Shown in pieces: positions 1 through 64,000 of a stretch of 64,000 nucleotides of DNA. Where the stretch lies: the IMG/VR virus record IMGVR_UViG_3300013102_000005, positions 1-64,000 of that record, one strand, 5' to 3'. Source of the stretch: a virus. How positions within the stretch are numbered: position 1 is the first letter of the stretch; the number at the start of each line of letters is the position of its first letter. Under the pieces are notes generated by a model. That model made no database searches and had not been told where the DNA came from. It was given only the letters and a program-made list of their open reading frames with translations. The position numbers and the translations under genes were made by a program.

Positions 1-537
1 CACGTCGTAGCCGCCGACCTTGCTGGCGGCCTGGTGGCTGACGATGCCCAGGCGGGCCTCGTTCGAACCGATGCCGGTGGGCAGGTAGGTGGCGCCGGGG
101 AAGGCCTCGGCTACAGCGCTCAGCAGGCCCAGCTGGATCTGCTCGGGCATGTAGGAGATCTGGTTGTGATGGCCGGTGGAGCCCACGCCGTCCAGCTTGA
201 CCATACCCTTGCTATCGCCGGCCATGTTGGCGGCCTGATCCAGCGCGGCCTCCATGACGTCAGCGGTCGGCATGGCGCCGTGCTTGTCGTAGTAGAGCTT
301 CATGCCCTTGATGACGCTGTCGAGCACCTGCTCGCCGGACATCTCGCGACCGTCCAGGCGGTCGATGGCATGCTGGATGGAGGGCGGCAGGTGCTCTGCG
401 CTATCCAGGAAAGACTTGATTGCGCCTTCGCCGGAGGCGCTGTCCAAGAGCACGCCGCCCTTGGTTTCTGCATAGAGGCCGTCGAAGATTTCTTCGGTGC
501 GTGCGGCGCCTTCGGTTGCGTAAGTCGCGCGGGTCAT
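1..537 (-). CDS. Major capsid protein, P1 gp23-like (N-terminal part; runs off window start)
   Basis: Not in ORF track. Manual translation from ATG at 537: MTRATYATEGAARTEEIFDGLYAETKGGVLLDSASG...YYDKHGAMPTADVMEAALD...HQAASKVGGYDV, resembling P1 gp23; late promoter element upstream. Confidence 0.75.
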   Translation of the reverse strand, partial: MTRATYATEGAARTEEIFDGLYAETKGGVLLDSASGEGAIKSFLDSAEHLPPSIQHAIDRLDGREMSGEQVLDSVIKGMKLYYDKHGAMPTADVMEAALDQAANMAGDSKGMVKLDGVGSTGHHNQISYMPEQIQLGLLSAVAEAFPGATYLPTGIGSNEARLGIVSHQAASKVGGYDV

Positions 538-585
538 ATAGCCGTTCTCTCGTCTGTGAGGGATACCCAAAATCGGGATGTGGCC

Positions 586-628
586 AATGTAAAAGGGGGC
601 CTAAGACCCCTCTTTCGCGACTTTCCGA
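586..628 (-). promoter_or_regulatory. Late promoter element TCGGAAA-N30-TACATT (capsid)
   Basis: TTTCCGA at 622-628 and aatgta at 586-591 on + strand; one of 12 copies with identical spacing. Confidence 0.8.
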
Positions 629-629
629 T

Positions 630-827
630 TTATCTCTGTACGACGATCAGGCGAGCGTTCGCGCTGGTTTGGGCTAGTAGTTCCTTGGCCTTGAAGGTGC
701 CCACACCCAGGGCCTCGACCACGGTGCTGTGCTCGTCCAGCCAGGCCCGGAATTGCACCGCCTTGGCATCGCTGCCGATGAACACGACTTCACCGGCGAT
801 CGCTACGAAGCATCCAGGTGAGTGGCC
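630..827 (-). pseudogene. Orphan C-terminal fragment of a polyvalent-protein adenine methyltransferase domain
   Basis: Frame reads GHSPGCFVAIAGEVVFIGSDAKAVQFRAWLDEHSTVVEALGVGTFKAKELLAQTSANARLIVVQR*, preceded by in-frame TAA (828-830); resembles the C-terminus of DarB-type/polyvalent MTase domains. Confidence 0.6.
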
Positions 828-1126
828 TTACCCTGCTCGATGGCGTCCGCCAGGTTGTTCAGTGATACCGCAAGCGCGTGGTCGCACTCTGCTCGTGCCA
901 GGCTCTAAATCATTGATCAAGGCCAGATTCGACTACATTTTATGAATATTTTTCGACGTCCTGTATTCGCGATAAATGATCTACACAGAGTTCGTTGGAG
1001 GCAACAATAAAGATGTACGTGCCTAGTCTTTGCATTACGGGCAGGCATTGCCCATAGATCTCACCCAAGGCCGCCAAATGGCTAGCCACTATAGAGATTT
1101 CGGCTAAGCTGACACCACCATGAATC

Positions 1127-3007
1127 GTGGGGGATGAGAACATGAATGACCAGGATCAGAAGAGAAACCAACCCGTGATGGACGTGGCGACCGTTGATGA
1201 CTTTGAACGCATCAATCTTTCGTCAATCCTTGCTATGACGAACACTCTCCACTTTCATACGCTGCAGGACGCATTCAACCGGGCAGCTCAAACTTCCAAA
1301 GAATCGGGAGATAGCGCTGCCGAACGTGGCTACAACGTGTTAGCTGTGATTTGCAGTTACCACTTTAATCCCAATAGAACTGATGCATTTAGCCCTCAAA
1401 TTATGATGGATGGTCGGAGGTCGCTAATACCGAATGACTACATTGGTGAGCAGCAGGACGTATTGATTCAAATCACAGAGCGGATTGATCATCCATTGCT
1501 AAGAGCTCGGATCGCTGATAGCTGCTGGTACACGAATAGAAAGCTTCACAGGATGGCCGAGGTAGCGTCCAGATCTTACCTTGACGCGGTGAATATGTTC
1601 TTTGCTAGAGTTCTTTTCTATCAGTACGAGTCAGATTTCGAGGTGCCGTCAAAGGTAGTTGATCTGGTTGATCGAGCATTTTCAATATACGCTTCAACCG
1701 GAAAAAGAAAATCGATTCCAGATTACGCTAAACAAACATTTTCGAAAGCTTATGAAATTGCGAAGGATAAGCTGAATATAATAGCATTCCATAGGCTTTC
1801 CTCTCTTGGGAATAATTTCGGATTGCTTGAATGGAAAGACATAGCCAAAGACGCTGAGTCAATTGCAATTGCTACTAAAGACAAACAATATGCTGAGGCA
1901 GTAAAAAAAGTTTGGCTACATGCGGCTTATGCGTATTCTAAGATAGGCGACAAAGATGCTTCCAATCAATGCAAGGTAAACGCAGTTGAGCAGACACTTA
2001 GGCTAAGGGATGCCGTCAGCTCATCTATGGCGAAAGCGTCATGGACAAGGGATGCCATTGGTGAACTTAGGTCTATAGGTGGCATGAATGATCGAATCGC
2101 CGAATTAAAATCTGAACTACAGCAATACGAGGAAGACTCGCTATCCGAATTAAGCGAGTTCAGTATACCAATAGATTTAACTGAAGAGCGACGGGCAACG
2201 ATCGAGAACTTCGAGGGCTTGGGGATTCACGAAATGCTCTACCGGTTAGCATTCGCTTCGAGACCACCAGAAAAGATTGCCCTGCATAAAAACTGTCTCC
2301 AGAAGAAAAATAAATATTTCCTATCCTCAATCGCGGGAAAAAGCTATTCCGACGAGCAGGGGAAGATGATTGCTCAATCACCATCAGCTGGTTTTAGAGA
2401 CAAACCTTCTGAAGAGTGGTTCGATCATGAGAGTCTGACAGAGGTTGGATTCCGCTATCATGTTGAAGCCGAGGCTTTCATTAAGCCCGCGTGTATCACT
2501 ATGGTTCAGAATGAGTCTATTGACGAACGACATATAGAGCCGATTGTCTACCACAGCGCGTTCATACCACCAGGACACGAGGCAATTTTCGCACTGGGTT
2601 TCGCTCGAATGATTCAAGGGGACATGGTGTCGGCTGTGCACATGCTCATTCCTCAGTTGGAAAACTCGCTCCGATACGTGCTTACTAATCGGGGACTTAG
2701 AACTGCAAAACTCAATGTTGATTTGACTCAAGAAGACCAGTCACTCAGCCAAATGTACTCAAACCGTAAAGAGGAACTTGAAAAGGCTTTTGGCCAAGAC
2801 ATTACCTACATTTTCCATCTGCTTTTCAACTTAAAGGGCGGGCCTATGCTGAGACACGAAATGGCTCACGGAAAGCTGACTATTGGTGACTGCTACAGCG
2901 CCCCATGTATCTATGCATGCTGGCTAATTTTTCACATCACCTGTCTTCCCCTCGTGAGCTTCTGGAAAACTCACATTGAGCCGGCGATCCAAGAAGTAGT
3001 TCATTGA
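1127..3007 (+). CDS. DUF4209-family protein with C-terminal HEPN-like RNase motif; putative anti-phage defence cargo
   Basis: 626 aa, AT-rich, opposite strand to flanks; LIPQLENSLR and RHEMAH (Rx4H) motifs. Confidence 0.75.
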   Translation: MGDENMNDQDQKRNQPVMDVATVDDFERINLSSILAMTNTLHFHTLQDAFNRAAQTSKESGDSAAERGYNVLAVICSYHFNPNRTDAFSPQIMMDGRRSLIPNDYIGEQQDVLIQITERIDHPLLRARIADSCWYTNRKLHRMAEVASRSYLDAVNMFFARVLFYQYESDFEVPSKVVDLVDRAFSIYASTGKRKSIPDYAKQTFSKAYEIAKDKLNIIAFHRLSSLGNNFGLLEWKDIAKDAESIAIATKDKQYAEAVKKVWLHAAYAYSKIGDKDASNQCKVNAVEQTLRLRDAVSSSMAKASWTRDAIGELRSIGGMNDRIAELKSELQQYEEDSLSELSEFSIPIDLTEERRATIENFEGLGIHEMLYRLAFASRPPEKIALHKNCLQKKNKYFLSSIAGKSYSDEQGKMIAQSPSAGFRDKPSEEWFDHESLTEVGFRYHVEAEAFIKPACITMVQNESIDERHIEPIVYHSAFIPPGHEAIFALGFARMIQGDMVSAVHMLIPQLENSLRYVLTNRGLRTAKLNVDLTQEDQSLSQMYSNRKEELEKAFGQDITYIFHLLFNLKGGPMLRHEMAHGKLTIGDCYSAPCIYACWLIFHITCLPLVSFWKTHIEPAIQEVVH

Positions 3008-3073
3008 AATCACTGAAATCGCTTGTGGATTTGTTGGCTAGCCGGTCGGTCTCTTACTGTGCTGGCACTCCAT

Positions 3074-4885
3074 TTAGGGATCTGCTACAGGCACGGGCTC
3101 GACCACCGGTAGCACGCCCATCGTTGCCAGGTGCCGCTTGCGGATGAAATAGCCGCCTTCCTTGGGGAACGTGTATTCGTCGATGGCCTTAGCTTCGGCA
3201 TAGGTCACGCTGCGCAAGATAATGCCGCGAATGATCTTTCCCTTGCCGTCTTTGCCGCCCTTGGTGTGGTGCTCGACGATCTCGTGTGCGCGTGCGGGGA
3301 TTGCGGCAGGCTCGTCGCGGGATTCTTCTTGTGTGGGTTCAGGCGCGGGAGCCGCCGCTCGCTGCGCTTTGATGCGATCAGACAGGTGCTGATCAGCCCA
3401 AGCGTGGCAGTGGGCGGTAAACCCTTCATGCCAAGCTATAGCCTCGGCTGACTGAGACACGAAAGGCATCCGGCCGGCCTCGCGTTCGTATTCGGCCATG
3501 CGCTGCGGGATCCAGGCCATGTAGCCGATCTGGATCATGGTGCGGTTTTCCGGCGCCAGGTCCTCCAGGGTGTCCAGATAGGCCTGGAGCCGCTGATTGC
3601 CCGACGTCCCGCTGCCGATGGTCGCCTGCCACTGGGCCAGGTCGCGCTCGGCATTGGCTGCCAGGATGGCATCGCGCTCCGCGCGAAGGTCGTCGCGCTC
3701 GGCATCGCTCAGCTTGGTCCAGTCGCCGGTGCGCTTGGCGTAGTCGATGCGCGCCGCCGTGTCTCTGGCCTCATTCTCCGCCTTGCGCTGCCCGATCTCG
3801 GCTTGGTCTTCCTCGTAGGCCGCGACGTCCTCGGCCGCCGCCGGCCGGCCGAACACCTGAGCGAATACCTCGGGGCCATGGCGCAGCACGAAAGCCGCTT
3901 CTAGCCTGCCCAGGCTGGAGGCGATGCCCAGGGTCGTACCCTCGAAGTTGCCGCGCACGCCGATACCGCCGGAGGCGTAGTGCTCCAGCTGGGCGCCGCT
4001 GGCCAGGCGCTCGATCGCTACCGGCACGAAGGCGGCGAACCGCGCATCGCCCTTGGTCAGCCGAACACCGCCCTCGACGATCTGCGGCTTGCCGCCCAGC
4101 TCGCGCACCCGCGCGGCAATGGCTTCGGCGTCGCCCCTGAGCAATATCGCTCCACCCTTGGCATCCTCGGCGGCCGCGAAGGGCTCGCGCTGGGCGACGG
4201 GACGCACGGCGAGGATGGTGATATTCAAATCATCCTCTGCTACGCTGTTCTCAGCGGCATCCAAGGCGAAGCTCTGAATAATTGACAGGGTGGAGTCTAG
4301 GGTGCCGTTCTCGTTTCTGCGCTGCCAAGCCGGCTGGCCCGAATGGGTCAGGTTGTAGAACAGATTGCCCTGGCCATCCTCGGCCACGGTCACCCCCGCC
4401 GTGATGATCTGCCCCTCCAGCTCGATGTCCTTCTGGGCGAAGTAGAACGCCACCACGCCGTCCTCGCGCGGCTTGTAGAGCGGCTCGCGCGGGCCGTAGC
4501 TGCCCTGGACCAGGATCTCGACCAGATGCGGCACCAGTTGCGCCTTGATGGCGTCCCGGTTGAGGTTCATCCGGTACTTGCGCAGCCCCTTGCTGGACAG
4601 ACGAACCGGGCCCACCGGCGTCTGCACGACCTCGCCTTGCAGCTCGCCCTTGTAGTAGGCCATAGCCGCCTTGTAGCCATCGCCCTCGGACTCGGTCAGG
4701 TACTCAGCTAGCGACTTGCCGGCGTGGGGCGGCGCATTGATGCCCAGACGCTCCAGCAGCGCGGCGACGCGCCCGGCGATCTGGACCTTATCCAGCGGGC
4801 TGGCGCCCTCCAGCGCCTTGATCTCGGTTGCCAGCTCACCGGTAAGGCGGATCCGCTCCACCGGGCTCAAGGTGACCTTACTCAT
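3074..4885 (-). CDS. Polyvalent capsid-internal protein with LPD3-like domain (probably C-terminally truncated)
   Basis: N-terminal helical tag shared with 5384..7300; GEVVQTPVGPVRLSSKGLRK...GNLFYNL LPD3-like segment; C-terminal IVEHHTK...YTFPKEGGYFIR module. Confidence 0.6.
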   Translation of the reverse strand: MSKVTLSPVERIRLTGELATEIKALEGASPLDKVQIAGRVAALLERLGINAPPHAGKSLAEYLTESEGDGYKAAMAYYKGELQGEVVQTPVGPVRLSSKGLRKYRMNLNRDAIKAQLVPHLVEILVQGSYGPREPLYKPREDGVVAFYFAQKDIELEGQIITAGVTVAEDGQGNLFYNLTHSGQPAWQRRNENGTLDSTLSIIQSFALDAAENSVAEDDLNITILAVRPVAQREPFAAAEDAKGGAILLRGDAEAIAARVRELGGKPQIVEGGVRLTKGDARFAAFVPVAIERLASGAQLEHYASGGIGVRGNFEGTTLGIASSLGRLEAAFVLRHGPEVFAQVFGRPAAAEDVAAYEEDQAEIGQRKAENEARDTAARIDYAKRTGDWTKLSDAERDDLRAERDAILAANAERDLAQWQATIGSGTSGNQRLQAYLDTLEDLAPENRTMIQIGYMAWIPQRMAEYEREAGRMPFVSQSAEAIAWHEGFTAHCHAWADQHLSDRIKAQRAAAPAPEPTQEESRDEPAAIPARAHEIVEHHTKGGKDGKGKIIRGIILRSVTYAEAKAIDEYTFPKEGGYFIRKRHLATMGVLPVVEPVPVADP

Positions 4886-5387
4886 TGCCCACCTCCGCCA
4901 GGATCTCGGAGGCCAAAGCCACAGCGGCCTCCTCCTCGGCCTCGGTATCGAACGCCACCAGCGGCACCAACTGGATGACGCGCTGCGCCATCTGCACCAG
5001 GGCGCCCTCGGGGGCGTATTCGCGCATCTGCCTGAGCAGGCGGGTCAATTCCTGCTCCGGGCTTTCCACGCCGTCCAGCACCAGGGCCTGGCCATCCTCA
5101 TCGTCGAGATCGTCCAGCAGCATGGCGGCGAGCGCGTCGGGATCCATGGTCACGGTGACGCCGTACTCGCGCGACTGGCAGAAGCCGTAAAGCTCGCCCG
5201 GTTCGAGGGTATCGGCCGACAGCCGTTCGCCGGCGGCGCCGACGACCATCTGGAGATCCATGTAGGCGCGGAAGTAGGCGAGGGCGCTGGCGTCGCCCTG
5301 GTAGGACACAGGCTTGGCTTCGTCCTCGTCCCAGAGTGCCAGGAACTGGCCGTGTGGGGTGGCAACGGTGTATTGGGTAGAGATCAT
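4878..5387 (-). CDS. Hypothetical head-associated protein (dar cluster)
   Basis: Start at ATG 5387 (MISTQYTV) overlapping upstream stop; acidic; LVLDGV motif. Confidence 0.6.
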   Translation of the reverse strand: MISTQYTVATPHGQFLALWDEDEAKPVSYQGDASALAYFRAYMDLQMVVGAAGERLSADTLEPGELYGFCQSREYGVTVTMDPDALAAMLLDDLDDEDGQALVLDGVESPEQELTRLLRQMREYAPEGALVQMAQRVIQLVPLVAFDTEAEEEAAVALASEILAEVGNE

Positions 5388-7300
5388 TGCTGCTGCGCTC
5401 CCAGCACGGACTGCGCCCTTTCCAGCAGGGCCTTGACGGGGTCTTTGTTGAAGCGGGTAGAGATCACGTTCTGCCAGGTCTTGCGCATGGAGCTGCCCTG
5501 GGTGTGGGCGATCACCATGAAGGCCTTCACCAGTTCGAGGTCGCCGTGGATGGCCGAAAAGTCGGGTATGTAGAGGCGGGCGCCGTCTTCGGTCGTGACC
5601 AGGTAGCCCTTGGCGTTGCGCTGCGTGTTTTGGTTGCGGAACACGCCCTGGAAGACGTGCATGTCTTGCCAGCCACCCAGGTAGGTCGGCACCTTGCCGC
5701 GCACGAAGGCGTAGCGGCCAAAGTGGCTGGCATCCTCGGCCCGCTCCGCCTGCAAGCGGTCCCACCAGCCGTCCACCGTCAGAGTCACCTGCTTGGCCAG
5801 GATGGCGACGGTCTCGACATAGAGCTTGCCGTCCTCTTCGCGCCGCTCCTGGAGCATGTCCACGGCGACCGTGTGCAGACCCAGCTTGGCCCGCATCGCT
5901 GGCGTCAGCTCGCTGGCCAGGTAGCCGGAGATCAGCGCGAACATTTCGGGATCCTTTGCGGCGAACAGCGCCGCATCCCTGGGGTTGGCCAGGTACTGGA
6001 CGCCCATGGAGAACACTTCGGTGATGCCGTCGGGGTAGATCTTGCCGATGTAGGGGTTCAGCCAGCTGTCCTTGTAGGCGACCTCGTCCTTGCGGTACTT
6101 CTTGTTGTCGGTGAGCCCGCGCAGGGAGTAGGCCATCCCGTCCTCACGTCGGCGCACGAGGAAGCCGTTGGCGGCCGCCTTTGCGATAGGGTCGTTTTCG
6201 AGGTGGTGCGCCAGCTCGTGGAACAGGACGGTGCGATCAAAGCGCGAACCGACGTTCACGACCTTCTCCCCCAGGCGCGTGGAGACGCCCACGGCGTTGG
6301 CGCGGCTACCGCCGTCCACGGAGATCCGCACCGCCGAAGACTTGCCACCGGTGAGGCGGTAGAAGTCGGCCATGTCCCGCAGCAGCGACTCACGGGTGTA
6401 GCCGCCACGTTCGAGCTTGGCCACCGCCTTGGCGTCCAGGATCTGCGTCGCGGCCCAGGCCTCGGCCTGCTCCTGGGTCACGGGCGATGCTTCGCGCAGC
6501 GCCGTCAGGATGGCTTGCCCTTCGTCTTCGAAAACGGCTTGGCTGCGCTTGAACTTGGCCTCATCGAAGGCGCGAGCAACGGCCAGGGCCTGATCCTTCA
6601 AGGGCTTGCGATCTTTCTGGTATCGCTCCCAGAGAACCGCCTCCTCCTCTTGGAGCTGGCGCAGCTCGGCATCGTCGCCGCCGTCCTTCACCAGCCGGCC
6701 AGCAGCCCGCAACTTCGGGTTGAGGACGTCCACAGCGGCCTGCATGGCATCGTCCAAGGCCTTGAGGGCGACCAGCGCCGCTTGCATCGCGGGATCGTCG
6801 TGCGCCGACTGCTTGAGCAGCTCCTTGGCTTCGGCCTCCTTGCGCAGCACGGTGGCGGCATCGATGCCGGTATCCACGCCCCTTGCCGAGATCTCCTCGT
6901 AGGCGGCCAGGTTGGCGATGTCGCGCTTGGGGCCCCAGACCCCTTCCAGGGCGATGTCGTTGGCGCGAGCGTCCAGGGTCTTGGAGCCGACCGTGCTGGC
7001 CAGCTCCGACACCGTCATGGCCTCGAACGGGACCAGGGCCTCGGGCAGCTGCTCCAGACCATCGTCCAGGTACTGCTCCAGCGCCTGGGTGGAGCCGGCC
7101 ACATCGGTCAGGGAAAACGCGATGGCGCGCATGGCGGTCTTGATGCCGGCGCCCAACTGCTCCAGCAGCTTGGCCACGACACCGGCGATACGCACGCGCT
7201 CTAGGGCAGGGAGTTCGCCCTCCAGGGAGCGAACATTTTCAGCGAGTTCGCCTGATAGGCGCACTCGATCAAGCGGAGAAATGGCGTCCAGAATTTCCAT
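5384..7300 (-). CDS. DdrB-like capsid-internal protein with zincin metallopeptidase domain
   Basis: LFHELAHHLE (HExxH) followed by YIGKIY..TEVFSMG; adjacent to darA; own late promoter element. Confidence 0.65.
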   Translation of the reverse strand: MEILDAISPLDRVRLSGELAENVRSLEGELPALERVRIAGVVAKLLEQLGAGIKTAMRAIAFSLTDVAGSTQALEQYLDDGLEQLPEALVPFEAMTVSELASTVGSKTLDARANDIALEGVWGPKRDIANLAAYEEISARGVDTGIDAATVLRKEAEAKELLKQSAHDDPAMQAALVALKALDDAMQAAVDVLNPKLRAAGRLVKDGGDDAELRQLQEEEAVLWERYQKDRKPLKDQALAVARAFDEAKFKRSQAVFEDEGQAILTALREASPVTQEQAEAWAATQILDAKAVAKLERGGYTRESLLRDMADFYRLTGGKSSAVRISVDGGSRANAVGVSTRLGEKVVNVGSRFDRTVLFHELAHHLENDPIAKAAANGFLVRRREDGMAYSLRGLTDNKKYRKDEVAYKDSWLNPYIGKIYPDGITEVFSMGVQYLANPRDAALFAAKDPEMFALISGYLASELTPAMRAKLGLHTVAVDMLQERREEDGKLYVETVAILAKQVTLTVDGWWDRLQAERAEDASHFGRYAFVRGKVPTYLGGWQDMHVFQGVFRNQNTQRNAKGYLVTTEDGARLYIPDFSAIHGDLELVKAFMVIAHTQGSSMRKTWQNVISTRFNKDPVKALLERAQSVLGAQQQ

Positions 7301-7331
7301 ACACGCGCGGCGCTCATAGTTACGATGCGCG

Positions 7332-7374
7332 ATGATGGAGCCGGCGCGGGACGCGGCCTGGCTGGACTTTCCGA
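7332..7374 (-). promoter_or_regulatory. Late promoter element TCGGAAA-N30-CATCAT
   Basis: TTTCCGA 7368-7374; atgatg 7332-7337. Confidence 0.8.
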
Positions 7375-7378
7375 AGGC

Positions 7379-7402
7379 AAAAAAAGACCCGCCGAAGCGG
7401 GT
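7379..7402 (-). terminator. Intrinsic terminator after darA
   Basis: ACCCGC-TTCG-GCGGGT followed by CTTTTTTT on minus strand. Confidence 0.8.
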
Positions 7403-7538
7403 GCTACAAAGGGTTGCGCATCCGTGCGCCAGTCACCACACAGGAAGCCATGGCCTCTGTGCGATAGGTGAAGCCCTCGCGGAGCGAGGAGATCGAGTCG
7501 AGCATATCAGATGGCCAGCCGGAGCGGCGAACCGCGTA

Positions 7539-9692
7539 TCAGGCAGCGGTTGCCTTGGCTACGACGGCCGCCGAGTAGGCTTCAGCGGCCTGCTCGAACA
7601 GGTTCAGCAGGTCGGCATTGCCGTGGATCTGCTCATAGACCTGGGTCAGCGTCTGGGCCAGGGCCGGATCGGTCATGTCCTCGTTCCCGTCGATCACCGA
7701 TTGCAGCAGCGCGCGGGCGGCCTCCAGTTCGTCTGACACCACCGCTGCTGGGTCAGGCTGCACGGCCACAGTCTCTGGCACCGCAGGCATGGCAGCTACG
7801 GCCTTCGCTACCAGGGGCGGCACGATCTCGGCGAACTGCTCCGGCTGCCACGGCGCGACGTCGAGCTTATCCAACCCCTGGGCATCTACGCGGTAAAGCA
7901 TCAGGAACCGTCCATTGGCGGAGACCCGCAATTCGAAGCCTTGGCCGTCCGCGCGCACCGCCCGGAACTGGTCGGGAGCCGATTCGACAACGGTAAAGTC
8001 CTCGGGAAGTGCGGCGCGCGCCACGTCGTTCAGGAGCAAGGGGGTTGCCTGGCCCTCGGCGGTTGGCTCGGGCACGGCTACCGTTTCCACGCTCGCGTTC
8101 AGCTGGGTAGCCAACTGCTCGGGTGTGAGGGTGAGATCGTCCAGCACCTTGGTGGTGCCGTCGTCCACGAGCCAGGTCACCGCTACGACATTGGCACCCG
8201 CGCCCACGTTGCGGGTCTGGTGGCGCACGCTGTGATAGGAACCATCGACCACCTTCGTCAGCTCGATAGTGCGCAGCGGGCCGCCCCAGCCCAGGTCGCG
8301 CAGGGCATTGCGCACGGCGACGATGCGGCCAGCGAAAAAGCTGTCCAGCGCGTCCTGGTGCGCACGCTGGAGGCGGTCGTCGGCCAGCACCTGGGCATAG
8401 CCTTCCGGGCTCAGCGGATCGAACTGGCCAGGCGTGCGGCCGCTGGTATCGACCGCGCCTTGTTCGTCGCCAGGCTGGACGGCCTGGGTGTTGCGCTTGG
8501 CCTGCACCTGGGTGGTCAGGTCCTCGATCTCCGCTTCCAGGGCCTGGAGCTCCTGCTCTTTGCTGGCCACCTGCTGACGGCTGTCCTCGATCGCCTGCAT
8601 GCGCTGCGCCCGGCCCTCGTTGGCCTTCTGGAATCGCGCGCTGTTCTTCTCGGCCAGACGCATGATTCGCCGCGCCACTTCGCGCGGGTTGAGGTCCAGG
8701 CCCTTCTCGGGCGCCACCAGGATGGTGATGTCCATCTTGTTGAGCATCCACTTCCAGCTAACCAGCTCATCGGTCGGCAGGATCCTGTCGGGGGTGGCGT
8801 CAGGGTTGTGAAACCAGATGGCCACGCTCTGTCCATCGCTCAGCTCATAGACCGCGCAGATGTTGGTGGTGCCGCGCTGCTTGAACGGCTCGGTGACCTG
8901 CAAGGCAACCGGCTTCACCTTGTCGCCGGCGCTGTCCATGATCCGCTGGAGCTGCTCCATCTTGATCTGGAGCTTGGAGCTGATCACCACCATGGCATCG
9001 AGCGCCTCGAAGCCATCGGCGTCCTCCATGATGTCGGCGATGGTGCAGGCGTCCAGCAGCAGGTCGGCATCATCGGCCCGGCGAAGGCCGTAGATCAGGC
9101 CTGCCAGATTGGCCTCGACCGGCATCGCGGCGCTGTCCCAAGAAATGGTGCTCATGTCGTTCTCGCTATCGAAGGGCAGCGCCGCAGCGCTGAAGGGGAT
9201 GGAGTGGTCGCCGTATTTCAGCCACCAGCGAAACTGGCCCAGGGTGGCGCCGATGATCGCGCCCAGGCCCTGCCAGCCACGCTCGTAGCTGCCCAGATAG
9301 GCCTGGCGCGCGGAGTCCTCGTCGGTGAACCCCAGCATCACCTTGTGCTCGTCGAAGCCACCGCTACGGCTGTTCTGGTTCACCACGAACACGCGCGTCG
9401 ATTCCGGCACCGGCCCGACGAATACGTCCACCGGATCGCCGTCGGCCCCGCGCGTACCGGTGATGTCGCCATAGTGGGCCTGCATCACCACCGACCAGGG
9501 CTTGCCATCCTGCTTGCCGATGCGGTGCTGGCCCTTGGGCGTCTCGATGGCGATTGGCAGCCCATGGAGCTGGAGGCGCCCCTTGCGGTAGTTGCCGGCC
9601 TGGAGCTGGGCGGGTGTGGGATGCGCGCTGGAGCCATGGCCCAGTGCCCCGGCATGGGCGCCGCGCTGGATTGCCGAGTAGAGGTCTGTCAT
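7539..9692 (-). CDS. darA: DarA-like defence-against-restriction protein with N-terminal polyvalent inorganic pyrophosphatase domain
   Basis: YGDITGTRGADGDPVDVFVG...FDEHKVMLGF iPPase motifs; ELSDGQSVAIWFHNPD...SWKWMLNKMDITILVAPE DarA_N; QDALDSFFAGRIVAVRNALRDLGW DarA_C-like. Confidence 0.8.
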   Translation of the reverse strand: MTDLYSAIQRGAHAGALGHGSSAHPTPAQLQAGNYRKGRLQLHGLPIAIETPKGQHRIGKQDGKPWSVVMQAHYGDITGTRGADGDPVDVFVGPVPESTRVFVVNQNSRSGGFDEHKVMLGFTDEDSARQAYLGSYERGWQGLGAIIGATLGQFRWWLKYGDHSIPFSAAALPFDSENDMSTISWDSAAMPVEANLAGLIYGLRRADDADLLLDACTIADIMEDADGFEALDAMVVISSKLQIKMEQLQRIMDSAGDKVKPVALQVTEPFKQRGTTNICAVYELSDGQSVAIWFHNPDATPDRILPTDELVSWKWMLNKMDITILVAPEKGLDLNPREVARRIMRLAEKNSARFQKANEGRAQRMQAIEDSRQQVASKEQELQALEAEIEDLTTQVQAKRNTQAVQPGDEQGAVDTSGRTPGQFDPLSPEGYAQVLADDRLQRAHQDALDSFFAGRIVAVRNALRDLGWGGPLRTIELTKVVDGSYHSVRHQTRNVGAGANVVAVTWLVDDGTTKVLDDLTLTPEQLATQLNASVETVAVPEPTAEGQATPLLLNDVARAALPEDFTVVESAPDQFRAVRADGQGFELRVSANGRFLMLYRVDAQGLDKLDVAPWQPEQFAEIVPPLVAKAVAAMPAVPETVAVQPDPAAVVSDELEAARALLQSVIDGNEDMTDPALAQTLTQVYEQIHGNADLLNLFEQAAEAYSAAVVAKATAA

Positions 9693-9698
9693 GCCCTC

Positions 9699-9741
9699 AT
9701 CATGAGGGCGCGACTTACCTCGAATGAGGGGTCATTTCCGA
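9699..9741 (-). promoter_or_regulatory. Late promoter element TCGGAAA-N30-CATGAT
   Basis: TTTCCGA 9735-9741; atcatg 9699-9704. Confidence 0.8.
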
Positions 9742-9752
9742 ATTGCGGATAC

Positions 9753-9776
9753 AGAAAGGCCGCCCGAAGGCGGCCC
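9753..9776 (-). terminator. Intrinsic terminator
   Basis: GGCCGCC-TTCG-GGCGGCC-TTTCT on minus strand. Confidence 0.65.
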
Positions 9777-9796
9777 GGTGTGGCTATGCCACAAAA

Positions 9797-10033
9797 TCAG
9801 GCAGAGGCGGCTTGGCCTCCGCGACGAGTCTGCTTTTTCTTCGCAGATACAGGCCCGGCGAGCGGGCCAGCGGGCTCTAGTTCAACACCCCGCGCAGCGG
9901 CTACAGCAAGCATCTGCCGCTGCGACATGCTGACAGTGCCAATTCGAGCCTCGGCGTAAGCTCGCAGCTCCGCCATTTTCTTCTCTTTGGTGGCCTTCGC
10001 GGCCTTCTGTCTATCGAGTCGGGACATACGCAC
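9797..10033 (-). CDS. Small basic protein downstream of GNAT gene
   Basis: About 76-78 aa, Lys/Arg-rich, GGAGG RBS. Confidence 0.55.
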   Translation of the reverse strand: MRMSRLDRQKAAKATKEKKMAELRAYAEARIGTVSMSQRQMLAVAAARGVELEPAGPLAGPVSAKKKQTRRGGQAASA

Positions 10034-10054
10034 CTCCAGTAGATAGATTGCCTA

Positions 10055-10600
10055 TCATCCTACGGCCAGGTCGATGGGCTTGACAAGCTCGTTGTCTTGG
10101 TTGTAGTCGAATCCCAAATCTTTATAGAGGCGAACGACGCCAGGCAACGGCTGGGGAATGAGGATGCTCGGTAGATCGATTAGCTTCGCGTAGTCCTCTA
10201 CGGCCGTGATCATCATTGCGGCCACAAACCCCTTGAGGGGGTGCGATGCGTCAGGATGCCCCTCCACAAGCATCAGCTTGATTCGGAACTTGCTTCTTTT
10301 GGGCGTAGCAAAGCAGAGCCCACACAGGGTCTGGCCGTGCCATAGCGAGAGACTGATGGCCTTCGGGTGCCCTCTACCGCGCCTCGGCACGTCCAGCCAC
10401 TGGTCTTTGAAGTAGCTATGAGACCAGTCGTTCATCCGCTTGAGTGCGTTATGGTCGATGCTGTCATAGCGGATCAATTCGGGCGAAATGACCTTCTTCA
10501 CCACAGCTGGATCCTGCTGGATCTTTCGCTGCGTGATTTCACGAGAAATTATCGCTATCTCTCGATAATGCTTACGCACGTTGCGCGGTCGTTCTGCCAT
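10055..10600 (-). CDS. GNAT-like N-acetyltransferase
   Basis: HPLKGFVAAMM...PLPGVVRLYKDLGF C-terminal GNAT-like motif; more AT-rich than flanks. Confidence 0.6.
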   Translation of the reverse strand: MAERPRNVRKHYREIAIISREITQRKIQQDPAVVKKVISPELIRYDSIDHNALKRMNDWSHSYFKDQWLDVPRRGRGHPKAISLSLWHGQTLCGLCFATPKRSKFRIKLMLVEGHPDASHPLKGFVAAMMITAVEDYAKLIDLPSILIPQPLPGVVRLYKDLGFDYNQDNELVKPIDLAVG

Positions 10601-10636
10601 CCCTGTACCCCTTTCTGCATAGCGACACAGTCTGGC

Positions 10637-10909
10637 TTAGCAGCGGACCACTTCCAATAGCACCCATGGCTGATAGCCAGCCTTGCGAGCGGCCTTCTCG
10701 GCGTTCATGCGCGCCTCAAATTCGCTGATGGTGTCGTCCTCGTGCTCGAAGCGGTAGCAGATGCCGCCGCCAGGCTTGCGCACTGAGAGCACGACCTTGA
10801 TGCGCGGGCGCCGCTGTCCGTTGGTGCGCACGACGGGTTTCGCGGACGGGAGGGGAATCGGAAGGCCCAGGGCCTCGCGCATCATGGTTTCGGTGAGCAT
10901 CACTTGCAT
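10637..10909 (-). CDS. Hypothetical phage protein
   Basis: MQVMLTETMM start after AGGA; operator 10942-10953 upstream. Confidence 0.55.
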   Translation of the reverse strand: MQVMLTETMMREALGLPIPLPSAKPVVRTNGQRRPRIKVVLSVRKPGGGICYRFEHEDDTISEFEARMNAEKAARKAGYQPWVLLEVVRC

Positions 10910-10941
10910 GGGAGCGTCCTGCTTGAAGAGTGATAAATTTA

Positions 10942-10953
10942 TAGCACCTGCTA
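10942..10953. promoter_or_regulatory. Palindromic operator TAGCA-CC-TGCTA
   Basis: Perfect match to repeated palindrome, between divergent genes. Confidence 0.7.
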
Positions 10954-11014
10954 AAATAATCCCGCAAGCTATTTGCTCTTCATCCCAGATCAAGCCCGTG
11001 CAAGGTGCCGTCGC

Positions 11015-11503
11015 ATGTCCGATCAGAAAGACCCCAATCTACAGCTGTTCCACGTGAGCATTGCGGGCCACTACGGGCCGCCGGTGACCTTGGCCTGCTC
11101 CATCGTCGAGGACACAAACGTCTTGGTCATCGCCCGAGAGGAACCGTTCAAAGAGCGGCGTGATGCGGGATATGCGCTGATCACCAATCAGGACTTGCCG
11201 GAGCGTGACTGGCTGTTCGCCGACGATCATGTTCGAGACTCCATCAATAGCTTCTTCGCCCGGACATCCCGAAGCACCATCGCCATCGTCAATAGCCTTC
11301 AGCGGCATTCACCAGCGCAGGGGATCCAGAAGGACAGCTTTGACGAGCACGGACCTCGGTATCGCCTGATACGAGAAATCACCAATGGCCAGATAGCCGT
11401 GCTAGCTGCTTGCGGATTTGCCGACATCCAGTCCAGCGTCATCCTGGCCCAGTCGCTGGCCGACGACTTTATGGACCTCTACGACATCTACACGATCTCC
11501 TGA
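11015..11503 (+). CDS. Conserved P1-like phage protein (weak resemblance to P1 Lxr)
   Basis: DEHGPRYRLIREITNGQIAVLAAC pattern; convergent hairpin near 11510-11532. Confidence 0.5.
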   Translation: MSDQKDPNLQLFHVSIAGHYGPPVTLACSIVEDTNVLVIAREEPFKERRDAGYALITNQDLPERDWLFADDHVRDSINSFFARTSRSTIAIVNSLQRHSPAQGIQKDSFDEHGPRYRLIREITNGQIAVLAACGFADIQSSVILAQSLADDFMDLYDIYTIS

Positions 11504-11604
11504 CAGCAGAAGGCCCGCACACGGCAGGCCTCATTCATCATCTGTCATACGGATGACGTCATGGGTCATTCCTCATCCGTGTGAGGTCAGAACCCTCGTA
11601 GTCG

Positions 11605-12372
11605 TCACGCGGCATGCTCGATCTCCTCCCCGAGCTTAGCCAGGGCGGCCCGGAACGACTCTGCGTTGCGCTCACACAGCTCGGCCTGCTCTTCTTCACC
11701 CTCGGCGCGCCAGATGGGCGCGTTAGTCTCGACGCTGTGCAGTGCGATTCCCAGCACCGTCCGGGCGGACTCCAGTTCGGCGCTATCGAGCATTTCCCCT
11801 GCATCCAGGCGGACCAGCAGCGCATCAGCCTGCTGATCGTTCACGGCATCGAGGACCAGCATCGGTGCCTCACCGGCGCCGGCATCGTCCAGGGCAATGC
11901 CGAGTTCAGTTCGCAGGTTGTCACGGGTAGTCCTGGCTTCCAGGATGCGCTGGTCCAAATAGGTCACGCGCTCGGCCAGCGCTTGCTGGAGACGTGGAGC
12001 GGCCGTGCGAACGGACTTCGGTAGCTCAGCCCTTTGCCTGGCCAGCATGGCCTGGAACCGTTTTTCGTTGGCGCGCGCGGCGGCAGCGATCTCGGCCACG
12101 GCTTCCAGACCGCTCTGGTTCTTGATCGGCAGGTCGCGCTTGTTGAGCAGGACGCGGAAGATGTCGCCGGTCTGCTTCACTTGGAGCGCGATGGTCTGGC
12201 CGCTTGCCAGGGTCAGCAGCGCCTGGCGGAAGCTGATACCGGCACGACGCTGGACGCGCGGATCGAACGAGGTTTGCGCCACTGGCTGGCCAGCCCGCAG
12301 CATGGCCTGGCTGACGCGCTTGAGCGAGCGCTGGGCGTCGCTGGGATTGTCGAAGTCGAACAGAAGATCCAT
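11605..12372 (-). CDS. hdf: Hdf-like protein (DarA N-terminal homolog)
   Basis: RRAGISFRQALLTLASGQTIALQVKQTGDIFRVLLNKRDLPI DarA_N/Hdf signature. Confidence 0.65.
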   Translation of the reverse strand: MDLLFDFDNPSDAQRSLKRVSQAMLRAGQPVAQTSFDPRVQRRAGISFRQALLTLASGQTIALQVKQTGDIFRVLLNKRDLPIKNQSGLEAVAEIAAAARANEKRFQAMLARQRAELPKSVRTAAPRLQQALAERVTYLDQRILEARTTRDNLRTELGIALDDAGAGEAPMLVLDAVNDQQADALLVRLDAGEMLDSAELESARTVLGIALHSVETNAPIWRAEGEEEQAELCERNAESFRAALAKLGEEIEHAA

Positions 12373-12398
12373 GGGCAGGGTCTCGAAGGATTTGCCCT

Positions 12399-12441
12399 AT
12401 GGTGCCGCGCCTGCCGCCCGCCGGCGGACGCACCTTTCCGG
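12399..12441 (-). promoter_or_regulatory. Late promoter element CCGGAAA-N30-CACCAT
   Basis: TTTCCGG 12435-12441; atggtg 12399-12404. Confidence 0.75.
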
Positions 12442-12444
12442 CCC

Positions 12445-12960
12445 CTACATCGGCGGACCGACTGGCGCCCCGTCGCCCTGCTCTAGGTGACTATGCTCCT
12501 GGGCGCTGATGCCGTCGGAGGTCATGTCGCCACCCGTTTGGGTCACCGGCCCCTTGATGGTGTGTTGGCTCGCGATCTGGGCGATCGCCTCGGCGGTGAG
12601 CTCCAGCACCGAGCCGCCGACTTGCAGCTTGATCGACTTCCCGGCCTTGATCAGGACGGTGTCGTCCGCAATGAGGGTGAAATTGTCGTGCTCCCAGTGG
12701 CGGGTGCCGACCATGTTCACATCCTGCTGGGCGCGAAAGCCGGTGATGATCGGATAGCGCGGGTCCCCGCTGATGAACGCCACCCAGACCTTGTCGCCGG
12801 GCCTGATGCGGATCTCCGTGTCCTCGCCTCGATCACCGATCGGCAGCTCGATCTCGGCGATCAGGTTGGCGCCCGCGCCATCAGTGAGGCCCGGCAGCTG
12901 GACCTCGCAAGTCTTGGCGCCGCGCGTGTAGGCGGCCACGACAGCAGGATAGCGGCTCAC
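12445..12960 (-). CDS. Baseplate central spike (gpV/gp5-like)
   Basis: VWVAFISGDPRYPIITGFR OB-fold; C-terminal HSH metal-binding tip. Confidence 0.8.
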   Translation of the reverse strand: MSRYPAVVAAYTRGAKTCEVQLPGLTDGAGANLIAEIELPIGDRGEDTEIRIRPGDKVWVAFISGDPRYPIITGFRAQQDVNMVGTRHWEHDNFTLIADDTVLIKAGKSIKLQVGGSVLELTAEAIAQIASQHTIKGPVTQTGGDMTSDGISAQEHSHLEQGDGAPVGPPM

Positions 12961-13850
12961 GTCGAGAGATCTCCGACCCAGAAGCGGGACAGGGTTTCGG
13001 TAATGCCCTCGCGCGCCCGGAAGCGGTGGGCGCCGGTGATAACCAGCTGCTTGATGCCATTGACGTCCACCACGTCGCCAGCGCGGATGTGCTGGGCCAT
13101 CTGGGAGTTGATGATCCGACGGGTCACCGCCACCCGGCTCAAGTTGTAGAGCATCCGCTCATCATGGTGCGGCATGAAGGCGACCCGACGGGGGATGTCG
13201 TAGTTGCCGCGCACGATGGCGCCGCCACTGTTGACCGAGTAGCCCATGGGGATCTCGTGCCGTTCGAGCAGCTCACTGCCCTGGGCGGCGCTGGAATCGA
13301 ACTGACCAATGCTGTCCACCGGCTCCTGCTGGAGCAGGTTCTGGAGGCGCTCGATGGACATCCGCCCTTCGCGCAGCACCATGGCTGCGCCTTCCTCCTG
13401 TAGGGCGATGGCCAGCGGATAGGTCGGCACGTCGCCGACCAGGGCAGCGAAGCGCGCCACGGTGAAGTCGTTGCCAATGTTCACCCGCGCGCCGCAGGCC
13501 AAGTAGAGGGCGCCGAGCGAGGCCTTGTGCTGGATCACCGCGCGACTACGCGGGCCGGCCAGCGCCTCGAAGCCTTCCAGGAATGCGGTGTAGGTGCCGA
13601 CTTGCAGCGCGTCCTCGCCCTGCACCAGGCCGGCGGGGTGGCCACGCTCGCGTTTCACGATCACGTACTTGAGGTGCTCACGGCCGCACCAGACGGGGGT
13701 GCGGTCGGCCAGCTTGGCCTCCAAGCCGCTCTTGAGCCGCACCGAAAACTCAAGAGTGCGCGGCACCGGGGCGAGGTCCGTCCGCAGGACGGTCTCCAGC
13801 AGCAGGTCGCCGGGCAGCTGGTCCTTGCCGTCGTTGAGGTAGACGTTCAC
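12957..13850 (-). CDS. Baseplate hub protein
   Basis: LRTDLAPVPRTLEF motif; directly upstream of spike. Confidence 0.6.
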   Translation of the reverse strand: MNVYLNDGKDQLPGDLLLETVLRTDLAPVPRTLEFSVRLKSGLEAKLADRTPVWCGREHLKYVIVKRERGHPAGLVQGEDALQVGTYTAFLEGFEALAGPRSRAVIQHKASLGALYLACGARVNIGNDFTVARFAALVGDVPTYPLAIALQEEGAAMVLREGRMSIERLQNLLQQEPVDSIGQFDSSAAQGSELLERHEIPMGYSVNSGGAIVRGNYDIPRRVAFMPHHDERMLYNLSRVAVTRRIINSQMAQHIRAGDVVDVNGIKQLVITGAHRFRAREGITETLSRFWVGDLST

Positions 13851-14632
13851 GCCGGCGCTCGCGTGGTGCCACTGGAGGTCGTGCGGATCACGGTGCCCAG
13901 GTTGACGTTGACCGCCTCGATCTCCTGCACCAGCGGATAGCCTGGAGGATTGTTGGTGCTGCCGTCGTTAAGCTCGCCGACCTTGGGCGCGTCGAAGAGC
14001 GGCGTGGTGACCTTGAGGGTGAAGTCGCCGGCCAGCACGGTCATGTTCTTGGCTTCGCCAGCCACCATGAACGCCATGTCGGGGTTCTCGATCACCGCAG
14101 GCGCCTGGACGGTGTACTGCCCGAACCGATGCTCTGCGGTGATGTGGCGGTTCTCGCCGAAGTCGCCCAGGAACATGGCGAACTGGGCGGCCAGGCTCCG
14201 GGCGCTCTGCTTGTCGGCCGCGAAGATCGCCACCTGCACGCGCACGTCGTGCATGGCGGTGCGCAGGCCGTAGTAGGAGCGGGGCTGTCCTGCTGGGGCG
14301 CCCTGGGCCTCGCTGAAGGTGACCAGCTGGCGTGGCATGGGGCGGGCGCCCCAGTCGCCACCGGTGCCCACGTAGTCGCGGGCCAGGGCGAAGATCACTA
14401 CCGGCAGCTTGGCGTTGGCGCCATGCTCGCCCTGCTGATCGCGTCGGTAGGCTTTGAGCATTTCCTCCGCATCCTCGCTCATGCGGCCCGGCGCGAGCTT
14501 GACGGCGAACTTGCAGCCTCGCGTGGCGAACTCCTGCACGGCGGCCGTATCGCCGTAGATACCCGCGTACCAGCGGGCCATCAGCTTGGCCACCGCCAGG
14601 TCGAGGGGGAACATTTCGCCATTCTGGCTCAT
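13847..14632 (-). CDS. Tail completion/terminator-like protein
   Basis: Start MSQNGEM at 14632 behind late promoter element; AKLPVVIFALARD motif. Confidence 0.5.
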   Translation of the reverse strand: MSQNGEMFPLDLAVAKLMARWYAGIYGDTAAVQEFATRGCKFAVKLAPGRMSEDAEEMLKAYRRDQQGEHGANAKLPVVIFALARDYVGTGGDWGARPMPRQLVTFSEAQGAPAGQPRSYYGLRTAMHDVRVQVAIFAADKQSARSLAAQFAMFLGDFGENRHITAEHRFGQYTVQAPAVIENPDMAFMVAGEAKNMTVLAGDFTLKVTTPLFDAPKVGELNDGSTNNPPGYPLVQEIEAVNVNLGTVIRTTSSGTTRAPA

Positions 14633-15144
14633 GGGTTCAACTCGGAAGTCAGGACATCGCTCGATAGTAGGGCGCGCATCGCCGGCGTCAGGACCTCGCT
14701 TTCCCGGCCCCAGGGAAACTCCAGCATCCAGAGGTGCTGCGGCGTAATCCGCCAGACCAGGTCCTTGCGAAACAGCGGCCAGCCGGCGGCATCGAAGCAC
14801 CAGGACACCAGCTCCGAACAGAACCAGCGCTCACGGTCCTGCCAGTTGCGCGCACGGGTCATCAGACCGACGATGCCGGCGAAGTCGTAGGGCTTGCCGT
14901 ACTGCGTGTAGCAGGCCGTCAGCACCCGCCGGGGCTCCGGGCAAGGGACCCGCACGATCTGGAAGGCGCTCACCTCGGCCAGGCGCTCCGTCAGGGGCGT
15001 GCGCCGCACGCCGCCGGGGAGGGCGCCAATGACACCCTCGCCGTCGATGAACTCGACGTGAGACCAGGGCGAGCCGGTGAACAGGCGGACGGCCAGCGAG
15101 TGGAGCGTGCGTGTGCGGCTGAACAGCAGCTTGATCTCGCCCAT
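14629..15144 (-). CDS. Permuted papain-like (YiiX/YebB, NlpC/P60) peptidase
   Basis: WSHVE, GKPYDF and WFCSELV motifs. Confidence 0.8.
   Translation of the reverse strand: MGEIKLLFSRTRTLHSLAVRLFTGSPWSHVEFIDGEGVIGALPGGVRRTPLTERLAEVSAFQIVRVPCPEPRRVLTACYTQYGKPYDFAGIVGLMTRARNWQDRERWFCSELVSWCFDAAGWPLFRKDLVWRITPQHLWMLEFPWGRESEVLTPAMRALLSSDVLTSELNP
14664..14706 (-). promoter_or_regulatory. Late promoter element CGGGAAA-N30-TACTAT
   Basis: TTTCCCG 14700-14706; atagta 14664-14669. Confidence 0.75.
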
Positions 15145-15147
15145 GGG

Positions 15148-15834
15148 TCAGTCCGCCTTGGAGGAGAACTGCACGCGCAGCGTGAAGGCCTTATCGAGGT
15201 CGTCGCTGTCCTGGACCTGGCTGGCGTGCTCGGGCTTGATCTTGTAGCCTAGGGTCATCTGGTAGACGGTGCCATCCTCGTTCAGGCGCACGCGCCGGTA
15301 GCCGTAGTAGACGCGGCCGGTCGTGCGGTGCGTGGCGCGGCAGAAGTACCAGCCTTCCACCACCGGCGCCTTGTCGGTGATGCCCATGTGAGGGCCCCAC
15401 CAGTCCAAGTCGCAATCGTTGATGTAGCAGGCCAGCAGCGAACTGGTGCGCTTGGCCCAGTTGAAGGGGTTGCGGCAGAGCCAGAGGTAGACGTTCCAGC
15501 GGGCGCGCTCGCGTCCCTTGCAGCGCGCGCTGGTCTTGCCACTCGGCTCGCCATACAGGCCGTCCTCGTAATTGCACCAGGGGCGCAGCCAGGCCCAGGC
15601 GCTGTTGGCGTACTCCCACCAGCCGGAGGCCCCTTGGGCGATGTATCGGGCGTCGTGGCGGGCTGCTAGCGGCTTGCCCTGGGGGTGCTTGGTCTGCACC
15701 TTGGCCGTCAACGCCACCAGGATGCCCATGGGGAAGTAGGTCAGCAGGACGCCGAGGAACAGGAGGGCGCCGACCCAGCACCACTGCCAGAAGGCAGCCA
15801 GCCGGTAGCGCAACGGGACGTCAGAAAAAGACAT
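15148..15834 (-). CDS. Trp-rich phage membrane protein
   Basis: N-terminal TM segment; YLWLCRNP motif; late promoter element upstream. Confidence 0.55.
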   Translation of the reverse strand: MSFSDVPLRYRLAAFWQWCWVGALLFLGVLLTYFPMGILVALTAKVQTKHPQGKPLAARHDARYIAQGASGWWEYANSAWAWLRPWCNYEDGLYGEPSGKTSARCKGRERARWNVYLWLCRNPFNWAKRTSSLLACYINDCDLDWWGPHMGITDKAPVVEGWYFCRATHRTTGRVYYGYRRVRLNEDGTVYQMTLGYKIKPEHASQVQDSDDLDKAFTLRVQFSSKAD

Positions 15835-15864
15835 GGGCGAACCTCGGAGATTGAGTGTTCGCCC

Positions 15865-15907
15865 ATGGTGAGGGGACGCCAGGGCTCCCCTGGCGCGGGG
15901 TTTCCGA
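15865..15907 (-). promoter_or_regulatory. Late promoter element TCGGAAA-N30-CACCAT
   Basis: TTTCCGA 15901-15907; atggtg 15865-15870. Confidence 0.8.
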
Positions 15908-16495
15908 TCAGGCCCAGACGACCGCGCGGACCTTGTCGATGTCCTCGTAGGCCGCGACCTGCGCCAGCAGCTTCTTACGCTTGATGCGCAGCTCAAGGAT
16001 GGTGTTGTAGCTCACGCCGGCCACCTTCTGGATCTGCTCGGCCGTGTGCATCTGGTCGCCCCAGACGCCGGTGTCGGGATCCAGACAGGTGAAGGGGCCG
16101 CGCCAGTCTGGATCGCTGGCGTTCATGGGCAGCTGCGAAGCCGCCACGGTGCCGGTCAGGTTGAGCTGGTCCTCGGTGTTCGAGGGATACAGGTATGCCT
16201 TGCCCAGTACGTCGCAGACGAAGCCGGCAACGATCGCCTGCGCGCAGGCCTCGGTGATCTCGGCGGCCTTCTGCTCTTTGAGCCTGGCAAGGGAGATCTC
16301 GGTCACCGGCTCGATGTCAGCCAGTGCCCCAGCAGTCGTCACCCACCAGGTGGACGCCTGGTCGTGGGCTTCGAAAGTTTCCGCATCGATCTCCAGCAGT
16401 TCGGCCTCCGGGGGCAGTGCGCTGTAGGTGAAAGCGTCGGTGTCGATCCAGCCCAGGACGCGGCGCGTCCTGGGGTCGAAGTGAACGTATTGCAT
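15908..16495 (-). CDS. Tail fibre assembly protein (DUF4376-like)
   Basis: ACAQAIVAGF..YPSNTEDQLNL..HTAEQIQKV; follows tail fibre. Confidence 0.75.
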   Translation of the reverse strand: MQYVHFDPRTRRVLGWIDTDAFTYSALPPEAELLEIDAETFEAHDQASTWWVTTAGALADIEPVTEISLARLKEQKAAEITEACAQAIVAGFVCDVLGKAYLYPSNTEDQLNLTGTVAASQLPMNASDPDWRGPFTCLDPDTGVWGDQMHTAEQIQKVAGVSYNTILELRIKRKKLLAQVAAYEDIDKVRAVVWA

Positions 16496-16505
16496 GTGGG
16501 TGTCC

Positions 16506-19500
16506 TTAGTATTGGATCATCAGGAAGCCGGGCATGCCTGCCGTGCCGTTACCGCCATCGCCGCTGCTTTGCCAGCTCGCGCCGCCACCACCGCCGCCAC
16601 AGCCGTAACCCAGGCCAGGCTTGGAGGCCACCCCGTAGTTATTACCGGCACGACCGCCACCACCGGCGGTGCCGAAGGGGCCGCTGCCGCCAGAGCCGCC
16701 GTCGCCACCGAGGCCCGCGCCACGTGCATCGCCGCCGTCTTCGCCACCGTAGTAGCCGCCAATCCCGCCGGCTCCCGAGGTAAGCGAGCCGCCCGTGGCC
16801 CCGGCGCCACCCACCAGCGGACTGAACATATCGTTGCCATTGCTGTTCTTCATGGTGGTGGAGCCACCGGAGACACCGCTGTTGCCACCGTTGCCCGAAG
16901 TGCCGCCGGTCCCGGCATTACCGCCCGCGCCGATACCGATGGTGTAGGTCATGCCCGGCGTGACGGTGAGCGGGTGCATGATGAGGAAGGTGCCAGCGCC
17001 ACCGCCGCCGCCGCCGCCAGCGCCATAGGTCTGGCCGTAGCCACCACCCCCAGCACCGCCACCGCCGCCGGCGCAGGCCGAGACGTAGATCTGCGTCACG
17101 CCCGCCGGGCAGGTCCAGGTGCCGTTCGCAACGAAGCGGACAGAAACACCCTTGACGCTGATGGCGTCGCGCACGAATGCCGTCGTGGCGCCCTTGGTGC
17201 TGCTGTCGGTGCGCGCCTGGGTCGGCATGGTGATAGTGGTCGCAATCGCCATCTGCCCGACGTTGACGAGGCCTGTCGAGCGGATGATGGCGAACGGGGT
17301 GTCCAGGTAGCTGCCGTCGTCGGCGAACCGGTTGACGTAGAAGTTCGAGCCGACGTTACCGCTGCTCTCGGCATCGTTGGTCGCGCCGACGTCCCAGCGC
17401 ACAGTGCCGGCGGTGCTCAGGCGCAGGTGCCGGTAGTTGCCCGACACACCATTGATGTTCAGGTAGGCCGAACCGCTGCCGTAGCTGATCGTCGTGGGCC
17501 GGTTCAGCGTGGTCCAGGCGTTGACGTAGAAGGCATTGCCCGTAAAGGTCATGGTGCCGTTGCCGACCGTGCCGTCGCCGCCCGAGGCGAGCATGCGGAA
17601 GTCGTAGTCCACCGCCGTGGCGCCCGAATGCCAGTCCAGGAACGGCGTGGTCGCGCTACCGCCACGGGTGTCGCCCAGCTCGATGCCGGCGTTCATCCCG
17701 CTGGGGGTGATGGCCAGGCTGTTGGTGGTGAAGACGAAACCGCCGTCGGATAGGGTCGTCTGCCCCTTAACGGCAAAGGTGCCGGTCACGTTGGCGTTGC
17801 CGTTGAAGGTGGCGCCCGAGGCGGTCGTGAGGAACCCCGCATCGGTCAGCGTCAGCAGCACGCTGTTGAAGGCGCTGTTGACCACCTCGAAGTTGCCGCC
17901 CTTGGAGCGCAGGTATTTGCCAGGGGTCGATCCGTTGCCGTACAGCTGGATCGCGGCGCCCTGGGCGCCCTCGTCGCGGATCAGCAGCGACTTGACGTTG
18001 CCGCTGGTGTTGATCGACATCATGTTGCCGTTCAGCTGCAACATGCTGCCGCTGCCGTCGTCGGTCGCGGTGCCGATCAGGACCTTGCCGGCCAGGTAAT
18101 TCGGCGCCGAGCCACCCATGTACAGGTTCCAGCGGTTTTTGCCGGACACGGTGTTCATCGAGCCGTAGAAGCCGTAGGCGTTGGCCAGGGCCACCAGCGG
18201 CTGGTCGTTGGCCAGGTACGAGGTGTGGTTGGTCACCAGCTGGTTGCTGCCGATGGCCAGGGGCTCCTGGACATACCCAATGTGCTGACCCAGGGTGGCC
18301 GAGGTGGAGCCGTCACCGATCGAGCTGTAGGCCCGGAAGTCGTTCGCGGTGCTGGTGCAGTCGGGGCCGTAGTTCAGCTGGACGTTGACGCCGCGCTGGC
18401 TGGTGCCCGTCATGGCGGCCGTGGCATAGCCGCGCGGGCCGACGTTCAGGGAGACAGAACTTGCGATCGGGGCGCCGGCGAAAGCCGCCACGTTGCCGGC
18501 CTGGAAGGTGCCCGAAACGCTCGCGTTGGCCGCCACCGTGACAGCATGGCCAAAGGTCACGGTGCCGTCGGCCAGATTGACCCGGAACGGCCGCAGCGCG
18601 TTATAGCCGCCGTACTGGTCATTGGCGCTGGTCAGCATCAGCCAGAGGTTGCTGCCGTCATTGCGCCAGAACGTGCCGTAGTTGCCGTAGACCTGGCGGT
18701 AGGAGTTGATCGCGGTGGTCTGCACCTCGCCGGCGAACTGGCCGCTGCCGTTGTCGTTCAGCGAAAAGATCGTCGCGCCATAGGCGCTGTTGATGATCTG
18801 GAAAGAGCCATCCTTGACGCGCAGGTACTTGCCCGGCGTGGCGGAGCCATTGCCGACCATCTTGAGGGTCGCGCCGTTGGCGCCGGTGTCCTGTATCGTC
18901 ATGGTCCAGGCGTTGCCGCTGCCCTGGACGTTGGCCTGACCGACCACCTGGAGATTGCCGCCGATGTCGGCAGTGGTGCCGATCAGCAGATTGCCCATCA
19001 TGTGGTTCGGCGCGGTGCCATCCGCGAACAGGTTCCAGCGGTCCTTACCGTCTACCCGGTTGAGCTGGCCACGGAAGCCGAAGGCCTTGCCGATGGCGGT
19101 ACTGCCCACGGCAGTCGCCTGGAAGTGCATATGCTCGCCAATGGCTGCGTTGGCGCCGTTGAACGTGGGGGCCGTGGATTGGAAGCCGTAGGTGAACCCG
19201 ATGGTGCCGGCCGTATCGGCAATCGCTGGCCGCGAGGCAAAGGCGATGCCCTGCGTGGTGGCTACGGTCGGGTCCCAGACGCTTGCGAAATAGACACCGT
19301 AGTTGCTGCTGGTGAGCTGGTTATCGGTGCGGATGTAGAGCGCCACGGAGCTGGACGTAGTGGTGCCCAGGGCAAAGCACCGGGCGCGAACGCTCAGGAA
19401 GCCGCCGCCCGAGGTGCCATCGCCGCCGCCCGCCATCAGGCGGGAGTCAAAATCCGCAACGGTCGCGCCGGAGTGGAAGTCGATATAGGGCGAGGTGGCC

Positions 19501-20723
19501 GCGCCGCCCACATAGCCGATCTCGAAGCGGGCATTGGTCGCCGTCGCCGGCTGCCACAGCACGGTGTCGCTGTTGATGTAGGCCCAGCCGTTGAGCGTGG
19601 TTGTGCCGTTGACGGTGAGGTTGTTGCTCAGCGTCGCAGCACCCGCCAGCGCCAGCGAGCCCGCCATGTTGACCGTGCCGGTGAAACTGGGCGAAGCCAG
19701 GGGCGCCTTGAGCGCCAGCGCATTGGTCATCGTGGCGGCGAAGTTGGGATCGTCGCCGATGGCGTCGGCCAACTCGTTCAGGGTGTCGAGCGCCCCCGGC
19801 GCCGAGTTGATCAGGTTGGCGATGGCCGTGGACACGAAGGCCGTCGAGGCGGCCAGGGTCGTATTGTTGCCGACGGCCTGGGTGGGCACGTTGAGTGCGC
19901 CGGTGACCGTGGCACTGGCGAGGGTGGCCAGGCCTGCGACGCTCAGGGTGCCGGACAGGACCGCAGCGCCGGCGACCGACAGCGAGCTTTTCAGGGCGGC
20001 GGCGCCGTTGACCGTGATCGCCGCGAGGGTGGCCATGCCGGCCACCGCCAGGGTGCCTGCCATGCTGACGGGGCCGGTGAACGACGGCGCCTCCACCGGC
20101 GCGCGGGTGGTATCGGTCGGGTGGACGTGATCCTCGCGCGCGAATCGCTTGCTGGCGCCGACCTTGCTGGTGCCATCCATCAGCGGCTGCGCGGTGCCGC
20201 CGTAGTTGCTATCGACCGTCGAGATCAGCACGTAATTGGGGTGCGGATTGGTCGCGGCCTCGTGTGCCGCGAGCATGGCGAGCACCAGGGCCGAATCAGG
20301 ATCCACAGAGACGGTCAGGCTGCTGGAAGGCAGCTGGTCGAAACTGATGTCGTTGACCAGGACGAACGCCACGCCACTGGTCTTGCTACCCAGGGGCCCG
20401 GTGGTGCGGCTCCAGACGGCGAAGAGCACGTTGCCCGCCCAGAACGCCACCTCATTGATGGTCCCGGTGCTGGTGTCCGCCGGCCAGACGCTGGTCATGC
20501 GGATCTGGTTATTGGTCACGCGGGCGCTGGAGCCTACCTTGACCCGCTTGATCTCCTTGACCAGAGCGGTTTCTTTGCCGGTGGGTGTGTAGGCGCCAGT
20601 GCCGAACGATACGGCATCCAGCGTCAGCGCCAGTCCGTTATTGCTGGCAGCCAGCGCGGCGGCCTTGCCTGCGTCGGTGATGGTCGGGATGAACACGACC
20701 GATTGCGGGGTGGATGTAGCCAT
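16506..20723 (-). CDS. Long tail fibre protein with internal duplications and Gly-rich C-terminus
   Basis: ITDAGKAA N-terminus, HEAATNPHPNY, APGALDTLNELADAIGDDPNFA fibre motifs. Confidence 0.9.
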   Translation of the reverse strand: MATSTPQSVVFIPTITDAGKAAALAASNNGLALTLDAVSFGTGAYTPTGKETALVKEIKRVKVGSSARVTNNQIRMTSVWPADTSTGTINEVAFWAGNVLFAVWSRTTGPLGSKTSGVAFVLVNDISFDQLPSSSLTVSVDPDSALVLAMLAAHEAATNPHPNYVLISTVDSNYGGTAQPLMDGTSKVGASKRFAREDHVHPTDTTRAPVEAPSFTGPVSMAGTLAVAGMATLAAITVNGAAALKSSLSVAGAAVLSGTLSVAGLATLASATVTGALNVPTQAVGNNTTLAASTAFVSTAIANLINSAPGALDTLNELADAIGDDPNFAATMTNALALKAPLASPSFTGTVNMAGSLALAGAATLSNNLTVNGTTTLNGWAYINSDTVLWQPATATNARFEIGYVGGAATSPYIDFHSGATVADFDSRLMAGGGDGTSGGGFLSVRARCFALGTTTSSSVALYIRTDNQLTSSNYGVYFASVWDPTVATTQGIAFASRPAIADTAGTIGFTYGFQSTAPTFNGANAAIGEHMHFQATAVGSTAIGKAFGFRGQLNRVDGKDRWNLFADGTAPNHMMGNLLIGTTADIGGNLQVVGQANVQGSGNAWTMTIQDTGANGATLKMVGNGSATPGKYLRVKDGSFQIINSAYGATIFSLNDNGSGQFAGEVQTTAINSYRQVYGNYGTFWRNDGSNLWLMLTSANDQYGGYNALRPFRVNLADGTVTFGHAVTVAANASVSGTFQAGNVAAFAGAPIASSVSLNVGPRGYATAAMTGTSQRGVNVQLNYGPDCTSTANDFRAYSSIGDGSTSATLGQHIGYVQEPLAIGSNQLVTNHTSYLANDQPLVALANAYGFYGSMNTVSGKNRWNLYMGGSAPNYLAGKVLIGTATDDGSGSMLQLNGNMMSINTSGNVKSLLIRDEGAQGAAIQLYGNGSTPGKYLRSKGGNFEVVNSAFNSVLLTLTDAGFLTTASGATFNGNANVTGTFAVKGQTTLSDGGFVFTTNSLAITPSGMNAGIELGDTRGGSATTPFLDWHSGATAVDYDFRMLASGGDGTVGNGTMTFTGNAFYVNAWTTLNRPTTISYGSGSAYLNINGVSGNYRHLRLSTAGTVRWDVGATNDAESSGNVGSNFYVNRFADDGSYLDTPFAIIRSTGLVNVGQMAIATTITMPTQARTDSSTKGATTAFVRDAISVKGVSVRFVANGTWTCPAGVTQIYVSACAGGGGGAGGGGYGQTYGAGGGGGGGAGTFLIMHPLTVTPGMTYTIGIGAGGNAGTGGTSGNGGNSGVSGGSTTMKNSNGNDMFSPLVGGAGATGGSLTSGAGGIGGYYGGEDGGDARGAGLGGDGGSGGSGPFGTAGGGGRAGNNYGVASKPGLGYGCGGGGGGASWQSSGDGGNGTAGMPGFLMIQY

Positions 20724-20786
20724 GCGGTCCTCGTGGGCGCCAAAAAGGGCAGGCGCGGCCGAGGAGGCCACGCCTATGCTGCGCCT

Positions 20787-20829
20787 ATTCTGCGAGGGCC
20801 GTTACACCCCTTCGGCCGAGGCTTTCCGA
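20787..20829 (-). promoter_or_regulatory. Late promoter element TCGGAAA-N30-CAGAAT
   Basis: TTTCCGA 20823-20829; attctg 20787-20792. Confidence 0.8.
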
Positions 20830-20842
20830 AGGGGTGCCGGGG

Positions 20843-22153
20843 TCAGTAGGTGACCTTGAGGGCGCCGGTCTTGCCGAACCAGATGGTGCAGTCCACGTCC
20901 CGCGAAGGGCTCACGGTGATGGTGAGTCGCAGGCGGACCAGGGTCAGACCGGTCGCGGTGAGGAAGACCAGCAGCGGGGTCTCGAAGGGCAGGGGCCCCA
21001 GGTTTTCGCTTGGGTAGGGCAGGCTGGAATCGGACTCATCGCCGTCGAGCTTCTGGGTGTAGCCGGGCACCAACATGAGGTTGAGGCCGATGGCCGAGAG
21101 GCCTACGCCCTGACTGATCACGAGGCCGGACGCTTTGAGCTTGTCATTGTTCGCCAGGCTAGCCAGCGGCACGTCCAGGTAGGCGCTGACCTCGGCGGGA
21201 CTGCTGGTAGCGATCCCCTTGATGCGCAGCTTCTGGTAGCTGACGCCGTTCAGGGTTTCCTTGGACCAGGTGGTGGTCAGGCCGCTGATACTGCCGCTGG
21301 TGAGCTCGGCGATCCAGCCGTCAGCCAGCACTGAGCCTGCCACTGGCGCGCAGCTGGCATAGATCGAGCCGCCGGTGCCCGCCACCAGGGGATTAGGGGT
21401 GAGCGAGCCCTTGGGGTTGGAGGTGGCGTTGAACACCACGTTGGACTCGGCGAGATCCGGCAGGCCCCGGCACCAGGCCGCGACGATCTTGCCCACCACG
21501 CGCCCAGCGACCATCGCGCCGATCTTGCTGGGATGGATCCAGTCACGCACGACGCTGGCCAGGGGGTAGTAGTTGGTCCCGCTGGCGGGATCGACCCAGT
21601 AGTCCCAGACGTTGGCCACCGCGCACATCTGACTCATGACCCTCTCGATCCAGACGTGCATCGCGTAGTGGTCGGCCTTCTGCGCGGCGGTGAGCTCGTA
21701 GCTGCTGGAGCCATTCCCGCGCGGCGTCTCGCTTATCAGGATCACGTCGATGCCAGCGATCTGGAAATTGCGCACGATCTCGCGCAAGTTGCGCTGGCTG
21801 GTGCCCAGGTCGATACCGGCGGGGCGGTCGTTGGTCGAGCCCCAGACCACCACCAGGTTGACGCCCGCCGCCTTGAGCGTGGCGATATAGGCGGCCTGGC
21901 GGACGAGCATCTGGGCGGTGGTGTCGCCGGCGACGCCGCCGTTGTAGGCCACCGGTGCGGAGCAGGCGCCGTTGCTGAACTTCTGCACCCAGCCCATGAG
22001 GCCCCAGGTCTTGAGATAGTCGTTGGCGCCGGAGCCCGACCAGGAGAGGAAAATCCGGCTATCGCCAAAGCCGCCGATGGTGCGGTTACGCGGTGTGGCG
22101 CGGACGAAGCCCAGTCGGTTGAGGGCTGCGGTGAGTTCGAGGGTGTCGGCCAT
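20843..22153 (-). CDS. SGNH/GDSL hydrolase
   Basis: FGDSR, GVAGDTT, GSTND and DWIHP blocks. Confidence 0.85.
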   Translation of the reverse strand: MADTLELTAALNRLGFVRATPRNRTIGGFGDSRIFLSWSGSGANDYLKTWGLMGWVQKFSNGACSAPVAYNGGVAGDTTAQMLVRQAAYIATLKAAGVNLVVVWGSTNDRPAGIDLGTSQRNLREIVRNFQIAGIDVILISETPRGNGSSSYELTAAQKADHYAMHVWIERVMSQMCAVANVWDYWVDPASGTNYYPLASVVRDWIHPSKIGAMVAGRVVGKIVAAWCRGLPDLAESNVVFNATSNPKGSLTPNPLVAGTGGSIYASCAPVAGSVLADGWIAELTSGSISGLTTTWSKETLNGVSYQKLRIKGIATSSPAEVSAYLDVPLASLANNDKLKASGLVISQGVGLSAIGLNLMLVPGYTQKLDGDESDSSLPYPSENLGPLPFETPLLVFLTATGLTLVRLRLTITVSPSRDVDCTIWFGKTGALKVTY

Positions 22154-22174
22154 GGGGTCGCTCTAAGCAGGGGG

Positions 22175-22861
22175 TCAAGACGAGGCGACGACGCGCTGAC
22201 CACCCGATACGATCACTGCCCCACCCAGCGCCAGGGCACCGTCAGGGAGGTCGTCGTCGATCAGCTCGCCGGCGACATAGCACAGCGTGATGGGGAAGAA
22301 CGTCGGCGCGGCGACGTAGGTACTGCGAAAGGCGCGGGTTACGCGGACTTCAAGGACGATCCGGGCGGCCACGGTGGAGAGCAGGGCGCGCAGCACGCGC
22401 TCGGGGACTTCGGAGGTGGCCACATCCACCCGCACGCGCGAGGTCATGTAGAAGGCCTCGATGGCATCGCCATCCAGGGCGATCTCGGCCAGGCTCTTGC
22501 AGCCCTCGGGATAGGCGGCGGACTTCTTCTGCCAGAGCTGGCTGACGTCCCAGACCGACCCGAACAGGATCTGGAGGTACTTCTTGAGGAAGTGCATGCC
22601 CCGCTTGGGGTTGCGATGCCGCCACGCCTTGTAGAGGTAGCGCATCCCGTCGTCGTCGGTGAGGTTGAGCACCGACAGACCGTCGCCCGTGAGCGCGCGC
22701 TGGATGAGCGACAGCGGCCCCAGGTGCGGGGCGCCGTAGACGTTGATCTCGTCGTCCAGCTCGGCCAAATTCTCGAGATACAGCTGGTTGAACAGCTGCA
22801 CCAGCTGCTCCTCGGTGTCGCCGACTTGCAGCGTCTGGAGCAGCGGATTCATGGGGTTCAT
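22175..22861 (-). CDS. Baseplate wedge protein
   Basis: RNPKRGMHFLKKYLQ, FYMTSRVRV; position in baseplate cluster. Confidence 0.6.
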   Translation of the reverse strand: MNPMNPLLQTLQVGDTEEQLVQLFNQLYLENLAELDDEINVYGAPHLGPLSLIQRALTGDGLSVLNLTDDDGMRYLYKAWRHRNPKRGMHFLKKYLQILFGSVWDVSQLWQKKSAAYPEGCKSLAEIALDGDAIEAFYMTSRVRVDVATSEVPERVLRALLSTVAARIVLEVRVTRAFRSTYVAAPTFFPITLCYVAGELIDDDLPDGALALGGAVIVSGGQRVVASS

Positions 22862-24261
22862 TCGCTGGGCGGCTCCACGTTGACGGTGAGGCTCGCCTCA
22901 CTGACGTAGCGGTAGCTCTCCGGCACGATGGTCCCGGCGTCGGAGACCACCACCTGGATGTCAGCGTTCTCTGCCTGGCAGGCGGGGATGTTGTCGTAGA
23001 GCAGCTTGGTGATCGTCTTGTAGAGGATCCGCCCACGGCCGCGCTTGGCCCAGGCTGATTCGCGGCCGTACTTGGCCAGGATCAGGTCGCGCGCGGCGGC
23101 GCGGACGGTGTCCTCGTCGTAGACGGTGGGCACCTGAAGCATCACCGTGACCGGAATGGCTGTCTCGGCCACCGGCACGAACGCCACGTTGTAGGAATCG
23201 TCCGCGCGGGCGATCACTCGCTTGATGTCGGCCTGGAGGGTGGCCACGTCCTCGCCGTCCATGAGCGCGGCGACAAACAGCTTGTTGATGTTCTCGACGT
23301 TGGAGCCGCGCACCGCTTCTTCCACCCGCTCGTTCCAGACCGACAGGAAGCGGAACGCCGGCAGGTTGCGGCGCAGCAGAAAATCGAACTCGCCCAGGTA
23401 GACCGCCGATTCGTCGTACAGCGACGGATAGCTGATCACCTCTCGCATGGTGGCGATGTCCATCGGCGCCGAGCCGGCGGAGACCACCGCCGTGAGCACG
23501 ATGGTCGCGCCCGATTCAGCCTTGGTCGGGGTGTACTCGAAAACGAAGGGGGCGTTCGCCGCCAGGGAGATCTCGCCCTCAGTCTGGGTCACCGCCACCA
23601 GGATCTGCTCACCGGCAACCGGCTGATAGCCGGCGATGGCGCTGGCGCCGAAGCGCACGGACAGCTGTCGGCTCTCGTCGCTCTCGATGGTATAGGCGCG
23701 CTCGTCCACCTCGGTATTCGCGAAGGCGGGACTGTAGGCGAAGGTGTTGGCCAGGCTATCCACCACCTTGATCGCGGCGATGTAGCCGGTATCAGGAGTG
23801 GCCACGTCGATGGAGTAGAACGGCTTGGACTCCGTCACCTCGTGGGTAATGGTCGTCGTGACCTCTTGGGCCACGGTGATGCTGGCCGAACCCAGGGCCG
23901 GCACCGTGGCGCCCACGGTGACGACATGGACGCGGCCCTGCGGATCAAGCAGGCGCTTGCCGGGACTGACCATGAACGCGGTGTCGGTGGCGTTGGTGAC
24001 CAGCAGGGTGGAGCGCTGGCCCGTGCCGAAGGGCAGCACGCCCTTGACGGCGGCGCTGGCCAGCACCGTGACGTCCCGCGCCATGGTGAACGGTTCACTC
24101 GCAGCCGTATCCTGCATCTGGGAGTACATGCTCAGCATGGCGGCCATCGCGGCCAGGTTGGCCTTGATCCGTGGATCGCCCTGCTGGTACAGCGCTGCCA
24201 CAGCGGGATAGTTGGCTATCCGCTTCTCGGCGGCACTGAGAAATTCGTCGGTCGTCTTCAC
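22858..24261 (-). CDS. Baseplate J-like wedge protein
   Basis: 467 aa; SVRFG and FLSVWNE motifs; position. Confidence 0.65.
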   Translation of the reverse strand: MKTTDEFLSAAEKRIANYPAVAALYQQGDPRIKANLAAMAAMLSMYSQMQDTAASEPFTMARDVTVLASAAVKGVLPFGTGQRSTLLVTNATDTAFMVSPGKRLLDPQGRVHVVTVGATVPALGSASITVAQEVTTTITHEVTESKPFYSIDVATPDTGYIAAIKVVDSLANTFAYSPAFANTEVDERAYTIESDESRQLSVRFGASAIAGYQPVAGEQILVAVTQTEGEISLAANAPFVFEYTPTKAESGATIVLTAVVSAGSAPMDIATMREVISYPSLYDESAVYLGEFDFLLRRNLPAFRFLSVWNERVEEAVRGSNVENINKLFVAALMDGEDVATLQADIKRVIARADDSYNVAFVPVAETAIPVTVMLQVPTVYDEDTVRAAARDLILAKYGRESAWAKRGRGRILYKTITKLLYDNIPACQAENADIQVVVSDAGTIVPESYRYVSEASLTVNVEPPSE

Positions 24262-24566
24262 GTGATGGCGCCTGCGCTGTCGATGGTCACCTGGGTGCCC
24301 ATCAGGTCGATGATCAGCCGCTGGTGCTGCTTGCTGACCTGCTCCAGGTAGAGGTTGATGGAGCCGCTGGGCAGTCGCTTGAGGATCGGCACGTCGGTGA
24401 GGAGCTTCTTGAGCAGGCTATCGGCGAGCACCGAGCTACCCGGCTGCTGGAGCAGGCTCGGGATGTCGTGCCCGTAGCTCTGCCCCAGATAGCCGTTGGT
24501 GGGCATCTGGAGCCAGTGCCGTACCATCTGCGCGATCTCCAGCATCGTTACGTTCAAGCTGGACAT
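24258..24566 (-). CDS. Baseplate gp25-like protein
   Basis: HWLQMPTNGYLGQSYG motif. Confidence 0.6.
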   Translation of the reverse strand: MSSLNVTMLEIAQMVRHWLQMPTNGYLGQSYGHDIPSLLQQPGSSVLADSLLKKLLTDVPILKRLPSGSINLYLEQVSKQHQRLIIDLMGTQVTIDSAGAIT

Positions 24567-27385
24567 CAGCGATTCCCCATCCCTATCCCACCCGTCGCGG
24601 CCTGCGCCAGGCCTCTGTCACGCACATTCTGACCGAGCGGTAGCTCGATACTGGGCGGGGTTTCCTTGGCGGCGTCGTTGCTCGTGATCTTGACGGGCGC
24701 CGGCGGCGGCGCGGGTGCCACCTGCACGCTGGAGGTCGGTGGCACGCTGGCGATGGCGGGCAACTTGCCCGCACCGGTGGTGGCCACCGCCGCAGGTAGC
24801 GGCTTGAGGCTCGCCGGCACGTTGCTGGCCGCTGGCGACTTACCCAGGCGGGCGTCCAGGGCCTGCTGGTTGGCAGCCAGGTACTCGCCGGCCGTCTTGC
24901 TGCCCTTGCCTACGTTGAAGCCGGCCGCCGATTGGGTGGATACCGACAGCTGGTCCATGGTCTTGCCTTCGCCCGCGCCCTTGATGATCTCCACGCCGGC
25001 CTTGGGGCCCAGCTGGTGCAGCATGTAGAGGTTGTCGCGGTTCACGGCCAGGCCCGCTCGTGTCAGGGTGGCGGCATTCTCCTTGGCCAGCTTCATGGCC
25101 CCGGCGATGTTCTGGTCCGCATCGAACCGGTCGGTGATGCCCAAGCCCGACGCCGTGCCCCCAGTCATCTGGTAGACGCCGATGGCGCCGGTGGAGCTGA
25201 TGGCGTTGGCGTTGCCACCGGACTCGATGTTGGCCATGTCGAGCATGGCGTCCGGGTCCAGGCCTTCGGCCTTGGCGGCGGCAATGATCTTGCTGCGGAC
25301 CTCCAGCGGCATGCCGTCCTTGAGGCGGCCGCTGGTGTTGGCGCCGGAGGTCTTGAGTTCGCGGATACGGTCGGCCTCGGCGTTGGTGTACCGGCCCCAC
25401 TTGGCCAGGTCGCCACCGCCCTTGACGTCCTCGAACGACTCCTTGTGCCGGTAGCTCGCATCGAGCTTGCCCGCCAGCCGGCCGCCGGCGACGATCGCCG
25501 CCTCCTTGACCTCACCGGCCTTGGTGGTCACCGCCTCGACCACCGGGGCTGCCTTCTCCTTGACGGCATCCACCACCTTGCCGCCAGCCTCCACCGCCTG
25601 CTTGACCGTGGGGTGCTCCAAGACCGCCTGGGCCTTCTCCTGGACGTAGGCTTTGCCTTGCTCGACCAGCTTGCTGGCCTGCTCGCCCTTTTCCTTCATC
25701 CAGTCGCTGGCGCGGTCCGCCCAGCCGGAGAGCGTGTCCAGGGCACCGGAGAACTTGTTCTGCACCCAGTCCCAGCCGCTTTTGACGGTCTCGACCGCGC
25801 CGTCCCAGGCACCGGTGATCTGGTTGCCGATGTCCTTCCAGTCCACGGTGGCCAGCCAGTCCCCGACCATGCCGCCGATCTTGTCGCCCAGCATGCCGCC
25901 GATGACCGCCCCAACGGGACCGCCCAGCAGGGTGCCGATACCACCGCCGACCAAGGCGCCCACGCCCGAACCGGCGCCGTGGAAGCGCTCTTCGCGACTC
26001 TGGTCGCCCATGCCGAAGATGCTGGACAGGGCCATGCTGCCGCTGAGTAGGGCGCCCAGCAGCGGGATGCGCCGCAGCAAGCCGCCTGCAAGGCGTCCAG
26101 CGCCACCCAGCATCCGCCCCGCACGGCCGAAGCGACCCGCGCGAGCAGGACGGGTTGCGGATGGTGAGTCCGGGCCTTTCGCCGCTCCAGCGCCCTTACT
26201 GGCAGGGGAGCCGTCAGCGTTCTGCTGGGCGCTCTGCTGGCGGCCGAGCCGGCGCCGGCGGCGTTCCTGGAGAATGCTCTTGCGCCGCTGGGCCCGCTCG
26301 CGACGGGTTTCTCGGCCCTGGGCCCTGCCGGCACGACGTTCCGCGCGACCCTTGCGGCCCAGCAGACGACGAGCAAGGCCGCCAGCGGCCGCCGCCGCGC
26401 CAGTACCGACCGCGCCCAGGCCGCGCAGCAGCCCCGCCAGGAGCCCCAGGAGTGGGCCCAGGAGCGGCAATCGACCGAGGAGGCTGCCCAGGCCACCGAG
26501 CAGCTTGGATAGCGTCCCCTTGCGCTCGGTCTTCTTGTTGATCTCGCGCAGCTCGCCGAACATGCGGCGATACCAGGGCACGTTGACCTTGGTGTCGGCG
26601 GCCTCTTGGGCAGCACCAGGGCGTAGCCGACCGAACACAGACATCAGGGGGCGCGTCAGCGGCGCCAGGAGGCCACCGGCCTCTTTGGCTGCGGCAATGG
26701 AAGGGTCTACCTGTTCCAGGCCGCCAGCGGCCTCGCTGACCCCTCCGCGCATGCGGTCAAGCACGCCGGCCAGGCGCGACAGGACGCCATCGCGACGATT
26801 GTCGCGCACGCGATCGTCCTGATTGCCCTTGGCGGGATCCTCCTCGACGCGTCGGGCCCGTCCTGCCGCGTCACCGGCCGAGGCCTTGACCAGTTCTGGG
26901 CGGCCCTTGCCGATGAATCGGCCGTTGGCGTCACGCTCGCGCACTGCCTGGGCGACGGGCGCGGCCGGCGGAGGCAGCCTGACCACCTTAGATGCCAGGC
27001 TGGGTGCCACCGTGTCGGCCACCGCCGTGTTGGTAGAGGAGGCGCCCGCCACGCGCGTGCCGTCCACTGCAATCCCTTCGAGCGCTGCGGCTGCACCTTC
27101 CAGGCTGCCGGCGGCCCGCTCCAGCATCCGCAGTGCAGGATCTGCCCTCTCATCGGTGGTGCGTCGTGCAGAAGCGAGCTGCCGAATGGGTGTCTCGGCA
27201 GGCGCAGGCTCCGGCGCTTCGCCCAGGGCCTGCTGCTGGCTCAGGACATCCAGCAGCGCGCCAGTGTCGCCCTTGATGGCGCGCAGTAGCTCCAGATGCG
27301 CGCGCTCGGCGCCCAGGTCGGTGGAACGGCCTCGCAGGAAGCCCTCTGGGTCGTAGTGCAGGTGGATCTCGTCGGCGGCGTCCAT
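24566..27385 (-). CDS. Tape measure protein with lytic transglycosylase domain
   Basis: Ala/Gly-rich helical repeats, hydrophobic Gly segments, IESGGNANAISSTGAIGVYQM SLT motif. Confidence 0.8.
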   Translation of the reverse strand: MDAADEIHLHYDPEGFLRGRSTDLGAERAHLELLRAIKGDTGALLDVLSQQQALGEAPEPAPAETPIRQLASARRTTDERADPALRMLERAAGSLEGAAAALEGIAVDGTRVAGASSTNTAVADTVAPSLASKVVRLPPPAAPVAQAVRERDANGRFIGKGRPELVKASAGDAAGRARRVEEDPAKGNQDDRVRDNRRDGVLSRLAGVLDRMRGGVSEAAGGLEQVDPSIAAAKEAGGLLAPLTRPLMSVFGRLRPGAAQEAADTKVNVPWYRRMFGELREINKKTERKGTLSKLLGGLGSLLGRLPLLGPLLGLLAGLLRGLGAVGTGAAAAAGGLARRLLGRKGRAERRAGRAQGRETRRERAQRRKSILQERRRRRLGRQQSAQQNADGSPASKGAGAAKGPDSPSATRPARAGRFGRAGRMLGGAGRLAGGLLRRIPLLGALLSGSMALSSIFGMGDQSREERFHGAGSGVGALVGGGIGTLLGGPVGAVIGGMLGDKIGGMVGDWLATVDWKDIGNQITGAWDGAVETVKSGWDWVQNKFSGALDTLSGWADRASDWMKEKGEQASKLVEQGKAYVQEKAQAVLEHPTVKQAVEAGGKVVDAVKEKAAPVVEAVTTKAGEVKEAAIVAGGRLAGKLDASYRHKESFEDVKGGGDLAKWGRYTNAEADRIRELKTSGANTSGRLKDGMPLEVRSKIIAAAKAEGLDPDAMLDMANIESGGNANAISSTGAIGVYQMTGGTASGLGITDRFDADQNIAGAMKLAKENAATLTRAGLAVNRDNLYMLHQLGPKAGVEIIKGAGEGKTMDQLSVSTQSAAGFNVGKGSKTAGEYLAANQQALDARLGKSPAASNVPASLKPLPAAVATTGAGKLPAIASVPPTSSVQVAPAPPPAPVKITSNDAAKETPPSIELPLGQNVRDRGLAQAATGGIGMGNR

Positions 27386-27388
27386 GGC

Positions 27389-28216
27389 TTACTTCAGTCC
27401 ACGGATCATGCGTTGCATCCAGGGCGACTCCTTGATCTCGGCCTTGCGCTGCTCGACCGCGAACAGAGGAACATCCAGAAAGGCCTCGGCGCTATCCAGA
27501 TGGGTGCCGACCTTGCGGGCGGACACGTCCATGACGCCGTCCAGGATGGCCGTGGGCTTGCCCTCGCGCGCCAGCCGATCCAGGTAATACTCGTTCTCGC
27601 CCTGGAGCCGGTTGAAAGCGGCTAGCAAGCGGTCGTATTCGCTTTGCATCGAGTCGAGCAGGACATTGCACTGCTCCAGCACCAGGTGCTGCTCGCGCAC
27701 CGAGTCGTAGGCCGTGAGCTCGGCGTCCATCACCCCGTCCAGGCACAGTGCATAGCCGCGATTGCCGCTGTAGTTGGGCTCCAGCACGTAGTCAAACCCG
27801 TAGAAGCCGGTCGGCACCGACTTGCTGCCGATGGTGCGGCCCGAGTAGATGGCCGAGGAGAACCCGCCGGCCTTGCTCGCGAACATGCGCGCAGCGATCT
27901 TGCCGGGCACCGTGTCCAGGAATTCCGCCTCGTGCTCGACCCAGCCGTCCGGCGAGGCCTTGATGGAGACGGTGCGCAGCGCCGGCGCCACGGCGACGGC
28001 CTGGCCATCCACGACGCCGCCCTCAGCGGGATTCAGGCCGAATTTCTGGCGTGGCCAGTGCCCGAAGTAGCCGAGCAGGTCGCCATGGCGCACACGCTCC
28101 TGCACGTCGGGGCTGTTGATCAGCCGGGCAGCGGAGGTCAGGTCGAAATTACGGTCCACGCCCCGTACCGCGCGGCCACGATCGGCCAGGTTGTAGCGGA
28201 TAATCCCGGTTCTCAT
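27389..28216 (-). CDS. Prohead protease (P1 Pro-like)
   Basis: GYFGHWPR, GGFSSA, GFDYVLEPNY catalytic motifs; adjacent to portal. Confidence 0.8.
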   Translation of the reverse strand: MRTGIIRYNLADRGRAVRGVDRNFDLTSAARLINSPDVQERVRHGDLLGYFGHWPRQKFGLNPAEGGVVDGQAVAVAPALRTVSIKASPDGWVEHEAEFLDTVPGKIAARMFASKAGGFSSAIYSGRTIGSKSVPTGFYGFDYVLEPNYSGNRGYALCLDGVMDAELTAYDSVREQHLVLEQCNVLLDSMQSEYDRLLAAFNRLQGENEYYLDRLAREGKPTAILDGVMDVSARKVGTHLDSAEAFLDVPLFAVEQRKAEIKESPWMQRMIRGLK

Positions 28217-29781
28217 TACTCGTCCCCTTCCGCGCTGTTGGCGGAGAAATCGGTGTTGTCGTCGTTGTAGCCGGGCATGCCGAAGCCGCCGCCCTGGGCG
28301 TCAGCCGGCGGCTTGGCATCCTTCAAGCCCTTGGCCAGCTGTTTGGCGTAGTCCTCGTCGAGCCGCATGCTCCTGACCATGAAGGCCACCACGGCCGCCT
28401 CGGGCATGCCGGTCTCGCGCAGCTGCTGCATGACCTGCACCTCCACGGCGGCGGCGTTGGTGGAGCGCTCGCGGGTCTCCTGCTGTTCGCGGTCCAGCGC
28501 CGAGGTCGCGCCGAAGAAATTGAAGTCGTAGGGGCGGTCGCCCGGATCGAAGCACCAGCCGTATTTGGTCAGCGTGTGCACGTCCACGACGTGGTTGAAG
28601 CACTCCGTCAGGGCGGTGCGGATGATGTCGGCCTTCTCCGCCGCCTGAACCGAGGTACGGAAGAACCCCCCCTCACCCAGGCCGCCGGCCAGCTGGTCGG
28701 CGAAACCCAGCAGCGCAAGGTCGGTGCCGAGGGCGCCGGCGGTCAGCCGGGCCTGGATCATCACGTCCTCGATGCTGATGGTTCCGGTAGCCGCCGAGCC
28801 CTGGAACTGGGAGACGGTGGTGATCCCCTTGTCGCCCTTGATGGGCATCAGGTGGGTGATGCGGCCGGAGGGGAACTCACCCCGCTCGACCAGGCGACGC
28901 ATGTGGTCCCGCGAGCGCTGGAGCATCTTGGCCACGGCGCCCTTGGCCATTTCCGCCTGCTCCTTGGTCATGCCCTCGGTGTTGATGGTCATCAGGCTCT
29001 CGTCCATGGAGCCCAGGATGCGGTTGGAGACCAGGCCGGCCAGGGAGGCATGCAGGCGCCGCCAGGGTACTTCGGCGGGATCCAGGAAGCTGCCACCGAC
29101 CAGCGAGGGCAGGTGCGGCCACTTCTCCGGGTCGTCTTCGAGCAGCTGGAGCCGCTCGGCCTGCTCCTGGGCGCGGACCTGCGGCACATAGTTCATCCGC
29201 TTCATCTTGCAGCGCGCCATCTGCAAGACAGTCAGCTTCTGCACGCCCTTCTTGCCGCCGGTGAGCACATAGCCGGTCGTGGTGTCGGCCTGCTCGTAAG
29301 GCTGCACCAGAGGCGACCAGATGCCTTCGCCGCCATAGACGCCGATCACGCCCTCACCGGGGCGGCGGAAGATGCGTAGGTAGCCATCGCCGAAGCCCGA
29401 CGCGCGGAACGCCAGGGCGTGGGCCTCACGATTGAGCAGCGGGAGCAAGGCCTTGCCGATCTCCTCCACCACCTTGCGATCGGCGGCCTTGGCGCTGGCC
29501 TTGACCTCCATGAACACCGTGTCGCCACTGGTCTCGTGGCCGCCCAGGGCGTGGGTGACATGGGAGCGCAGCGCGGTGCTGATGATCGGGTCGCCCATCA
29601 TCAGGTGCCACAGCTCGTAGATCTGGATGCGGTTGCGCGCTGGCACGCTGCTGGAGCCCAGCAGCATGGAGGTGGTGATGCCGTCGTAGCCCCACCCCTC
29701 GTTCTCGTTGATCTTTTCGGCGGCTTCGGCCACGCCCAGCATGCGCTTGGCGAAGCCCTTCAAGGTTGTATCTGCTGCCAT
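28216..29781 (-). CDS. Portal protein (P1 Prt-like)
   Basis: LGFADQLAGGLGEGGFFRTS motif; 521 aa. Confidence 0.8.
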   Translation of the reverse strand: MAADTTLKGFAKRMLGVAEAAEKINENEGWGYDGITTSMLLGSSSVPARNRIQIYELWHLMMGDPIISTALRSHVTHALGGHETSGDTVFMEVKASAKAADRKVVEEIGKALLPLLNREAHALAFRASGFGDGYLRIFRRPGEGVIGVYGGEGIWSPLVQPYEQADTTTGYVLTGGKKGVQKLTVLQMARCKMKRMNYVPQVRAQEQAERLQLLEDDPEKWPHLPSLVGGSFLDPAEVPWRRLHASLAGLVSNRILGSMDESLMTINTEGMTKEQAEMAKGAVAKMLQRSRDHMRRLVERGEFPSGRITHLMPIKGDKGITTVSQFQGSAATGTISIEDVMIQARLTAGALGTDLALLGFADQLAGGLGEGGFFRTSVQAAEKADIIRTALTECFNHVVDVHTLTKYGWCFDPGDRPYDFNFFGATSALDREQQETRERSTNAAAVEVQVMQQLRETGMPEAAVVAFMVRSMRLDEDYAKQLAKGLKDAKPPADAQGGGFGMPGYNDDNTDFSANSAEGDE

Positions 29782-29817
29782 GGAATGCTCGGCATAGGCC
29801 CAAAGTAGGATGGGCCG

Positions 29818-29860
29818 ATGGTAGGGGGCGCCAGGGGGCGTCCTCGGCCGAGCTTTCCGA
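29818..29860 (-). promoter_or_regulatory. Late promoter element TCGGAAA-N30-TACCAT
   Basis: TTTCCGA 29854-29860; atggta 29818-29823. Confidence 0.8.
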
Positions 29861-29862
29861 TG

Positions 29863-30342
29863 TCAGATGCCGGTGAGTTCGTCCTGGCGCGGCTGCACCA
29901 GGTACTTGGTGACATAGGGGGGAATGGCGGACGGCGAGGTCCGGCCGACCACCTCGTAGGGGATGATCATTCCGTTGCCAGGGAAGACGTCGAAGCGGTC
30001 GTGCTTCTTGATCTCGAACGCGCCCTCGGTGAGCGGCTCGATCTGACATTCCATGACGCCCTCGCTGTAGGTGACGCCGTCGTCGCTGTCGATCAGGTTG
30101 TTATCGCCTTGGTAGACGCCCATGAACAGCACCTTGGCATCGCCCAGCTCGGGATAGGTGTAGGCCGCCTCGTCCTCGCTATCGAGCACGCCGACGCCGC
30201 CCATGTCGGGCAGGCCGCCTACCACCTCCTCGGAGGTGCGCAGTACCTGCTTACGGTAGACCGTGCAGGCCATGCTGTTGGGATGGCGCAGGGTCACCTG
30301 GCGCTGGCCACGCTGGGCCTGGATGGAGACGTTCGACAGCAT
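29863..30342 (-). CDS. Head-tail joining/neck protein (putative)
   Basis: 159 aa, GGAG RBS, position in morphogenesis cluster. Confidence 0.5.
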   Translation of the reverse strand: MLSNVSIQAQRGQRQVTLRHPNSMACTVYRKQVLRTSEEVVGGLPDMGGVGVLDSEDEAAYTYPELGDAKVLFMGVYQGDNNLIDSDDGVTYSEGVMECQIEPLTEGAFEIKKHDRFDVFPGNGMIIPYEVVGRTSPSAIPPYVTKYLVQPRQDELTGI

Positions 30343-30351
30343 GGGGACTCC

Positions 30352-31401
30352 TTAGCCTGCGGTCTTGGTGGCGGCCAGTGCGGCCTGCGCCTGGGCCTCG
30401 GAAAAGCCCATGCTCATCAGCTGCTGGATGAACTTGGCATCGGGCACGGGCGCCTTGGCGGCGGCTTTCTTGGCCGAGTTGGCGCGTTGCTGGCGCTGGG
30501 CCTCCAACTGACGCTGGTAACCGGGCTGAGCCTGGCGTTGCTTGCGCTTCTCGTCGCTGGTCTTGAGCTGCCGGGTACGCGATCGCTCGCCCTTCATCTG
30601 CTCGGCCAGGGCGTGCATCTGCTGCAAGCTGATGCGCTTCTGTTTCGTGCTGACCTGATTGCGCTCGGACTCGATCATCCGGGCCACGTAGTTGCGCATG
30701 GCCGCCGACTGCGACAGGGCGGTCACGGTGCGCAGGATGTGCTTGCAGGCCAGGCCGTGCAGGTTCGGGTTGCGGACCTTTGGGAACGCCGATTCCCGGT
30801 GCCTGGCGTCGGCGTTGTAGTTGCCGGCGGTGGCCATGTAGGCGTACCAGAAGCGCCAGCGCTCGCAGTCGCAGGAGATCGATACCGCCCCCTTGAGGAG
30901 CGGGCCGACGATCTCGCTTGCCGGCTTGGGCGAGACAACGTAGGCCTCAAAGTCGCGCAGCTTGACCGTCACGTAGTGGCGGCTCTTCTTCGACTCAGGC
31001 CCGGCGTTGGTCATGAACCGCAGTTCGCCGCCGCGCAAGGTGTGGGGCATCGCTTGATGGATCTGGGAGCGCGCTCGCTCGCGATCCTCGGCCAGGGACA
31101 TGTCGATCACGTCCTTGATCTTGACCCCGCCCTTGTACTTGTTCTGGAGCCGGTCGCGCTGGCGCGTGAACTCCAGCAGGTCGTCCATGGTGAGCGGTCG
31201 GGCCTTGCCGCCGCGCGTGGTGATGTAGCGCCACAGCGTGCCGGCGTCGGCCTTGCCGTTGAGGATGTCGTCGGGGTTGAGCAGCGTGCCGGATTGGCTG
31301 CGTACCGCATTGTCCTGCTTGAACTGGCGGCTCTGCTCGGCCAGGCCCTGCTGGGCACTGACGGCGTTCGGGTCCCGGCGCTTCACCGGTGCCTTGGCCA
31401 C
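30352..31401 (-). CDS. SWIM-type zinc-finger phage morphogenesis protein
   Basis: ISCDCERWRFWY...RNPNLHGLACKH. Confidence 0.65.
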   Translation of the reverse strand: MAKAPVKRRDPNAVSAQQGLAEQSRQFKQDNAVRSQSGTLLNPDDILNGKADAGTLWRYITTRGGKARPLTMDDLLEFTRQRDRLQNKYKGGVKIKDVIDMSLAEDRERARSQIHQAMPHTLRGGELRFMTNAGPESKKSRHYVTVKLRDFEAYVVSPKPASEIVGPLLKGAVSISCDCERWRFWYAYMATAGNYNADARHRESAFPKVRNPNLHGLACKHILRTVTALSQSAAMRNYVARMIESERNQVSTKQKRISLQQMHALAEQMKGERSRTRQLKTSDEKRKQRQAQPGYQRQLEAQRQQRANSAKKAAAKAPVPDAKFIQQLMSMGFSEAQAQAALAATKTAG

Positions 31402-31402
31402 G

Positions 31403-31699
31403 TCAGCGCACCGACCGCGCGGAGGTGCTGGCGAAGCTGGTCATCTGCTTGAAGGCGAGCAACTGGGCGGGCGTAGGCAGCACCAGGCGGCGCTGGGTCA
31501 GTTCCTGGAACGGATGGTCGATGCCGGCAGCCGCGATAACGGCCAGGTACTCATCGCGCGTGCCATAGACGCGCTGGCTGACGAGGGTGGCGTCCCAGCG
31601 CTCGTCGGGCTGGGTGTCGTAGCGAATCGCTTCCTGCCAATCCTTGCGGGTGGCAGCGAACTCGCGGACCTTGCGGTAGAACTGGCTGGATTCAATCAT
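31403..31699 (-). CDS. Small tail/baseplate protein (tail-X/LysM-like)
   Basis: PDERWDATLVSQRVYG...LVLPT. Confidence 0.55.
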   Translation of the reverse strand: MIESSQFYRKVREFAATRKDWQEAIRYDTQPDERWDATLVSQRVYGTRDEYLAVIAAAGIDHPFQELTQRRLVLPTPAQLLAFKQMTSFASTSARSVR

Positions 31700-31705
31700 G
31701 CCGCC

Positions 31706-31748
31706 ACTATGTCGCGGCGGCAGAGGCCTATCTGGCGGCGGTTTCCGA
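31706..31748 (-). promoter_or_regulatory. Late promoter element TCGGAAA-N30-CATAGT
   Basis: TTTCCGA 31742-31748; actatg 31706-31711. Confidence 0.8.
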
Positions 31749-32186
31749 AGGTGGCGCGTCGTCGCGGATCCGCTTCACCGCAGCGCTTATCCGGCGCAGA
31801 TGCCGCCTGGGTACGAACCAACGGCCTTCGAGATCTCCCAGGTAAGCCAGCAGCAAGCGGATGCCGATCTGCTCGCCGCGCCGGTAGAGCACGTCCTGCA
31901 TGCGCTCGGCATGTCCTACACGCTCGGCTAGCCTGCGGGCACCCAGTAGGGGATGGGGGCCGCCGACGACGTCGTGGATGCGCGTGAGCTCCAGCTGGAG
32001 GCTGGCCACCCGCGTGCGCAATTCCAGATTCAAGGTATCCGCCGTGGCCAGCTTGGCGCGCTCTGCGCGCAGCTTGCTGCGAAGCTCGGCGGCGCAGTCA
32101 TGGCCCATGGGCTGGAGCGGGTGACGCGGGAACTCGCAAATCGGGCAGACGGTGACGCCTGGATCCAGCGGGGCCGGTTTCGTCAT
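31728..32186 (-). CDS. Hypothetical protein (CxxC, coiled coil)
   Basis: AAGGA RBS before MTKPAP. Confidence 0.5.
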   Translation of the reverse strand: MTKPAPLDPGVTVCPICEFPRHPLQPMGHDCAAELRSKLRAERAKLATADTLNLELRTRVASLQLELTRIHDVVGGPHPLLGARRLAERVGHAERMQDVLYRRGEQIGIRLLLAYLGDLEGRWFVPRRHLRRISAAVKRIRDDAPPSETAAR

Positions 32187-32235
32187 GATGGTGTCCTTGA
32201 CTGCGCTACAGGCTAGCAAGCGGCTAGCAGGTGAT

Positions 32236-32469
32236 TTATTGCAGCAGATGCTGCGGCACGAACTCGACGCGGACCTCTCGTCCCTGCACCGTCCATATCG
32301 CCGGGGTGCCGTTGTCTTGGGTGGTCGCCGGCCGGCCCGTCTGGGTCAGCTTGATAGCCTCGCCAGGGGCGAAAGGATCAGTGCCAGTAAGGGCGCAGAT
32401 GGCCAGATAGGGGGAGGCTTCGTGGACGTGGCTGACGGCTTGGCCATCCGTGATGCGGTACTGCTGCAT
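32236..32469 (-). CDS. Hypothetical protein
   Basis: 77 aa ORF behind tandem operators. Confidence 0.5.
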   Translation of the reverse strand: MQQYRITDGQAVSHVHEASPYLAICALTGTDPFAPGEAIKLTQTGRPATTQDNGTPAIWTVQGREVRVEFVPQHLLQ

Positions 32470-32515
32470 GGTGGTGTCCCTGGAATCTAGTTGGTCTGTG
32501 TACTAGATCACATTG

Positions 32516-32551
32516 TAGCAGTTGATAAAATTTAAAATCTATCGCCTGCTA
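32516..32551. promoter_or_regulatory. Tandem operators TAGCA-GT-TGATA and TATCG-CC-TGCTA
   Basis: 32516-32527 and 32540-32551 in an AT-rich intergenic region. Confidence 0.6.
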
Positions 32552-32556
32552 CAAAT

Positions 32557-34095
32557 CTACCGGATGCCCATGGCCGCCAGGGTCCTCGCCACCGCGTCGT
32601 CCTTGCGCTCGGAGACGGCCAGCACCTGCACGTCCTCGCTCTGGATGTAATGGGCGTTCTCCAGGAAGGCAAAGGCGATGGTGTCCCAGATGTCAGGGGA
32701 GGGCAGGCCTTCCTTCTGCTGCATGTCGATCTTGCTCATCAGCTGCCACCGGCCTTTCTCGTCGAAACCGAAGGGGATGCGTGAGCCTTGGTCGAGCATG
32801 TCGTTCTGCTGGGCATCGCAGAAGCTGATTCGGTTGTTGTCCACGGCCAGTTTCAGGTGCACGTTGCACTGGGCCCGCTGGTTGATGAAGCGCTCGCGGT
32901 ATTCTTTGCGGAAGTTCGGCACGCCCCAGCTCACGTTGGTGATCAGGGGTACGCCCAGGCGCTCCAGCATCTTGGCGAACTGGATGCCCTGGCCACCGAC
33001 GTCCACCAGCACGGTGCAGTTCGAGTATTTGGCAGCCTCCAGCGCCACCATGGCCGCCGCGTCCGTCCAGTCCCGGCTGTTGGTGTAGATCGGGATGTCC
33101 AGGACGTCCACCCGCCTGGGCTCGGGCGCCTCCGACCCGCCCTGGCCGATGACCCGCACGAGGGTGCCCACCGTCTTGTCGCGGTAGACGCCGCCGCCCA
33201 CGTCCACCAGCAGGAAGTAGCCGTAGGGCTCGTCCTCGCCGATCACGCGATGCTCCTCGCCGATCAGGCGCTCGATGGAGCGCCGGCCGAGCAGGTACTT
33301 GTCGGAATGCTCGGGGAACCGACCCTGGACCTTGACCTGGTACTCCACGGAGTCGCGGCTGCCGTACTCCAGCGCCTTGTCGCGGATGAACTCGTCCGAA
33401 ACGATGGGCGAGTCCTCGGAGTTGAACACGAGGCTCGTCCAGAGCCCTCCGTTGCGTACCGCCCACTTGTGATGGGTCTCGTAGAAGAAGCCCGACCCCC
33501 GGGTAGGCTGGCTGGCCAGCGCAAAGCGGTTGCGCTTGTCGGTCAGGGCGCCGGCGATGACCTTGAGGTTCGCGTCGGGGATACCCGAAGCCTCGTCACC
33601 CAGCCACAGCAGGTAGTTGCCGTGCGTACCGGCCATGTTCTCCGGCGAGCCGCGCGGTGCCGTCCGGCAGGTGATGAACCAGCGCATGCTGGCGCCTTTG
33701 ACGTAGACCTTCTTCGCCTTGATCTCGAAGTATTCGGCCACCCAGCCCTGCGGGCCCTGCTCGATCACCTCCTTGAGGGTCGAGAACTCTTTCCAGATGC
33801 CTTCCGACAGGGTGTTGAGCTTGGGCGCGGTCAGGTAGGTGTTGCTGTCCGCGTAGCAGAGCAGGTGCCACAGGGCGATGACGGCAAAGGAGCGGGTCTT
33901 GCCCGTACCGTGACCGGACGACACTGAGGTGCGCGAGCCGAAGGGGGAGACACTGTTGAACAGGTCCACCTGCTGCCAGGTGATCGAGGTCATGCCGCAG
34001 ACCTCTACGGCGAAGCGCGCCGCATCCATCGCATAGCGCTCGGCGAAGGCCTTCCAGCGGACATCGGCCGAGAGGGCCCGGATCTTCTTAGCCAC
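32557..34095 (-). CDS. pacB: Terminase large subunit (P1 PacB-like)
   Basis: SGHGTGKT Walker A, WLGDEASG Walker B, VDVGGG and SPDIWD RNase H motifs. Confidence 0.9.
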   Translation of the reverse strand: MAKKIRALSADVRWKAFAERYAMDAARFAVEVCGMTSITWQQVDLFNSVSPFGSRTSVSSGHGTGKTRSFAVIALWHLLCYADSNTYLTAPKLNTLSEGIWKEFSTLKEVIEQGPQGWVAEYFEIKAKKVYVKGASMRWFITCRTAPRGSPENMAGTHGNYLLWLGDEASGIPDANLKVIAGALTDKRNRFALASQPTRGSGFFYETHHKWAVRNGGLWTSLVFNSEDSPIVSDEFIRDKALEYGSRDSVEYQVKVQGRFPEHSDKYLLGRRSIERLIGEEHRVIGEDEPYGYFLLVDVGGGVYRDKTVGTLVRVIGQGGSEAPEPRRVDVLDIPIYTNSRDWTDAAAMVALEAAKYSNCTVLVDVGGQGIQFAKMLERLGVPLITNVSWGVPNFRKEYRERFINQRAQCNVHLKLAVDNNRISFCDAQQNDMLDQGSRIPFGFDEKGRWQLMSKIDMQQKEGLPSPDIWDTIAFAFLENAHYIQSEDVQVLAVSERKDDAVARTLAAMGIR

Positions 34096-34249
34096 GCGCG
34101 CGCTCCGCCTTGAGGCGCGCCAGGGCCTGCTCGATGAGTTCCAGCGAGGTGGCGGCTACCAGCATCGTCAGGCAGTCCTGGGCGACGGTCAGCTGGTGGT
34201 CGTCGATAGCGGCGGCCTGAGCGCGGCGCCGGCGCTTGGCTTTAGGCAT
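34088..34249 (-). CDS. 53-aa protein overlapping the terminase start
   Basis: Manual translation MPKAKRRRRAQAAAIDDHQLTVAQDCLTMLVAATSLELIEQALARLKAERARG*. Confidence 0.55.
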   Translation of the reverse strand: MPKAKRRRRAQAAAIDDHQLTVAQDCLTMLVAATSLELIEQALARLKAERARG

Positions 34250-34277
34250 GATGTGGGTATCCAGAAAAAGTCAGGAA

Positions 34278-34320
34278 ACCCTACTGGCGCCCAGATAAGG
34301 GCTAGCTGTTCACTTTCCCA
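34278..34320 (-). promoter_or_regulatory. Late promoter element TGGGAAA-N30-TAGGGT
   Basis: TTTCCCA 34314-34320; acccta 34278-34283. Confidence 0.7.
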
Positions 34321-34395
34321 TCCAAGCGCTTCGGCAAGATGATTACTGCTGGTATGCTCGCAGTATTAACTCATGCAGGCCAGGATCGCAAAGTA

Positions 34396-35307
34396 ATGAT
34401 GTATATAGAAGAGCTGGCATTTAACAGCGTGGAAGAACTACTTAATCATGTGGTTCCATGGGGTTCTAACCCAGAACTCGACGGTTATATTTTTCGAGGG
34501 CATAGCCAGGAGTCGTATCTACTGGTGCCGCTTGCACTTCGGTCTGACAAATTGGATTTGCTATGCAACGCGGCTGGTTTCACTATAAATGATAAGCGTG
34601 AAATGAACCTTTTCGACCAGGTGCAAGCCGAATATCAAATATTGAGGAGATTCTATCGCTTGGCAGACCAGAGGGGATTGCCTGTTCCGATCAGTACTCG
34701 CATTCGCGAAGATCTGGCATCAAAATCCTCGTCAATCATGAATTTCAAAGCCAAGCACACTGATACTTGGATTCCACCGGACCTGCATGAAGCAGCGGCA
34801 CTAGCCCAGCATTATGGTATGCCCACCAGACTTCTCGATTGGACATACGACATTTTTGTAGCGATGCATTTTGCATTCAAAGGTGCGATTAAAAAGGAGG
34901 ATAACCTTTGTATCTGGGCGCTAAATATGGCCCACCTTTCGTGGCTAACTCCAACTGTAGAGGCTGTAGGTGTTGACTTCGTGACTCCTCATTATGCCGG
35001 CAATCCGCATTTAAACGCCCAAAAAGGCCTGTTTACTCACATGCCTAGTTTTTTCCCCCATACTGTACAGATCCATCATGATGTAAATAACGTCGAAAAA
35101 ATAACTGGGCCAATCGATAGAGCGCCATTTGACGAAACGCTACGGGGGCGATTTGCCAATATAGAAGAAAATATATTTAAGAAATTCATATTGCCTTGCT
35201 CTGAGGCCAAGAAGGGGCTCCAGATACTGGACAACCTAGGCTATGACGAGTCTAGGATATATCCAGGGTATAAAGGTGTAGCTAATCAGCTGCTACACCC
35301 TAATTAA
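34396..35307 (+). CDS. FRG domain protein
   Basis: IFRGHS, LAQHYGMPTRLLDWT, NAQKGLF motifs; AT-rich. Confidence 0.9.
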   Translation: MMYIEELAFNSVEELLNHVVPWGSNPELDGYIFRGHSQESYLLVPLALRSDKLDLLCNAAGFTINDKREMNLFDQVQAEYQILRRFYRLADQRGLPVPISTRIREDLASKSSSIMNFKAKHTDTWIPPDLHEAAALAQHYGMPTRLLDWTYDIFVAMHFAFKGAIKKEDNLCIWALNMAHLSWLTPTVEAVGVDFVTPHYAGNPHLNAQKGLFTHMPSFFPHTVQIHHDVNNVEKITGPIDRAPFDETLRGRFANIEENIFKKFILPCSEAKKGLQILDNLGYDESRIYPGYKGVANQLLHPN

Positions 35308-35856
35308 GCTACTCAGCCAGCCGGCTATTGCTGCACTAATAGTCTGTGCACGCTCATATGTCTCGGCAGGAAATGCAAGGTATAGCGATCCCCAGATAGC
35401 TAATACAGCAGACATTACACTGTAGCCCGCCCCTTGCGCCAGAACCCTTGGCAATGTGACTTCGTCATGATATTGAATTTGGGCTAGGCAGCTATCGACC
35501 CTGGCTCTATTTATTTTATAAAGCATTTCGAAACGCGCCTTGTCCTCATCAACTACCTTTCTTAGCTCTTCAATGTCTTTAGTAATCTGTGCAAGCGGAT
35601 TTTTTGTATTAATGCCCATCAGGCTTGCGGTATATCTGAACGTATAGGACGGCGCGTCATTCCACTCCGGTAGGTATTCTTCAAACTTCGCATCTTTTGC
35701 AGATCTCGCCTTGATAGCATTGCGGGCTGCCAGATAAATAGTAATCGCCGAAGAGATTCCTACCAGCAACATTCCATACGCGAGAAAGTAATTATTGGGG
35801 AATAGGCCAAGCACGACCGTTCCAACTAGCACAGATATGAATGCGAGAACGGCCAT
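35293..35856 (-). CDS. AT-rich membrane protein (3 predicted TM segments)
   Basis: Two N-terminal and one C-terminal hydrophobic segments; convergent with FRG gene. Confidence 0.6.
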   Translation of the reverse strand: MAVLAFISVLVGTVVLGLFPNNYFLAYGMLLVGISSAITIYLAARNAIKARSAKDAKFEEYLPEWNDAPSYTFRYTASLMGINTKNPLAQITKDIEELRKVVDEDKARFEMLYKINRARVDSCLAQIQYHDEVTLPRVLAQGAGYSVMSAVLAIWGSLYLAFPAETYERAQTISAAIAGWLSSLIRV

Positions 35857-35900
35857 GAATGGTTATCCATTGAGGAGGCAGGACGGGCCCGCACTGTATC

Positions 35901-36290
35901 TCACAGGGCGGGTTGGGCGACACGGTAACGACCGCGCTTTTTACCACCAGGTGGTTGGTAGGCTGCGCAGCATGCCTTGCAGTGGGCCCGCACACGCGTG
36001 ACCACACCTTTGACCCTCACCAGACCGAAGAACTCGCCGTCGTTCGGCCACCACTCCTGGCACTGGGTGCAGAGCTTTTCCTCACCGTACTCGGCCTGGC
36101 GCATCTGGGGCACGGTCGCCCGTTTGCGCCGGCGGCCGTTGGCCTTGGTCGGCTCCCGCACGGGCTCATCCGGCGGGGTTTCTGGCCACTCCATTTCCAG
36201 CACCAGCCGGTCGCGCTGCTCGCGCTCGAACCGGTAGAGGATGGCGAAGATGGGATCGCCCTGGAATGGCGTGGAGGCGAGCATCTGCAT
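35901..36290 (-). CDS. Zinc-ribbon protein
   Basis: CTQCQEW...CKAC. Confidence 0.55.
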   Translation of the reverse strand: MQMLASTPFQGDPIFAILYRFEREQRDRLVLEMEWPETPPDEPVREPTKANGRRRKRATVPQMRQAEYGEEKLCTQCQEWWPNDGEFFGLVRVKGVVTRVRAHCKACCAAYQPPGGKKRGRYRVAQPAL

Positions 36291-36293
36291 GGC

Positions 36294-36755
36294 TCACCCC
36301 TTGGCGCCGAGGTAGGCCCGGCAGGCCTGGCCAGCTCGCACGCACAGCTCCAGATCGAACAGCCCGAAGTGGCACCGGTCGGGCGTCAGCCCCAGCTGCT
36401 CGGCAAGCCAGCGATAGGCCGCGCTTCTGGAGAGGTGCCCATCCCGCCAGATCAGCTCAAAGGGCGCCTTGTGCAGCTCGCGAGCCTTGCGTAGGGACTC
36501 ATCGGCCAGGGTGCCCAGCGGCAGATTGGTGGAGGGGTGAAGCCCTACCCGTGCATCGCACCCGGTGCAGCCGTAGACCCAGGGCCAGTCGCCGTAGCTG
36601 CGGCCGTTGTAGATGTCGTGGTGATGCTTGATCACCACCGCTCCACCGCAGCAGGGACACACAGTCGGGATGGCCAACGGGTCTTTCACCCGCGCGATCG
36701 CCCGCCGACTCGGATTGCTGGGCGTCTTGACCGCCGACGCGACCTCACTGCTCAT
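36294..36755 (-). CDS. DUF3268-family zinc-finger protein
   Basis: CPCC, CTGCDARVGLHP..PLGTLAD, AYRWLA, CHFG. Confidence 0.85.
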   Translation of the reverse strand: MSSEVASAVKTPSNPSRRAIARVKDPLAIPTVCPCCGGAVVIKHHHDIYNGRSYGDWPWVYGCTGCDARVGLHPSTNLPLGTLADESLRKARELHKAPFELIWRDGHLSRSAAYRWLAEQLGLTPDRCHFGLFDLELCVRAGQACRAYLGAKG

Positions 36756-37728
36756 CGCCGTCCTCCCGCGCCTTCTCGGCTGCCTTGAGCTCGGCCTTGC
36801 GCCGGTTCTCCTCGTGGGTTTCGCGCACGTGCCGGGCCGTGGCCACCACCGCATTGAGCGAGCGGATGGTCAGGGGCACCGTCATGCTGCCCAGGACCGT
36901 CTCACCGGTGCGGTAGCGCTCCACCTGCTCCAGGATCGACTCGGGCAGCTCGGCCACGAGCTGGAGCGAGGCGGCCAGCAGGTCCTCGGACAGAGCGCGC
37001 GGGATGGCTGGGGGCAGGGCGGGCAGTGCCTTGCGGGTCTTGCGCTCCTCCAGCATCTTGGGAGTGACCTTGGCGCCGCCGGCTTCCTCGCTGATCGTGC
37101 GGATCTCGGCGGCCGCCTCCTCCCCAAATGCTCGAAGGGCCTTCACGGCGGTGCCGGGGGCGATGACGTCCTGGTCGATGAGGTCGCGCACGTCCTCGCC
37201 GCCATGGGCAATCTTGAGCAGCTGCTCCACGTACTGGCGAGAGAACCCCACGAGCTTGGCAATCTGGGCGGCTGGTAGGCCGTCGGTTTCGGCGAAGTCA
37301 CGCACCACATCGGCCAGTTCGACCGGATCCAGCGGCTCCTGGCTCTGGGAGGTGACAATGCGCGCCTTGCACTCCAGCTCGTTGCCGATGAAGGGTTTCA
37401 ACCCGATCAGCGGGATGGTGTAGCCCCAGGACTCCAGCAGGCGCAGCGCACGAATGCGGCGGTGCCCCTCGATCACCTTGAGTCCGCCCTCGGCCCGCGC
37501 CTGGACCTCGATTTGCGGCAGGACGTTGTTGATGTCCACCAGCGTTTTGGTCGCCTTGTCCTTGATCAGGCTGCGAGCGCTGCGCTCGATGCTGGCGTCC
37601 AGCTTGGGACCCTCGCGGCGCTTGTTGAAGCCGGGCGTGAAATGGAACTGGTCCAGGGCGGCAAACATGCCTTTGTCGGTGCGCTTGATGATCTTCTCGT
37701 TGATCATCTTTTGGATCGAATTACTCAT
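36745..37728 (-). CDS. ParB/Spo0J-like protein
   Basis: VIEGHRRIRA ParBc motif followed by HTH (AAQIAKLVGFSRQYVEQLL). Confidence 0.8.
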   Translation of the reverse strand: MSNSIQKMINEKIIKRTDKGMFAALDQFHFTPGFNKRREGPKLDASIERSARSLIKDKATKTLVDINNVLPQIEVQARAEGGLKVIEGHRRIRALRLLESWGYTIPLIGLKPFIGNELECKARIVTSQSQEPLDPVELADVVRDFAETDGLPAAQIAKLVGFSRQYVEQLLKIAHGGEDVRDLIDQDVIAPGTAVKALRAFGEEAAAEIRTISEEAGGAKVTPKMLEERKTRKALPALPPAIPRALSEDLLAASLQLVAELPESILEQVERYRTGETVLGSMTVPLTIRSLNAVVATARHVRETHEENRRKAELKAAEKAREDGDEQ

Positions 37729-37837
37729 ACCTGCTCGCTCCTGAGCGTGCATGCGCGCCAAGGGCGCTGGCCGGCTGCCACGTGATGGATATTGAAAAGC
37801 ACTAGGGGGCTCAGGGCGGGGTCCAGACTGTCTGGAG

Positions 37838-38404
37838 TCATAGTATCCGGGCCTCCCGCCGACGAGTCGGGCGATCGCCCAGGACGGCCGTCATGGCGTC
37901 CTCTGCGGCCCGGTACTCGCACCCCATGATCTCCACGCAGTAGGGAGCGGCAGCTGCGCTGACATGGAAGTAGAACCAGCCATCCACCCCGTCGAAGCAG
38001 TGGTAGCCGCGCCGTCGCTCATGACTCGCCAGGCTAACGCCCAGCTGACCCATCAGCCGCGACATGTCGGCGAGGAAATAGGGGCGCTCGGCCGCCCAGC
38101 AAGCCCGTAGGGCGGCGATCTCGTCCAGGCGGATGTCGCGTAGCTCTTCGGGCGTGTTCACCGCAGGCACGCAGCGGGGAATGTAGCCGCCCTGGCCGCG
38201 CAGCTCCCACAGATGCAGGTTCGGCTGGGCTTCGAAGTTCAGGCCCGAGAACGAGCGGCCGCCCAGGTCGTTAAAGAACACCGGCCGGCTGCCGGGGAAG
38301 TGATGGGCAAAGGCCTCGCCTTCGAGCTGCACGCGGCGGCAGTCGAGCAGGTACTGCTGGCGTGCATGTAGCACGTCAGGATTCTTGGTCTTGTAGTAGC
38401 TCAT
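37838..38404 (-). CDS. Hypothetical phage protein
   Basis: 188 aa ORF, AGGA RBS. Confidence 0.6.
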   Translation of the reverse strand: MSYYKTKNPDVLHARQQYLLDCRRVQLEGEAFAHHFPGSRPVFFNDLGGRSFSGLNFEAQPNLHLWELRGQGGYIPRCVPAVNTPEELRDIRLDEIAALRACWAAERPYFLADMSRLMGQLGVSLASHERRRGYHCFDGVDGWFYFHVSAAAAPYCVEIMGCEYRAAEDAMTAVLGDRPTRRREARIL

Positions 38405-38421
38405 GGCAACGCGGTTCCTGC

Positions 38422-38751
38422 TCAGGCGCTGAGGGTGGCGGCGGGGATGTCGAGGAAGTAGCTGTTCTCGCCCTGGCCGGCGCGCATCACCCCGATGACG
38501 GTGCTGTCCCGGTGCAGCAGGACGTTTCCAAGCCGATCAAAGCGGGGCGTGACGTTCTCGCGCAGCAGGGCGCGATCCCAGTCCTGGGCAGTGCAGGGAC
38601 GGATACGGGCCGCGCATTCCAGGGCCTCCTGGCGGGCAGCGGCGGCAGATACGCCGGCCATGCGCAGCAGGAAGTAGCGGGCGCCAACGCGGCGGTTGTA
38701 ACGGCGCGTCAGGTAGACGAGCGATCCAATGAGCGCTGAGGTGTGGGACAT
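38422..38751 (-). CDS. Hypothetical phage protein
   Basis: 109 aa ORF in operon. Confidence 0.5.
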   Translation of the reverse strand: MSHTSALIGSLVYLTRRYNRRVGARYFLLRMAGVSAAAARQEALECAARIRPCTAQDWDRALLRENVTPRFDRLGNVLLHRDSTVIGVMRAGQGENSYFLDIPAATLSA

Positions 38752-39542
38752 GGTGCATTTCCGTGTGGTGAGCCGGCGATCCTGCCGGCGGGTGTGGCGC
38801 GCAATCTGTCGTCGCGCTGCCTGGGTATCTCGATAGGGGCCGTCCTCGGCGCCTATCGACAGACCCAGTGCTCGCCTGGGCCTGCCCTGCTACATGCGTC
38901 GCCGCTGGCGACCCGCTGCGGGACGCATCCGCACCGTCCCCTGGGTGCCATGCCGGCCACTGAGCGTCCGCCACGCCATCGTGTAGCCCATGCCGGCCAG
39001 GCGCATGGACATGCGGCGAACCCTACGCAGATCGGCCTGCGGATCGAGATCACCGTAGGTCTTGAGCGTGAGGGTGCGCACGACGTCGCCCGAGTCGTAG
39101 CCGACGAACTCGAACACGACCGCATTGGCGGTTGGGAAGGGGGTGGATACCTCAGCAAGCGGGCGGGACTGCATGGCCTGAACTCCTGTATCGGCCCGGC
39201 AGGAGGCCGAGCAACGGACAGGGAAAGCCTACTGCAAGCCGCTAGCGAAATTCAAGCATATGCTACAATTATTTATATCGCATGATATGAATAATCAGAT
39301 GGACATTTGGCGCCTGATCCACTGGAATAGCAGTATCCAAAGCATGACAGGCCAGATGACGACACACAGCAGGCTTGTAGCAAATGCTGATTTTATTGCG
39401 GACGCTCTCCCGCGTTCCTCCACCAGCTGGAGAAAGTCGGGATCGGCAAGGAGGTCGTGGCGATCGAGCCACAGGTACAGCGCCCAGAGCAGGGCGCCGA
39501 CCAGGTAGAGCATGAACCAATTCAAAGGCGCTATTCCGGTGG

Positions 39543-40259
39543 TCAGACCGTAGCAGCTTCGCTGGCCGTCGATGGCGAAGCAAGCGAACTGCGTGCAGTT
39601 GCTATCAGCACGGGAAGAGCATTGACCGCAGCGATGGCCAGCGCGGCGTCGCGCTTGTAGCTAAAGCTGGCCCAGGCCTTCTCGTGGATGCTGAAAGCGG
39701 CTAGCAGATCGCCCACGGTGGGACTCGAACAGATGGCCCCCATGGAGAGCCGGGTAGGCGCCCAGTCGCCTGGCCGATGTTCAGCCTCGGCGATGGCCAC
39801 GTCCAGTTGATCCAGCAGAGAGGGCAGCTGGCCAGCCTCCAGAGCTTGTCGCACGCGCTCGCGTGAGCAGTCCAGAAACGAGCGCCAGCGGCGGCCCTCT
39901 TGCGCCAGCTCGGTCAGCTCAGCCAGATCCTGCTGGCCAGCCTCAATCGCCGCGCGGCATGGCTCGACGCTGGGCGCCGGCATAGCCTGGGGCTCAGGGG
40001 TCGCCAAGCCGTCCTCGATCAGCATTTCCAGGCGGCGCATCAGGGTGTCGCGCGCCTCGCGCAGGTCCTTGGCTCTGTCCTTGCCGCCGCCCCGCTGACC
40101 TGGCAAGAGCAGCTTCTTGATGGCGTGCTGAGTGGCGCCGCTGTAGTCCTCCACCTGGAAGAGCTCGCACACCCGATAGACATCCAGCTCGGTCAGCTGG
40201 CTGACGTCCTTGAAGTAGTGAAAATGCCGGCGTGCGCGGGCAACGATGCCCGCCCTCAT
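39543..40259 (-). CDS. DUF3310-like (T7 gp1.7-related) N-terminal domain protein
   Basis: LDVYRVCELF...QHAIKKLLLPGQRG..KD...DLREA. Confidence 0.55.
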   Translation of the reverse strand: MRAGIVARARRHFHYFKDVSQLTELDVYRVCELFQVEDYSGATQHAIKKLLLPGQRGGGKDRAKDLREARDTLMRRLEMLIEDGLATPEPQAMPAPSVEPCRAAIEAGQQDLAELTELAQEGRRWRSFLDCSRERVRQALEAGQLPSLLDQLDVAIAEAEHRPGDWAPTRLSMGAICSSPTVGDLLAAFSIHEKAWASFSYKRDAALAIAAVNALPVLIATARSSLASPSTASEAATV

Positions 40260-41002
40260 GCCTGGGCCTCACGCCAGCCGGCGAGCACCGTCCCAACGAT
40301 ACGCACCACCTCGTCCTGGGTAGCGGGGGCCGGCAGCGGAGAGCCGTATGCTTCACCGCGCGGATGGTAGGCGAACCCCTGGCCAGTCATAGGCAAGCCG
40401 AGCTGGAGGATCTCCACGGCGAAGCCCTGGGCCTCGATGCGGTGTGGCAGGTGGGCGTCCAGGGTGTAGCGCTCGCCCATGCGGTGAATACTCGCGCGCT
40501 GCTTGCGCAACTGCACCTGGCGCGCAAAACCACTGGCCAGGCGCAGGCTATTGACCGGCTGGCGCAGCAGGACGCCGTCGCTGTTCTGCCCGACCTCCTG
40601 GAACGAGGTGCACAGCAGGCCGCCGGCCAGGACGAGGGACTCATAGCCGCGCGCCTGGCTGCCGAGGTCACTGACGTCGGCGCAGCGATCGATAGCGCTC
40701 CAGATCCGCAGCTCGACCAGGCTGGACAGCCGGCAGGACAGCAGACCGGCCCGATCAATCACCCAGGGCAAGGCCAAGGTGCCGGCCAGGGACTTCTCCA
40801 GCAGCTGGCGCACCTCCAGCCGAGTGGCGGCGATGGTGAGGGTATCGCCGATCCGTGCGTCCACACGGCCGCGCTTGGCGGCCTTCTTTTCGGCCTTGGT
40901 TGGCCGGGCACCCTGGCGCAGGCGAACCGGCTGCGGGCGGCGGGGCGCGGTGTCAGGATTGGCGGCGACGACAAGGCTTTCGCCGGCAGTGATTTCGTTC
41001 AT
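40256..41002 (-). CDS. Hypothetical protein
   Basis: 248 aa, overlapping start/stop with neighbour. Confidence 0.55.
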   Translation of the reverse strand: MNEITAGESLVVAANPDTAPRRPQPVRLRQGARPTKAEKKAAKRGRVDARIGDTLTIAATRLEVRQLLEKSLAGTLALPWVIDRAGLLSCRLSSLVELRIWSAIDRCADVSDLGSQARGYESLVLAGGLLCTSFQEVGQNSDGVLLRQPVNSLRLASGFARQVQLRKQRASIHRMGERYTLDAHLPHRIEAQGFAVEILQLGLPMTGQGFAYHPRGEAYGSPLPAPATQDEVVRIVGTVLAGWREAQA

Positions 41003-41028
41003 GGCTGTGCTCGTGCAGAGGGAAGGGG

Positions 41029-41852
41029 TCAGCTCGCCAGGCGCGAGCCTTTGGGGGCCGGAGTGCCTAGAACGGCCTCCATGCGTCCGAGGGCGCCGCG
41101 CACCAGGCGTCGGCCACGCTCCTCGGCTTCCAGGCGCTGCTGGGCGCAGACCTGGGCGAAGGTGTCCGGGCGAATCGGCAGGGGCTCAGGCTGTACGACC
41201 CTGGCCTCCAGCTCATCCGCATAGCGCTCATAGCTGCGAGCACGGTCCCGCTCCCACTGGGCGGCCTGGCCGTCGGCATACAAGGCATCCCTGCGGATCT
41301 CGGCGGCAAGCTTGCGGTAGTGCTCAGGCGTCTGGGGCACGTGGAGTCTCCTCGATAACGCCAGCAGCTTGCGCCATGGCCAGGCCCGCCTCGGCGATGA
41401 CATTCCGGCGCGCGACGCTATCGAGCTGGTCGGCCAGATCGAGCAAGGCCAGCAGCTCGGCACGCGGCCACACCACGGTGGCATAGGCGCCGCCGGCGGA
41501 GAGCAGCTGCTGGCGCAGCAGATCCCGCTGATCCTTATCCATGAGCTGGCACCTCACGCCCGCTGATCGCTGTCTCCAGCCTGGCCACGAGGCCGGCCTC
41601 GGAATGCTGGGCAGGGTTGGCGCTGACCGACACCTGCCAGCTGAGGACGCCGTAGCACTCCACTAGAAGATTGAGCAGCAGGGTGTCACGGGCGGCCGCC
41701 TGCTGGATGGCCTGGGCGGTCGTGGCCATGACCATCTGATTGACGATGCGGATGGCCTCGAACTGTGAGGGCGCAGGCTCGCCCAGGAACTGGTCGGCGG
41801 CCTGCTTGAGGTTGCGCATGGTGGGGCTGGAGAGCGGGTAGGCGGTGGGCAT
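41029..41852 (-). CDS. Three coupled small hypothetical ORFs (41535-41852, 41324-41542, 41029-41340)
   Basis: Overlapping ORFs downstream of operator TATCA-CA-TGCTA (41938-41949). Confidence 0.5.
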
Positions 41853-42213
41853 GTCGGCTCCGTTCAGAAACAGCGAGGGCGCCGAACCGAAGTGCGGCGC
41901 CCTCATTCTTGGGCGGAGCCACTATGCCTCTTTTTTCTATCACATGCTACATTTTTTGGGAGGGTATCGGCGCTATCGCACCGTATCGCCGGAGCAGTTG
42001 CTCAGCTCGCTGGCGTCGCTCTCGCTCCGCAGCAAGATCCGCTACGGCCTTGCGGTACAGGCCGCCAAAGCAGGCCAGGAACAGCGCAGAGCCGGCAAGC
42101 ATGCCGAGCGCCAGGACGAGGATTGGTGACATCGTGCAACCCTTGGAGGTAGTTTCGGGTATGTATCATCTGATACAAGTGTTCGGCATTGCAGGCGCAG
42201 CTCTGGCCAGCGA

Positions 42214-42435
42214 CTACAGATCCGGCTTGATCAGGTCGAATCGCGTGCAGAAGCTCAGGAAGAGGCGTCCGTTCATTTCGTGCTTGCCCTCCTCGTAGTA
42301 GCCCCACATGCGTGCCGTCACGCCGATGCAGGCGGCGGCCGCAGTTGGCGAGACGTCGGCCAGCTTGCGGGCCAGCGCCACCTGTTCCTTGGTGGGGCTG
42401 GGGAAGGTCTTAACGTTCAATCGGCGAGCGGCCAT
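42214..42435 (-). CDS. Small XRE/Cro HTH protein (Aca-like)
   Basis: PTKEQVALARKLADVSPTAAAACIGVTARMWGYYEEGKHEM; near the end of the 47.2 kb operon. Confidence 0.7.
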   Translation of the reverse strand: MAARRLNVKTFPSPTKEQVALARKLADVSPTAAAACIGVTARMWGYYEEGKHEMNGRLFLSFCTRFDLIKPDL

Positions 42436-42438
42436 GGG

Positions 42439-42867
42439 TCACTCCAGGAAACGAATGTGTCGAGCGCATGGCGTCTCGATCCGGCCATCCGGGAACTCGA
42501 CGACACCGCAGGTCACGTGCAGGGCGCCGACTTCCAGTTCCTCGCTTTCGACGGTGAACTGATGGAATCGAGCCTCCCCGATCTCGACCGGCTTGCGCTC
42601 ATCCTTGTCCCAGGCGCTGACCATTACGCGGCGAAGGTGCGCGGTGCGCTGCTGCCGCACCTTGGCCATGGCCTCGTCAGCATCCATCACAAGAGCGCCG
42701 ATCGGGACGACGGTGGCTGTAGCGCCTCCCAGCACGGGCTTGCCGCGCATCTTGGCGCCGCAGGCCTTGGAGCAGCACTTGCCGCCGCCGCGCGCGACCT
42801 CAGCGGGGCGGGCATAGAAGGTCTGACCGCAGTCAGGATTTTCACAGGTTCTGTTGTGGGTCGTCAT
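42439..42867 (-). CDS. Zinc-finger phage protein
   Basis: CENPDC...CCSKAC; C-terminal FHQF...VVEFPDGRIE module. Confidence 0.6.
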   Translation of the reverse strand: MTTHNRTCENPDCGQTFYARPAEVARGGGKCCSKACGAKMRGKPVLGGATATVVPIGALVMDADEAMAKVRQQRTAHLRRVMVSAWDKDERKPVEIGEARFHQFTVESEELEVGALHVTCGVVEFPDGRIETPCARHIRFLE

Positions 42868-42916
42868 ACACCCTCCGGGTGATGGTTTCTCAGGGCGTGC
42901 AGCGGATTGCATTGGC

Positions 42917-43675
42917 TCACTGGTGCGACCCCCCAATAGCCAGAGGCTGCTCGCCACGATTGGCCACTCCATGATGGAGCTGCACCTGGCTACCTATCAC
43001 TGCGCCATTGTGCAGGTCCTCGCTGTAGTGCTTGCCAGTACGAGGCTGAATCTGGGTGATCTCCATGTGCTTGGCGATGTACTCACGGATCAGCGCCTGC
43101 TCCTGGGTCTCGGTGGCCACCAGGGCGGTGGAATCGCTCGTCTCGATCTCCGGCGCAATCGCTTTCAGCTTGCTGGCCACCTGCGCAATCCAGCCCAACA
43201 GGAAGTGGTCGCCGCGCGTCTCCGGCGTCAACCCGCGCTGCCGGCCCCGAGACTTGCGCAGCCACGACACGTATTCGCGACGGGCGTGCACCGCTTTGGT
43301 ATGCAGCGCCTCATAGGCGTAGGCAGCAACCTCCTGCGCGGGCGCTACGCCGATGAACAGCGAAACCTCGTACCACAGCCGGGTCTCCTCGTTCTTTACC
43401 GCATCGACCACACAGCGGCAGTTCATAGCCTCGGCAACGATGATGGCCAGCGACCACTCCCAACGCTTTAGGCGGACCTTCATCACGTGGCCGCGCTGGG
43501 TCTTCACCTCCGCCAGCGCCACATCTTTCTCGGTCAACCGGTGCTTCTGCATGAGCGCCTGGGCTTGGCGCATGGCGGCCGCCGCCTCGTGCTCGTTGCT
43601 GCTCGCTGATAGGGCCAGGCAATGCTTGATCTTGCGGATGATCCGATCCTGGTCCTTTTCCCGCTCTGTGCTCAT
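42917..43675 (-). CDS. DUF2786 domain protein
   Basis: IIRKIKHCLALSASSNEHEAAAAMRQAQALMQKH. Confidence 0.85.
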   Translation of the reverse strand: MSTEREKDQDRIIRKIKHCLALSASSNEHEAAAAMRQAQALMQKHRLTEKDVALAEVKTQRGHVMKVRLKRWEWSLAIIVAEAMNCRCVVDAVKNEETRLWYEVSLFIGVAPAQEVAAYAYEALHTKAVHARREYVSWLRKSRGRQRGLTPETRGDHFLLGWIAQVASKLKAIAPEIETSDSTALVATETQEQALIREYIAKHMEITQIQPRTGKHYSEDLHNGAVIGSQVQLHHGVANRGEQPLAIGGSHQ

Positions 43676-43684
43676 GGTGACGTC

Positions 43685-44116
43685 CTAGATCTCGCTGTCG
43701 TATAGGCCGGTCTCGAAAAAGCCGAGCCTGCCTTTGATGGGGGTGAACGGTAGTGGGCGTGCGTCTCTCAGCACCAGCCCGATGTCGCCCATGTACCAGG
43801 GCGATTCGCTGTCGTCGATGCAGTCAACCAGCTCGACGGAACCGATGATGCCGCCACGCAGCAGCGCCTCACGGGAAGGCAGCACAATGGCACCGATGCG
43901 CTGATGGACCCAGGCCGACCACAGGTCGTACTCCATGCGGGTCATGCCGGCGGCGGCGTGCACCAGGAAGCGCCCCCGAAAGCGTGTCTTCCACGTGCGG
44001 TTCTCGATGTCCTTGATCAGGCCGGCTGCGGCTGCCTCGGCGCGCTGCTCTGCCGTGGCCAGGTCTGGGCGAACGATCAACCAGGCCCAGGGCTGGCGGA
44101 TGGATAGAGCTTTCAT
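43685..44116 (-). CDS. ASCH domain protein
   Basis: MKALSIRQPWAWLI...KDIENRTW..RGRFLVHA. Confidence 0.9.
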   Translation of the reverse strand: MKALSIRQPWAWLIVRPDLATAEQRAEAAAAGLIKDIENRTWKTRFRGRFLVHAAAGMTRMEYDLWSAWVHQRIGAIVLPSREALLRGGIIGSVELVDCIDDSESPWYMGDIGLVLRDARPLPFTPIKGRLGFFETGLYDSEI

Positions 44117-44373
44117 GCGTATCTCCGGTAGAGCTGGCGCAGCTGGCCGAACAAGAGGGCAGGCCAGAAAACCAGGGAAAACAGGATCGTGGCGATCAGC
44201 AGCAGCGCCATCAGCCCTCGCACCGCCCACAGCGGATGCTCCCGCCGCAGGCGAGCGTTCGCCTCGGCGATGGAGCGATCACGCGGCGCCGGCGCCAGGA
44301 CCTCCCAGTAGACGTAGCGGGCGAACAGCAGGCCCCATGCCAGGCCCAGGGCGAGGTAGAGGCCCCAGGTCAT
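44113..44373 (-). CDS. Small 2-TM membrane protein
   Basis: Two hydrophobic segments; coupled ORF. Confidence 0.55.
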   Translation of the reverse strand: MTWGLYLALGLAWGLLFARYVYWEVLAPAPRDRSIAEANARLRREHPLWAVRGLMALLLIATILFSLVFWPALLFGQLRQLYRRYA

Positions 44374-45098
44374 GCCGGCGCTTCCGGCGAGAAGTCTCGA
44401 GAACGGTTGAGCTCCTCCACGGGCACCCAGCCGATCACGTGGCCGGTACTGAGCAGGTCGCAGACGAAACCGGGGCTCATGTAGTGAGAGATCTCAAGCC
44501 AACGACCTGAGCGGTGGCCTGGGTGCAGACCATTACCCACGCGCCCTGCATCGCGCAGCACGACCACCATCTGGTCACGCTCGGGGAGATCCTGCGGCGA
44601 GCGCCAGTAGCTGGCCAGCCGCTCCTTGGCCTGGAGCGCGTCCAGCTCGGCCTGTAGCTCCTGCGCCTTGCTCTTCCAGGCCTGAGCCTGCTGGTGCTCG
44701 TTCTCGGCCACTGTCCGCCAATGCTCATCAGGATCCCGTGGAGAGCGAATGACCTCAATTGCGATCTCAGGCCATTCCTTGCCCTGTTCCTGGCCGATGC
44801 GGGCCAGGACGTCCAATGTCTCGCGACGATCGCGCTCGGCACCCTCCTTGCTGATTGAGGGATGAAATTCATTGGGACCGACGCTCCAGGTCCCCCACAG
44901 CTCCGGCTGCTCCTGATCGATCGCGGCGCGCAGCTCGTTCACCCAGAGGCGATCATCCAGCACCTCGGGGCGCCCATCGTCCAGCAGCTTGAGCAGCTCC
45001 TTGGCGCCGGCCAAGGTGATGGTGACGACAGGGTCGGCCGGATCGGGGGCCCGGCCCATGGCTTCGAGCATTTGCAGCACCTGGCTATTTGGCTGCAT
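44370..45098 (-). CDS. Hypothetical phage protein
   Basis: 242 aa coupled ORF. Confidence 0.55.
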   Translation of the reverse strand: MQPNSQVLQMLEAMGRAPDPADPVVTITLAGAKELLKLLDDGRPEVLDDRLWVNELRAAIDQEQPELWGTWSVGPNEFHPSISKEGAERDRRETLDVLARIGQEQGKEWPEIAIEVIRSPRDPDEHWRTVAENEHQQAQAWKSKAQELQAELDALQAKERLASYWRSPQDLPERDQMVVVLRDAGRVGNGLHPGHRSGRWLEISHYMSPGFVCDLLSTGHVIGWVPVEELNRSRDFSPEAPA

Positions 45099-45101
45099 GG
45101 C

Positions 45102-46337
<1,236 letters not shown>

Positions 46338-46376
46338 GGTGGTGACTCCGTGCTTTCTGGTTATGGGTGCCGCGCC

Positions 46377-46928
46377 TTACAGCGCGCGGCCCATGGGAAT
46401 GGCGGCCGGCGCCGGCTTGGGCGGCGTCTCGCGCAGGTAGACGTGGCGGTAGCGCTCGCTCACCGGCTTGAGCCCCTGGATGTCAGCAGGCGCGGCCTCG
46501 TGGCAATAGCGGAAGTAGGAGAGCAGGGGGCAATAGGTCTCCTGCACCTCATTCAACTGGTTGCAGTCCTCCTGCCAGGCCTTCGCTTTGGCCACCTCCT
46601 CAGTGGAGCAGATGGTCAGCAAGGGCGTAGCCACCTGCACTGGAGAGGCGCTGCTGGCGTCGCTGGCGCTGGAGTGAGTGGCGGCCAGCCCCAGGGCGCC
46701 AGCGGCGACATACAGCGGCACCAAGCTGGCGGCGCTGGAGCTGCTCGACGTGGTAGGGCTGCGACGCATGACGGGGGCAGCAGTAGAGACACGCGGCGCA
46801 CTCGCCGAGGGGCGCGCTACGGGTGCGGCCGGACGGACCGATATGACCGGCGCGCGGGCTACGACTGCCGCCTGGGCGGAGCCGGCCAGCAGCAGGGCCA
46901 GGGCGGCCAAGGTGGGGGCGTACTTCAT
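46377..46928 (-). CDS. Secreted protein with signal peptide and Cys-rich C-terminal domain
   Basis: MKYAPTLAALALLLAGSAQA signal; four Cys in C-terminal part. Confidence 0.6.
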   Translation of the reverse strand: MKYAPTLAALALLLAGSAQAAVVARAPVISVRPAAPVARPSASAPRVSTAAPVMRRSPTTSSSSSAASLVPLYVAAGALGLAATHSSASDASSASPVQVATPLLTICSTEEVAKAKAWQEDCNQLNEVQETYCPLLSYFRYCHEAAPADIQGLKPVSERYRHVYLRETPPKPAPAAIPMGRAL

Positions 46929-47017
46929 GAGGGGAGACCTCTCGCTATGGCTTCTCGGGGGAAGGCGCACAGCAGGACGCCCTCTCGCGAAGAGCCCGGC
47001 AGACCGGGCCCAGCGCA

Positions 47018-47161
47018 TTACTCGTCGTCGTCCTGGAGGCTTTCGAGCAGGGTGTCCACGTCGTCACGCAGCTCTTCGAGGCCCTCACGGGTTTCGGAGC
47101 GGCTGCGGGAGGTGTCGCCGAAAAAGTCTTGGATGCTTTGCTTGACGGAGTCGAGGGTCAT
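47018..47161 (-). CDS. 47-aa highly acidic protein, first gene of early operon
   Basis: Manual translation MTLDSVKQSIQDFFGDTSRSRSETREGLEELRDDVDTLLESLQDDDE*; AGGTGG RBS. Confidence 0.7.
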   Translation of the reverse strand: MTLDSVKQSIQDFFGDTSRSRSETREGLEELRDDVDTLLESLQDDDE

Positions 47162-47212
47162 GGTCCACCTGGTGGGAAGTTGCTTCGCGGTTGCGAACTA
47201 GCATGTTCGCCG

Positions 47213-47258
47213 GAAGTATTTTCGCATCAGGTGATACCAATCTCAATAGCAGATGCTA
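47213..47258 (-). promoter_or_regulatory. Early promoter: operator TAGCA-GA-TGCTA over extended -10, plus conserved 25-nt leader
   Basis: Operator 47247-47258; leader 47213-47237 identical to 56037-56061. Confidence 0.8.
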
Positions 47259-47300
47259 CAAAATATAGCGGATGAAGCGGAGCGCGCGAGGTCGCTTGGG

Positions 47301-47690
47301 CTATTTGTTAAGCCGCGCGATCATGGTGTCTGCCCAATACAGTGGCCACTGTAGAGCGCGCTCCACAGCCTCGTTCTTAGCGTTCTGCTCTTTCTGGTCC
47401 GCAGCCACGTGATACTGCTCTAGATAGCTGAATAGCACCTCAATATCATCGATATCCCAGGTCTGGGTGTGTGCTTTCGCTTCATCGGGGGACCAGTCTT
47501 GGTCCAAAGCCAGGTTGGCCATCTCTGCGATGGAGGAGCCGCGTGGCAGCTTCTCGGGCCACTTCACTTCAGGCATCACAGGCTCGAACGAGTTCGGCGC
47601 TGCGGGTGCATGTGCTACAAAATATTCACGCAGTGACAGCTGGCCAGGGATCACCTCGGGGACAGCTGTTTGGGATGGGTTACTGCTCAT
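47301..47690 (-). CDS. Hypothetical phage protein
   Basis: LSLREYFVAHAP...WADTMIARL family-like pattern. Confidence 0.55.
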   Translation of the reverse strand: MSSNPSQTAVPEVIPGQLSLREYFVAHAPAAPNSFEPVMPEVKWPEKLPRGSSIAEMANLALDQDWSPDEAKAHTQTWDIDDIEVLFSYLEQYHVAADQKEQNAKNEAVERALQWPLYWADTMIARLNK

Positions 47691-47783
47691 GTGTACTACT
47701 CCAACGGTTGCGGGGCATGCCCCAGTGATCACTCGGACAGTATCCCCAAATCACGCGCAGCCTGCTGCACCTCGGCGGAGGCA

Positions 47784-49853
47784 TCAGCCATGGGCCACCT
47801 CCTGGCCTTTGCCAGGCTGGGTGAGGATGCGCCGGCCAGTCTGGAGGTGCTGCACCTCACCGCCGAACATGCGCGAGTAGTCACGCGCGGTCGGCCAGTA
47901 CATGCGGCCGGAGGCGTGGCCTTCGGGGTAGACGACGCGATAGCGGCCCAGGTCGGCCTCGCGCAGGCGGGTATCGCAGTGGAAGCGATCCAGGTAGACG
48001 ATCAGCGCCAGCAGCGCGGCTTGGATACGGTCGATCATGGTGATGTCCTTGCGTTCTCGTTATGGGGTGACAGCGCGGCCGGCCGGCGCCGGCGGGTTGC
48101 AGCGGAAGCAGGCGCATCCTGCTGCCTTCAAGCCAGTGGTGCGGCAGTAGATCGGGGCGCTCATGCCTGCCTCCGGCGCTTGGCGCCTCGGTATTCGGGA
48201 CAGGGGGTTGTCGCAGGCGCAGCGATCGCCGCTGCAATCAGCGCCTGCCAGGTCGGACGATCATTCGCGAGGCACACGCCCTGCTCCCTGGTGTCGTACC
48301 CGACGACGCGCGCAAGGGCTCTCGCCGTGGCCAGGGGCACCGCCAGGTTGGAACAGCCATCGTTGTAGTAGCCCAGGTGCTGCATGACCTGCTCGCGCTG
48401 GTAGATGCCAGCCCCGGACAGGCGCCAGCAGTAGCCTTTATCGTCGGCCTGCCAGAGGGTGACGGCTCGATGCCGGCGCTGGGTGTGATTGAGGCTCAGC
48501 ACAACGAAGTCGTCCGGGCCCGCCTGCTCCTTCAGGGCGACCTTCTCCCGATCGATACGCGCGCCGGACGCCTGGTTTTCTACCACCCGGTGGCAGCCCA
48601 GCAGGTGTACCTGTTCGGTGGTGAGGGTGAGGGACTCGCCTCGGGCAGCGGCCGTCACCAGCAGCTCCCAGGGCGAAGGAGTGTTCATGGACTGGGTAGT
48701 CATCAGCAGCTCTCATCACAGGGACGCGACCCGCAGGTTTTGCAGGCAACAGGCGAGTGGTTGCAGCCCGACTGCGCCGTACCATCCACCGTGCGCTCGC
48801 CGCACGAAGGGCATTCGCCTACGAAGCCCTCGCTGTCGTCCAGGCGCCATCCATCGCAGCAGCCCATCATTGCGCCCCTTCCGGCTGGCGGAACATCGCC
48901 AGCGCGCCCGCCTGGGCCCGGACGGTGGCCAGCGCCTCGGGCTCATAGCCCCAGATGTTCGATCCGTTCTCGCGCTCGTGGCCCAGGTAGCCGGGATGCA
49001 GCGGCTGGCCGGTGCGGATGTAGTCGCGGAACAGCTCCACCAGGTTGCGCAGCGTGCCGCCGTGGGAGAATCCGTTCCAGTCGTTACCGAACGAGGCCTC
49101 GTGGGTGTAGACGCGGCGCCGGGTGTAGTCGTCCACGAACCAGACCCGTCCGCGCGCGTCCACCTCCATGCCGGCGTAGGTGTCCTGGGACTTGCAGTAG
49201 AAGAACCGGCGCCCGTGGGCGGCGATGATGCGGATCGCCTGATTGACCAGCTCGCAGCGTTGCTGCTTGGCGGCCAGCTTAGACATCGCAGCTTTCCTGG
49301 CCCTGCTCGCGCATCACCCGGAAGGCGTCGCGGATGTCCTGGCAATGCAGCTCGCCCGACACTTCAACGTGCCGCAGCGCGGTAGCCACAAAGGTGCGCA
49401 CCTGCTCGTCGCTCCAATGCTCGGGTGCGTCCTGACGTTCGGCCGCTTTCTTCCAGTCGGTATAGCGGACCCACGCGCCCATTTCGTTCGGCACCATGAG
49501 GGCGCTCTCGAAATGCTCGGAGCTGATCGACAGCAGGAAGCACTCAGGCTGGGCCAGAGGGATAGCCGCTCCAGCAGCGGGCGTGACAGCAGTTTCGGTC
49601 TGGGCGCTCATGCCGTGGCCTCTTCGTCTACCGGGGTGCAATGGCTCAGCATGACGCAGCCGGACTTGTTCTCCAGCCAGACCACCGCAGAGTGTCCGCT
49701 CAGCACCTGGGCCTCGCTGCGGGTCTTGGTGCGCAGGGTGGTTTCGCTACGGCCGCGCACTTCCTGGTAGTCCACCACAGTGCCGATCGCATGCTCAGCG
49801 TTCCAGGCGGCGCATTCCGCCTCCAGCTGCTTGAGTGTTTTGGGTCGTGCCAT
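47784..49853 (-). CDS. Operon of small hypothetical ORFs (49608-49853, 49279-49611, 48867-49286, 48161-48703, 47784-48038)
   Basis: Coupled ORFs with RBSs downstream of the 49.94 kb promoter. Confidence 0.55.
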
Positions 49854-49907
49854 TTCGCCTACTCCGAAAGGAAGCAACTTCACAGCTACCAACTAGCTGG
49901 AATGTGC

Positions 49908-49953
49908 GAAGCATCTTCCCATCGGGTGAGGCTCATTTCAATAGCAGATGCTA
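49908..49953 (-). promoter_or_regulatory. Early promoter: operator TAGCA-GA-TGCTA plus variant leader
   Basis: Operator 49942-49953; leader variant GAAGCATCTTCCCATCGGGTGA at the same spacing. Confidence 0.75.
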
Positions 49954-49965
49954 CAATTTGTGGGC

Positions 49966-49989
49966 AAGAAAAAGCCCAGCGGACTGGGC
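49966..49989 (-). terminator. Intrinsic terminator after SNF2 gene
   Basis: GCCCAG-TCCG-CTGGGC-TTTTTCTT. Confidence 0.75.
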
Positions 49990-50061
49990 AAGGTGGGGGC
50001 TAAAGCAGCGACTTAATAGGTGTAGACCCGTTCTGTCGCTTTTTCCACGCTACATCAGGTG

Positions 50062-51900
50062 CTATAGCAAATCGAACTGAGCGACAGTGGGCTGCACGGG
50101 TGCCGGCACGGCCTTTTCCGGGCGGGGCAGTACCGGGCGGGCAGGTTCAGACGCCGCCACCTCGGGCAACGCCTCGCCCTGGGCCACCAGATAGCGCCGC
50201 GCCAGGTGCTTGAGCTGGTTCTCACCAAGGTCGGCTCGCTCGACCAGATGCTGGCCAGGGTTGCGCACGCCCTCGATCTGCTCACGCTTCACGCCCAGGA
50301 CCTCGCACATGATCGGGTCGGTGCCGTCACTGGAGAGCGGGAAGAACGCTTGCACGGGCCGCTGCTGGCCATCGCGGTGGACTCGGCCAATGTTCTGCTC
50401 GATCACACCTGGCGACCAGTCCAGCTCGGCATGCACTGTGGTCGCGCACACGTGCTGTAGCCCATCGACGCCGGCGCCGGCGCGAACCGAGATCAGCATT
50501 ACCCGTGCCTGGCCAGCCACGAAGGCGTCCTTGGCGGCCTGCTTCTGATTGGGCGACTCGCTGCCCGTGTAGAGCACAGGGCTGTAGGTGGCCAGCGCCT
50601 CCTGGAGGATCGAATAGACCTCCCGGTGCCAGGCGAAGACCAGCACCTGCTCGCCCTGCTCCAGCAGCATGCGGGTGAACTCCGCCACGAAGGGCGCCTT
50701 CGCCACACCGGTGGCCTGGCGCATCAGCCGGTCGAACTCGCCGGCGGCCTGCATATGCTCGCCCCGGTAGCGCTCGTTCGCATCCAGGATCGTCTTGGCC
50801 AACTCCACCGCGTCGGTCTTCACCCGGCGCAGCACGCCCTCGTCGTGCTCGATCTCGTGGGTGATCTTGGTCAGCTCGGGCAGCTCGCGACCGACCTCCT
50901 CGCGGGTGCGGCGTAGCATGATCCCCTCGCGGCGCAGGTACTCGCCGAACATTTCGGCATCAGCCAGGCGGGGCTTGTCGTCGCCATAGTCGCGCACGCA
51001 CCACTCGCGCAGGAACTCGTCCCGGTCGCCCAGGCAGTCCGGCAGGATCACGTCGATGACGTTCCAGAACTCGCCGCCGTAGTTGTAGATGGGGGTCGCG
51101 GACAGGCCCATGCAGTACCGGGCGTGGGCGCGCAGGTGCTTGGCCGCCGTGTAGATCTCGGTGCCGGAGCTGCGCAGCTGCTGGCACTCTTCAAAGACCA
51201 CGTACTGCACCAGCTCGGCCAGCACCTCGGCCCAGCCGCGTAGCTTGTGATAGCTGATCAGGATCACGTCAGGCAGCGTGTCCCAGAGGTCCGTGCGGCG
51301 CTGACGCGGCTGCTTGATCAGCGGGTAGGGCGAACCCTTGTTCACGTGGTGCACGCGCAACCCAGGGCAGAACTCCGCCAGCTTCTCTGGCCAGTGGTTC
51401 GGCAGCGAGGCAGGGTAGACCACCACCGTGGGCAGATTGCCCGCCAGCGCCATCGCGCACATGGCGGTCACGGTCTTGCCCAGGCCGAGATCGTCGGCGA
51501 CCAGCAGGCCGCCCTTGATCATCATCTGGGCGGCCGCATAGGCCTGGTACTGGCGTTCGGGCTTGGCCAGGCTGAATGCGGGCACTTCGCGCCGGCCAGC
51601 CAGGAGATCGGCCAGGTCCTGCTCGGTGCGCACGTGCTCGGCAGCCAGGCGCTCCATGCGATCGCGGGTGGCCAGGTCCATGGTCATTGGATAGCGCTGG
51701 GTGAACCAGAGCAGCTCGCGGCTGTTCTCGGCGCTGGCCAGCAAGGGCAGGGTATTGGCGGCATGCTGCGGCGCGCGGGGGAAGACCCGCTTGAGCCTGG
51801 CGCGAACCTGGGGGTCGGCGGAGACGATCCAGCTGCGGCCGTCGAAGGCGATCGAGCCGAACGCGCGGACAGTGAGGGCCTGGGGTAGGGCTGCGGTCAC
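50062..51900 (-). CDS. SNF2-family helicase/ATPase
   Basis: ADDLGLGKT, FEECQ, LSATP, GAGVDGLQ, QNIGRVHRDGQ. Confidence 0.9.
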   Translation of the reverse strand: MTAALPQALTVRAFGSIAFDGRSWIVSADPQVRARLKRVFPRAPQHAANTLPLLASAENSRELLWFTQRYPMTMDLATRDRMERLAAEHVRTEQDLADLLAGRREVPAFSLAKPERQYQAYAAAQMMIKGGLLVADDLGLGKTVTAMCAMALAGNLPTVVVYPASLPNHWPEKLAEFCPGLRVHHVNKGSPYPLIKQPRQRRTDLWDTLPDVILISYHKLRGWAEVLAELVQYVVFEECQQLRSSGTEIYTAAKHLRAHARYCMGLSATPIYNYGGEFWNVIDVILPDCLGDRDEFLREWCVRDYGDDKPRLADAEMFGEYLRREGIMLRRTREEVGRELPELTKITHEIEHDEGVLRRVKTDAVELAKTILDANERYRGEHMQAAGEFDRLMRQATGVAKAPFVAEFTRMLLEQGEQVLVFAWHREVYSILQEALATYSPVLYTGSESPNQKQAAKDAFVAGQARVMLISVRAGAGVDGLQHVCATTVHAELDWSPGVIEQNIGRVHRDGQQRPVQAFFPLSSDGTDPIMCEVLGVKREQIEGVRNPGQHLVERADLGENQLKHLARRYLVAQGEALPEVAASEPARPVLPRPEKAVPAPVQPTVAQFDLL

Positions 51901-54398
51901 AATTGCTCTCCTATGGTTGCCCAGCGTCGCCTAGCGGCCTCTCTATCGCGCTCACGCTCCTGGTGCTGACGCTCGATGTCGGCCAGGACCTCTGGCAGGG
52001 CCGCCAGCACGTGGCGCGCCGTGGGCAACCGGCGCAGATAGACTATCTGCTGCTCGACGTAGCCGGTTTCCGGGCATTCCGCGCCCTCGATGAAGGCCAT
52101 GAAATGGCTCTCCACACGATCATGCAGCGAGCACCATGCGGTCTGCTCCGACCATTCGGACTCGTAGCCGCCGCTCATGCAGCCCACCATCACGGTTCCT
52201 GGCCAGGGGCTCAGGTAGTCGCGATTCTGGACGATCATGCCTTCACCCTTGCGGGGCCGGGTATGGATGGCGCCATAGCGAGGCTTTTCGTCCCATCGGT
52301 GGCAGCGCCGGCGGCACCAGTGCTTTCGCTCGTTGATGTAGGTCTGCATTTCGTTATCGCCCTCAGCGAGGAACTGCCCCCGCGTGTCGTCCAGCGCCTC
52401 CAGGAACGGGGCGGCGCGCTTCGACAGCTTCTTGAGGATGCGTAGGTTCATGGCTCGCAGTGCTCCCGGTACTGGGTCGTGATCCGGCGGGCGATAGCGT
52501 CCAGGCGCTCGGCCATCCCGTAGGTGTCATTGTTGTCGTGGCGCGAGATCACGCCGGAGCGGCTCACGTTGCGGCTGCGCAAGATGCAAGCGGCTAGCTG
52601 GAGTAGCAGCGCCTCTAGTTGGCGGCGGCGCCAGCCGGCATGAGGGATCAAGCGAAGTAGGGTCATCCCTGTCCCTCCTGGTTGCAGATGCAGACGGCAT
52701 AGCTGTCTTCGGCATCTTCATCATCGACAGCAGCATTGACGGGGCCGATGCTGGCGAGCGCCTTTTTAGTTGCTTCGGGATTGGCCTCGCGCGCAATACG
52801 CACGCCAGCAGCCCACAGATCCACGCCGGTGCCCGAGCCCCACAGCGTTGCCCAGGAGCTCGTGCTCTCGGCATTCTCCTTGGCACTCATCAGGTACTGC
52901 TCTGTGTTGCAGCCAGGGCAAGGATCGCTATGGTCGCGCGGGTCGTATCCGTCTTTGTCGGCATCCCACAGGTAGCCATCGCCTCGGCACTCAACGGTGC
53001 CGCGCTGATAGTCACAGCGGCTCATGACTTGAGCCCCCCGTGAGCAGCGGTAGGCTGGGGCTTATATCCGCTGTGAATGTCCCCATCGTAGTCAAGGACG
53101 AAAGGCTCTTCCGGCAGCTCACCGATGATGTACCGAACTTTGTCAGCCTCGTAGCGAACACGGTCCGGGTACTCGGATCGAGCAATGGTGATGCACGCAC
53201 CGTCGCCGAGAGGCTCGTTTTTACGGTGCAGGATTGCAGTCCAGTTGGTCCTACCGTTCGATTCAGGCATCGCGCCATACCAAACCGCCAGCGCTACCGG
53301 CTCCGTAGTGGAAGGCTGGGCAATCGCATCCTCGCCGGCCTGGGTCATCATCCACCGTGCCGGGCTGCGCTGGACTCGCGCCAGCAGGCCCAGCTGGGTC
53401 AGCAGGTCGAAGCGGGCGCGCTCCAGGTTCACGTCGTTGTTGTCCTCGACGCACTCCGCAAAGCGGCGCAGGTCCGCAAGGATCTCTTCCATGAAGGGCT
53501 GACTACGCATGGTCGGCACCTCGCACAGCACCCTGGGTTGTGTAGAGCGGGTATTCGCCAGCCGGCAGCGTTGTGTGCAGTCCATTCGGCCACTCGATAC
53601 CCACCTGGGTGCTACGACCCCGAACCTCCACAGTCAGGTGCGCGACAGGCTCTGGGTGGACGAACACGGCGGGCTCGCTATGACTGGCGAGGAGTGCGTC
53701 AATCTCTTCACGCAGCTCGCTGGTGATCGTCCTGCCGACCTGGGTGACGACGCGATCCAGCAGACCCTCAGCCTCAGCTAACCGGCCTTGCAAGGCCGTC
53801 AGCCGCGCATAAGGGTTGGCGCCCAGGAGATCGCAGATGCGCCCTTCGAGATCCTCGACACGGGCCTTCTTTCGATCGCGATCAGCCATCAGCTCAGCCA
53901 GGCGGTCTCGCTCTGCCTTACCAATCTCATAGAAGCGCCAGGCCCAGTGTCCCTCGGGCGGCTCCTGGCCGTCCTGGAAGCCTCGCATCATGGCCCCTAT
54001 GGCCACGTCGATCAGGTCGTCCTTGTAGAGGTTGTCCCCATCGACTCCCAGCCCCTGCTTACGCAGCGCGGTCAGCTGCTCGTTCATAGCTGCTTGGTCG
54101 TTCACGCTCATGATCATTCCTTCGTTCAGGTGGATTAGCGGGTAACGCCGTGGGCGCGGTACTGCGCTATGACGCCGTCCAGTACGTCACTAGGGCCGAA
54201 CTCTGCGATGTTGTTCCGGCAATCCTTGGGAGTCATCCAAAGCCAGTTGACCTGCTCACCGCCCAGGAAGATGGCCACCTTGGCTGCTGCGGCCCCGCGC
54301 ATCATGCGCTGGGTGTTGAACTCGATCAGCGTGAAAGTCACGGTGTCGCCGGAATGGCCAGGCGCGGGTGCAACTTGGTCTGCGGTACTCATCGTCAT
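51897..54398 (-). CDS. Run of coupled hypothetical ORFs (54135-54398, 53503-54117, 53022-53510, 52663-53025, 52448-52666, 51897-52451)
   Basis: ATGA-type overlaps; phage-like codon usage. Confidence 0.55.
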
Positions 54399-54401
54399 GT
54401 C

Positions 54402-54899
54402 CTACTGGATGGGGAAGGGAATCAGCGGTGTGGAGTAGCCCAACATCAGGGGGTGAGCAGGATCGCCTCCCTTGGTGAGCCCAAAGGTGAGAACCGGTTT
54501 GCCGGTGGCCAGTAGCATGGCCAGCACGGTCGCGAGGCGCGCATGCAGCTCAAGGGGAAGCTTTCCCCTGGCGCCCCAGCAGGGCACCAGCACGTCCGCC
54601 GCTGCGGCGATGGCAGCCAGGTGCTGATCGTTTTCAGGCCCCACCGGATCGACAGCTAGTGCCAGGGCGCCAACGTCGGTCGCGCGGTAGGCGAAGGCAT
54701 TACCTACCAGGAAGCGGCTGGAGCCATAGATCCGCGAAAAGCCCCGCCACTTGCGCACGGTGGCATCGTCCATTTCGGCGTCGGCCGTGGAGGGGTTCAC
54801 CCCGAAATAGGCGATGACCTCGCCACCGAGCGGCAGGTCGTGCACATCACGCTCAAGGCGATAGCGGTAGGTGGCGCAGGGACTGAGGACCGCGCTCAT
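54402..54899 (-). CDS. DUF1643 domain protein
   Basis: YRYRLER, GVNPSTAD...DDATV, NAFAYRATD, PCWG, PAHPL. Confidence 0.9.
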   Translation of the reverse strand: MSAVLSPCATYRYRLERDVHDLPLGGEVIAYFGVNPSTADAEMDDATVRKWRGFSRIYGSSRFLVGNAFAYRATDVGALALAVDPVGPENDQHLAAIAAAADVLVPCWGARGKLPLELHARLATVLAMLLATGKPVLTFGLTKGGDPAHPLMLGYSTPLIPFPIQ

Positions 54900-55563
54900 C
54901 GACGGCCTCGCTTGCCAGGGCCACGACCGTGAGCCATCCAGCCGGCGTCGGCGACTTCATTGCCCAGCTCGGCGATCAGCTCGTCTATGCGGTCGCCGAT
55001 TGCCGGGACGAGGTCACTAACCGTTGCGCTCGGGATCACGAGGCTGTGGGTCGTCTTTTCACCGGAAGGCAGCTGAACCCAGACGGTGACGTCCCAGCGA
55101 CTGGGGCGCGGCGAGGGGGTGCCTTTGACCGTCGCGACTGAACGCCCGACGTGATGGGAGACGGTGCAGGTCATGCGGCACCTCGCGCCCAGCGGCGGGC
55201 GTTGTATGGGTCGGGCTTGAACTCCAGGGCGACGCCCCGAACGGCCAGCGCCTTGACCAGCGCGCAACCGTCGCCGTAGCCAATCACCTTGGCCACCTGG
55301 ATGAGGGTGTGAGTGGGCGCCAGTCGGCGGGCGGTGGTCACGACAGTCTCGCCACTGGTGCGAACCCAGTTCTGCGCCACCCAGCGGCTGGAGAAAGGGG
55401 ATTGATCGCCCAGGCGATGGATATAGGCGCGCAGCGCCTCACGGCCGACGCCCATGATCTCGGCGCACTGGCGGATGCTGTGGCCCCGCTTGGCGAGCAG
55501 CACCAGCTGCGGGTAGCTGACAGGGGGCGTGGCGCCAGGGCGGCGCGGAATGCTGGTGCTCAT
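54896..55563 (-). CDS. Two hypothetical ORFs (55171-55563 with HTH-like segments; 54896-55174)
   Basis: Coupled ORFs. Confidence 0.5.
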
Positions 55564-55985
55564 AGCGCCTGGCGCTCCAGCCGGCACATGCGCAGGGCTC
55601 CGGCCAGGTAGGCGGGCAGCTCGTGGATGCCCTCCAGCGCCCAGGTGGGCGTGCCGGCCAGCAGAACACCGGACACCTGCGGCAGCTTGAGATACCGATG
55701 TACCTGGCGCAGCGCCTGGGCCAGCGAGCCGTCTACCTTGACCTCGATCACCAGGCCGGACTCTTCCAGGAAGAAGTCGGCGCGGTTCTGCGCGTCCAGG
55801 ATGTGCTCGTGCCGATAGGCGACCTGGTAGGTACTCAGCACGTCGGCGAGCCGCTCGTGGAGCTGCTGCTCACTGCCGTAGCGGTAGCGGTACTGAGTGA
55901 GAATCCGCGCGATCAGCAGCAGGGCGCCCGAAACATCCGGCTTCTGCTGCTCGACATCGCAGGCGGTAGGCAAAGGGAGAGGCAT
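55560..55985 (-). CDS. PD-(D/E)xK restriction-endonuclease-fold protein
   Basis: E..L..RADFF....VIEVK....ALRQVHRY; first gene after the 56.07 kb promoter. Confidence 0.7.
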   Translation of the reverse strand: MPLPLPTACDVEQQKPDVSGALLLIARILTQYRYRYGSEQQLHERLADVLSTYQVAYRHEHILDAQNRADFFLEESGLVIEVKVDGSLAQALRQVHRYLKLPQVSGVLLAGTPTWALEGIHELPAYLAGALRMCRLERQAL

Positions 55986-56036
55986 TGTAGGCACCCGAAA
56001 GACGAAGAAACTTCGGTAAAACGCCAGGGTTTGGCC

Positions 56037-56082
56037 GAAGTATTTTCGCATCAGGTGATACAGTTAACAATAGCAGATGCTA
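56037..56082 (-). promoter_or_regulatory. Early promoter: operator TAGCA-GA-TGCTA, extended -10 TGCTATTGT, conserved leader
   Basis: Operator 56071-56082; leader 56037-56061. Confidence 0.8.
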
Positions 56083-56239
56083 CAATTTTAGGGCTTCCTT
56101 TCCCATCCTGCTGGCCCGTGCGTCGGGATCCTGAACGGTCAGACGCCAGCAACGGCGGCCTATTGCGCGATCTACCCCCTACCCGCTACCCATGCACAGG
56201 GTGATAGCCGTTTGCTGCGCCTACGGGCCGCTCCGTTCG

Positions 56240-57166
56240 CTACAGGTTGCGCCGAGGGGCAGCGGCACCGGTGAATTTAGCCCGGTTGGCCTCCGCCTGC
56301 TTCATCGAACGCTCATACAGGGCATCCAGCTCGGCCGCGCTCACCAGATTGACCACGGTCTCCTGGCGCTCGTCGTACAGGCGCAGAATCTTCATCAGGG
56401 TCTCACGGGCCCGTTCCTGGTTGTGCACCATCAGCTCCAGACCTTCCTTGGTGCGCTTCACGCCGGCATACAGTGCCTGAGCGGACGGAGACAGGTTGCG
56501 CGTGTCCTTGAACACCTCGCGCTCGATGCCTTCGCCGTAGCACTCCGGGCAGCTCTCGACCGGCTCCTTGCGTGGATCGTAGCCCGTCCCGCCCTCGGGA
56601 TCGGGTTCGGGCGGTAGGTCAGCGTCGCTGGCGTCAGGGTTGCGCTCCAGGGCCTTGCGCAGGTCCTCCTCCCACTTGCGCTGCCGGTTGCGCCACTCGC
56701 CTGGCTTGTACTGATACAGGTGATCCTCCCCGTAGCAGAAGCGGCAGCACTCCCGGCGCATCTCCATGAGTTCGTTCGGGTCAGCGAACGCAACGGCCAC
56801 CAGCTGCTCTAGCACGCGCGTCTGGAGGTCTTCGCTCTTCTCGAACAGGACCTTGATGCGTAGCGCCATCAGCGCCCGGACCTTAGCGGAATTTAGCAGG
56901 CGATGCGCACTCGCACATGCCCCGCCGGTGCTCTGGACGTTGTAGACCGCCATGTAGGCCTTGGTCTGGTTGTAGGTCCGCAGGTACTCATCCACGAACT
57001 GGACGTGTTGCGGATCCATGCCAGAGACCAGCTCATCCTCAGCGGACAGCTTGGGATCGAGCACCACGGGAGCAGGCGCCTCCTCCTTGGCCGTAGCCTT
57101 GGATCGAGGAGGACGCTTGGGCTTGGCCTTGGGAGCTGGCTTATCCGCCTTGGGCTTGGGAGCCAT
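56240..57166 (-). CDS. Terminase small subunit with zinc-binding insert
   Basis: FVDEYLRTYNQTKAY...ASAHRLL TerS HTH; CRFC...CPEC; LYAGVKRTKEG. Confidence 0.8.
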   Translation of the reverse strand: MAPKPKADKPAPKAKPKRPPRSKATAKEEAPAPVVLDPKLSAEDELVSGMDPQHVQFVDEYLRTYNQTKAYMAVYNVQSTGGACASAHRLLNSAKVRALMALRIKVLFEKSEDLQTRVLEQLVAVAFADPNELMEMRRECCRFCYGEDHLYQYKPGEWRNRQRKWEEDLRKALERNPDASDADLPPEPDPEGGTGYDPRKEPVESCPECYGEGIEREVFKDTRNLSPSAQALYAGVKRTKEGLELMVHNQERARETLMKILRLYDERQETVVNLVSAAELDALYERSMKQAEANRAKFTGAAAPRRNL

Positions 57167-57287
57167 AGGGAGAACCTTGCAGGAATGAGAGGAACACGAC
57201 CACGGAGCGCCCTGCTGATCGAGCAATGGGAACCGTAGGCGATGCGGGGTATCGAGCCTTGCCGACTAGGGCAGGTATGTGAGCACC

Positions 57288-57330
57288 AGGGTATGAGGTG
57301 CTACGGGACGAAGCGGAGGGGGCTTTCCGA
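57288..57330 (-). promoter_or_regulatory. Late promoter element TCGGAAA-N30-TACCCT
   Basis: TTTCCGA 57324-57330; agggta 57288-57293. Confidence 0.8.
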
Positions 57331-57355
57331 AAGGGATCGCCCTATAGGGGTGGTA

Positions 57356-57892
57356 TTACCGGTGACGCTTGGACAGGTAGGGATTGGGGAGGCGGTAGAC
57401 GGCGCGCTCGACCAGGCCGGCCCAGAACAGGGTGGCGGCACTCAGGGACACGGAGAGGCTGTAGGCACCGGCCAGGGCGGCAGTGCAGGCCTCATGACCG
57501 GTTACCGCTGTCAGGCCGAAGTAGACCAGGGCGGCGCAAGCATACAGGGCGCGACGGGCCCAGCGCTTCCAGCGTACCGACATGCCGAGGCGGTTGCGCA
57601 GCTCGATGACGTCGCCCTCCCGCATGGTCATGCGCATATTGCCGCCGGCGGTGACCTTCACGCCCTTGTAGAGGAAGGCAGTACCCTCCCGTAGCTGGAT
57701 GTCCACAAGGGTGTGCGGCTGTACGGCCATATCGGCCCGGCGGGTGGTCAGCCAGGCGCGCAGGCGGTTGGGGCGAGGTGGCAGCTTGCGGCTCTCTTCG
57801 GCCTCACGGCAACCCAGGCACCAGATCAGGTGGCCACCGATCTCGTCGTAGCGGCACTCGCAGGTCTGGGGGATACGAGGCTCACACGTCAT
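57356..57892 (-). CDS. Hypothetical membrane protein
   Basis: N-terminal Cys pairs, two C-terminal TM segments. Confidence 0.5.
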   Translation of the reverse strand: MTCEPRIPQTCECRYDEIGGHLIWCLGCREAEESRKLPPRPNRLRAWLTTRRADMAVQPHTLVDIQLREGTAFLYKGVKVTAGGNMRMTMREGDVIELRNRLGMSVRWKRWARRALYACAALVYFGLTAVTGHEACTAALAGAYSLSVSLSAATLFWAGLVERAVYRLPNPYLSKRHR

Positions 57893-58060
57893 ACGTCACC
57901 TGGGTGATGGGTGAAACCATGGAAGAAAAACGCATGCTGGACCTCGGTAACGGTTGAATGGGTCCCGGTTACTCCATCCGGGGCGCTCTGGTAGCGGCTT
58001 CGAGGGCACGCTGTGCGCAGCAAGCGACTTGCGGTCGCGGCGCCCGATACCCTGGGCGCG

Positions 58061-58165
58061 TGGTGCAGGTGGCCGGTGCCGTCTCTCCGGCTTGTTGCTC
58101 GTCCCGCTATGGGAGCAACCCCAGGCGGCGGGTTTCAGTGCGCATCGGCCTGCGCATTCACCTGC
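58061..58165 (-). ncRNA. tRNA-like RNA with canonical acceptor stem and encoded ACCA but no canonical anticodon or TPsiC loop
   Basis: GCAGGTG/CACCTGC + A-CCA; TGCGCA-GGCCGA-TGCGCA arm; GCCGG-AGAGACGGCA-CCGGC arm stacked on acceptor. Confidence 0.6.
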
Positions 58166-58263
58166 ATCGGTAGAACGTCCTGCCAGGGCTCACCAGGAAA
58201 AGGTGCGGGCCCTGGCAGGGCGCTCTCCCATGCAGCCCACACTGCCGTGGGTGCAATCGGGGG

Positions 58264-58761
58264 TCAGGCGGCGGCCCGCGCCTCTTGTGCAAGCGGCTGG
58301 CAGAAGTTGCGAGCGACCTGATCCAGGTACTTGGCGCCCACCAGGCCGAGGGTCTCAAAGCCGGCCAGCTCCTCAACGCTGAACTGCACCAAGGAGACGA
58401 GATCCACGACGCCGGCCGGATACAGCACCTGGCGATATTCGTAGGGCACCCGCATATCCAGCAGGGAGGGATTACCGAAATCCACCTCCGGGCCATCCGC
58501 CAGGCACAGGCCATGAGCACGAAGCAGGTTGTGGATGTGTGCAGCGCCCCGGTAGCGGATACCCGGAATGTCGATGAGCTCTTCCAGGCTGGTGCACTGG
58601 AGATCGACGACGGTGAGGATGTTGGCGCGAGCCAGGTCGCTCAGCTGCTTGGTGCAAAGACCCAGGGTGGCCAGGTCGAGCGCGGCGATCAGCGCCCGAT
58701 CAAGATCGGCGACGACGATGGCGGCGGCCAGGGAGGTGGTGCTAACACTGTCTTGGGTCAT
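58264..58761 (-). CDS. Tandem RNA polymerase alpha-CTD-like (HhH) protein
   Basis: Two repeats resembling alpha-CTD: LATLGLCTKQLSDLARANILTVVDL..SLEELIDIPGI..HNLLRAHGLCL and LLDMRVP..LYPAGVVDLVSLVQFSVEELAGFETLG. Confidence 0.7.
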   Translation of the reverse strand: MTQDSVSTTSLAAAIVVADLDRALIAALDLATLGLCTKQLSDLARANILTVVDLQCTSLEELIDIPGIRYRGAAHIHNLLRAHGLCLADGPEVDFGNPSLLDMRVPYEYRQVLYPAGVVDLVSLVQFSVEELAGFETLGLVGAKYLDQVARNFCQPLAQEARAAA

Positions 58762-58855
58762 GGGTTCACGTCTTTGCGTGGCTGTATGGGGGAGGCACCT
58801 GAGCCAGGGGACTCTCCGATACAGCCCGACCGCCGCAGCGGCCAGGCATAGCGCA

Positions 58856-59275
58856 TCAGCGGCGAGCGGCGCGCGGCTTCTTGGGCTTGGTGTCGGGCAC
58901 CTGGGCCGGATCGGTCTTGGCCACCGCCGGGCCGGCATCGGCCAGCAGGGTGTGGCGCGGCAGGCCCTCGGGGGTGACAGCCATGTGACGGCACTTCACG
59001 ACGGTCGCCGGGGATCTCTGGCCAGGAAGGTCTGCAACGTCGTAAACCACCAGCACCAGGTGATCACCCACCTCGGGCAGTACGCCGCCCACGAAGGTGT
59101 CCGCGATCTTGTCGTTCTCGACAGCGACGCCGTGAGGGATGTACTCGGGCTCGGGCTGGCGACTGAGCCAGGATTGCGCCAGCGCGTGGATGGCAGGCGC
59201 CGAGTTCGGGTCTTGCAGCGCGCCATTGAGGGCGTATTGCAGTTGCTGGGGCGTCATGTCTTGCGGCTGATTCAT
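58856..59275 (-). CDS. Hypothetical protein
   Basis: MNQPQDMT start; phage-like codon usage. Confidence 0.55.
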   Translation of the reverse strand: MNQPQDMTPQQLQYALNGALQDPNSAPAIHALAQSWLSRQPEPEYIPHGVAVENDKIADTFVGGVLPEVGDHLVLVVYDVADLPGQRSPATVVKCRHMAVTPEGLPRHTLLADAGPAVAKTDPAQVPDTKPKKPRAARR

Positions 59276-59469
59276 GTCGGTCTCACTGGTCTCGGGTTGC
59301 TGCTGCATGGCTGCATGGGTCAGGACGCCGGCGCCGGTCGCGCTGCGTACTCACCGATGCACCCTTGCGGGGTTCGGGCCGGTTGCCACTCCCGGCGATC
59401 ACCCTCACCAGCGTCGCTGGCCAGGGCATCGGCTTCACCCTGTGCGGCCACTGCCAGCCAGGGAGGTCT

Positions 59470-59538
59470 TGGGCGAGGCGGTGGAGTTGAACCACCGAGT
59501 CGGGATGATGAGTCCCGTCTTGCACCGGCATGCCTCGC
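59470..59538 (-). tRNA. Atypical tRNA(CAT) with shrunken D-arm
   Basis: GCGAGGC/GCCTCGC acceptor; CGGGA-CTCATCA-TCCCG anticodon arm; GGTGG-TTCAACT-CCACC T-arm; followed by CCA. Confidence 0.7.
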
Positions 59539-59750
59539 AGTGCTCATGCCCTCTTGACGCCCGTTGCCGGGGAGGACTTACGACTGGGTCCCGCCATTGG
59601 GCCAGCCCACTCCGTTGGGCGACCCTGCCGAGGAGGTTGCCGGCAGGCGTATCAGCTGTGTGGGATGGTGGCCCTACGCTCTCCACACCCACGTATCCAG
59701 GCTATCCCTCCGCGAGGGCCGCCCTGGCACGGTGTTTCCAATCCCTCAGC

Positions 59751-60494
59751 TCAAGCGAACAAGTCGCCGCTCGGGCTGCGTTCGGCCTGGGCCCGGTCGC
59801 GCAGGTCGGCGCGATCGGCGATCAGGTCGATGCTGATTTGCTTAACGTTCTGCGCGGTGGACTGGCGCATCCGGCGATCAAACTCACCGTTGGCCACCTG
59901 GAACTCGCGCTCGATGATTTCGCAGTGCTTCAACTCGCCCGCGATACGGGCATCCGCACCGGTGATGACGTCTTCAAGGCCGCGCAGAGCCGCCTCCAGC
60001 GTTGCCGAGCCGCGCCACTCCTCCTCGTACTCGGGATTGAGCTGGGCCATGCGGCGATGGGCGTGCTTCACGTCCTTGAGCTTGATGGCGATACGCTGGA
60101 GGTCGGAGCGGTCCTGGTTCTGGCCCTGGAGGGCGACACCCACCTGCTGGGCCAGATACTCGTGGTAGCGGCTGGTGGACTCGGCGATGGTGTTGGCCAC
60201 CAGCCTGACGCGAAAGCTCTGGTTGTTCTCGGCAGCGTCGGCCAGGGGGTCGTCGCTGGTGCCGGACAGGTAGTCCAGAGGTACTGCGAACAGCTCGGCC
60301 ATGCCGATCATGTCCAGCAGCTTGGGCATGCGCTCACCGCTCTCCCAAAGACTGATCTGGGTAGCGTTTTCGTGTCCCAAGTGATGCGCAACTGCGTCCT
60401 GGCTCATGTCCGCCAATTTGCGGGCAGCGTAGATGCGGCAACCTATGATCTGGCGCAGCTTTGCGGCTCTTTCGGCAGCGGTCGGAATGGCCAT
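59751..60494 (-). CDS. XRE-family HTH repressor with coiled-coil C-terminus
   Basis: IYAARKLADMSQDAVAHHLG...ISLWESGERMP...FAVPLDYL. Confidence 0.85.
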   Translation of the reverse strand: MAIPTAAERAAKLRQIIGCRIYAARKLADMSQDAVAHHLGHENATQISLWESGERMPKLLDMIGMAELFAVPLDYLSGTSDDPLADAAENNQSFRVRLVANTIAESTSRYHEYLAQQVGVALQGQNQDRSDLQRIAIKLKDVKHAHRRMAQLNPEYEEEWRGSATLEAALRGLEDVITGADARIAGELKHCEIIEREFQVANGEFDRRMRQSTAQNVKQISIDLIADRADLRDRAQAERSPSGDLFA

Positions 60495-60524
60495 GGACGA
60501 CGTCTCTCATGGGGTGAATTTCTG

Positions 60525-60536
60525 TAGCAAATGATA
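60525..60536. promoter_or_regulatory. Operator TAGCA-AA-TGATA upstream of XRE gene
   Basis: Variant of repeated palindrome in AT-rich intergenic region. Confidence 0.65.
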
Positions 60537-60616
60537 GAAATATCACACCCTAACCGCAACGCAGTTCACGCTTTCCCTGTGAACTTATTCCCATTGACAG
60601 GATCGTTTCTGTCGAT

Positions 60617-61096
60617 CTAGGAAAACCGGATGATTTCGTCCACCTGCTGCTGTAGCCGCTGCTCGTCCAGCTGGTTGCGGTACACGTGCTTGAGGATGGC
60701 GTTGATGACGTCGGAGTAGATCGCCTGGGCCTGCTCTTCCTTGCAGTTGGCGTAGCTCAGGCTCGCGGCCTTGAGCCGCACCTTGCCGGTGATGTCATAG
60801 GTCGGCTCGTAGTGGCCGGCCATGATGATCAGGTCCTTGCGGAAGCGATCGATGCACGGCACCACCTGGCGGCCTCGGTACTCCATCGCGGCCAGGTTGT
60901 TCTCGCACCAGTGGTCATAGGCCACGCGGAACAGCACCATGGTTTTCTGGAGGAACTTGTAGTTGCGGACCTGCTTGACCTCGCAACGCACGCCAGCGCC
61001 GACCTTGAGCCTTTGCAGCTGCTCGATGCCCTCCTCGGTGGCCGGCCGTAGCGACCCGTCCATGGTCTTGACGAGGATGATCTCCAAGGCGCGCAC
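60617..61096 (-). CDS. DUF1367 (NinB-related) protein
   Basis: VRNYKFLQK...DRFRKDLIIMAGHY...SLSYAN. Confidence 0.8.
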   Translation of the reverse strand: MRALEIILVKTMDGSLRPATEEGIEQLQRLKVGAGVRCEVKQVRNYKFLQKTMVLFRVAYDHWCENNLAAMEYRGRQVVPCIDRFRKDLIIMAGHYEPTYDITGKVRLKAASLSYANCKEEQAQAIYSDVINAILKHVYRNQLDEQRLQQQVDEIIRFS

Positions 61097-61109
61097 TCCA
61101 GAGGGTGCG

Positions 61110-61388
61110 CTACTCCTCGGTGGCGTTGAGCCCCAGGATCTCGTGCACCCGTTGTTTCAGGGCTGGGAAGAGGTGCGGGGCGTCCCGGCGCTCGGCCTGC
61201 ATGATGCGGCGGCGCTCCAGACGATCCGGCTGGGACATGATGAAAGCGGTCAGGTAGTCCACCCGGAGCGCCTTTCCGATTTCGCAGTAGCGCGCCGACG
61301 GCGCATGGCAGCAGCGTGCTGCGCTCATGATGTGAGCGAGGTAAGGCGCGTGGGCCGCTTCCACCGGATCAGTCTCGAGATCGGTCAC
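61110..61388 (-). CDS. Hypothetical protein
   Basis: GTG start overlapping upstream stop. Confidence 0.5.
   Translation of the reverse strand: MTDLETDPVEAAHAPYLAHIMSAARCCHAPSARYCEIGKALRVDYLTAFIMSQPDRLERRRIMQAERRDAPHLFPALKQRVHEILGLNATEE
61237..61279 (-). promoter_or_regulatory. Late promoter element TCGGAAA-N30-CATCAT, internal to an ORF
   Basis: TTTCCGA 61273-61279; atgatg 61237-61242. Confidence 0.55.
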
Positions 61389-61849
61389 GCGCGAACTTCC
61401 TCGATGTCGTAGCCACCGCCGTCCGCCGCCTTGCGCGGATAGACCAGGTAGAACGCAAATGGGTAGCGCTGCGCGGCCCATTGCATTTTGACCTTGGAGT
61501 CCTCCTGGGTGATGGCGCGGGCGCCCTTGGTGTCGTGCATTTCCAGCTGGCCATCGGCGAGCATGACGGCGAAGTCCACCGTGAGGTGGCGATTGTTGGC
61601 GAGCTTGAACTTGATCGCCTCGAACGCCCACCAGAGGATCTCCCCCGCCTGCTTTCGCTGATCCAGGTACTGCGCGTAGGCCTCCTCGGTCTTGTTCATC
61701 ACGCCAGCCGGCAGGCGCCCCTTGGCGAACAGCTTCGCCTTGGGGTCCTTGGCCTTGGCCGACGACGGTTGGCCGGCCGAGGGCGGCGACTGACGGCCCT
61801 GGGCCAGGCGCCGCTCGCGGTCGATGACATCCTGGGCCGTCATGCGCAT
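61385..61849 (-). CDS. DUF1064-like endonuclease
   Basis: MNKTEEAY...FEAIKFKLA..TVDFAV..EMHDTKG. Confidence 0.75.
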   Translation of the reverse strand: MRMTAQDVIDRERRLAQGRQSPPSAGQPSSAKAKDPKAKLFAKGRLPAGVMNKTEEAYAQYLDQRKQAGEILWWAFEAIKFKLANNRHLTVDFAVMLADGQLEMHDTKGARAITQEDSKVKMQWAAQRYPFAFYLVYPRKAADGGGYDIEEVRA

Positions 61850-61851
61850 GG

Positions 61852-62292
61852 TCAGTCGTAGCTCGAGCTGGAGGAGCTGCTGGAGTCGCTGGAGCTGCTC
61901 GACCACGAGTCCGAGCCGCTGTAATGGCTATGACTGGAACTGGAGTGGTCGCTATGGCTCGGCGACTCACTACGCACCGGCTCGCAGCGCACCGGCTCGG
62001 GATCGGCAAGCCGCTTGCGCGGTTCGTCGTCCAGGGCCGCCAGCTGATTCGCCTGATTGTAGGGCGACAGCGGATTGAGCGGATGCAGTGGGCTGGCCAG
62101 CCCCATCGAGTCCGCCGGCGCGCTTTGGCTTTCGAAGCGGACAGTGCCGGCCGGCGCAGACTGCTGGCGTACCTCGGCACGCTTGGCAGCCACCCCCGGC
62201 GGCACCTGGCGCGGCTCGGTCAGCGGAGGGGCGCCGGTGGCGCGCGCTACGGTCCGAGCCTTGCGGTTGCTCCACCAGGTGCGCAGGCCCAT
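61852..62292 (-). CDS. Hypothetical protein with Ser-rich tail
   Basis: SPLHPLNPLSP repeat; poly-Ser C-terminus. Confidence 0.55.
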   Translation of the reverse strand: MGLRTWWSNRKARTVARATGAPPLTEPRQVPPGVAAKRAEVRQQSAPAGTVRFESQSAPADSMGLASPLHPLNPLSPYNQANQLAALDDEPRKRLADPEPVRCEPVRSESPSHSDHSSSSHSHYSGSDSWSSSSSDSSSSSSSSYD

Positions 62293-62756
62293 CAGTGCAG
62301 CCCCATGGCGCCAGTGGAGCCAAAGCCGCCCGCGCCACGCTCGGTCGCCGGCAGTTCGACGGGATCGACCTCGCCCAGAGTGGTCGGCAGGTAGCCCTGG
62401 AGCACGATCTGCGCGACCCGCTCGCCATGCTGGAGGGTAATCGGCTGATCCCCCAGGTTGATCAGCGCCACCTTGATCTCGCCGGTGTAGTCCTGATCGA
62501 TCAAGCCGGCGAGCACGTCCAACCCATGGCGGGTAGCCAGACCAGAACGCGGCCAGATGAAACCGGCGACGCCCAGAGGGAAGTGGATGGCGAAGCCAGT
62601 CGGCACCAGGGTGCGCTGGCCAGGCATGAGGGTGTGCTCACCGACCGCCGATAGGTCCAGACCGGCCGCGCCAGGGGTAGCATGCGACGGGCGCGGCAGG
62701 TTGTGCTCGCCGATGCGGACACAGGAGACGAGGTGACGGGTAGGCATGTCGATCAT
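62292..62756 (-). CDS. dut: dUTPase
   Basis: AAGLDL, PRSGLA, GLIDQDYTGEI, RVAQ, RGAGGFGSTG. Confidence 0.95.
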   Translation of the reverse strand: MIDMPTRHLVSCVRIGEHNLPRPSHATPGAAGLDLSAVGEHTLMPGQRTLVPTGFAIHFPLGVAGFIWPRSGLATRHGLDVLAGLIDQDYTGEIKVALINLGDQPITLQHGERVAQIVLQGYLPTTLGEVDPVELPATERGAGGFGSTGAMGLH

Positions 62757-63043
62757 GCTGGCTTGACCTTGCGTGTGGCCCGGCTGGGCTGGAGGGTATA
62801 GGTCTGCCCTTGGTCGAGATCCCATGGGGTCTCGCTCTGGCAGTCCACACAGATTTTCAGGCGCAAGCTGGGCAGCTGAACCATGCACTTTCCGAAACAG
62901 CGCGGACAGACCTTGGTGGTCGGCAGGTCCGCGCCGGCAGGCGCGGCGGTCCGGTGACGCGCCTGGCGCCACCGATTGGATTTGGGCTTGCTCCAGACCC
63001 AGGCCAGCGCGACGCTCACGGCGAGCAGGATGATCTGTTTCAT
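62753..63043 (-). CDS. Membrane-anchored zinc-ribbon protein
   Basis: N-terminal hydrophobic stretch; CPRC...CVDC. Confidence 0.55.
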   Translation of the reverse strand: MKQIILLAVSVALAWVWSKPKSNRWRQARHRTAAPAGADLPTTKVCPRCFGKCMVQLPSLRLKICVDCQSETPWDLDQGQTYTLQPSRATRKVKPA

Positions 63044-64000
63044 TCGCACAGTCCGTAGGCAGAGCTGCATGCCTTCCCATCGTCGGCGGCGGCCAGCAGG
63101 TCGAACTGGCGGCCCCCGCGCGCAGTCATCGACCACTCCACCATGCGCTCGATGCCATGCGTCTCATGAGCGATCAGGTCACTGGACAGTACCGTCGGGT
63201 CACCCACAGCCGGGAAGAACGTCGAGTTACCGCGCTTGCAGGCGATCGATACTGACCGCTCCCAGCGAGCCACCCGCTCGATCACTTCGGGGAAACGCCG
63301 GCTGATGTTGCTCAGCTCTTCCTTGCGAGTGTTAACGCACGGCATACAGCCCACGCGACCCATCCCCTCCTCGTACAGCGGGTTCCATTTGATGCCGTGC
63401 CGGCGGTGCATGTCGAACACGTCCGCAGCCGACCAGTGCAGCAGCGGCCGATAGTTGAACAGGCCGTTGCCGACTTCATCCTGGATTGGAAGCAGGCTTC
63501 GAGCGCGGGACTCATCGGCACGAACGCCTTGCCAGCTGTAGACGTCGGCGGTGGTGTGCAGCGCCAGCAGAGGCTCGAATACCTGCCGCTGCATGGGGAA
63601 GACCTTGAGCTCCTGAGTGCAGAACCTGGTCTTGGTCCCAGGGAATCGGCCGCGCCACAGGCAGAGGTCCAGGAACGGGATACCCGTGGGTTGCAGCATG
63701 GCAATCGCGGCGGCACATACCTCATCGGCCTCGCCGGCCGTCAGCGGCCGCACGGCGCGTCGCGCCGGCATCCAGCTCCAGCACATGAAATCGTGGGGAC
63801 CATAGACATGCACTGGTGAGCGGGTAGGCATCGGCACCGCTGGAGGGAAGTCGCTTTCGCTGTCGCAGCCCTCCAAGTCATTGCGATACCAATGGCCAGG
63901 CACCTCGGGTACGCCCGCCATCAACTCGGCCGGCCAGCGCTTGGCGATGTACTCGCGCTTGTGCGCCATCTGGCTGGTGAAGTCCGCGCGGATCCGCCGG
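63040..64000 (-). CDS. Phage PAPS-reductase-family protein (starts beyond window end)
   Basis: FCTQELK, WQGVRADES, RPLLHW, NPLY..GMGRVGCMPC, CSSAYGLCE; frame open to 64000. Confidence 0.85.
   Translation of the reverse strand, partial: RRIRADFTSQMAHKREYIAKRWPAELMAGVPEVPGHWYRNDLEGCDSESDFPPAVPMPTRSPVHVYGPHDFMCWSWMPARRAVRPLTAGEADEVCAAAIAMLQPTGIPFLDLCLWRGRFPGTKTRFCTQELKVFPMQRQVFEPLLALHTTADVYSWQGVRADESRARSLLPIQDEVGNGLFNYRPLLHWSAADVFDMHRRHGIKWNPLYEEGMGRVGCMPCVNTRKEELSNISRRFPEVIERVARWERSVSIACKRGNSTFFPAVGDPTVLSSDLIAHETHGIERMVEWSMTARGGRQFDLLAAADDGKACSSAYGLCE

Follow-up and report, generated by a model that had tools for sequence, protein, structure and literature searches.

The window, a stretch of 64,000 nt from the 93.8-kb genome of a Pseudomonas-type phage, carries on its minus strand an XRE-family HTH gene (59751..60494, 247 aa; Pfam HTH_3 and PHROG matches), with a putative operator and promoter region at 60495-60616, and terS (56240-57226; Pfam Terminase_2 and PHROG 51). 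Three protein genes on the same strand lie between them. No function could be assigned to p150 (58856..59308) or to p178 (57356..57892), which is followed by terS, while p165 (58264..58761) showed a weak likeness to an RNAP alpha-CTD/helix-hairpin-helix fold, with sub-threshold Pfam matches. The p150 gene, which has a homolog in the related phage L116, probably starts at the ATG at 59264; CAGUGAGACC-N3/4-AUG is common to both homologs. The gene-free stretches between the XRE gene and terS carry conserved folded RNAs, and five kinds of conserved module were distinguished on the minus (gene) strand: E1, TL1, H hairpins, TL2, and SCCGG hairpins. The order NinB-XRE-RNA island-TerS is kept in phages L004, L005, and L116.

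A first-pass annotation of this DNA had described the RNAs as lying downstream of the repressor. They do lie downstream of the XRE gene, but the label "repressor" is doubtful because this gene is located between ninB and terS, where Q stands in lambdoid phages, and not at the cI position. All elements share one orientation, and in a sequence scan of positions 56000-61200, sigma-70-like promoters were absent from both strands and terminator-like sites from the gene strand, which fits the single transcript proposed in that annotation. Approximately 60 kb of phage genes share one strand, and Pfam and PHROG searches did not reveal an N- or Q-like gene in the vicinity of the island. Use of the whole region as a query against phage DNA gave no match, and metagenome and genome searches with the XRE protein returned few true relatives.

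Conservation of the intergenic regions was assessed against L003, a phage that is 94% identical. In the four genes XRE, p150, p165, and p178, substitutions mostly affected codon position 3 (37 of 40, 8 of 11, 20 of 26, and 26 of 32, respectively), corresponding to ca. 5-15% of third positions. Over the same comparison, the intergenic regions IGR1 and IGR2 differed at only 2.5 and 1.1% of positions. The intergenic regions of the island are under purifying selection. Folding energies were less informative: IGR1 had a z of -1.65 and single elements had z values of -0.5 to -2.4 relative to shuffled sequences, which is not significantly better, so that thermodynamics alone cannot tell the region from GC-rich chance. 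All GC hairpins named in the first-pass annotation were found on the minus strand at the places it had given, and its proposal that these stretches are structured RNA under selection was borne out by the relatives, in which covariation was seen for E1, TL1, and TL2. No element matched a described Rfam family, with no match at gathering score in the window, in the relatives, or at 12 loci of the TL2 family. The modest z values and the abundance of SCCGG palindromes in the genome would fit hairpins that are functionless chance products of intergenic DNA with 65% G+C. Against this stand the purifying selection, the covariation in three elements, more than 120 loci with the TL2 core, and an approximately 600-fold excess of H hairpins over shuffled sequence. 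We attach virtually no probability to a chance origin and, on these comparative data, consider it already refuted.

E1 (59652..59732, minus strand), an 80-nt motif of two hairpins, begins 18 nt past the XRE stop codon. It consists of a nested hairpin (P0/P1/P2) and a GYGUGG...CCACRC hairpin, with a conserved loop GGAGAGCG...AUCCC. A comparison over three lineages of relatives revealed both-sided changes in 10 of 19 pairs, a level reached by none of 500 shuffles. The E1 model, R1, matched only the window, L003, L116, and L004 (77-97 bits); pattern and model searches of IMG/VR found nothing beyond these four known lineages, and E1 was not found in 16 other genomes of the genus of P. luteola or in 400 of its family. 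An 89.7-kb relative with E1, TL1, and TL2 resides in Pseudomonas luteola NBRC 103146. The first nested hairpin follows the consensus of Proteo-phage-1 (RF03044) nearly letter for letter (GCCAGGG-GGCCC...GGGAUAGCCUGGA), whereas the second hairpin differs. The RF03044 score of 26.3 bits (E = 0.08) missed the gathering score of 42, the L004 homolog was unmatched, and control genomes yielded similar sub-threshold scores. Next to E1, at 59624..59647 on the minus strand, a hairpin CCUGCCG-GCAACCUCCU-CGGCAGG was read from the sequence, whose loop resembles an anti-Shine-Dalgarno sequence. Judged by eye, its stem is kept via different pairs in L004 (GGUGCCG/CGGUAUC) and in L116.

TL1 (59468..59538, minus strand) was called as tRNA-Met(CAT) by ARAGORN (59538-59471). 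Its acceptor comprises 7 bp (GCGAGGC/GCCUCGC) and its T arm is canonical (GGUGG-UUCAACU-CCACC), with a 5-bp stem and a UUCRANY loop (G53, U54, U55, C56, A58, C61). The anticodon arm, CGGGA-CUCAUCA-UCCCG, has U33, C37, and a GGG/CCC run in the stem; the D region has shrunk to 14 nt (UGC-CGGU-GCA) and position 8 is an A. Of the hallmarks of a canonical tRNA, TL1 has the acceptor and the T arm; a D arm (stem of 3-4 bp, loop of 7-11 nt) and U8 are missing, and position 37 is not a purine. It did not match Rfam RF00005 (gathering score 29 bits); its best match within the clan was tRNA-Sec, with 20.9 bits and E = 0.9.

Two lineages of relatives were available for comparison of TL1, which is 100% identical in L003 and absent at exactly that junction in L116. 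In its L004 homolog, the acceptor and T stems have changed in a compensatory manner, whereas an 11-nt anticodon-arm segment, GGGACUCAUCA, is identical and thus remained invariant while the other stems drifted. This copy has no D stem, eight nucleotides in the anticodon loop, and G opposite G at pair 7:66, and is not called by ARAGORN. The register of CCA differs between the two copies. Of the two tRNA-shaped elements ending in CCA that had been reported earlier, both TL1 and TL2 exist, but the encoded CCA is not conserved. In L005, the interval of TL1 holds a canonical tRNA-Thr and an initiator-like tRNA-Met (RF00005 scores of 64-69 bits); these were the only tRNAs found in five complete genomes of the group. 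More distant relatives again have a tRNA-Met or tRNA-Thr upstream of terS. The 73-nt tRNA-Met of a second phage, L121, combines a similar mini D arm (3-bp, 3-nt) with a normal CUCAUAA loop. A search of IMG/VR with the TL1 pattern returned only the known relatives and two chance matches inside coding sequence.

Judged by its sequence, TL1 derives from a tRNA(CAU) gene by loss of the D arm, and it stands at a site occupied by ordinary tRNAs in relatives. With the tRNA genes that lambdoid phages carry between the Q/nin region and the lysis/terminase genes it shares the site, acceptor, T arm, and CAU anticodon; unlike them, it has a collapsed D arm, C37, and no U8, and it failed the Rfam tRNA model. 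TL1 might nevertheless serve in translation as a functional, although unusual, tRNA(CAU), with the remainder of the island an ordinary leader. The ARAGORN call, the perfect acceptor and anticodon stem, canonical T arm, and U33 are consistent with this, as are the mini D arm of the L121 tRNA-Met and the ordinary tRNAs at this site in relatives. We nevertheless consider it very unlikely, in view of the pyrimidine at 37, the missing U8 and D arm, a score below the 29-bit Rfam tRNA threshold, the state of the L004 copy (uncalled by ARAGORN, 8-nt loop, clash at 7:66), and the variable CCA register.

Three H hairpins occur in the genome, all on the minus strand within the island. W1 (GUGCAUCGG...CCCAUGCAG; 59310..59365) lies just 5' of the p150 start and has a counterpart before the p150 homolog of L116. 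W2 (GCUGUAUCGG...CCCAUACAGC; 58780..58826) is located between p150 and p165 and shows a compensatory C-G to U-A change in its base helix. W3 (58160..58240) has a stem of ca. 30 bp, for which Rfam returned miRNA-like hairpin matches; its 3' strand (AUGCAG) shares nucleotides with the 5' strand of the TL2 closing helix. The H hairpins thus precede p150, p165, and TL2 in this phage; in relatives they precede a true tRNA, TL1, or TL2. In 21.7 kb from eight phages, 18 H hairpins were found, as compared to 0.03 in shuffled sequences (approximately 600-fold), and six of these 18 were lost on the opposite strand, as expected from G-U pairs. The conserved base of the H stem, GCUGCAUYGG, sets this Pseudomonas phage group apart, and a TL2 core in L196 has an H stem as its closing helix.

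In lambda, RNase III processes the N leader at a large stem located between nutL and N. Like this stem, the H hairpins are long imperfect stems in an operon leader, and they stand before genes. The very same lambda stem, GGCUUUGGG...CCAAAGC, closes the TL2 core in IME10- and L225-type phages, while the lambda interior has neither P2 nor P4 motifs. By analogy, the H hairpins are most likely double-strand processing and stability stems of the RNase III, lambda N-leader kind. Conservation of the H-stem bases exceeds the need of a pure RNase III substrate, which hints at a sequence-specific partner.

The three SCCGG/CCGGS arms listed in the first-pass annotation were located at 59396-59378, 58091-58072 (P4 of TL2), and 57982-57964, and are conserved in L116, L004, and L005. 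The hairpin at 59378..59396 (minus strand), GCCGG-GAGUGGCAA-CCGGC, has a 9-nt loop ending in GYAA; it is identical over 27 nt in L116, and similar hairpins occur in L005 and L004. Upstream of p178, the hairpin at 57964..57982 (minus strand), CCCGG-AUGGAGUAA-CCGGG, also with a 9-nt loop, is kept in L004 and, with a flipped closing pair (GCCGG-AGGGGGUAA-CCGGC), in L116. The bare SCCGG stem occurs a further 10 times in the 94-kb genome and, therefore, is not special by itself.

TL2 (58061..58166, minus strand) has the outline of a tRNA-shaped four-way junction, composed of P1, an AAU linker, P2, a variable middle, P4, and an A-CCA tail. The 3' strand of P1 (UGCAGGUG/CACCUGCA) directly adjoins P4 (GCCGG-AGAGACGGCA-CCGGC, with a loop of N10), and P2 (GCGCA-GGCCGA-UGCGC) follows the AAU linker and is in turn followed by the 47-nt variable middle. 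This architecture is kept in the window, L003, L116, L004, and L005, whereas the A-CCA tail is found only in the window, L003, and L116. In L003 the middle has been wholly swapped, with unchanged flanks. A reverse transcriptase, as envisaged in a retron or DGR origin of the variable middle, was absent from all five genomes.

The TL2 core, AAUGCGCAGGCCGAUGCGC (58158-58140), occurs once in the genome; the exact 19-nt core was found at more than 120 loci in IMG/VR. A TL2 family of 67 distinct copies was assembled from that collection and from cultured phages. Their P1 helices comprise 32 different 7-mers, with each of the seven positions paired in 94-100% of the copies, and P4 likewise shows compensatory changes. 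Complementarity of at least 4 bp between the P2 and P4 loops was present in 63 of 67 copies, as compared to a mean of 19 and a maximum of 32 with shuffled loops. In the window, the loop pair GCCG:CGGC replaces the GCUG(A):(U)CAGC of the family, with both sides changed, and the GGCCGA loop is unique to the window. The element has a P1 that abuts P4, an AAU linker with a P2 of the form GCGCA-GGYYGA-UGCGC, and loop-loop complementarity, and is thereby a member of the family. In the predicted fold, the closing helix would stack on an arm of 5 bp, the two loops would form a tRNA-like elbow, and a domain free to vary would take the place of the anticodon arm. Rfam 15 holds no model of this family, and a full-text literature search with two TL2 core sequences found no paper.

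One member of the family has nevertheless been observed as a discrete cellular RNA. The 193-nt sRNA-17 of an mEp460-like prophage in E. coli K1 RS218 was identified by RACE and Northern analysis, and its deletion altered 48 host transcripts (Sun et al., 2020, Front Microbiol 11:574833, PMC7719688). Neither a tRNA-like fold nor a wide distribution was described in that study (PMC7719688). The full-length primer for sRNA-17 corresponds to the P1/AAU/P2 start of a TL2-family element, and the same element is present in phage mEp460; on the basis of these primers and the mEp460 sequence, sRNA-17 is assigned to the TL2 family as its single published member. It shares with TL2 the P1 helix, the AAU linker, P2 (GCGCA-GGCUGA-UGCGC), a variable middle, and a P4 (GCCGG-AGAUCAGCA-CCGG) that abuts the 3' strand of P1, and its 5' end maps to the P1 base. 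Unlike TL2, sRNA-17 belongs to an early-left (pL) leader, where it follows the repressor gene and has a terminator of its own, whereas TL2 is flanked by two genes of the late region, upstream of terS and without a clear terminator, and has a short P1 that overlaps the preceding hairpin and the compensated GCCG:CGGC loop pair.

In IME10, Erwinia phage 59, and GF-2, members of the TL2 family are located between cI and N, with boxA/boxB a short way upstream; in IME10 the element lies right after pL, with boxA/boxB at a distance of 20-30 nt, and a search of this leader against Rfam gave nothing at gathering score, even with E up to 10. Elsewhere, family members follow Q-like or NinG genes and precede lysis or terS genes, and in mEp460 the element is directly upstream of a terminator. 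The island could, therefore, be a cis-acting leader in which TL2 and E1 act on RNA polymerase or Rho/Nus for read-through into the late operon, as a put-like element or nut accessory, with small RNAs as by-products. Occurrence of the family at sites of processive antitermination, after pL (IME10) or after Q-like genes, the mEp460 element before its terminator, and the ca. 60 kb of one-strand genes with no N- or Q-like gene recognised near the island are consistent with such a role. However, a functional terminator closes off the mEp460-type element, which accumulates as an RNA of 193 nt (PMC7719688); this argues against strong read-through, and IME10 already has an N protein and a nut site.

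Identity of TL2 with the put RNA of HK022 was also considered. Both are small structured RNAs at phage operon starts, but put RNA consists of two stem-loops in a V shape (PMC9378689) while TL2 forms a closed four-way junction. Neither TL2 core motif occurred, with up to three mismatches, in 13.5 kb of HK022 that span the early region; absence of these motifs from the put region indicates that TL2 is not a member of the put family. This absence and the difference in shape (PMC9378689) also count against the cis-acting leader, which we regard as possible though unlikely.

Two further proposals of the first-pass annotation found no support in the genomes. A link of the RNAs to the phage RtcB is not supported, as four relatives, 99-100% complete, carry the island without rtcB; the gene was found only in this phage, 12 kb away from the island. 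The second proposal concerned immunity RNAs of the type of P1 C4 and P4 CI. The C4 and CI RNAs are released by RNase P. They resemble the present elements as small structured RNAs at phage operon starts, but neither sequence nor model matches (Rfam C4, RF01695) nor complementary target sites were found: in the whole 93.8-kb genome, the longest antisense matches of the TL2 middle, TL1, and E1 measured 10-13 nt, the chance level for 188 kb (both strands).

The same annotation had suggested tRNA decoys, possibly working with RtcB. In such a model, TL1 and TL2 would act in trans to capture tRNA-targeting defence nucleases (PrrC-, VapC-, PARIS-, or retron-type), optionally with RtcB. Invariance of the TL1 anticodon loop/stem segment amid drifting stems, the recurrence of initiator anticodon-arm copies (GGGCUCAUAACCC) beside TL2 elements, the TL2 outline, which mimics the acceptor, T arm, and D-elbow, and the presence of RtcB in this phage could all be read in this way. 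On the other side, rtcB is missing from the four complete island-bearing relatives, and TL1 is a poor copy of a real tRNA on account of its C37, the missing D arm, and the 8-nt loop in L004. The TL2 P4 loop does not have a T-loop sequence and the elbow consists of Watson-Crick pairs, such that enzymes reading a real elbow may not accept it. Experiments do not tie the TL2 family to defence; deletion of sRNA-17 shifted 48 host transcripts (PMC7719688). We consider the decoy proposal quite unlikely.

In mEp460-type prophages, the GGGCUCAUAACCC motif itself, a copy of the initiator-tRNA anticodon arm, follows the TL2-family element at a distance of 215 nt, and all eight of its occurrences in 1.57 Mb of loci were at most 1.5 kb from a TL2 element on the same strand. 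A speculative and rather unlikely reading is that the TL2 family is a tRNA-elbow mimic, with an acceptor-T stack and a Watson-Crick "D/T" kissing elbow, deployed by temperate phages from Pseudomonas to E. coli, repeatedly beside initiator anticodon-arm copies (TL1 and GGGCUCAUAACCC), and that the two would jointly act on host machinery able to recognise the shape of a tRNA. RNase P, the ribosome, and a tRNA-targeting toxin or defence nuclease would then be candidates for this machinery, and the elements would form a system of two parts, both RNA, with which the phage manipulates its host or counters defences.

The interpretation that we favour, with somewhat better than even confidence, is that the three intergenic stretches represent one co-transcribed, processed RNA island in the packaging/late-gene leader of a temperate Pseudomonas-type phage. 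Separately conserved, exchangeable RNA modules alternate with three small protein genes; RNase III would cut at the long H stems and RNase P possibly at the acceptor-like helices, to leave stable small RNAs and separate mRNAs. The comparisons establish conservation, covariation, modular make-up, and family membership, and one family member is a discrete cellular RNA; co-transcription, the cleavage sites, the stable products, and any trans-acting role in this phage are what we infer. Invariance of the 11-nt TL1 segment is more than a mere processing signal needs and counts against a processed island. Folding energies close to those of shuffled sequences, the conserved base sequence of the H stems, the complete exchange of the TL2 middle between two phages that are 94% identical, and the small number of relatives for E1 (three lineages) and TL1 (two lineages) were also weighed against it.

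These results indicate that the "late leader" of a phage, instead of being spacer DNA, can consist of exchangeable RNA modules in an array. They add Pseudomonas-type phages, and a new genomic position, to the range of a very widespread, uncatalogued RNA family of E. coli pL leaders; the single published member of this family had been regarded as an ordinary sRNA specific to its strain. The GCCG:CGGC loop pair provides the one natural compensatory variant that supports a loop-loop, tRNA-like elbow, and such an elbow makes it a testable question which host factor reads the TL2 shape. The D-armless tRNA(CAU) derivative, with recurring copies of the initiator anticodon arm nearby, provides a second testable lead.

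The record of 93,777 bp carries terminal repeats and has a G+C content of approximately 65%; the window comprises its first 64 kb. Between 56 and 64 kb, all genes were located on the minus strand, in the order PAPS reductase, dUTPase, an uncharacterised gene, NinB, an XRE-type HTH gene (59751-60494), three small genes without assigned function, labelled p150, p165, and p178, and terS. The three gaps among these genes constituted the region studied. The order ninB - regulator - ... - terS is shared with the lambdoid nin/Q/late region, which places the XRE gene in the Q position and not in the cI position. The placement "downstream of the repressor" in the first-pass annotation is therefore doubtful. 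A consensus scan of both strands of 56000-61200 detected no sigma-70-like promoter, and the gene strand contained no site resembling a terminator; this fits a single transcript from the xre promoter region. Upstream of xre (60495-60616, minus strand), two features that fell below the threshold of the promoter scan were recognized by eye: the inverted repeat GTTCAC-N9-GTGAAC and a sequence weakly resembling a promoter (TTGCGG-17-TATCAT). The unit containing the RNA island probably has its operator and promoter here.

Relatives were few, and all showed the order NinB - XRE - TerS, with a variable interval of 2.5-4 kb between the last two. XRE protein homologs pointed to an 89.7-kb element of Pseudomonas luteola NBRC 103146 (L004, identical to L015 in IMG/VR) and to a Pseudomonas MAG phage (L005, identical to L016 in IMG/VR), while terS alignment yielded further relatives, including L116 (98 kb) and L113/L115. 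L003, a 7.6-kb IMG/VR contig, showed 94% identity across the region. Differences from L003 fell mostly at codon position 3 in xre (37 of 40), p150 (8 of 11), p165 (20 of 26), and p178 (26 of 32), indicating that all four are real genes. Divergence was 2.5% in the 442-nt gap after xre, with the bulk of the changes within the first 40 nt, and 1.1% in the 94-nt gap; the non-coding DNA was therefore far more conserved than synonymous sites. Folding-energy z-scores (-0.5 to -2.4) were by themselves insufficient to reveal constraint on the gaps. The p165 gene (58264-58761, minus strand), which lies among the RNA modules, gave weak, sub-threshold Pfam matches to the C-terminal domain of RNA polymerase alpha and the RAD51D N-terminal helix-hairpin-helix domain, and was not present in L004 or L005.

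The conserved gaps, together with covariation and the occurrence of the tRNA-like element TL2 in relatives, confirmed well beyond chance that the region is dense in hairpins and tRNA-shaped RNA. The covariation looked for in aligned homologs was found in module E1 and in TL2 (P1, P4, and a loop-loop pairing). ARAGORN called the tRNA-like element TL1 as tRNA-Met(CAT), and no Rfam family matched E1, TL1, or TL2 above threshold.

E1 (59732-59652, minus strand) starts 18 nt after the xre stop and consists of two hairpins, the first nested and the second reading GYGUGG...CCACRC. A covariance model of the motif, based on four sequences, matched only the window, L003, L116, and L004. Ten of its 19 pairs were altered on both sides, a level that none of 500 shuffles and no slid control came near. 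The first hairpin is near-identical to the Rfam Proteo-phage-1 consensus. Assignment to that family was rejected because the match, at 26.3 bits, fell short of the gathering score of 42, the model missed the L004 copy, and comparable sub-threshold matches occurred in control genomes. No further E1 was found in IMG/VR, in 16 other genomes of the genus of P. luteola, or in 400 of its family, and E1 is a lineage-specific motif. The hairpin after E1 carries a loop, GCAACCUCCU (59631-59640, minus strand), that is similar to the anti-Shine-Dalgarno terminus of 16S rRNA; the equivalent loop reads ...ACUCCU in L116 and is also present in L004. Segments rich in GGAG, for example the 5' strands of the H stems described below (GGAGAG), could pair with this loop.

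In TL1 (59538-59471, minus strand), the 7-bp acceptor is perfectly paired, the T arm is of textbook form, and the anticodon is CAU, preceded by U33. The D region, by contrast, spans just 14 nt, position 8 is A, and position 37 is C; TL1 scored below the Rfam tRNA threshold. Its L004 homolog, missed by ARAGORN, shares an identical 11 nt (GGGACUCAUCA) and differs in acceptor and T stems via compensatory changes. L116 has a homologous flanking leader from which TL1 is precisely missing, indicating that TL1 is a discrete, insertable unit. The same interval of L005 contains a canonical tRNA-Thr together with a tRNA-Met, the sole tRNAs detected among five complete genomes of the group; on reading of its sequence, the tRNA-Met appears initiator-like (three G-C pairs next to the loop, A11:U24). 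More distant terS relatives frequently carried tRNA-Met or tRNA-Thr upstream of terS, in one case a 73-nt tRNA-Met with a mini D arm similar to that of TL1. The best reading of TL1 is that a tRNA(CAU) gene was remodelled and then held constant.

Three long hairpins (H hairpins), the only ones in the whole 94-kb genome, precede p150 (59365-59310), p165 (58826-58780), and TL2 (58240-58160), all on the minus strand. They share the base GCUG(C/U)AUYGG...CCRAU(G/A)CAG. In 21.7 kb of XRE-terS intervals from eight phages, this base occurred 18 times, around interiors of approximately 20-130 nt that are unrelated in sequence, versus 0.03 in shuffles; six of the 18 were lost on the opposite strand, the pattern predicted if G-U pairing is important, and the hairpin before p165 showed a compensatory C-G to U-A change. 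In relatives, an H hairpin precedes a true tRNA (L005), TL1 (L004), or TL2 (L004, L005, L116), and in L196 an H stem is the closing helix of a TL2 core. The H stems, too, are lineage-specific motifs. Another conserved non-coding element of approximately 170 nt (GGCGUGCC...GGCUGCAGCGCU...AAAGACCCGUGAAU...GGGAAGUAAGCAGG...), enclosed by or 3' of an H stem, showed 80-83% identity among three relatives (L033:3415-3535, L113:1144-1270, L115:4924-5051); it had no Rfam match and was absent from the window.

TL2 (58166-58061, minus strand) comprises P1 (UGCAGGUG/CACCUGCA), an AAU linker, P2 (GCGCA-GGCCGA-UGCGC), a 47-nt middle, P4 (GCCGG-AGAGACGGCA-CCGGC), immediately contiguous with the P1 3' strand, and an A-CCA tail. 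This layout is unchanged in L003, L116, L004, and L005, with the CCA tail restricted to the window, L003, and L116. The middle ranges from 47 to 95 nt across relatives without sequence similarity, and is wholly swapped between the window and L003. A scan with the 19-nt AAU+P2 core identified at least 120 loci in IMG/VR, and the remaining architecture was parsed in 84 of 86 copies examined. A stricter pass, which also included copies from phages IME10 and mEp460, parsed 81 copies (67 distinct, with 32 distinct P1 7-mers). P1 was paired in 94-100% of cases at each position, and P4 showed the compensatory variants GCCAG/CUGGC, GUCGG/CCGAC, and GCAGG/CCUGC. Complementarity of at least 4 bp between the P2 and P4 loops was found in 63 of 67 copies (shuffled P4 loops: mean 19, maximum 32). 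The family pair is GCUGA:UCAGC; the GGCCGA loop, found only in the window, is met by a matching CGGC in its P4 loop, which supports a loop-loop "elbow." The predicted topology is a tRNA-like four-way junction, in which P1 stacked on P4 would correspond to the acceptor on the T arm, P2 to the D arm, and the free domain to the anticodon arm, whereas the P4 loop is not a T loop.

The TL2 family is not represented among the families of Rfam 15. A primer for "full-length" sRNA-17 of Escherichia coli K1 RS218, CGTTGTGGTGAATGCGCAGGCTGATGCGCGAAA, from the supplement of the study describing that RNA (PMC7719688), equals the P1 5' strand, AAU linker, and P2. Phage mEp460, the prophage type named for sRNA-17 (PMC7719688), carries a complete TL2-family element with a terminator behind it. 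RACE and Northern blotting showed sRNA-17 to be a discrete RNA of 193 nt, and its deletion altered 48 host transcripts (PMC7719688). The primer match and the complete mEp460 element identify TL2 as a new and divergent member of a family of which one member is published and many copies are unannotated. HK022 put RNA was rejected as an identity for TL2: the TL2 motifs are absent from 13.5 kb of HK022 that includes its early region, and put folds differently (PMC9378689).

In cultured phages, TL2-family elements occupied two places: between cI and N (IME10, Erwinia phage 59, Edwardsiella GF-2) and between nin/Q-type and lysis genes (Pseudomonas phage AH02). In IME10, a boxA/boxB nut site lies just 5' and an arginine-rich N-type ORF just 3' of the element. 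PHROG tallies of flanking ORFs gave Q-like and repressor proteins upstream, and holin, endolysin, terS, RecT, and N-like proteins downstream. Approximately half of the copies had closing stems of 14-30 bp. The lambda N-leader stem, a known RNase III site, is the very closing stem of the element in IME10- and L225-type phages. The P2 and P4 core does not occur in lambda itself.

A partnership with the phage RtcB, as initially suggested, was not borne out: rtcB is present in the window (45105-46244) and missing from four 99-100% complete relatives that bear the RNA island. An immunity or antisense role likewise found no backing, as there was no C4 match and complements to the TL2 middle, TL1, and E1 in the genome reached at most 10-13 nt, which is chance level. 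In one phage (L204:2538-2726, minus strand), known prophage sRNAs and the TL2 family coexist, with Rfam C4 antisense RNA and isrK approximately 2.4 kb from a TL2-family element. A retron or DGR was rejected, since none of the five genomes of the group encodes a reverse transcriptase.

TL1 and TL2 may act as tRNA decoys; one point in favour is the presence of copies of the initiator-tRNA anticodon arm near TL2-family elements. In mEp460 (approximately 6855-6925, minus strand), a long hairpin 3' of sRNA-17 and its terminator is tipped by such a copy, GGGCUCAUAACCC. In mEp460-type prophages, this hairpin lies 215 nt after the TL2-family element, an arrangement shared by L204 and L216. Across 1.57 Mb of retrieved loci, all eight occurrences of GGGCUCAUAACCC were within 1.5 kb of a TL2 element and on the same strand; they represent approximately five independent lineages, two being true tRNAs.

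Processing of the island transcript into small RNAs would be the most likely mechanism. L004 (NZ_BDAE01000020.1, an 89.5-kb contig; IMG/VR 2663762783_000006) fills its whole assembly contig and is classed with terminal repeats. In the cultured strain P. luteola NBRC 103146, this prophage may thus be episomal or actively replicating, which would make it a practical system for experiments. The region forms a modular RNA island within the leader of a late operon, and TL2, whose family is widespread and uncatalogued, is its most striking part.

Follow-up and report, generated by a model that had tools for sequence, protein, structure and literature searches.

The genome that hosts the element described here is a complete 93,777-bp (93.8-kb) IMG/VR record with direct terminal repeats, and the window, i.e. 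the whole stretch of DNA that was analysed (64,000 nucleotides), corresponds to its first 64 kb. All the genes neighbouring the element lie on the minus strand, where a gap of 442 nt separates a gene encoding an XRE-type HTH protein from the packaging genes. This gap can be regarded as non-coding because its codon-position GC is flat. The features of the locus are the following, ordered from upstream to downstream on the minus strand:

60617-61096, minus strand: NinB/Orf gene, upstream of the HTH gene.
59751-60494, minus strand: XRE-type HTH gene (Pfam HTH_3; homologues found), upstream of the element and used as synteny anchor.
59309-59750, minus strand: non-coding gap of 442 nt around the element.
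59654-59733, minus strand: Proteo-phage-1-like RNA (RF03044), sub-threshold (26.3 bits for a cut-off of 42).
59470-59538, minus strand: tRNA(CAU)-like RNA (direct reading, ARAGORN and RNAfold), with a homologous copy in a Pseudomonas luteola contig (L006).
59532-59538, minus strand: 5' strand of the acceptor stem, pairing with 59473-59479; 7 of the 7 pairs are kept in L006.
59521-59530, minus strand: miniature D hairpin of 3 bp with loop CGGU, including a GG pair of bases (direct reading and RNAfold).
59501-59517, minus strand: anticodon arm, 5-bp stem and loop CUCAUCA with U33 (direct reading).
59480-59496, minus strand: T arm, 5-bp stem and canonical loop UUCAACU (direct reading).
59470-59479, minus strand: 3' strand of the acceptor stem (59473-59479), then CCA (59470-59472) (direct reading).
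58061-58165, minus strand: second tRNA-shaped RNA, from a different family, in the same RNA island.
56240-57226, minus strand: small terminase subunit gene (TerS), downstream, past small ORFs.

Neither a sigma-70-like promoter nor an intrinsic terminator was found across positions 57800-59900, so that the element would belong to a longer transcript. Within the RNA island, no conserved sequence complementary to the anticodon loop was found.

The preliminary description of this DNA had reported, at 59470-59538 of the minus strand, a tRNA(CAU) with perfect acceptor, anticodon and T stems but a miniature D arm, no U8, a pyrimidine at position 37 and a CCA abutting the stem without a separate discriminator. 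Direct reading and ARAGORN identify the same element, and each of these observations holds. The element is a cloverleaf of 69 nt, CCA included, in which 17 of the 17 pairs of the acceptor, anticodon and T stems are Watson-Crick (7 + 5 + 5 bp). Its D region is restricted to 14 nt, with a stem of only 3 bp (U-A, G-C and C-G) and a loop of 4 nt. An A is found at position 8 (59531), just before the D hairpin, and a C at position 37 (59507), next to the CAU anticodon (59508-59510). The variable region spans 4 nt. In the window copy, CCA directly follows the acceptor stem; in an alternative reading, the 3' end consists of C73 followed by CA, and CCA would have to be added, whereas the L006 copy carries UA before CCA.

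ARAGORN calls the element as a tRNA-Met(CAU) with a poor D arm (59471-59538), and this is its sole call in the complete genome, for a background of about 0.03 per genome (2 calls over 5.6 Mb simulated with a first-order Markov model of this genome). The minimum-energy structure predicted by RNAfold is the cloverleaf with the miniature D hairpin (-29.6 kcal/mol, z = -2.8), and the same cloverleaf is also recovered as minimum-energy when the whole 442-nt gap is folded. At gathering score, the element has no match in Rfam, including RF00005 and clan CL00001; the best score within this clan, obtained in E-value mode, is that of tRNA-Sec (20.9 bits for a cut-off of 47). By covariance models, the element is therefore not a standard tRNA. 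A tmRNA was also considered and discarded, as ARAGORN finds none and the element has an anticodon arm.

Globally, the element combines the outline of a tRNA (7-bp acceptor stem, 5-bp anticodon and T stems, T-loop matching UUCRANY) with a D arm of only 3 bp and 4 nt. Among the invariants of the tRNA core, only the GG is retained: position 8 is an A, position 37 is a C, and A14 and A21 are both missing. The features that distinguish initiator tRNAs are not found in their usual form either. Positions 1 and 72 are paired (G1-C72) in the structure as drawn and are unpaired (U and C) only if the 5' end is placed one base upstream. The run of G-C pairs expected at 29-31:39-41 is found at 28-30:40-42, with A31-U39 adjoining the loop, and the 3-bp D stem does not include the A11:U24 pair that initiators carry in a 4-bp stem.

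No close relative of the phage was found in GenBank. Two near-identical fragments, L002 and L029, carry an identical element; L002, which is 99% related, displays 0 changes in the element compared with about 10 in the remainder of the gap, a difference that is not significant alone. More distant relatives of the same genome type, reached through homologues of the HTH protein, are Pseudomonas plasmid-like phages of 81-114 kb. They differ in what they carry in place of the element:

L006, 89.5-kb contig of P. luteola NBRC 103146, HTH 52% identical: more reduced copy.
L007/L018 (genome G003), Pseudomonas MAG contig and 87-kb IMG/VR record, HTH 39% identical: canonical tRNA(CAU).
L130, P. psychrotolerans plasmid CP018759, HTH 46% identical: element absent.
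L131-133, three further Pseudomonas plasmids of 81-95 kb, HTH 30-34% identical: element absent.

About 86-108 ORFs (at least 70 codons, all six frames considered) are shared among G000, the P. luteola contig and G003, and the synteny of the locus is preserved (a gene encoding a 356-aa protein, NinB, HTH, a variable region and TerS). CP018759.1, CP048608.1, NZ_AP015032.1 and NZ_CP070504.1 are non-mobilizable Pseudomonas plasmids of 81-114 kb with terminase genes, and in each of these four plasmids the HTH gene is followed by 0.4-1.4 kb without any annotated gene. Because terminase genes are aboard, these deposited plasmid relatives are likely phage-plasmids. CP018759 retains several blocks of the RNA island but no tRNA-like element. 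No such element was found either in Paraburkholderia L012, in plasmids L131-133 or in Xanthomonas phage Rb1; the latter is syntenic, and its gap appears, from a reading of the sequence, to hold unannotated reading frames.

In G003 (L007), the HTH gene is followed by two canonical tRNAs, a tRNA-Thr(CGU) (63.7 bits) and a tRNA(CAU) (68.6 bits). The latter is 91% identical to the initiator tRNA-fMet genes of the Pseudomonas host and keeps the three loop-adjoining G-C pairs as well as A11:U24. In this gene (L007 6211-6287, i.e. G003 5157-5233), a U1-A72 pair replaces the C1/A72 mismatch of the host tRNA, and two compensatory changes affect the stems. The replacement of C1/A72 by U1-A72 enables the tRNA-fMet of Escherichia coli to serve as an elongator in vitro.

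The window element is 80% identical to the L006 copy, 77% identical to host tRNA-fMet and only 61-62% identical to the elongator/Ile2-like tRNA(CAU) of phages. It is thus related to tRNA-fMet by sequence homology and lies in the same region as the canonical copy of L007. Judged by these comparisons, the element is a remodelled copy of the host initiator tRNA-fMet. An attP or integration site was examined as another origin for this likeness and rejected: the longest words exactly shared with host tRNA-fMet are about 7 nt, and the relatives were deposited as free circular plasmids.

Several derived features are common to the window and L006 copies and absent from host tRNA-fMet, from L007 and from the other tRNA(CAU) genes of RNA islands that were compared. 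These are C37, the word GGGA-CUCAUCA, an additional A preceding the loop, a variable loop of 4 nt, one more C-G pair at the base of the acceptor stem and a G-C pair at 50:64. Most simply, the reduced design would have arisen a single time, before the split between the window and L006 lineages, and would have been maintained by constraint since then.

The L006 copy (5923-5990) is homologous but further reduced, and ARAGORN calls it only at a lowered threshold. Its acceptor stem has 7 pairs; relative to the window copy, it displays one double change from G-C to A-U and one bulged G. The D region, which spans 10-11 nt, forms no real hairpin, so neither the length nor the sequence of the D hairpin is conserved between both copies. 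In the anticodon stem, a single G-C pair is accompanied by three G-U pairs and a mismatch. The variable region is also 4 nt long, and the T arm is good, with 5 of 5 pairs kept and a double change from U-A to C-G. Two bases (UA) precede CCA, compared with none in the window copy. An 11-nt word of the anticodon arm, GGGACUCAUCA, is identical in both copies, and C37 is therefore kept in L006.

Between the window and L006, the flanking genes encode proteins that are about 52% identical, and only 66 of the 177 four-fold degenerate sites of the HTH, NinB and TerS genes are identical, i.e. 37% compared with the 31% that base composition predicts, which means that neutral sites are saturated. The gap itself cannot be aligned, except for two islands, one of which is the element and the other a part of the Proteo-phage-1-like RNA. 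Within the element, 33 of 44 positions are identical from the anticodon stem to the 3' end (the 3' two-thirds), and about 44 of 66 over its whole length. The L006 copy is retrieved with 27.2 bits by a model based solely on the window copy (E = 0.0035 in 325 kb).

In the stems, standard pairs occupy 33 of the 34 pair cells in register, compared with 38-59% after displacement of the 3' partners by 1-3 columns, although these counts come from two sequences whose alignment was fitted to the structure, and the shuffle control did not reach significance. Besides the double compensatory changes in the acceptor stem (G-C/A-U) and in the T stem (U-A/C-G), four changes to G-U or U-G preserve pairing on this strand alone. 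The covariation statistics are weak since only two independent lineages have the reduced form.

As the element is 67-80% identical while flanking synonymous sites are saturated, the reduced form is old and probably under purifying selection rather than the product of a recent deletion. It is probably a working RNA rather than a dead gene, because a distant relative keeps the reduced design with compensating base changes. The suggestion of selection rather than decay made in the preliminary description is thus borne out by the distant L006 copy, which shares the reduced architecture and C37 and whose stems display compensatory changes and changes that preserve pairing through G-U. The preliminary description had also considered, as the opposite outcome, that related phages would carry a normal tRNA here and that this copy would be a recent deletion. 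The former part proved correct, as L007/G003 does carry a normal tRNA(CAU) in the region; the latter part did not, as the reduction is not recent.

The element is dispensable, because CP018759, whose HTH protein is 46% identical, has no copy yet keeps other blocks of the island. Furthermore, the L006 copy may itself be decaying, as its anticodon stem is weak, its acceptor stem bulged and its 3' tail different.

To date, only two lineages are known to carry the reduced form. In IMG/VR, the matches to exact and degenerate DNA patterns were limited to near-identical copies, the copy of P. luteola and two coding-sequence matches due to chance. A covariance model identified no further member in 168 Pseudomonadaceae genomes (17 + 151), where one match of 31.9 bits lacks CAU and overlaps long ORFs, and gave no match in 79 phage RNA-island loci. 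BLAST searches of plasmids and phages revealed no additional copy.

The element is not the only structured RNA of the island. The second tRNA-shaped RNA, at 58061-58165, has no match in Rfam at gathering score but is a member of a family of phage RNAs that is very widespread: a word of 20 nt taken at its 5' end matched at least 119 IMG/VR contigs, and relatives were found in L130 (about 6797-6937), L006 (about 6878-6998) and L142-L258. Members of this family are closed by an acceptor-like helix of 8 bp and share a D-like hairpin (loop GGCUGA), a T-like hairpin (loop AGAUCAGCR) and a YCA tail. Their middle part is variable (about 30-170 nt) and sometimes includes a T-arm-like hairpin or a whole tRNA called by ARAGORN. 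They are often located between terminators, beside tRNA genes, and the L006 member has undergone a 2-bp compensatory deletion in the closing helix.

The Proteo-phage-1-like RNA lies directly after the stop codon of the HTH gene and corresponds to a conserved block in L006. CP018759 carries at the same place a similar RNA that is also sub-threshold (L130 5701-5782, 29.7 bits), and L218 carries a true Proteo-phage-1 member (8075-8153, 61.4 bits) about 210 nt upstream of a member of the widespread family. The Proteo-phage-1-like RNA and the widespread RNA family thus appear to travel together.

RNA modules are immediately preceded by long hairpins made of the inverted-repeat words CTGCATYGG ... 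CCRATGCAG, at 58160-58235 of the minus strand in the window, at 5836-5918 in L006 and several times within 6190-7330 in L007. The modules preceded by such hairpins include the tRNA-like copy of L006 and the tRNA of L007, and these hairpins could be processing sites or module borders. A crude scan for a 7-bp helix, a hairpin and CCA gave three same-strand matches within 1.7 kb, namely 59616-59722 (minus strand), the target element and 58061-58165, for a background of about 11 per shuffled genome; the match at 59616-59722 may be due to chance.

The reading that is tentatively favoured, although with slightly less than even confidence, is that the element would be a mimic or variant of the initiator tRNA that is excised by RNase P; it is preferred to a relic, to a processing signal alone and to a standard decoder. 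The host tRNA-fMet would have been captured by an ancestor of this group of Pseudomonas phage-plasmids of about 90 kb. On the branch from which this phage and the P. luteola element both stem, the captured tRNA would then have been remodelled: the D arm would have been cut to a tiny hairpin, a base pair added beneath the acceptor stem, consuming position 8, the anticodon helix shifted or lengthened, the variable loop shortened and A37 replaced by C. Comparison of both copies shows that selection has since maintained the acceptor stem and T arm, along with the anticodon loop.

Lacking both a promoter and a terminator of its own, the element is probably part of a long transcript extending from regulatory to packaging genes. 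RNase P would be expected to excise it from this transcript, because the minimal substrate of this enzyme is a T arm on which an acceptor stem is stacked. Once released, this RNA of about 66-69 nt would resemble tRNA-fMet by its top half and by its CAU loop. It might act as a variant tRNA(CAU) that evades putative host factors aimed at the normal initiator tRNA, or as a decoy for such a putative factor; an ordinary decoding adaptor would be less likely.

The recognition of tRNAs by MetRS is dominated by the CAU anticodon (PMC9976931), and the element is therefore a plausible ligand of the Met/fMet machinery. It is established that some phage tRNAs with altered anticodon loops evade tRNA nucleases (PMC10264068), and variant phage tRNAs are used against defences that cleave tRNAs (PMC10264068 and others). 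The parts of the element that are conserved, i.e. the anticodon loop and the acceptor/T top half, fit those read by proteins of the Met/fMet pathway and by many tRNA-directed enzymes.

Several possible partners were searched for. Among the genes shared by both phages with the reduced form and missing in G003, which include those of a dUTPase, a GDSL lipase, a C92 amidase and unknown proteins, none encodes a tRNA-related protein that would co-occur with the element. A full-length RtcB RNA ligase is encoded by the phage (window 45102-46337, minus strand, Pfam 444.7 bits), but a link with the element was rejected, as the gene is absent from both the P. luteola sister contig and G003. A Y-RNA/Ro system was also rejected, the phage having neither a TROVE/Rsr gene nor a YrlA match. 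A wider generalization, in which phages would repeatedly trim captured initiator tRNAs into non-decoding mimics of tRNA-fMet that divert or neutralise a host factor, seems rather doubtful. Such mimics would be characterized by a mini D arm and a pyrimidine at 37, and the candidate factors would include a defence nuclease, an acetylating toxin or an initiation checkpoint.

Three other explanations have to be weighed against this mimic or variant of tRNA-fMet. The element could be a compact but working tRNA, which would be released by RNase P and 3' trimming, undergo CCA repair after C73, be charged by MetRS and read AUG as an initiator or elongator. Its perfect stems, canonical T-loop, U33 and CAU would suit a functional tRNA, the GG of the mini D-loop is available for an elbow contact, its descent from tRNA-fMet and the purifying selection agree with this role, and MetRS requires little beyond CAU. 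The details of the core are nevertheless hard to reconcile with decoding: a C occupies position 37, where a purine is near-universal, position 8 is an A, A14 and A21 are missing, and the score against tRNA models is only 20.9 bits. Pairing of C37 with the base preceding start codons was considered and discarded, as the -1 base before ATG is mostly a C and not a G in 3 of 3 phages. Furthermore, several parts differ between both copies, i.e. the 3' geometry (no base before CCA in the window, two in L006), the length of the D region and the G-C run of the anticodon stem, which is lost in L006. A working tRNA is thus somewhat unlikely. A decaying relic of a phage tRNA, whose similarity to L006 would result from a recent loss of function or from a recent exchange of a short piece, is less probable again. 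Canonical in L007, reduced in its D arm in the window, further degraded in L006 and absent from CP018759, the element does form an apparent decay series; it also scores under all tRNA thresholds, and phage genomes are mosaic. However, all 17 stem pairs of the window copy are perfect, and the derived features common to both copies, with the compensatory changes that came afterwards, imply that the reduced state has lasted for long. A recent exchange is opposed by the saturation of nearby neutral sites and by immediate flanks that cannot be aligned, and the unchanged element of L002, compared with about 10 changes in the rest of its gap, points in the same direction although it is not significant alone.

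The last explanation, which appears quite improbable, is that the tRNA shape is only a processing mark, which would recruit RNase P to cut an early/late transcript and release a piece without any role, as in the tRNA punctuation of mitochondria or in MALAT1/mascRNA. A gap devoid of promoter and terminator, within an island of structured RNAs and hairpins between genes, would suit such a mark, and the best-kept helices are precisely the acceptor stem and the T arm that suffice for RNase P. This explanation does not account for the complete identity (11 of 11 positions) of the anticodon loop and the neighbouring stem strand despite a saturated divergence, and CP018759 keeps the island without the element. 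Among the three functions put forward in the preliminary description (nuclease-resistant tRNA, decoy for toxins, RNase P processing signal), an RNase P signal alone is thus the poorest fit, because of this conserved anticodon loop.

Phage tRNA genes are known to counter host defences that destroy tRNAs, and the known cases are full-size. A tRNA(CAU) of a bacterial virus that is deprived of most of its D arm and of purine 37 but maintained by selection would show either that bacterial translation tolerates far smaller tRNAs than assumed, or that phages use look-alikes of tRNA-fMet beyond decoding. The element is a small and concrete RNA that can be tested in culturable strains, P. luteola NBRC 103146 harbouring the sister copy.

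Compared with the bacterial tRNA-fMet of the Pseudomonas host and of L007/G003, the element shares CAU and U33, the run of three G-C pairs in the anticodon stem, a T-loop of the UUCAA type, an acceptor sequence starting with GCG, 77% identity with the host gene and the region occupied by the canonical phage copy. It differs by its D arm (3 bp and a 4-nt loop, compared with 4 bp and 9 nt), by the lack of U8, A14 and A21, by C37 instead of A37, by a G-C run located one pair off the loop, by a variable loop of 4 instead of 5 nt, and by an extra pair at the base of the acceptor stem, with 1:72 paired as drawn and no A73.

The phage tRNAs that escape nucleases, those of T5 and others (PMC10264068, PMC11464382 and PMC11555353), offer a second comparison. 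They resemble the element by a changed base in the anticodon loop and by being host-type tRNAs borne by phages, and this phage also encodes an RtcB RNA ligase. They are full-size and their function has been shown, whereas the element has a truncated body and a putative function, and a nuclease aimed at tRNA-fMet would be hypothetical.

The metazoan mitochondrial tRNA-Ser (PMC9976931) illustrates that a D arm can be reduced or absent while the other three arms are kept, as here. These D-armless tRNAs are however organellar, work with adapted factors, keep a purine at 37 and have no evolutionary link with the element. Finally, the mascRNA of MALAT1 and the viral 3' tRNA-like structures (PMC9976931) are, like the element, tRNA-shaped modules of long transcripts that RNase P could excise and that have a small D region; these modules are eukaryotic or belong to plant viruses, whereas the element conserves the anticodon loop of a specific tRNA.
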